A DNA stretch of 21,365 bases from a bacterium (GCA_050125095.1 JASFEA010000042.1:1-21365), one strand, 5' to 3'; positions 1 through 21,365 are shown, counted from the first letter of the stretch. Made by a program: numbers and translations. The notes: generated from the sequence alone by a model not told the origin.

Positions 1-236
1 TAGCCGTGCTCCAGCTGCGGCCGCGCAAGTGCGAAGATGAGGGCCACAATCGCCAGCACCCTGAGCGAGAAGAGAACGGCCCTGAAGGAGTTCCTCGTCC
101 GGACGCGGCCGTCCAGCACTCCCAGGTCGGTGTAGGCTACCGCCGTGCGCCTGGCGCGGGCCTCCCTGTAGCCGAACCTGTAGAGAAGCGGTATCACCGC
201 CAGCAGGAACAACATGAGCGGCTGTTCGAATCTCAT
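1..236 (-). CDS. batA: BatA-like VWA-domain membrane protein, N-terminal part (runs off the window start)
   Basis: Not in the ORF track. Manual translation from ATG at 236: MRFEQPLMLFLLAVIPLLYRF...LRVLAIVALIFALARPQLEHG, the typical BatA N-terminus ending in ALARPQ. The start overlaps the upstream stop (TGATG). It lies downstream of MoxR and DUF58. Confidence 0.85.
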   Translation of the reverse strand, partial: MRFEQPLMLFLLAVIPLLYRFGYREARARRTAVAYTDLGVLDGRVRTRNSFRAVLFSLRVLAIVALIFALARPQLEHG

Positions 237-1366
237 CACGCCTCCAGGTCGACTCTCGGGGTGCTGGCCGCGGAAGTCGCCCTCACGATCTCGCGGGCTC
301 TCCCGATAATGGACGCCACGGACTCATCCGGCGGGATATAAGTCGCGAACTTCACGAGGTCGCATTCTTCCAGCACGTCACGCACCTCGCCGTAGCACAC
401 GGCCATCACGCCGCGGGCCGCTATGGCCCGTAAGATGTATGATGTGGGAAGCTCCATGGCGAGCACGCCGTACTTCCTCTCGATATACCTTCGCAAGACC
501 TCTGACACCAGCGTATAGAGGTCGTCAATAAGCCCTTTCTCAATGAGGCCCAGCGCCTCGATGCGAGCGAGCTCCGTATAGGCAGCCTCAACGGGGTCTA
601 TATAGGGCTCGGCGACTTCGATGTCGTAGGTCTCGGGCTCGGGCTTCTCTTTAAGGCCGATTAGCGTGAGGAGCCAGGCCACGAATGCCATAATCGGGCG
701 CGTGATCTTAAGCCAGATCTTACGGGCCAGCACCTCTATCTCGCTCTTCTTCCTGACCGAAACGAGCACGCTGGTGGCCGCCGCGCTGGCGAGCCCTATG
801 AGAAGAGCGTAGCTTAATATGATCTCCTTCCACCTTTTCTTCACCGAAAGCGGCGGCTTGATGTCGCGCACCTCCGTGGAGTCCCCCGCAAGCACGCTTT
901 CGACCACGATATCCACGGGCTCGGTCTCGATGCGGCCCGCCTTGCCGTCGGCTCCTTTGAAGAGGATGGGAATGGAAGGCACGGTATGCTCGCCCACCTC
1001 GAATACGGTGAGAAGCACGGATACCCTGCGGGCGAAGCCGCCCTCCGCGGGCACGACCGGCCCCTGCCTGATGTCCCTTACGATGAAGTCTCCCAGGTTC
1101 TCGCGCGTCGCCACCGGCCGGGGCTCCACCCCGCTCTCCCAGGTGAGATCCAGGATGAGGCTCACGGTATCGCCTATGGCGATCGCCCGTCTGTCGGTGG
1201 ACGTCTTGACGCTGAGGGGCTCGGCTGCTGCATAGCCTGCGCCGAGCAGCAGCAGGCATGCAAGAACCGCCGCAGCATATCTTATTATGTCTTTTGCCAT
1301 GTCCCGTGCCACGTCTCTTGCCATATCCCGTGCCATGTCTCTTGCCATGTCTCTCAGTACCGCCAC
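236..1366 (-). CDS. Exported/membrane protein of the MoxR-DUF58-Bat cluster (BatD-like N-terminal beta domain, TM helix, C-terminal helical domain)
   Basis: Signal peptide (IIRYAAAVLACLLLLGAGYAAAE), beta-rich segment (TDRRAIAIGDTVSL), RDIKPPL followed by a TM helix, C-terminal LSEVLRRYIE-like and DLVKFA motifs. Start uncertain: GTG 1366 or any ATG down to 1300. Confidence 0.75.
   Translation of the reverse strand: MAVLRDMARDMARDMARDVARDMAKDIIRYAAAVLACLLLLGAGYAAAEPLSVKTSTDRRAIAIGDTVSLILDLTWESGVEPRPVATRENLGDFIVRDIRQGPVVPAEGGFARRVSVLLTVFEVGEHTVPSIPILFKGADGKAGRIETEPVDIVVESVLAGDSTEVRDIKPPLSVKKRWKEIILSYALLIGLASAAATSVLVSVRKKSEIEVLARKIWLKITRPIMAFVAWLLTLIGLKEKPEPETYDIEVAEPYIDPVEAAYTELARIEALGLIEKGLIDDLYTLVSEVLRRYIERKYGVLAMELPTSYILRAIAARGVMAVCYGEVRDVLEECDLVKFATYIPPDESVASIIGRAREIVRATSAASTPRVDLEA
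1287..1354. repeat. 12-nt tandem repeat, about 5.7 copies, encoding RDMA units
   Basis: atgtcttttgcc atgtcccgtgcc acgtctcttgcc atatcccgtgcc atgtctcttgcc atgtctct. Confidence 0.9.
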
Positions 1367-2241
1367 TTGAAACGCCGCTCCCTTTCCCTGAAAAACCGCA
1401 CAAGGGGTTCCGCGTAGTCGCGCTCGGTGCCCAGGTTGATTTCATCCACCCTGGCCCGCGAGAGGATCCCCTTCCGCTCCGCGGCAAGCTGCGCGTTTAT
1501 CTCCCTGAAGTAGCGCGCGTTCTTCTCGGTCGTGAGGTCCAGGACCACGCGCTCTTCCGACTCGCCGTCTTCGACCTCTATAAGCCCTACGGGGGGGATA
1601 TCGTATTCGGTGGGGTCCCCCACGGTGACGGCCACCACGTCATGCCTGCGGTTGGCGACCGTCAGAGCTTTCTCATAGTCCTTGTCCCGGAAGTCGGAAA
1701 TGAGGAACATGACGCTGTGGCGCTTGATGACGCGCATTGCGTATTCGAGCGCCTGGCCTATATCCGTGCCGCGCGATGAGGGCTTGAAATGAAGGATCTC
1801 GCGGATAATCCTCAAGACATGCTTGGTACCCTTGCGGGGCGGTATGAACGCCTCTATTTTGTCGGTGAAGATGAGGAGCCCCACCTTATCATTGTTCCTT
1901 GTGGCCGAGAAGGCAAGCACGGCGCCTACCTCGGCGGCGAGCTCGCGCTTGAGGCGCAGGCTAGTCCCGAAGTCGAACGACCCGCTCGCGTCGAACACGA
2001 TGAGCACGGTGAGCTCGCGCTCCTCCACGTACTTCTTGACGTGGAGCCAGCCCGTGCGCGCCGTCACGTTCCAGTCGATGGTCCTGATGTCATCGCCAGG
2101 CTGGTACTCGCGGACCTCGTCGAACTCCATGCCCCGGCCCTTGAAGATGCTCGAGTAATGCCCGGCGAAGGTCTCGCGCACCATGGACCGCGTGGTTATC
2201 TCTATTCTTCTTACTTTCTCAAGCACTTCCCTCGGTATCAC
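1354..2241 (-). CDS. DUF58 domain protein (MoxR-associated)
   Basis: GRGMEFDEVREYQPGDDIRTIDWNVTAR and VKKYVEERE signatures, DASGS, ISDF; GGAG RBS upstream of the GTG. Confidence 0.93.
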   Translation of the reverse strand: MIPREVLEKVRRIEITTRSMVRETFAGHYSSIFKGRGMEFDEVREYQPGDDIRTIDWNVTARTGWLHVKKYVEERELTVLIVFDASGSFDFGTSLRLKRELAAEVGAVLAFSATRNNDKVGLLIFTDKIEAFIPPRKGTKHVLRIIREILHFKPSSRGTDIGQALEYAMRVIKRHSVMFLISDFRDKDYEKALTVANRRHDVVAVTVGDPTEYDIPPVGLIEVEDGESEERVVLDLTTEKNARYFREINAQLAAERKGILSRARVDEINLGTERDYAEPLVRFFRERERRFKWRY

Positions 2242-2277
2242 GCCGGTCTCCGTTTCGCGTTGCTCTCCCGCGCGCCG

Positions 2278-3267
2278 CTAGGGAATCTCCACGGCGTCGA
2301 AGATCTTGCCGATCATGGTCTCAGTGGTTATCTCCTCGGCCTCGGCCTCATAAGACGGTATGATTCGATGCCTTAAGACCTCCATGCCTATTGACCTCAC
2401 GTCCTCAGGCGTCACATATCCGCGCCCGCGAAGGAACGCGAAGGCCTTGGCGCCTATGGTGAGGTAAATGGTCGCCCTCGGCGAGGCACCGTACTCTATC
2501 AAGGGCTCCAGGTCCGCCAGGGCGAAGTCGGAGGGCTTGCGCGTCGCCATCACGATATCGACAATGTAGTTCTCGATCTTCTCGTCGACGTATATGTCGT
2601 ATATGGTCTTCCTTGCCCTTATGATCTGCTCAGGGCTAACCACGCCTTTAACCTCCGGCACGTCGCCCTTGGTCATGCGCCTCAAGATCTCGACTTCCTC
2701 GTCGCGCGTCGGGTAGTCGATCAAGACCTTGAGCATGAACCTGTCGACCTGCGCCTCAGGCAGCGGGTAGGTCCCTTCCTGCTCGATAGGATTCTGCGTG
2801 GCCATCACGAGGAAGGGCTCGTCCATCTTGTAAGTCTCATCGCCGATGGTGACCTGCCTCTCCTGCATGGACTCGAGGAGCGCGCTCTGCACCTTCGCCG
2901 GCGCGCGGTTGATCTCGTCGGCCAGGATGAGGTTGGCGAAGATGGGACCCTTGCGCGGCTTGAAGACGCCTTCTTTCTGGTCGAAGATAAGCGTGCCCAC
3001 AAGGTCGGCGGGCAGAAGGTCGGGCGTGAACTGAATGCGCTGGAACTTGGTCTGTATGGTGTCCGATAGCGTCTTCACGGCAAGCGTCTTGGCGAGCCCG
3101 GGAACGCCCTCTATGAGCACATGTCCCTCTGATATAAGCGCCACAAGGAGGCGCTCGACGACGTACTTCTGCCCTACGATAACGCTCTCAATCTGTTTGA
3201 GGATGTCACCTACGAAAGCGCTCTCGCTGCGTATCCTCTCATTGAGCGCCAGGATGTCGACTTCCAT
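2278..3267 (-). CDS. moxR: MoxR family AAA+ ATPase
   Basis: Walker A GVPGLAKT, RIQFTPDLLPAD, Walker B LADEINRA, ATQNPIEQEGTYPLPEAQVDRF, YGASPR. Start placed at ATG 3267 behind AAAGGAG. Confidence 0.95.
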   Translation of the reverse strand: MEVDILALNERIRSESAFVGDILKQIESVIVGQKYVVERLLVALISEGHVLIEGVPGLAKTLAVKTLSDTIQTKFQRIQFTPDLLPADLVGTLIFDQKEGVFKPRKGPIFANLILADEINRAPAKVQSALLESMQERQVTIGDETYKMDEPFLVMATQNPIEQEGTYPLPEAQVDRFMLKVLIDYPTRDEEVEILRRMTKGDVPEVKGVVSPEQIIRARKTIYDIYVDEKIENYIVDIVMATRKPSDFALADLEPLIEYGASPRATIYLTIGAKAFAFLRGRGYVTPEDVRSIGMEVLRHRIIPSYEAEAEEITTETMIGKIFDAVEIP

Positions 3268-3347
3268 GATCCCGTCTCCTTTCAATGTCCAGTCTGGAGT
3301 TGGTTCTGATGGATACCGCTGAACTTACGTATCTTTATAACAACGAT

Positions 3348-4349
3348 TTAGGTCTCGGGTTCCACATTTTTGGGCCCCTTTTCCGGGCCTTTATCGGGCG
3401 CCTTCCCGGGGCCATTTTCGGGGGCCTCTTCCCCGGCCTTCTCGAGGGCCTCTGCGGGCGCCTGAGACAAGGCCCTCCGGGCCTCGGATATGGTGGCCAC
3501 GTGTATGTCCACGTCGTCCATGACGTCGGCGGCATAGCCCCCCGCGAATACCACCGCGACCGAGATGCCGCGCGCCCGGCAGGCTTGTAGCACCAGCCTG
3601 TCGCGGCGCCTCAGGCCCTCCTTGGTGAGCGCGAGGCCCCCCAGCTGGTCCCCCACATAAGGGTCGGCCCCGGCAAGGTAGAATACGATGTCCGGCCGGT
3701 GGCCATCGAGGATTTCATAGACGGCGGCGAGCTCCCTGAGATAGGCCTCGTCATCGGCCCCGTCGGGGAGCCCTATGTCGAGATCGCTCTTCTCCTTGAC
3801 GGGGTAGTTATTCTCCTGGTGGATGGAGAAGGTGAAAACATCGGGCTCGCCCTGGAATATACGCGCGGTGCCGTTACCCTGGTGAAGGTCGCAGTCTATG
3901 ACGGCAGCCCTTGACGCCAGCCCCTCGCGCCTTAACCTTGCGATTGCCACGGCAACGTCGTTCACGTAGCAAAAGCCCTCGGCGTGGTCGGCGAACGCGT
4001 GATGGAACCCGCCCCCAACGTGGACGCATATCCCGCCGTCCAGTGCCAGCTTGCCTGCTTCCATGGAGCCGCCCGCAGCGTATATGTAGGCCTCCACTAT
4101 CTCGCGCGTAAGGGCCATCTCGGACCTCTGAGTGCGGTGAGTCCATTTAAGATTGCTGAGGTCGTCGATGTATTCGGGCGTGTGGACAAGCAGAAGGTCC
4201 TCGCGCGACGGCCGCGGCGCCTCTATGACATCGGACTCACTGAAGAGCCCGACCTTGAGGGCCGCCTGTATGGTGAGCCTGTACTTGACAACGGGAAAGA
4301 TATGCCCCAGCAGGTCTGCCTCATACCGGGGCGACCAAACGAGTTTCAT
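3348..4349 (-). CDS. Histone deacetylase family (Zn-dependent deacylase) protein
   Basis: GGFHHA, GFCYVND, DCDLHQGNG, AGADP..D and GGY motifs. Start placed at ATG 4349 behind GAGGGG. Confidence 0.93.
   Translation of the reverse strand: MKLVWSPRYEADLLGHIFPVVKYRLTIQAALKVGLFSESDVIEAPRPSREDLLLVHTPEYIDDLSNLKWTHRTQRSEMALTREIVEAYIYAAGGSMEAGKLALDGGICVHVGGGFHHAFADHAEGFCYVNDVAVAIARLRREGLASRAAVIDCDLHQGNGTARIFQGEPDVFTFSIHQENNYPVKEKSDLDIGLPDGADDEAYLRELAAVYEILDGHRPDIVFYLAGADPYVGDQLGGLALTKEGLRRRDRLVLQACRARGISVAVVFAGGYAADVMDDVDIHVATISEARRALSQAPAEALEKAGEEAPENGPGKAPDKGPEKGPKNVEPET
3369..3464. repeat. Degenerate 12-nt tandem repeat (8 units) encoding the low-complexity HDAC tail
   Basis: Peptide units QAPA EALE KAGE EAPE NGPG KAPD KGPE KGPK, with matching 12-nt periodicity in the DNA. 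Confidence 0.7.
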
Positions 4350-4356
4350 CGACCCC

Positions 4357-5040
4357 TCACCGGTTGATGGTGATTCCATAGCGCACGAACAGCGCGCCGA
4401 CAACTATCAGGAATATGCCGCAGACGGCGAAGAGCGCCTTGTACCAGCGCCCCTGGCCGCGGCTCAAGCCCAGCGACACCAGACATGAGACGAGGGTGTA
4501 CCATACGAGGTCTGAGAGCACGTGGCCCGTGATGAAGGCCGCGATGCCCTTCATGCCCATCGCGGAGGAGGCCACTATGAGTCCGGCGCCGATGCTGCCC
4601 CACCAGCCGAACCAGTAGGGATTGGAGAGGGTCGCCGAGATGCCGAGCAGCACGGGCCTCATCGATGTCCCGGCTCTCCCTTCCCCGCCCTCAGCGGCGG
4701 CCCTGAGATCGAGCTCGATGCTCCTCAAGCTCCGCACCATGCTGACTCCCATGTAGCAGAGCACTGCGCCTCCCGCGATGGCCACCACCATTCTCAAAGT
4801 CGTGTTATTTATGAAAGCCGAGAGGCCCGCCACGAGCAGAATGGTGATAACGATCTCGGCGAGGCCATGCCCCAGAGTGATGAGCGGCCCAGCCCTGGCG
4901 CCCCTTCTTCCCGCCTCCTTGATGGTCACGGTGAGCACGGGGCCCGGGACCAGGGCGCCCGAAAGACCGATGAGGAATGCCGTCCAGAATATGGCCAGGA
5001 GCCGCAGGAGTTCCGAGGTTCCCGCTGCGCCCGCGTCCAA
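4357..5040 (-). CDS. LysE family translocator
   Basis: GLSGALVPGP, G..ITLGH, TLSNPYWFGWW; multiple TM helices; TTG start next to the upstream stop. Confidence 0.88.
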   Translation of the reverse strand: MDAGAAGTSELLRLLAIFWTAFLIGLSGALVPGPVLTVTIKEAGRRGARAGPLITLGHGLAEIVITILLVAGLSAFINNTTLRMVVAIAGGAVLCYMGVSMVRSLRSIELDLRAAAEGGEGRAGTSMRPVLLGISATLSNPYWFGWWGSIGAGLIVASSAMGMKGIAAFITGHVLSDLVWYTLVSCLVSLGLSRGQGRWYKALFAVCGIFLIVVGALFVRYGITINR

Positions 5041-5041
5041 G

Positions 5042-6706
5042 TTATACCCTGCCCGAACGGATTGTGTCTATGAGCAGCCACAGCCCCACAATCGCGGCGA
5101 AGAAGAATCCCCCCGTTCCGAGGGCGCGGTGATACGGTACGGCTTCCCTGCCGAATACCATGATGAGACATGAAGCCACAATGAGGGCGGCGACCAGCAT
5201 GCTGAATGACAAGCGGCTCGATGATTTCTCGAACTCGCTCGTGAGCTTCTCAAGCCCCCGGTGCTCGAACTCGATGCGGAGTTTGCCGGCCTTCGCGACC
5301 GAGATGAGGCTCGCCAGGTCTCCGGGTATGGACGAGAGCTGGGTGATGACGTCGCCCAGCTCGGAGGTGCGGTGCCCCAGCAGGCCCGATATGGAGTACT
5401 TCCTCCGCACGAGTTTCTCGACATAGGGCTTGGCCTCCTCGAGCATATTGAAACCGGGATCGAGCACCCTCCCCACTTCCTCATAGACGCCGAGGGCCTT
5501 GCCGAGGAGCAGGAACTCGGTGCGCATTCGAATGCGGTACATGGTGAGGAAGGACATGACCTCGGAGATGAGCTCCTTCATATTGACCTCTCCCAGGCTC
5601 ATCATGCTGTACTTGTCGATGATGAGCATGAGGTCTTCCACCACCTCGCGCTTATCGACGTTGGCCGGAATGAGATCCAGCTTCTCCATTACTCTCATGA
5701 GCCGGTCCGGGTTCTTCTTCACGAATCCTATGAGGAGATCCGCGAGGGCGTCCTTGTCGTCTTCTGTAAGGCGCCCGACCATGCCGAAGTCGACCGGCGC
5801 GATCCTGCCGTCCCGAAGCACGAAGATGTTGCCCGGATGCGGATCGGCGTGGAAGAAGCCGTCATCGAATACCTGCTTGAGGACCGCCCTTGCGCCTACT
5901 CTGGCGACGGACGACGCGTCCACGTCGGCTTCCTTGAGGCGCTCGGTGTCGGATATCTTTATGCCGTCGATGAACTCGATGGTGAGGACGCGCGACGTGG
6001 AGTACTCGCCGTAAGTCTCTTCGACATAGACCTCTTCGCTGCCCTCGAAGTTGCGGCGGAAGACCTCTATATTGGCGCGCTCGATGCCGAAGTCGACTTC
6101 GCGCTTGGAGGTGCGCTTGAACTCGCGCACCATTCCCGAGGGGTCGTAGCGCCTGGACTCGGGCACATGCTCTTCGAGAAGCCGGGCGATGTCTTCGAGT
6201 ATCATTATGTCCTGGACCAGCGTCTCACGCACGCCGGGCCGCTGGACCTTGACCACGACTTCCTCCCCGCCCGGTAGCCTCGCCCTGTGCACCTGGGCGA
6301 TCGAGGCCGACGCAAAAGGCTCTGTCTCGAAAGACGCGAAAGCCTCCTCCAGGGGTTTGCCCAGTTCGGCCGTCACTACATCGCACACCTTATCGAACTC
6401 AAAGGGCTTCACCTTGTCCTGAAGCTTGGCAAGCTCCCTGGAGTACTCGGGCGGGAAAAGGTAAGAACGGGTACTGAGCGTCTGGCCGAACTTGATGAAG
6501 GTTGGCCCGAGCTCCTCCAGCGCCTGCCTGAGCCTCTCCGGGCTGGTGGTCACCTTGCCTATGGGCTTCCGGAGCGCGGCCTTGAGGTGCACCGGAAGAT
6601 GCGCGCGCCCCAGGATCTCGTCGAAGCCGTACTTCGCCAGTATGACCGAGATATCCCGGAAGCGCTTAATGCGCTGCAGTCTCCTCTGGATCCTGAGTGT
6701 CGGCAC
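5042..6706 (-). CDS. ubiB: UbiB/AarF (ABC1) family atypical kinase-like protein with C-terminal TM helices
   Basis: ELGPTFIKFGQ (KxGQ), ASASIAQVH Ala-rich loop, VKVQRP, HADPHPGN, DFG. Confidence 0.92.
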   Translation of the reverse strand: MPTLRIQRRLQRIKRFRDISVILAKYGFDEILGRAHLPVHLKAALRKPIGKVTTSPERLRQALEELGPTFIKFGQTLSTRSYLFPPEYSRELAKLQDKVKPFEFDKVCDVVTAELGKPLEEAFASFETEPFASASIAQVHRARLPGGEEVVVKVQRPGVRETLVQDIMILEDIARLLEEHVPESRRYDPSGMVREFKRTSKREVDFGIERANIEVFRRNFEGSEEVYVEETYGEYSTSRVLTIEFIDGIKISDTERLKEADVDASSVARVGARAVLKQVFDDGFFHADPHPGNIFVLRDGRIAPVDFGMVGRLTEDDKDALADLLIGFVKKNPDRLMRVMEKLDLIPANVDKREVVEDLMLIIDKYSMMSLGEVNMKELISEVMSFLTMYRIRMRTEFLLLGKALGVYEEVGRVLDPGFNMLEEAKPYVEKLVRRKYSISGLLGHRTSELGDVITQLSSIPGDLASLISVAKAGKLRIEFEHRGLEKLTSEFEKSSSRLSFSMLVAALIVASCLIMVFGREAVPYHRALGTGGFFFAAIVGLWLLIDTIRSGRV

Positions 6707-6739
6707 CGCTTTTTCACCCTATCCGAGGTGTAGCGATTC

Positions 6740-7057
6740 TCACTTGGCGGTCTTCTTGCCGCCCTTCTCGAGAGCGGCTATCTTGGCCTTGAGTGCGTCT
6801 ATCTCGGCCTGGAGTCTGTCGATCTCCTCCTTGCCCCGGAGCTTGTTGCCAAGCGTCTCTATGCGCTCGTCGATGAGGTGCTTGAGATCCGTCGTGGCTT
6901 TCTGGGCTCGCCTCTGCAGCTCATCGATGGTCTCCGCCCTGTCCGAAGCCGACAGCTCGCCGCGCTTTATGGCCTCATCAACCCACTCCTCGATCTTGTC
7001 CCTCGTGATGCTCGCGGCCCCGAGACTGAAGTTCATAAAGGACTTGAAGAATGTCAT
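6740..7057 (-). CDS. Phasin-like / polyhydroxyalkanoate granule-associated coiled-coil protein
   Basis: LGAASITRDKIEEWVDEAIKRGEL pattern and C-terminal coiled coil (EEIDRLQAEIDALKAKIAALE); strong RBS (GAGGGGG); a common neighbour of UbiB. Confidence 0.75.
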   Translation of the reverse strand: MTFFKSFMNFSLGAASITRDKIEEWVDEAIKRGELSASDRAETIDELQRRAQKATTDLKHLIDERIETLGNKLRGKEEIDRLQAEIDALKAKIAALEKGGKKTAK

Positions 7058-7100
7058 ATGCTTCTACCCCCTCTCCTCTTGAGATTCCTATCCCGCTTTC

Positions 7101-7129
7101 ACTCTATACCAACCCCAAAGAACGTTCAA
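7101..7129 (-). promoter_or_regulatory. Putative sigma70 promoter for the leftward gene run
   Basis: TTGAAC (7129-7124), 17-bp spacer, TAGAGT (7106-7101). Confidence 0.45.
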
Positions 7130-7201
7130 GCTCTTAAGATTTTGCCCCTCATTCACTTATACGTCCCCGGCGGGCCTCATGTTTCAGGGCAAGGCTTTTT
7201 G

Positions 7202-7230
7202 TTGATTTGCCGGCGGGCTGATGGTAGATT
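7202..7230 (+). promoter_or_regulatory. Putative sigma70 promoter for the carboxylase operon
   Basis: TTGATT (7202-7207), 17-bp spacer, extended -10 TGgTAGATT (7222-7230). Confidence 0.55.
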
Positions 7231-7281
7231 TGGGGCGGTTTGTTACGCCATTCGGCAGTGACTCCACCATAGGAAAAAGAG

Positions 7282-8634
7282 ATGTTCAGAAGTGTGCTCA
7301 TAGCCAATCGCGGCGAAATCGCGCTCCGCGTGATCCGCGCGTGCAAGGACCTCGGCATAAGGACGGTGGCCGTACACTCGGAGGCCGACCGCACTTCCCC
7401 GCATCTGGAGGAAGCCGATGAGGCCGTGTGCATCGGGGGCTCGAGAAGCAGTGAGTCCTATCTCAACATGGAGGCCATTATCCAGGCGGCCGTCCAGAAC
7501 GAATGCCAGGCCCTCCACCCCGGCTACGGTTTTCTGGCCGAGAACGCCCTTTTCTCGGCCATGTGCGCCCAGAGCAAGGTGACTTTCATCGGGCCGCCGC
7601 CGCATGCGGTAAGGCTCATGGGGGACAAGGCTCGCGCGCGCGAGACCATGATCGACCTGGGCCTGGAGCCCATACCCGGCTCCGAGGGCACCATACGCGA
7701 CCTGGCCCATGCCCGCGAGAGCGCAGAGGAGATTGGATACCCGGTGCTCCTCAAGGCCACGGCCGGCGGAGGCGGCAAGGGCATGCGCGTCGTCCAGGAC
7801 GCGGGCTCGATCGAGGACGCCTTCAGCCAGGCCTCCATGGAGGCCGAGAAGGCCTTCGCCAACCCGTCGCTTTACATGGAGAAGTTCATCGCGCGGGGCA
7901 AGCACATAGAGTTTCAGATCCTGGCGGACGTCTTCGGTAACGCAGTTCACCTGGGCGAAAGGGAGTGCTCCATTCAGCGGAGCCATCAGAAGCTTATAGA
8001 GGAGTCGCCGTCCCCGGTGATATCCGCCGAGATAAGGAACGAGCTGGGGGCTAAGGTGGCCAAAGCCGTCGCGGCCATAGGCTACGTCAATGCGGGCACC
8101 GTGGAGTTCCTGCGCGACGAGGAAGGCAATCTCTACTTCATGGAGATGAACACGCGCCTCCAGGTCGAGCACCCGGTCACCGAAGTGGTTACGGGTTTCG
8201 ATATCGTAAAGGAGCAGCTCAGAATCGCGGCCAACTGTCCCTTAAGCATCACCCAGGATGACGTCAAGATGACCGGCCACGCCATCGAATGTAGGATAAA
8301 CGCCGAGGACCCGGCCAGCGGCTTCAAGCCCGACCCGGGTACGCTTGAGGCTTTTGAGCCGCCCACGCTGGACTCGGTGCGCGTGGACACCCACATACGG
8401 GCGGGCTACACCATACCGCCTTTCTACGATTCGCTCATATGCAAGCTCATTGTGCGCGGCGACGATCGCCGGAGCGCAATCGCAAACACAATAGCCGCCC
8501 TCAAGGCCTTCAAGATAGAGGGCGTCAAGACCACGGTGCCCATTCATATCGATATTCTGGGCTCGGACGAATTCCGGAAGGGAACCTACTCAACGCGTTT
8601 CGTCGGGGATTTCCTGGCCGCCAGGGGGAGTTGA
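7282..8634 (+). CDS. accC: Biotin carboxylase subunit (stand-alone)
   Basis: [75 protein letters not shown]. Confidence 0.96.
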
Positions 8635-8638
8635 CAAT

Positions 8639-10363
8639 ATGGCAAAGGTGCTGCTTCAGCCGATAGGCTCCAAGCTCGAGACTTTCGCGAGCGCCGATGA
8701 CGCGCGCGCCAATGCGGAAGCCATGGACCGGCTCGAGAAGGCAATAGCCGAGAAGCGGGCCGAGGTCAAGGCGGGCTGGGGCCGGAAGTACGTCGACCGC
8801 GTGCATGAGAAGGGAAAGCTCACTACCTGGGAGAGGCTGGAGCTACTTAAAGACCCCGGCACCGAAATCCTCCCCATCGGCACATTCGTCAACTACGGGC
8901 GCGAGTTCGAAGGCGGCAAGAAATGCCCCGGGGCAGGCGTGGTGACGGCCTTCGTGCGCGTCAAGAACCGCTACACCATGGTCATCGCCAATGACAACAC
9001 CGTGGCCTCGGGGGCGTGGTGGCCAATGACGCCCGAGAAGATAGAGCGCGCCCAGCATATCGCCATGCGCCTGCGCATTCCGGTCATATACCTTATCGAC
9101 TGCAGCGGCCTCTTCCTCCCCGAGCAGAGCCGTTCGTTCCCGGGCCCCACGGGCGCGGCCTTCATCTTCAAGATGAACAGCCTCCTCTCGGCCAACGGCG
9201 TGCCGCAGATAGCGGCAGTGTTCGGGGACTGCATAGCGGGCGGCGGCTACATGCCCATCATCTCAGACCGCGTCTACATGACCGAGCAGGCCTACATGGT
9301 GATCGCCGGGGCGGCCCTGATCAAGGGCGGCAAGTCGCAGAACATCACATCGCTTACCATAGGCGGGGCCGACATTCACTGCCATATCTCCAACTGCGCC
9401 GACTTCCGGGGCCCCGACGACCCCGCCGTGATAGAGATGATAAGAGAGGATATTTCAACACTCCCCAACTCGGCCGCCGAGTACTACCGGTACAAGGGAG
9501 ACGCGAGCGACCCTTCGTATGACACGGCCGAGCTCAAGCAAATCTTCCCCAGCGACTACCGTATGTCCTATGACACCCGCCAGGTCATAGCCCGGCTCGT
9601 CGACTCGAGCCTCTTCTGGGAGGTGCTCCCGGGAAAGGGCGAGGAGATGATCACCGGGATCGCCCGCATAGGCGGGCTCTATGTAGGCGTCATCGCCAAC
9701 AACCAGTACCTCATAGACCACACCGAGTACCCCGACCAGAAGCGGCCGGGCGGCATACTATATCGTGAGGGCATATCCAAAATCTCGCAGTTCTCGAGAA
9801 CCTGTAATTCCGACGGCATACCCATTGTATGGCTGCAGGACGTGTCCGGGTTCGATATAGGCGTGGAGGCCGAGAAAGAGGGACTCCTGGGCTACGGCTC
9901 CAACCTCCTCTACACCAACTCCACCAACACCGTGCCCATGATCACAGTGCTTCTGAGGAAAGCCTCGGGCGCGGGCTATTACGCCATGTCGAGTATCGCA
10001 TACGACCCCGTGCTCCAGCTCTCAACCCCCGTAACCAGGCTTGCCGTAATGGAGGGGAGAACTCTTGCCATCGGGACTTACCGAAGCAAACTCGATGACA
10101 ACTTTGAGATCATCACCAAGGACGAAGACGAACGAAAGAAGATACTTGAGGGCATGCAGGCCGTAGAGGACAGGATAACCGCGGACATGGACCCGGTGAA
10201 ATCCGCATCTCTCATGGACACGGACGAAGTCGTCTACATGGGTGAGATCAGAGCGTATCTTGAGGCAATGGTGGAAATGAGTTACCAGTCCATCGGCTAT
10301 AGGAGAATAAAGAACCCGAGGATCTGGTCGGTGCATGACATCCAGAACCTGACCGACATATAG
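8639..10363 (+). CDS. Acyl-CoA carboxyltransferase subunit, methylcrotonyl-CoA carboxylase beta / glutaconyl-CoA decarboxylase alpha-like
   Basis: [60 protein letters not shown]; two crotonase-type domains. Confidence 0.9.
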
Positions 10364-10461
10364 GGGAACGCGGTGAAGTGCGGAGGACAGCAGCAGAGGC
10401 GCCAAGAACAACATGAGCGGCAGAAGAACGCGGCAGACCGCAGGGGATAAAGGGAGACCCG

Positions 10462-11106
10462 ATGGCCAGGACAGAGCATGAGATGCTGAGGCTCATGGGC
10501 GAGCCCAAAACATGCGCGGTGAGAGAGGTGGAAGGCCACCCGGGCCACTTCGATGTGCTCTCACCGGGCGTCGGCCTCTTCGACCTGCCCCCCGCCGTGG
10601 GCACCTACCTTAAGCCCGGCTCCTTCGTGGGGTATCTTACGATACTTCGCCGCTACTTCCATCTCATGCTGCCCGAGAACCATCACGGTGTCGTGACCGA
10701 GCACTTCATCACAACACGCAGCCACAGGGTCGAGTATGGCGAGCCTCTCTTCCGGGTGAGTCCCGAAAGCGCCAGTCTCGCGGACGCTGCGCGCGAGCTG
10801 GGCGAGACCGAATCCGGCGGCGTCTCGGACGACATCCCGGAAGGCATGTTCGGCGTACGCTCTCCTACCGACGGCATCTTTTACCGCAGGGCCAATCCCC
10901 AGTCGCCCGCATATGCGGAGGAAGGCGAAATCATCACGCAGGGGGCCACCCTGGGCCTTGTGGAAGTCATGAAGTGCTTCAACCCCATCGTCTATCCCGG
11001 CGAGCCCGAGTTCCCGCATGAGGCGAGGATCGTGAGGATCGCCGCCGAGGACTCCGCCGAGGTCAAGCACGGCACGGTGCTCTACATAGTGGAGCCCAAA
11101 GCCTGA
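10462..11106 (+). CDS. accB: Biotin carboxyl carrier protein with two biotinyl/lipoyl-type domains
   Basis: C-terminal domain RSPTDGIFYR...GLVEVMKCFN carries the biotin Lys. N-terminal domain SPGVGLF...VEYGEPLFRV has no MK. RBS AAGGGAG. Confidence 0.85.
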   Translation: MARTEHEMLRLMGEPKTCAVREVEGHPGHFDVLSPGVGLFDLPPAVGTYLKPGSFVGYLTILRRYFHLMLPENHHGVVTEHFITTRSHRVEYGEPLFRVSPESASLADAARELGETESGGVSDDIPEGMFGVRSPTDGIFYRRANPQSPAYAEEGEIITQGATLGLVEVMKCFNPIVYPGEPEFPHEARIVRIAAEDSAEVKHGTVLYIVEPKA

Positions 11107-11167
11107 GGCACCAGCCCGCTATTCACAATGCTTGGGTCTGCGCCCTTGGCGCGCCTCTGTCCTTGAA

Positions 11168-11198
11168 GTCGTGGGTTCGTAGCGGGCCCCCGCTACCA
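11168..11198 (+). other. Degenerate tRNA-fMet-like 3' fragment (possible att-site scar); it overlaps a GTAGCGG/CCGCTAC hairpin
   Basis: GTCGTGGGTTCGTAGCGGGCCCCCGCTACCA: GGTTC at T-loop spacing and an ACCA end; the T-stem is broken and there is no 5' half. Confidence 0.45.
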
Positions 11199-11263
11199 TA
11201 CCAATCTGTTGAATCTCAGGGCCTCTCTAGTCATCGCTCAACCAGAACGGAACATCTGCGATG

Positions 11264-11288
11264 CGCCTCTGACCTCCCCGCAGAGGCG
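11264..11288. other. GC-rich hairpin upstream of the TA promoter (possible terminator or insulator)
   Basis: CGCCTCTG-9 nt-CAGAGGCG; no clear U-tract. Confidence 0.35.
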
Positions 11289-11302
11289 AATACACTCAGG
11301 AG

Positions 11303-11359
11303 TTGACACGGACCCTGATTGCAGTATAATCAACTGCAAGTGCAGTAATACCCACTGCA
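11303..11359 (+). promoter_or_regulatory. Consensus sigma70 promoter with two tandem palindromic operators
   Basis: TTGACA (11303-11308), 16 bp, TATAAT (11325-11330); TTGCAGT-N7-ACTGCAA (11319-11339) and TGCAGT-N7-ACTGCA (11341-11359). Confidence 0.85.
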
Positions 11360-11374
11360 GAAGGAGAGACGGCC

Positions 11375-11977
11375 ATGCTGTACGACTTGTTTGGTTCCCG
11401 CCTTCGTGCGAAAGCACTGGGGTGGCTACTCACGCACCCGGATGAGCGATATTTCGTCAGGCAGCTTACCGGAATCCTCGGTGAGGACTCGACCAATCTC
11501 AGCCGTGAGCTGACCAGACTCGCTCGCATGGGCATCCTGGTCGCTGAGCGGGAGGGCCGGCAGAAATACTACCATGTCAATCGTGATTCTCCTGTGTTTG
11601 AGGAACTCAGGGGACTGGCTGTCAAGACCTTCGCAGTTGCGGATGTCCTGAGGGAGTCTTTCAGTCACCTGTCCGAACGAATACGCGTAGCATTTGTTTT
11701 CGGCTCGTTCGCCGAAGGCCGCGAGAACGCCCAAAGTGATATTGATCTCGCGATTGTTGGAGATGCAAACCTCGCAGAGGTATCAAAGGCGCTGGGGAAG
11801 GCGGAGGACACGCTCGGAAGGGAGATAAATGTGTCAGTCTATCCCGTGGCGGAGTTCAGGTCGAAATTGAGGCATGGGCATCATTTCGTGACCTCGCTTA
11901 CGAAGGCCAGGAAGATCTTCCTGATTGGAGACGCGGATGACCTTGCAGAACTGGTTGAAAAGCCGTTATCTGATTGA
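11375..11977 (+). CDS. Winged-HTH (ArsR-like) fused minimal nucleotidyltransferase (MNT), antitoxin-type
   Basis: N-terminal LFGSRLRAK...LSRELTRL...GRQKYY HTH; GSFAEGRENAQSDIDL = GSx10DxD; RBS AAGGAG. Confidence 0.9.
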   Translation: MLYDLFGSRLRAKALGWLLTHPDERYFVRQLTGILGEDSTNLSRELTRLARMGILVAEREGRQKYYHVNRDSPVFEELRGLAVKTFAVADVLRESFSHLSERIRVAFVFGSFAEGRENAQSDIDLAIVGDANLAEVSKALGKAEDTLGREINVSVYPVAEFRSKLRHGHHFVTSLTKARKIFLIGDADDLAELVEKPLSD

Positions 11978-12374
11978 ACACACAGCCAGCCGCCAGGAGA
12001 TCAGCGACCTGCGACAGGGTGCTGCGCAAGATCTCGAAGACAGCCGAGTCTCCGGGCTAAGCGCCGGAGGGCGGTTTAACTTCGCCTATAATGCCGCACT
12101 CAAGACGGCTACTGCGGCTCTCGCTGCCTCGGGATATCGAGCCTCCCGGGATCAGCACCATTTCCGTGTCATCCAGTCACTGAGGTTCACGGTCGGTCTT
12201 GATTCCAGCTTGATTGAGTTGCTGGAGCGCTGTCGGAAAAAGCGCAACATCAGCATATACGAACGCCCGGGCACGATCTCGGACCAGGAGGCAGATGAGA
12301 TGACCCAATTGGCGCTGAAGATCCAGGCCACCACCGATAAGTGGCTGAAGGAGAGATTTCCCGATCTCTCATAG
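11937..12374 (+). CDS. HEPN-superfamily protein, partner of the MNT
   Basis: All-helical pattern, FNFAYNA, GYRASRDQHH, RKKRNISIYE. ATG at 11937 behind GGAG; overlaps the MNT gene by 41 nt. Confidence 0.75.
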   Translation: MTLQNWLKSRYLIEHTASRQEISDLRQGAAQDLEDSRVSGLSAGGRFNFAYNAALKTATAALAASGYRASRDQHHFRVIQSLRFTVGLDSSLIELLERCRKKRNISIYERPGTISDQEADEMTQLALKIQATTDKWLKERFPDLS

Positions 12375-12405
12375 AGGCCGGTGATCCCAGCCGGGCTGAT
12401 ATAAG

Positions 12406-12550
12406 CATCTTACGGTAAGGCGCCGCTATTTCCATCTTGCTCTCCCGGAGAACCACCGCGGCGTCGTTGGCAAGCACTTCGTCTATCCCGGCGAGCCCGA
12501 GTTCCCGCATGAGGCGAGGATTGTGAGGACCGCCGCCGGGGACTCCGGCG
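12406..12550 (+). pseudogene. Remnant copy of the biotin carrier gene with an internal 282-bp in-frame deletion
   Basis: 12407-12480 matches 10634-10707 (56/74, ungapped). 12479-12550 matches 10988-11059 (68/72, first 43 bp identical). In-frame TGA at 12397 and no start codon. Confidence 0.9.
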
Positions 12551-12650
12551 TTTTCGATGGCATTCTGGACCCACAAGGGAGAATGGAGTGCCCCCAACTG
12601 CAGTGATTGTCCCCCCTTAAGCCGATCCCGACACCTGCCATTTCTTTCGC

Positions 12651-12704
12651 TTGACTAAAGTCTATACCCAGCGTATATTAATATTATGACTGACGAGTCA
12701 GTCA
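12651..12704 (+). promoter_or_regulatory. sigma70 promoter and TetR-type operator
   Basis: TTGACT (12651-12656), 17 bp, TATATT (12674-12679); perfect inverted repeat TGACTGAC-GA-GTCAGTCA (12687-12704). Confidence 0.85.
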
Positions 12705-12735
12705 GTTTATTCTTTCAGGCGCGTGGAGGGATTCG

Positions 12736-13389
12736 GTGACCAAAACAAGACCCAGGGGGCGGCCAAGGCTCGACCCGTCGCTCCGCAGACGAGAGATCCT
12801 GGAGAAGGCCATCAGGCTCTTCGCCCGGAACGGTTATACCCGTACGGACGTCCAGGCCGTCGCCCGCTCCCTTGGAATAGCCAAGGGGACTGTGTATCTC
12901 TATTTCAGCTCCAAGAGGGACCTCTTTCTGGCGGCGGTGGAATTCGCCATAAAACGCCTGGCCGAGAGGATCGACGGGGAGGTCGGGAAGGCTGCAGGCC
13001 CTACCGAGAAGGTGAAGGCCCTCGTAGGCGCGCACTTCCGGTTCTTCGACGAGGACGAGCCCCTCGCTGAGGTCATCGTCCGGGAGGGCGGTGAGTTCAG
13101 GGCCCACGCCGAGAGCACGTACTATTCCATCTACGCGCAGAACGCCGGCCGCCTGGAGAAAATCGTCCGCGACGGCGTCAAGCTCGGGGTCTTTCGCCGC
13201 ACCAGTCCCAAGAGGACAAGCGAGATCCTGGCGAACCTGCTGAGCGGGACCATATACACGCATCTTTACGGGCACAGAACGGGAAAGGCTGCGGACGCCA
13301 CCGAGGCGACAACGGAGTTTTTGCTTCACGGCATCGCGTCTCAGCCTGGAAATCGCAAGAAAAGTGCATATAAGCGGAGGCGCAAATGA
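12736..13389 (+). CDS. TetR/AcrR family transcriptional regulator
   Basis: ILEKAIRLFARNGY...VARSLGIAKGTVYLYFSSKRDLF HTH; RBS GGAGGG. Confidence 0.95.
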   Translation: MTKTRPRGRPRLDPSLRRREILEKAIRLFARNGYTRTDVQAVARSLGIAKGTVYLYFSSKRDLFLAAVEFAIKRLAERIDGEVGKAAGPTEKVKALVGAHFRFFDEDEPLAEVIVREGGEFRAHAESTYYSIYAQNAGRLEKIVRDGVKLGVFRRTSPKRTSEILANLLSGTIYTHLYGHRTGKAADATEATTEFLLHGIASQPGNRKKSAYKRRRK

Positions 13390-14864
13390 GGATATTACTT
13401 GTCTACCCTGAATACCCGGCCACTTTCTGGAGCTTCAAATACGCCCTCGGATTCATCTCAAAAAAGGCGGTATTCCCGCCGCTCGGGCTCTTGACCGTCG
13501 CGTCGATGCTCCCGGAGGAATTCGAGGCCAGGCTTATAGACATGAATGTCGAATCCCTGAGAGACCGGGACATCGACTGGGCGGACTACGTCTTTGTAAG
13601 CGCCATGTCCATCCAGCGCGATTCGGCCGTCGAGGTTATTTCAAGGTGCAGAGCACTGGAGACGAAGACGGTTGTCGGCGGCCCCCTCTTCTCTTCCGAA
13701 CCCGAGGATTTCGAGGAAGCCGACCATCTCGTTCTCAACGAAGCCGAGGTCACCATGCCCCGGTTCATCGCAGACCTCCTGGCGGGCTGCCCCCGACACG
13801 TCTATACAACAGATGAACTCCCGTCCATGGAACTGGCGCCGATACCGAAATGGGACCTGCTCGACATGAGCAAATACCAGGGCATGAGCGTCCAGTTCTC
13901 CCGCGGCTGCCCCTTCGACTGCGAGTTCTGCAATATCTCGGCGCTGTTCGGCCACAAGGTAAGGACAAAGAGCACGGAGCAGACGCTGGCGGAGCTCGAG
14001 AGCCTGTACACGAGCGGCTGGAGGGGCAGCGTGTTCTTCGTCGACGACAATTTCATAGGCAACAAGCGGGCTCTTAAGAAGGTCCTCTTGCCCGCCATCA
14101 TCGAATGGATGGAAAAGAGGAAACGGCCTTTTTACTTCAACACCGAGGTCTCGGTTGACCTCTCCGACGACGAGGAGCTCATGGACCTCATGGTTAGGTC
14201 GGGCTTCGTGTCGGTATTCGTGGGCATTGAAACACCGAACGAAGCGAGTCTCGCCGAATGCAGCAAGCTGCAGAACAAGAACCGCGATCTACTGGCATGC
14301 GTGAAGAAGATGCAGGATAAGGGGCTTCGGGTGCAGGCCGGCTTCATCGTCGGTTTCGACAGCGACCCGGTCTCGACATTCGACAGCATGATAGCCTTCA
14401 TCCAGAAGAGCGGGATCGTCACGGCCATGGTAGGCCTTCTGAACGCCCCCCGCGGCACCAAGCTTCACAAACGCCTCGACGAAGAGGGCCGGCTCCTGAG
14501 AAAGATATCGGGCGACAATACGGACTTCACGCTCAACTTCATCCCCAAGATGGAAAAGGAGACCCTGGTCGGCGGCTATGAGAGAGTGGTCAGCACGATC
14601 TATTCAGCCGGTCCGTATTATGAGAGAGTCAGGAGATTCCTGAGGGAGTTCAATCCCCCGAGAAACAGCGGCTCCCGTTTGAGTTTCCGGGACATCAAGT
14701 CGCTCTTCAAGTCATCACTGCATCTTGGAATCGTCGACCGGGAAAGGTGGCATTACTGGAGGATCGTCCTATGGTCCCTGTTCAAGCGCCCGCGCGTGCT
14801 GCCGCTTACGGTCACTTTCGCGGCCTACGGTTTCCACTTCAGAAAGATCTTCAGGATCTCATAG
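13386..14864 (+). CDS. B12-binding domain radical SAM protein (DUF4070-type C-terminus)
   Basis: PPLGLLTVA and VVGGP (B12 domain), SRGCPFDCEFC (CxxxCxxC), FFVDDNFIGN, GFIVGFDSD; ATGA overlap with TetR. Confidence 0.93.
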   Translation: MRILLVYPEYPATFWSFKYALGFISKKAVFPPLGLLTVASMLPEEFEARLIDMNVESLRDRDIDWADYVFVSAMSIQRDSAVEVISRCRALETKTVVGGPLFSSEPEDFEEADHLVLNEAEVTMPRFIADLLAGCPRHVYTTDELPSMELAPIPKWDLLDMSKYQGMSVQFSRGCPFDCEFCNISALFGHKVRTKSTEQTLAELESLYTSGWRGSVFFVDDNFIGNKRALKKVLLPAIIEWMEKRKRPFYFNTEVSVDLSDDEELMDLMVRSGFVSVFVGIETPNEASLAECSKLQNKNRDLLACVKKMQDKGLRVQAGFIVGFDSDPVSTFDSMIAFIQKSGIVTAMVGLLNAPRGTKLHKRLDEEGRLLRKISGDNTDFTLNFIPKMEKETLVGGYERVVSTIYSAGPYYERVRRFLREFNPPRNSGSRLSFRDIKSLFKSSLHLGIVDRERWHYWRIVLWSLFKRPRVLPLTVTFAAYGFHFRKIFRIS

Positions 14865-14996
14865 CAGGAGACGACCCGCGACACCACAGCCGCCGTACCA
14901 GGCCATAATATCCCGGCCGGACTGATTCAATAAGCGTCTGGACTTACGGGCCCAACCCGTGAGAGGATTGAATAGCATGGGCGGAAGTCCCTTAAG

Positions 14997-17024
14997 ATGC
15001 CGATAAGAGAGGTGAGCGGTTTGCCCGGAAAGCAGCACAAGGTCAGTGAATCCGCTGCGGGAAATCCCGGCATCGGCCGGGTCGTTCACGGCCCCAGCCT
15101 TCTTACGGAGAATGACGTCTATCTCTTCAGGGAGGGCAACCACTTCAGGCTCTACGAGAAACTGGGTTCTCACGCCCTGGAGGTGGACGGGGCAGAGGGC
15201 ACGCTCTTCGCCGTGTGGGCGCCCAATGCCAGGAAAGTCTCGGTAATCGGCGATTTCAACGCCTGGAATCCCGATGCCCATAACCTGGCGAAACGCGGGG
15301 ACGGCTCGGGCATCTGGGAGGGATTCATAGCCGGCGTGAGGCACGGGTGCCTTTACAAGTATCACATAGTATCCGAATACGCCGACTATGCCGCGGACAA
15401 GGGAGACCCCTTCGCACGCTACTGGGAGATATCACCCCGCACGGCTTCGGTCGTGTGGGACCTCGACTATGAATGGACCGACAGCGCCTGGATGAAGGGC
15501 CGTCATGACCACAACCGCCTGACCGCCCCCTTCTCCATCTATGAGGTTCACCTGGGTTCATGGCGTCGAAATTCCGAGGAAGCCAATCGCTTCCTCACCT
15601 ACCGCGAGCTGGCCGGAGAGCTCGTCGAATACGTCCTTAAGATGGGATTCACTCATGTCGAGTTCCTGCCGGTGACCGAGCATCCCTTCTACGGTTCATG
15701 GGGATACGAGCCCGCCGGCTACTACGCTCCCACCAGCCGCTATGGGACCCCTCAGGACTTCATGTGCCTCATAGACAGCCTTCACCGAAGCGGCGTCGGC
15801 GTGATTCTGGACTGGGTCGTGGCTCACTTCCCTTCAGATATCCACGGTCTCGCCTACTTCGACGGAACCCACCTCTATGAGCACATGGATCCGCGCCAGG
15901 GAATCCACCCCGACTGGAAGAGCAGCATCTTCAACTTCGGAAGGAACGAGGTGCGGAGCTTCCTTATAAGCGGCGCCCTTTTCTGGCTGGATGAGTATCA
16001 TGCGGACGGCCTCCGCGCGGACGCCGTAAGTTCCATGCTCTACCTGGATTACTCGAGGAAAGAGGGTGAGTGGATCCCAAACGCCTACGGCGGACGGGAG
16101 AACCTCGAAGCCATAGGTTTCCTCCGGCGAATGAACGAGGCCGTCTACGGAGCCGCACCCGATATTCAGACTATCGCCGAGGAATCCACCGCCTGGCCCA
16201 TGGTAACCAAGCCGCCCTATCTGGGAGGCCTGGGCTTCGGGATAAAATGGAACCTGGGCTGGACGCACAATACCCTTGAGTACTTCTCAACCGATCCCGT
16301 ACTCCGGAAGTATCATCACGACAAGATCACCTCCGCCATGGCCTACGCCTACTCGGAGAATTTCCTCCTCCCCCTTTCCCACGATGATGTGGCCTACGGC
16401 CGGAATTCGCTCTTTTCGAAAATGCCCGGGGACGACTGGCAGAAACTCGCCAATCTCCGCCTATTGACCGGCTACATGTATGCCCACCCGGGCAAGAAGC
16501 TCCTCTTCATGGGCTCGGAGATCGGGCAATGTAGCGAATGGAACCACGACCGGAGTCTGGACTGGCATCTGCTCGAACATGAGGGGCACCGCGGGCTCCA
16601 GAGATGGATCAAGAACCTGAACTGCTTCTATAGAAGCCAGCCGGCTCTATACGAGCGCGACCTCGAACCCTCGGGCTTCGAGTGGATAGACTGCACCGAC
16701 TATGATAAGGGCGTCCTCAGCTTCCTGAGGAAAGCCGAATCAGAGGACGACACCCTGCTCGTGGTCTTGAACTTCACCCCTGTCTTGAGAAGTGACTACC
16801 GCGTGGGCCTGCCGTCCGGAGGATACTGGAGGGAGATGCTGAACAGCGATGCTGAGGAATACGGCGGTAGCGGACAGGGCAACTTCGGGGGCCTCCACGC
16901 CGACCCCGAGCCCATGCATGCAAGGCAGTATTCGCTCTCGCTGACCCTGCCCCCACTGGGATTGCTGGTCTTTAAGAAGGCGCCGGCGGACGCTCCGGGG
17001 AGCGATACCACAATCTCCGAATGA
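14997..17024 (+). CDS. glgB: 1,4-alpha-glucan branching enzyme (GH13)
   Basis: FAVWAPNA, IYEVHLGSW, EHPFYGSWGY, DGLRADAVSSM (nucleophile), IAEESTAWP (acid/base), LSHD, HPGKKLLFMG; start codon uncertain. Confidence 0.95.
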   Translation: MPIREVSGLPGKQHKVSESAAGNPGIGRVVHGPSLLTENDVYLFREGNHFRLYEKLGSHALEVDGAEGTLFAVWAPNARKVSVIGDFNAWNPDAHNLAKRGDGSGIWEGFIAGVRHGCLYKYHIVSEYADYAADKGDPFARYWEISPRTASVVWDLDYEWTDSAWMKGRHDHNRLTAPFSIYEVHLGSWRRNSEEANRFLTYRELAGELVEYVLKMGFTHVEFLPVTEHPFYGSWGYEPAGYYAPTSRYGTPQDFMCLIDSLHRSGVGVILDWVVAHFPSDIHGLAYFDGTHLYEHMDPRQGIHPDWKSSIFNFGRNEVRSFLISGALFWLDEYHADGLRADAVSSMLYLDYSRKEGEWIPNAYGGRENLEAIGFLRRMNEAVYGAAPDIQTIAEESTAWPMVTKPPYLGGLGFGIKWNLGWTHNTLEYFSTDPVLRKYHHDKITSAMAYAYSENFLLPLSHDDVAYGRNSLFSKMPGDDWQKLANLRLLTGYMYAHPGKKLLFMGSEIGQCSEWNHDRSLDWHLLEHEGHRGLQRWIKNLNCFYRSQPALYERDLEPSGFEWIDCTDYDKGVLSFLRKAESEDDTLLVVLNFTPVLRSDYRVGLPSGGYWREMLNSDAEEYGGSGQGNFGGLHADPEPMHARQYSLSLTLPPLGLLVFKKAPADAPGSDTTISE

Positions 17025-17075
17025 AGTGCGTCGGGCACATCGTCCATCCCGCTGAGTCCGCCCACCACTGTCTCA

Positions 17076-17750
17076 TTAGGGCCCCCTTTGCTCCTTACGG
17101 ACGATTATATGCCAGTTTGAATAGAACTGCCGCTCGCCTTCGTTGTCCCAGTAGCCTTCCTTCTTCTCCCTGCTGACTTCTACAAAACGCGAGAGGAGCT
17201 CATCCAGGTCAGCCTCGTCTGAGAAGTAGTGCATGTCTCCGGGCGTTATGGACTTCTCGCATGTGAATGTGTGCGGCGCCAGCTCCTTACCGAAACCGTA
17301 TTTTCCGTCATCCCGGCTGGGGCAGGTGAGATAGAAAAGCCCCCCGGGTCTCAGGAGGTGCCACACGCGGTCGATAGCAGACGCGAACTCGTGCCGGTAC
17401 CCGTGGTAGATGACATTGTAAGCGAGCACGATGTCGAAAGCGTTCTCCGGGAGCTTCTCCGAGAGTGCATCGCAGACGACCACCCGGATTTCCAATGACA
17501 GGTCCCGAACCCAGTCGGACATCTGGGAAATGGCGCTATCGGATCTGTCGCAGGCGGTGACCGAAAAACCAGCCTGCGCGAACGCTATGGCGTGGCGCCC
17601 GAAGCCGCATCCCAGGTCCAGGACATCCGGGCGCTCGGCGGGTGACTGCAACGCTATGAATTCAACAACCTCCGGCGCGGGACGCCTCCACCACGAGCGA
17701 TCCCCATCACCCTGCCAGTACTCGTCCCAGATGTCTTTTCCCGTCTTCAT
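17076..17750 (-). CDS. Class I SAM-dependent methyltransferase
   Basis: VLDLGCGFGRH, FDIV, LRPGG motifs. Confidence 0.9.
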   Translation of the reverse strand: MKTGKDIWDEYWQGDGDRSWWRRPAPEVVEFIALQSPAERPDVLDLGCGFGRHAIAFAQAGFSVTACDRSDSAISQMSDWVRDLSLEIRVVVCDALSEKLPENAFDIVLAYNVIYHGYRHEFASAIDRVWHLLRPGGLFYLTCPSRDDGKYGFGKELAPHTFTCEKSITPGDMHYFSDEADLDELLSRFVEVSREKKEGYWDNEGERQFYSNWHIIVRKEQRGP

Positions 17751-17824
17751 ATAGGATTGCTGCTCTCCCCGAACCCGTGAGGTGCCCGTAGGATATCAGC
17801 CGTCATGGAAACGTCGAGTCGCCG

Positions 17825-18217
17825 CTAATGTGAATTGCGGATTTGGCCAATCCAGAGTGGACCCAGGAGCAATACAATAAGAACTGCGACCCACACTCGA
17901 CCTCGGAACACGTTGTAGTCCGCAAGCAGCTTATCCCACGAGCTCCCGAACAAATAGTGACCCGCCAGGAACTCGAATCCGACCGTAAGAATGACCCACA
18001 GGACGCCGATCAGCAGGAGATCGCGCCGCCCACGCGCACCGATCCAGGGCAGAGCCAGCCAGATCAGCACAAGGAAGGCGGTGGAGCACGTTGCCGTGCT
18101 GATCACATGGCCGGCGTGCTCGCCCAGCCGCGGCGCAATCAGGGCATTACGGAATACGGCGTTGAGTATCGCCACAACCAGCATTACGAGCCAGATAATC
18201 AGCGCTTTTCCAAACAC
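17825..18217 (-). CDS. Conserved-looking small membrane protein (about 4 TM helices)
   Basis: Hydrophobic helices and W..LTVGFEFLAGHY..G.SW..LLADYN...GRVW pattern. Start placed at GTG 18217 behind AGAGGAGAGG; the track ORF extends to 18355. Confidence 0.7.
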   Translation of the reverse strand: MFGKALIIWLVMLVVAILNAVFRNALIAPRLGEHAGHVISTATCSTAFLVLIWLALPWIGARGRRDLLLIGVLWVILTVGFEFLAGHYLFGSSWDKLLADYNVFRGRVWVAVLIVLLLGPLWIGQIRNSH

Positions 18218-18349
18218 CGGGATTGGCCGTCCTCTCCTCTTTGCCCCGCTGATGTTCTTGCCGGTTCCACCCTCCGAGTGCTGCACAGAGTCAGCTTCGG
18301 TATGGTACGCACGTCTCCACGATTCATGTCTATCATGATGCCGGGCGCA

Positions 18350-18371
18350 TGTCAATCCGACCCTATTGACA
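18350..18371. promoter_or_regulatory. Back-to-back TTGACA hexamers between divergent genes
   Basis: TGTCAAT-N8-ATTGACA inverted repeat; weak -10 candidates at 17-bp spacing on each side (TAGACA, TACGTA). Confidence 0.5.
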
Positions 18372-18500
18372 ACTCGGCGGTACTAAGGTACGTAAGGAGT
18401 GGACCGCCGGACTCAGACGACGGTTCACCGAGCGGCTGTCCCCTGTACCGTCGGGCCGCCCCGGAAGATCCTGGAGTAACATGACGGTGGAGAAGAACTC

Positions 18501-19010
18501 ATGAAACCAGTCATTCGCCCGGTTCGCCAAACGGACATAGAGGAACTGGTCGAACTCACGCTTCTGGCCTTTGTACCGATATTCGATTCATTTCAGGCGC
18601 TCCTTCGGCCCGTGGTCTACCCGCTGATCTGGCCGGACTGGAAGAAGAGCCAGCAGAAGGCGGTGGAAGATCTATGTGGCGATTCCAGCGGCAAGGTCGT
18701 GCTCGTGGCTGAGGTGGACGGGAAGCCCGTGGGTTTCTTGGCTTACGAGGTCCGCCCGGAGGATGATACGGGCCAGGTGCTTTTGATAGCGGTGCATCCG
18801 GACCATCAGAATCATGGCATAGGGACTCACCTCAATGAGCATGCCCTGGATGAGATGGAGGCAGCCGGCGTCAAGCTCGCCATAGTGGAAACAGGAGGTG
18901 AATCATCACACGCACCGGCCCGGCGATCGTATGAGAAGTCCGGCTACATCGGGCTGCCTCTCGTGCGCTATTTCAAGAGCCTGCAAGAGGCCTCTGACGA
19001 TTCCGAATAG
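18501..19010 (+). CDS. GNAT family N-acetyltransferase
   Basis: IRP start, VAEVDGKPVGF, IAVHPDHQNHGIG (motif A), PARRSYEKSGY. Confidence 0.9.
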   Translation: MKPVIRPVRQTDIEELVELTLLAFVPIFDSFQALLRPVVYPLIWPDWKKSQQKAVEDLCGDSSGKVVLVAEVDGKPVGFLAYEVRPEDDTGQVLLIAVHPDHQNHGIGTHLNEHALDEMEAAGVKLAIVETGGESSHAPARRSYEKSGYIGLPLVRYFKSLQEASDDSE

Positions 19011-19049
19011 AGCACCAGCCACTATGGCCGGCATTCCGTTCACCGTCCG

Positions 19050-19607
19050 TCAGAACACGCCCGGCACCAGGCGTTTCGTCTTCCTGCGGTACTCGAGATA
19101 CGCCGCCCCGAGCTCTTCGGAAAGAGCATTCTCCTCGATCTTGATCCTGTAGATGAAGAATGCTGTGATAGGCGCCACCACCAGTATTAGACTCAGCCAG
19201 TTCATGAATGCTATACCCATTCCCAGGAAGCTCATGAGAAGCCCCGTATAGGCAGGGTGACGCACAAGTCGATAGGGCCCCTCCTCCACGACCCGATGCT
19301 CCTCCTGCACGGCGATGTCCACGGAGAAGAAACGCCCCAACGTGAGTATCGCCCACCACCGTATCCCGATGCCTGAGAGTATCAGAACAGCCGCGATAGC
19401 GGTGTAGACCGAGGCGTTTCCCGGGAATCGCCGGGGATAGAGGAACAAAACCAGGTTCGCCGCTGCAATGCTGGATATGATGACCAGCCAGACCAGGACA
19501 ACTGAACCCAGGCCTCCCTTTCGCCTGTACCCCTTCGCGGAACGCCTGCGGAACGAAAGAATGACCTCGGAAACAACCCAGATTGCCAGCAGTGCATTGA
19601 TCGCCAT
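19050..19607 (-). CDS. Isoprenylcysteine carboxyl methyltransferase family membrane protein
   Basis: TLGRFFS, HRVVEEGPYRLVRHPAYTG, RIKIEE..L, Y..Y...TKRLVPGVF. Confidence 0.92.
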   Translation of the reverse strand: MAINALLAIWVVSEVILSFRRRSAKGYRRKGGLGSVVLVWLVIISSIAAANLVLFLYPRRFPGNASVYTAIAAVLILSGIGIRWWAILTLGRFFSVDIAVQEEHRVVEEGPYRLVRHPAYTGLLMSFLGMGIAFMNWLSLILVVAPITAFFIYRIKIEENALSEELGAAYLEYRRKTKRLVPGVF

Positions 19608-19654
19608 TCTAATTTTCCCCCAGTCTGACTAATCCCTGCCCCCGGGGCGCGATA

Positions 19655-20302
19655 TCATATACTCTTATTGTGCGACCACAAGCCCGCCGCGATATAGATG
19701 CAGCCGATGGCGACCAGCGCCCCATGGGCCACTCGAAACGGCTGCGACCAGAAGAACTGTGGAATGTAAAGCACGATTCCGGCCGCGAAAGGAATACCGG
19801 ACCACTTCGAATACCGGTCAGATTTCCACATTGCGGTTGCGGCAACGACCGCAGCAATGGCGAGCAGCATCAGTCCCGCAAGGAAGACGAAAAGCCCCAG
19901 ACCAGACCTCACAACTGACGCCATGCCGAGCAGAGCGGTGCTCTCTCGGCCCAGCGCTTCCTGTCCGATTGCGTGCAGGCCGTAAGCCTCGCCCCCGTAA
20001 AACGGCAGAGTCAGCCCGACCCCGACCAGGCTCAGTACGAGCGCACCGTATGCCCGGCGCTCCAGGCCTGTCGTCCGCATGGAGTCATAGAGACCAATCA
20101 GGCCCAGTGGAAGCAACGTGAAGGCCGCAATCCCCAGGATATGCGCCACCAGCCACCGTGCAGACGCGAAGGCAGCCGCCCCCTGCAACGACGTCTCATC
20201 GGAAAACGGCCTCAGCGCCGGATACAGCACAAACAGGGCGCCGGCGACAACCAGAGCGGCGGCACTCAAGCCAACGCGCGGCGGGCTGTCATTCTGTATC
20301 AT
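19655..20302 (-). CDS. Hypothetical multi-pass membrane protein
   Basis: About six hydrophobic helices. Start placed at ATG 20302 behind AAGGAG; the track ORF extends to 20341. Confidence 0.7.
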   Translation of the reverse strand: MIQNDSPPRVGLSAAALVVAGALFVLYPALRPFSDETSLQGAAAFASARWLVAHILGIAAFTLLPLGLIGLYDSMRTTGLERRAYGALVLSLVGVGLTLPFYGGEAYGLHAIGQEALGRESTALLGMASVVRSGLGLFVFLAGLMLLAIAAVVAATAMWKSDRYSKWSGIPFAAGIVLYIPQFFWSQPFRVAHGALVAIGCIYIAAGLWSHNKSI

Positions 20303-20468
20303 CGCTCTCTCCTTGATTAAGTCACTCTTCATCTTATGCAAAACGGAGCTCTGCGGTTCCTGGCTATCACAGTACCCGGTACCCTGTCAGCCTGACTGCA
20401 CTCACCGGGACTTCCGTCCCGTCAGGGCGAAGATCCCGCCTGCCGCGTCAGGCCCGTAGGGATTGCAG

Positions 20469-21365
20469 CTAAGGCTGCCTGCGCACCGCGACCTTCACAT
20501 CTTCGAATCGTGAGGGCACTTCGTCCAGGATAGGAGCCCTTTCACGGTCCTTCACATAGGTGTCGAAAAAGGCCAGCACATAGGACTCTATAATCGAGGC
20601 GGATGTCTCCCCGTCCAGCGACGTTAGGATTCCATCCGGCAGTATGTACTCCCTCAGCAGCGGAAGATCCGTGAAAGTAGCGTGGTTCGCGTTCTTGATT
20701 TCCACCATATATGCATCGGCCCGGGCGCGCTCGAAGAACGGCAGATTGATGGGCGGGCACTCCTGGCACCATGAGACTACCTGGCCGAGGATCATGAAGG
20801 GCTTCTTGAGGTCGTTGTCCACCACGCCCCCGAACATGAAACCATCGAGATTGGCGCCAGCCCGAACCCGATCGCTTGTGGCGCAAACCTGACCGGCAAG
20901 AGCCCCACCCTTGGAGTAGCCCATAATGCCGATGCGGTCCGCGTCCAGCCGGCCGTGATAACGTCCCTCCTTCTCGCTCATCTCGATGAGCCGGTCAATC
21001 AAGAACTCGATGTCCTCCTGCCAGAGAAGAAGGTCGGCGACCTCGGTGGGCATGATCCGATTGAGCTCCCTGTAATTCGCCAGTTTCTCGGCGCCCTGGG
21101 TGGACCGGGTAATCTGTTCCTTGGTTTCCTTGGTCAGCTCCGAATCCTCTTCCTTCCACATTTCAGTGTAGTATTTGTTGCTCTTGTCGAAGAAGAAGAG
21201 CTCCCCGTCGTCGTCGAAATAGAACTCGCACCAGTATGGATGTCCCACCGAGAGTACAACGTATCCGTGGCTCGCCAGCTCTTCGAACAGGAACACATTC
21301 GCTGTCATGACACCTGAGGACGAGTAGATAATGATCGGCCATGGCGCACCGCCCGGGTCAACCGG
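20469..21365 (-). CDS. Alpha/beta hydrolase (PAF-acetylhydrolase-like), 5' truncated by the window end
   Basis: EELASHGYVV, nucleophile elbow GYSKGG, NLDG, H.TFTD. The frame stays open to 21365 (PVDPGGAPWPIIIYSSSGVMTA). Confidence 0.85.
   Translation of the reverse strand, partial: PVDPGGAPWPIIIYSSSGVMTANVFLFEELASHGYVVLSVGHPYWCEFYFDDDGELFFFDKSNKYYTEMWKEEDSELTKETKEQITRSTQGAEKLANYRELNRIMPTEVADLLLWQEDIEFLIDRLIEMSEKEGRYHGRLDADRIGIMGYSKGGALAGQVCATSDRVRAGANLDGFMFGGVVDNDLKKPFMILGQVVSWCQECPPINLPFFERARADAYMVEIKNANHATFTDLPLLREYILPDGILTSLDGETSASIIESYVLAFFDTYVKDRERAPILDEVPSRFEDVKVAVRRQP

Follow-up and report, generated by a model that had tools for sequence, protein, structure and literature searches.

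[quoted passage not shown]

7282..8634, + strand: BC gene, 450 aa, stand-alone ATP-grasp subunit (Pfam, NCBIfam, identities)
8639..10363, + strand: CT gene, 574 aa, a clade of its own, sister to GcdA (PF01039, 1pix match, tree)
9704..9751, + strand: CT insert, aa 356-371, common to GcdA and absent in MCC/GCC-beta and PccB rows (46-CT alignment)
10070..10291, + strand: CT C-terminal region, about aa 478-551, which aligns with GcdA and not with MCC-beta or AccD1 (phmmer)
10462..11106, + strand: BCCP gene, 214 aa, two lipoyl/biotinyl-type domains
10495..10809, + strand: BCCP N-terminal pseudo-biotinyl domain, aa 12-116, without the conserved lysine (model, fold matches)
10831..11097, + strand: BCCP C-terminal AccB-type biotinyl domain, aa 124-212 (structure alignment to 1bdo)
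10972..10974, + strand: AAG codon of Lys171 in EVMKCF, predicted biotinylation site (conserved motif)

The three ORFs are co-directional, with gaps of 4 nt between BC and CT and 98 nt between CT and BCCP. The sequence AAGGGAG precedes the ATG of the BCCP gene, and a search of the + strand found no terminator-like sites between the three genes. The Na+-pump subunit OAD_beta is absent from all 21 window ORFs scanned with Pfam. ORFs and Pfam matches thus agree with the preliminary description, which had seen a set of BC, 574-aa CT and BCCP with no Na+-pump subunit in the window, and all of the peptide segments quoted there are located in the CT.

The BC matches Biotin_carb_N (154 bits), CPSase_L_D2 (237 bits) and Biotin_carb_C (124 bits), and scores 637.8 bits against the NCBIfam accC model, which every other stand-alone BC tested passes too. 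Because the BCs of PCC and MCC are among these, the model is useless as a marker of ACC origin and was rejected in that role. Identity is 55% to the AccC of the same genome, 51% to a PCC BC, and 50% to the MCC BC of G018, a genome of the same class. The separation of BC and BCCP had been taken as the mark of an unusual enzyme. This argument fails for the window's phylum, where BC and BCCP are likewise separate in a true MCC (G018) and in a PCC (G017).

The carrier reaches Pfam Biotin_lipoyl at 22.1 bits, at the cut-off, and both of its domains match AccB only in blastp searches. Its C-terminal domain superposes on E. coli BCCP (1bdo) with Z 15.0 and rmsd 1.0 over 80 of 80 residues at 34% identity (VIA-align), and residues E168, M170, K171 and F173 are invariant across 55 sequences. 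The conserved (A/V)MK motif marks the biotinylation lysine, and Lys171 is predicted to be that site on the strength of this motif. The N-terminal domain, folded alone (model m047a5152e6cc, pLDDT 84), gives Z values of 10.5 to the BCCP 4rcn, 10.0 to 2d5d and 9.5 to 1bdo (VIA-align). A BT domain as the identity of this half was rejected, as the matches (Z 9.5-10.5) are to biotinyl/lipoyl folds. The N-terminal domain is 34% identical to the biotinyl domain of the genome's AccB (blastp, E 2.6e-4), and its only invariant columns are P35, G38, P71 and G76. Going by the model, it is a degenerate biotinyl-type domain that has lost the biotin lysine. Its probable role is to hold the carrier in the complex, and it stands where the alpha subunits of MCC and PCC have BT.

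The CT matches PF01039 (Carboxyl_trans) at 357 bits over model positions 2-481 of 493. Its best PDB match is GcdA (1pix, 1.7e-75, query residues 23-551; phmmer). AccD1 and MCC-beta score nearly as high, but their alignments end at about residue 477, and the pattern DE(I/V)V...R.Y.EA...YQ beyond this point is common to the window CT family and GcdA. In the trees, 21 window-family sequences form one clade (98/98) that is sister to GcdA (100/100), and 15 loci retrieved by a GcdA motif, with Acidaminococcus fermentans among them, make up a separate clade (100/100). MCC/GCC-beta is the next-nearest group to these two. The alignment comprises 46 sequences, and P. aeruginosa LiuB and AtuC and human MCCC2 are not among them. 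An AU test on 25 rows under LG+G4, its test group having been defined with the tree already known, rejects grouping the window CT family with MCC/GCC (p 0.0004). The suggestion of a GcdA-like CT lying outside MccB/LiuB is therefore borne out by the phylogeny. Judged by its sequence, the window CT is a distinct lineage and no orthologue of MccB.

A 17-residue insert found in all three GcdA rows of the 46-sequence alignment is absent from the window CT. At an aligned position where MCC-type rows have Phe-Phe-Gly, the window CT family has Gly-Ala-Ala and GcdA has Gly-Gly-Gly, and therefore the acyl pocket of the window CT is probably not MCC-like at that spot. The Phe-Phe-Gly stretch corresponds to the region of MCC-beta Phe191 described in PMC4673880, with a mapping onto the window CT that is by alignment alone and uncertain.

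The operon belongs to a lineage of biotin carboxylases that is uncharacterised and widespread. At least 54 of the genomes sampled, in three phyla, have it, and its members are labelled inconsistently as MCC, ACC or PCC. Homologues of the CT, 60-91% identical, occur at 80 loci in several phyla, and the BC/CT/BCCP trio is kept in Eisenbacteria, Planctomycetota, Myxococcota and Acidobacteriota. The BCCP gene adjoins the CT gene downstream in 75 of the 77 assessable loci, and the BC gene adjoins it in 57 of 76 (within 5.5 kb in 66 of 76), so the three-gene arrangement holds well beyond the window. At 10 loci no BC of their own lies nearby, so the carrier may there be served by AccC. Seven loci have a CT fused to just the biotinyl domain, whereas at L025 it is fused to a carrier that retains the N-terminal domain. 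The all-against-all comparison of neighbouring ORFs was run on a thinned ORF set, in which greedy picking kept some antisense frames (e.g. cluster 1).

A three-domain BC, a carrier with (A/V)-M-K and a Carboxyl_trans match over both halves of the CT together place the system among biotin-dependent acyl-CoA carboxylases. The operon would encode a three-subunit, ATP- and biotin-dependent enzyme in which the BC carboxylates biotin on Lys171 of the carrier, the carboxylated carrier swings to the CT, and the CT transfers the carboxyl group to a 2-enoyl-CoA at its gamma carbon. GcdA, MCC-beta and GCC-beta all have the gamma carbon of a 2-enoyl-CoA as their site of action, so an ATP-driven enoyl-CoA gamma-carboxylase is a fair class for a CT of this clade. 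To this extent the preliminary description, which proposed a new ATP-driven enoyl-CoA carboxylase, agrees with the clade and the BC/BCCP partners. Its suggestion of a new substrate such as crotonyl-CoA finds no support, as gene context and mutual exclusion with canonical MccB favour 3-methylcrotonyl-CoA.

Alpha-carboxylation of a saturated acyl-CoA (acetyl-, propionyl- or longer) is decidedly improbable. It is what the database labels 'acetyl-CoA carboxylase carboxyltransferase component' and 'propionyl-CoA carboxylase' would imply, and the AccC/AccB-like character of BC and BCCP and the possible service by AccC at loci without their own BC are consistent with it. However, the labels are automatic and mutually inconsistent, and the tree places the CT with GcdA, MCC and GCC and apart from the PccB-type rows (100/100). 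Instead of the AccA and AccD of a heteromeric ACC, the window has one 574-aa PF01039 chain. The genome also already has such functions, its other carboxylases being accA, accD, accB, accC, a split PCC and OadAB (accA-like and accD-like genes on contigs C39 and C87, accB and accC on C85).

That the CT serves as the alpha subunit of a Na+-pumping decarboxylase, with OAD_beta supplied from elsewhere in the genome, is scarcely credible. GcdA is the nearest characterised relative, and the genome does have one OAD_beta gene, on contig C162. This only copy, however, directly follows an OadA-type gene with its own biotinyl domain, and no link to the CT was found. Among 15 genomes of the phylum, OadA-type genes occur in 7 as against 13 for the window-type CT. 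The BC beside the CT in most loci and the missing GcdA insert also argue against a pump.

Gene context points to leucine-type metabolism. At 10 of 81 loci the operon lies beside an archaeal-type HMG-CoA synthase (HMGCS)/thiolase/DUF35 set, a LiuC/AtuE-like hydratase and/or an acyl-CoA dehydrogenase. Nine of the 80 related loci (L079, L089, L090, L092, L093, L094, L095, L097 and L099) are of this kind, as is G063, where the order HMGCS-thiolase-DUF35-ECH-BC-CT-BCCP is uninterrupted; at L098 the triad genes lie farther upstream. In G018 a true MccB, scoring 748 bits against P. aeruginosa MCC-beta, occupies this place in the cluster. Voegeli et al. are reported to have found in 2018 that the HMGCS/thiolase/DUF35 complex forms HMG-CoA. 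In the window genome, the HMGCS/hydratase cluster is on contig C28 without carboxylase genes, and the window operon itself is unlinked to leucine genes.

The distribution of canonical MccB is a second line of evidence. Any CT at least 53% identical to that of G018 was counted as canonical MccB, a cut-off set after the scores were seen. By this definition canonical MccB occurs in 0 of 54 genomes with the window-type CT and in 63 of 183 without it (pooled Fisher p 4e-9, uncorrected for relatedness). Among carriers of the CT, the counts are 0/13 in the window's phylum, 0/11 in Planctomycetota and 0/30 in Myxococcota; for genomes without it, they are 2/2, 35/110 and 26/71, respectively. In Myxococcota the identity values that separate MccB from GCC-like sequences are continuous, from 55 to 49%. 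All 46 Planctomycetota with a LiuC-type hydratase have a window-type CT or an MCC/GCC-type CT.

Because of this exclusion and the shared cluster position, the operon can be read, with a probability of about 0.6, as a paralogous replacement of 3-methylcrotonyl-CoA carboxylase, its substrate and direction being judged from context. The likeliest reaction would be 3-methylcrotonyl-CoA to 3-methylglutaconyl-CoA, the MCC step of leucine/isovalerate metabolism. Most likely, then, a known reaction would be carried out by a non-orthologous enzyme, and canonical MCC would have been displaced in many bacteria. Besides the lack of orthology with MccB and the Gly-Ala-Ala stretch, several observations count against this replacement. 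A leucine-pathway neighbour is absent at 71 of 81 loci, and 5 of the 11 Planctomycetota that carry the CT have no LiuC-type hydratase at E <= 1e-45. The acyl-CoA dehydrogenase at L099 scores higher against butyryl-CoA dehydrogenase/enoyl-CoA reductases (363 bits) than against isovaleryl-CoA dehydrogenase (261 bits), and comparison with PDB and NCBIfam gave no clear substrate class for the neighbouring dehydrogenase. In addition, GCC-like paralogues co-occur with the window-type CT, in 19 of 30 Myxococcota and 4 of 11 Planctomycetota carriers, as well as with canonical MccB, and such a paralogue might be the source of MCC activity in CT carriers. One carrier that can be cultured, Engelhardtia mirabilis Pla133, has no CT of the MCC/GCC type.

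Some of these points would equally suit an ATP-dependent gamma-carboxylase of another enoyl-CoA (e.g. crotonyl-CoA to glutaconyl-CoA) or one of broad specificity, which is nonetheless unlikely. The substrate pair of the sister GcdA is glutaconyl-/crotonyl-CoA, the small Gly-Ala-Ala is GcdA-like, the adjacent dehydrogenase resembles butyryl-CoA dehydrogenase, and the GCC-like paralogues are found in 23 CT genomes. The true MccB in the same position in G018 and the strict exclusion across 54 genomes argue against it, as do the LiuC/AtuE-like hydratase and the HMG-CoA synthase, which makes or uses methyl-branched HMG-CoA. Furthermore, the conserved neighbours showed neither a glutaryl-CoA dehydrogenase nor any other gene for consuming glutaconyl-CoA.

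The replacement of MCC also presumes a direction. In reverse, the enzyme would convert 3-methylglutaconyl-CoA to 3-methylcrotonyl-CoA and CO2 as a step in a pathway leading from acetyl-CoA via HMG-CoA to isovaleryl-CoA, for iso-fatty acids or leucine, with the BC serving ATP recovery or regulation. This is quite unlikely, although parts of the context fit. The sister GcdA is a decarboxylase CT, the neighbouring dehydrogenase is closest to Bcd/AcrC-type enoyl-CoA reductases, and a 2-oxoacid:ferredoxin oxidoreductase follows the C28 cluster. HMG-CoA lyase and a LeuA-type synthase were found in none of the 15 genomes of the window's phylum, and HMG-CoA reductase was not found in the window's 91%-complete genome. 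As the reductase is missing, the idea that the HMG-CoA synthase is linked because of a mevalonate pathway was rejected too. Opposing this reversal, the ATP-grasp BC is retained beside the CT in most loci, and we know of no biotin enzyme that makes ATP in vivo. The G018 cluster has a canonical ATP-dependent MCC, and catabolism is in keeping with the genes for leucine dehydrogenase and PCC/mutase that lie elsewhere in the genome. The HMGCS/thiolase/DUF35 complex, described as an HMG-CoA-forming machine (PMC12960953), again suits the reverse route. Its fullest version is very unlikely: in bacteria lacking the lyase, the reductase and LeuA, the GcdA-sister enzyme would decarboxylate 3-methylglutaconyl-CoA derived from acetyl-CoA to 3-methylcrotonyl-CoA for isovaleryl-CoA/leucine, with ATP saved via a reversed BC. 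If true, this would amount to a decarboxylase that is soluble and yields ATP, a counterpart of those that pump Na+.

Among known systems, GcdA (A. fermentans 1pix, Clostridium symbiosum 3gf3) shares with the window CT an insert of 16-20 residues and the C-terminal region. Identity is only 28-32%, and the window CT lies outside the GcdA clade. GcdA is partnered with the membrane protein GcdB, whereas the window CT is partnered with an ATP-grasp BC. The GcdA loci compared are mostly from Bacillota, with some from Myxococcota/Deltaproteobacteria, Synergistaceae and spirochaete MAGs, while the window CT occurs in other phyla. If the proposed reading holds, the system is the closest ATP-dependent relative of GcdA and would therefore offer a starting point on the origin of Na+-pumping decarboxylases from carboxylases, or the reverse.

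MCC (LiuB/LiuD; P. aeruginosa 3u9r-3u9t, human 8j4z) probably has the same reaction and pathway role, and holds the same position as the window operon in the HMGCS/thiolase/DUF35/hydratase cluster. MCC-beta is about 35% identical to the window CT and not orthologous. The window CT does retain a three-residue stretch that PMC4673880 gives as present in MCC-beta and missing in GCC-beta. MCC alpha is a fused BC-BT-BCCP chain, unlike the separate BC and carrier of the window system, which has no BT and an AccB-like carrier with an extra pseudo-biotinyl domain. If the MCC replacement is correct, one paralogue would clearly have taken over a metabolic step from another, which is of consequence when the metabolism of uncultured Eisenbacteria, Planctomycetota, Myxococcota and Acidobacteriota is reconstructed. 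A dead biotinyl domain in place of BT would likewise predict a holoenzyme architecture unlike the solved MCC, PCC and GCC. The literature searched, which takes in few subscription journals, yielded no description of this CT family or of a tandem pseudo-biotinyl carrier.

Heteromeric ACC (E. coli 1bdo, 4hr7) is comparable in its AccC, whose counterpart in the window's genome is 55% identical to the BC, and in its AccB, which the carrier's C-terminal domain resembles. It uses AccA/AccD, in contrast to the single-chain PF01039 CT and tandem-domain carrier of the window system. In Bacillus subtilis, yngE/yngH/yngHB are the genes of a three-subunit carboxylase. To our knowledge, no three-subunit carboxylase has a GcdA-sister CT or a pseudo-biotinyl carrier domain. 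Archaeal ACC/PCC is described as a three-subunit enzyme with separate BC, BCCP and CT (PMC3199775). Both the archaeal and the yng systems have the same split into three polypeptides as the window operon, but with PccB- or MccB-type CTs.

The preliminary description proposed a candidate new enoyl-CoA carboxylase; what it observed is confirmed, and its interpretation is partly supported. The enzyme is a conserved biotin carboxylase variant that combines a carboxyltransferase (CT) sister to GcdA, the CT of glutaconyl-CoA decarboxylase, with a tandem biotin carboxyl carrier protein (BCCP, here the carrier), and is apparently undescribed. Assigned by context alone, the operon is most likely (probability roughly 0.6) an analogue of 3-methylcrotonyl-CoA carboxylase (MCC), new carboxylase chemistry being the less likely reading. 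It lies in a genome of 3.35 Mb (G000; completeness 91%), to which the closest named records are labelled Candidatus Eisenbacteria, and comprises:

7282-8634, + strand: biotin carboxylase (BC), 450 aa, three BC domains (Pfam)
8639-10363, + strand: CT, 574 aa, full-length Carboxyl_trans domain
10462-11106, + strand: carrier, 214 aa, weak C-terminal Biotin_lipoyl match

All three ORFs share one direction, separated by 4 nt and then 98 nt, with a Shine-Dalgarno-like AAGGGAG ahead of the carrier gene, and no terminator-like site was found between the genes on the + strand. The ORFs and domains of this operon are as first described, as is the lack of a Na+-pump beta subunit in the window, with OAD_beta absent from all 21 ORFs scanned. 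The flanking genes (UbiB, LysE, deacetylase, MoxR and DUF58 upstream; HTH-nucleotidyltransferase, TetR, B12-radical SAM protein and GlgB downstream) offer no metabolic clue.

The GcdA likeness of the CT, noted earlier from individual segments, is borne out by structure matches, phylogeny and alignment. Acidaminococcus fermentans GcdA (1pix) is the top solved-structure match (1.7e-75, residues 23-551), with AccD1 and MCC-beta (MccB) scoring nearly equally over an alignment ending at about residue 477. Identity is 28-32% to GcdA and about 35% to MccB. Further GcdA sequences were gathered by scanning genome records for a motif from the CT-1pix alignment, giving a set of 46 CTs: 21 of the window-CT family, 15 GcdA-type (including A. 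fermentans), four of the MCC or geranyl-CoA carboxylase (GCC) type and six of the propionyl-CoA carboxylase (PCC) type, PccB. All four groups are monophyletic, and the split placing the window-CT family and GcdA opposite MCC/GCC and PccB receives an SH-aLRT of 100 under both LG+G4 and LG+C20, and 100/100 in a careful tree. Long-branch attraction would be expected to draw GcdA to PccB, a pattern that the tree does not show. A clade of the window-CT family with MCC/GCC, a grouping named only after the tree was inspected, is rejected by the AU test on 25 rows (delta lnL 36, p 0.0004). Within the 46-CT alignment, an insert at aa 356-371 and a C-terminal pattern are common to the CT and GcdA alone, while a 17-residue insert is limited to GcdA rows. 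Given the tree, the AU test and these alignment features, the CT is a separate lineage that is not nested within MccB. A three-residue stretch occurs in the window-CT family, GcdA and true MccB and is missing from GCC-like and PccB rows; its region is described as part of the acyl pocket in a section of PMC4673880.

No description of the window-CT family was found in the literature searched. Glutaconyl-CoA decarboxylase CTs go unmentioned in the examined parts of PMC3199775, and a portion of PMC13416013 mentions in passing a sulphate reducer whose GcdA-like protein carries a fused carbamoyl-phosphate-synthetase-like part. Another CT class occurs in Planctomycetota (genomes G099, G065, G118, G082, G084, G101, G137, G103, G119, G089, G044, G086, G067, G134 and G071), with 35-40% identity to the window CT and 45-48% to true MccB; in most of these genomes it aligns with almost the whole window CT, reaching about residue 550.

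Homologues with 60-91% identity come from records that bear the labels Eisenbacteria, Planctomycetota (Engelhardtia mirabilis and Candidatus Uabimicrobium among them), Myxococcota (Nannocystis punicea among them) and Acidobacteriota, as well as others. Across 80 related loci the three-gene arrangement is largely conserved: the carrier adjoins the CT in 75 of 77 assessable loci, and BC adjoins it in 57 of 76 and lies no more than 5.5 kb away in 66 of 76. Ten loci, both Uabimicrobium loci included, have no BC despite sufficient upstream DNA (L034, L053, L062, L063, L080, L081, L082, L086, L091 and L096); a carrier accompanies the CT at seven of these, the exceptions being L053, L063 and L080. 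At BC-less loci, housekeeping AccC could in principle serve the AccB-like carrier.

The carrier is predicted with a pLDDT of 91, and its C-terminal domain is AccB-like, since it superposes on E. coli BCCP at 80/80 residues (Z 15.0, rmsd 1.0); among 55 aligned carriers, E168, M170, K171 and F173 are invariant. A BT domain, as in MCC and PCC alpha chains, was considered for aa 12-116 and rejected: folded separately (pLDDT 84), this segment matches biotinyl and lipoyl domains (Z 9.5-10.5). Because it has this fold, matches the biotinyl domain of G000's own AccB by blastp (34% identity) and has no conserved lysine, the N-domain is a dead copy of a biotinyl domain. Seven of the 80 loci (L043, L052, L056, L066, L068, L070 and L093) fuse the CT in frame to the biotinyl domain alone through a short Ala/Pro-rich linker, and all 66 separate carriers retain the N-domain, a pattern that fits a tethering role for it. 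An in-frame CT-carrier fusion at L025 retains the N-domain, and L084 is unclear owing to N's in the sequence. BC shares 55% identity with the AccC of G000, 51% with the BC of a PCC and 50% with that of an MCC, and the NCBIfam accC model does not discriminate among the three. The yng carboxylase of B. subtilis is likewise of the split type.

The other biotin enzymes of G000 include:

Contigs C39 and C87: accA-like and accD-like genes
Contig C85: efp-accB...accC
Contig C162: OadA-OadB

The check for a genome-wide absence of gcdB/oadB, put forward in the preliminary description, turns up the OadB gene beside OadA on C162. The PCC is split by contig ends: its CT begins next to leucine dehydrogenase where C78 ends, the BCCP and methylmalonyl-CoA mutase lie at the start of C111, and the assembly does not contain the PCC BC gene. 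In the window's genus this PCC is split into PccB, BC and BCCP, followed by the mutase, and the order PccB-BC-BCCP-mutase is intact in a same-genus genome (G017, locus L124). The biotin enzymes of G000 are accounted for apart from an MCC.

The operon is read as filling this missing role because of its distribution in the phylum, a shared cluster position and sampling in two further phyla. Among 15 genomes of the window's phylum (completeness at least 85%), all 13 of the window's order carry one PccB-type and one window-type CT, whereas the two of the sister family carry a PccB-type CT and a 500-510-bit CT without a window-type one. The latter is a true MccB, scoring 748 bits to P. aeruginosa MCC-beta, 719 to the human protein and 446 to GCC-beta. 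In one sister-family genome (G018) it lies in a cluster of HMGCS-thiolase-(DUF35)-MccB-hydratase-BC-BCCP. Outside the window, contig C28 of G000 (locus L127:5031-8462) carries HMGCS-thiolase-DUF35-hydratase without carboxylase genes, followed by peroxiredoxin, amidohydrolase and 2-oxoacid:ferredoxin oxidoreductase genes, and a Planctomycetota genome (G063) has HMGCS-thiolase-DUF35-hydratase-BC-CT-BCCP with a CT of the window-CT family. At 553 bits the cluster HMG-CoA synthase clears the archaeal HMG-CoA synthase model, whose cut-off is 353, and the hydratase is nearest to AtuE/LiuC-type models. The operon adjoins HMGCS/thiolase/DUF35/hydratase-type genes and/or an acyl-CoA dehydrogenase in 9 of the 80 loci; against the MCC role, a pathway neighbour is missing at 71 of 81, the window among them.

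Window-type CTs (53% or more identical to the query) occur in 11 of 121 Planctomycetota and 30 of 101 Myxococcota genomes, and canonical MccB (at least 53% to the G018 CT, a cut-off picked after the data were seen) in 35 and 26, respectively; the two never share a genome in this sample. Pooled with the window's phylum, canonical MccB is found in 0/54 genomes with a window-type CT versus 63/183 without (Fisher p 4e-9, overstated since kin are not independent). GCC-like paralogues (44-52% identity; 747 bits to GCC-beta in Nannocystis) accompany either CT type, and such an enzyme might supply MCC activity in 23 genomes with a window-type CT. LiuC-type hydratase is present in 46 Planctomycetota genomes (6 with window-type CT, 32 with canonical MccB, 8 with only a 45-51%-identity CT) and was found in none of 60 without such CTs; on the other side, 5 of the 11 Planctomycetota carriers of the window-type CT have no such hydratase at the threshold used. 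Also at odds with an MCC are pocket residues that align as GcdA-like in the Phe191 region, and an acyl-CoA dehydrogenase beside the operon that is Bcd/SCAD-like, not IVD-like.

This dehydrogenase (L099:8388-9560, with equivalents in L089-L097) is nearest to Bcd/EtfAB-type and AcrC-type enoyl-CoA reductases (5ol2, 4l1f, NF042972), which bears on pathway direction; MCC itself is reversible in vitro. HMG-CoA lyase and a LeuA-type gene were not found in any of the 15 genomes of the window's phylum, nor HMG-CoA reductase in G000. This makes it unusual where HMG-CoA comes from or goes to, and leaves the synthase complex as its only link to acetyl-CoA, which may run backwards (catabolic) or forwards (anabolic). 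One paper reportedly deals with the HMGCS/thiolase/DUF35 complex.

Downstream of the operon, a perfect sigma-70 consensus (TTGACA, 16 nt, TATAAT) at 11303-11330 lies shortly upstream of a gene at 11375-11977 that encodes an ArsR-type HTH fused to an MntA-like nucleotidyltransferase. A small overlapping ORF (11925-12374) has no family match, and the pair may be type VII toxin-antitoxin-like. At 12736-14864, a FadR-like TetR gene shares 4 nt with the beginning of the B12-binding radical SAM gene, whose product ends in a DUF4070 tail and has as its top NCBIfam match, far under the cut-off, a lipid-biosynthesis B12/rSAM family.
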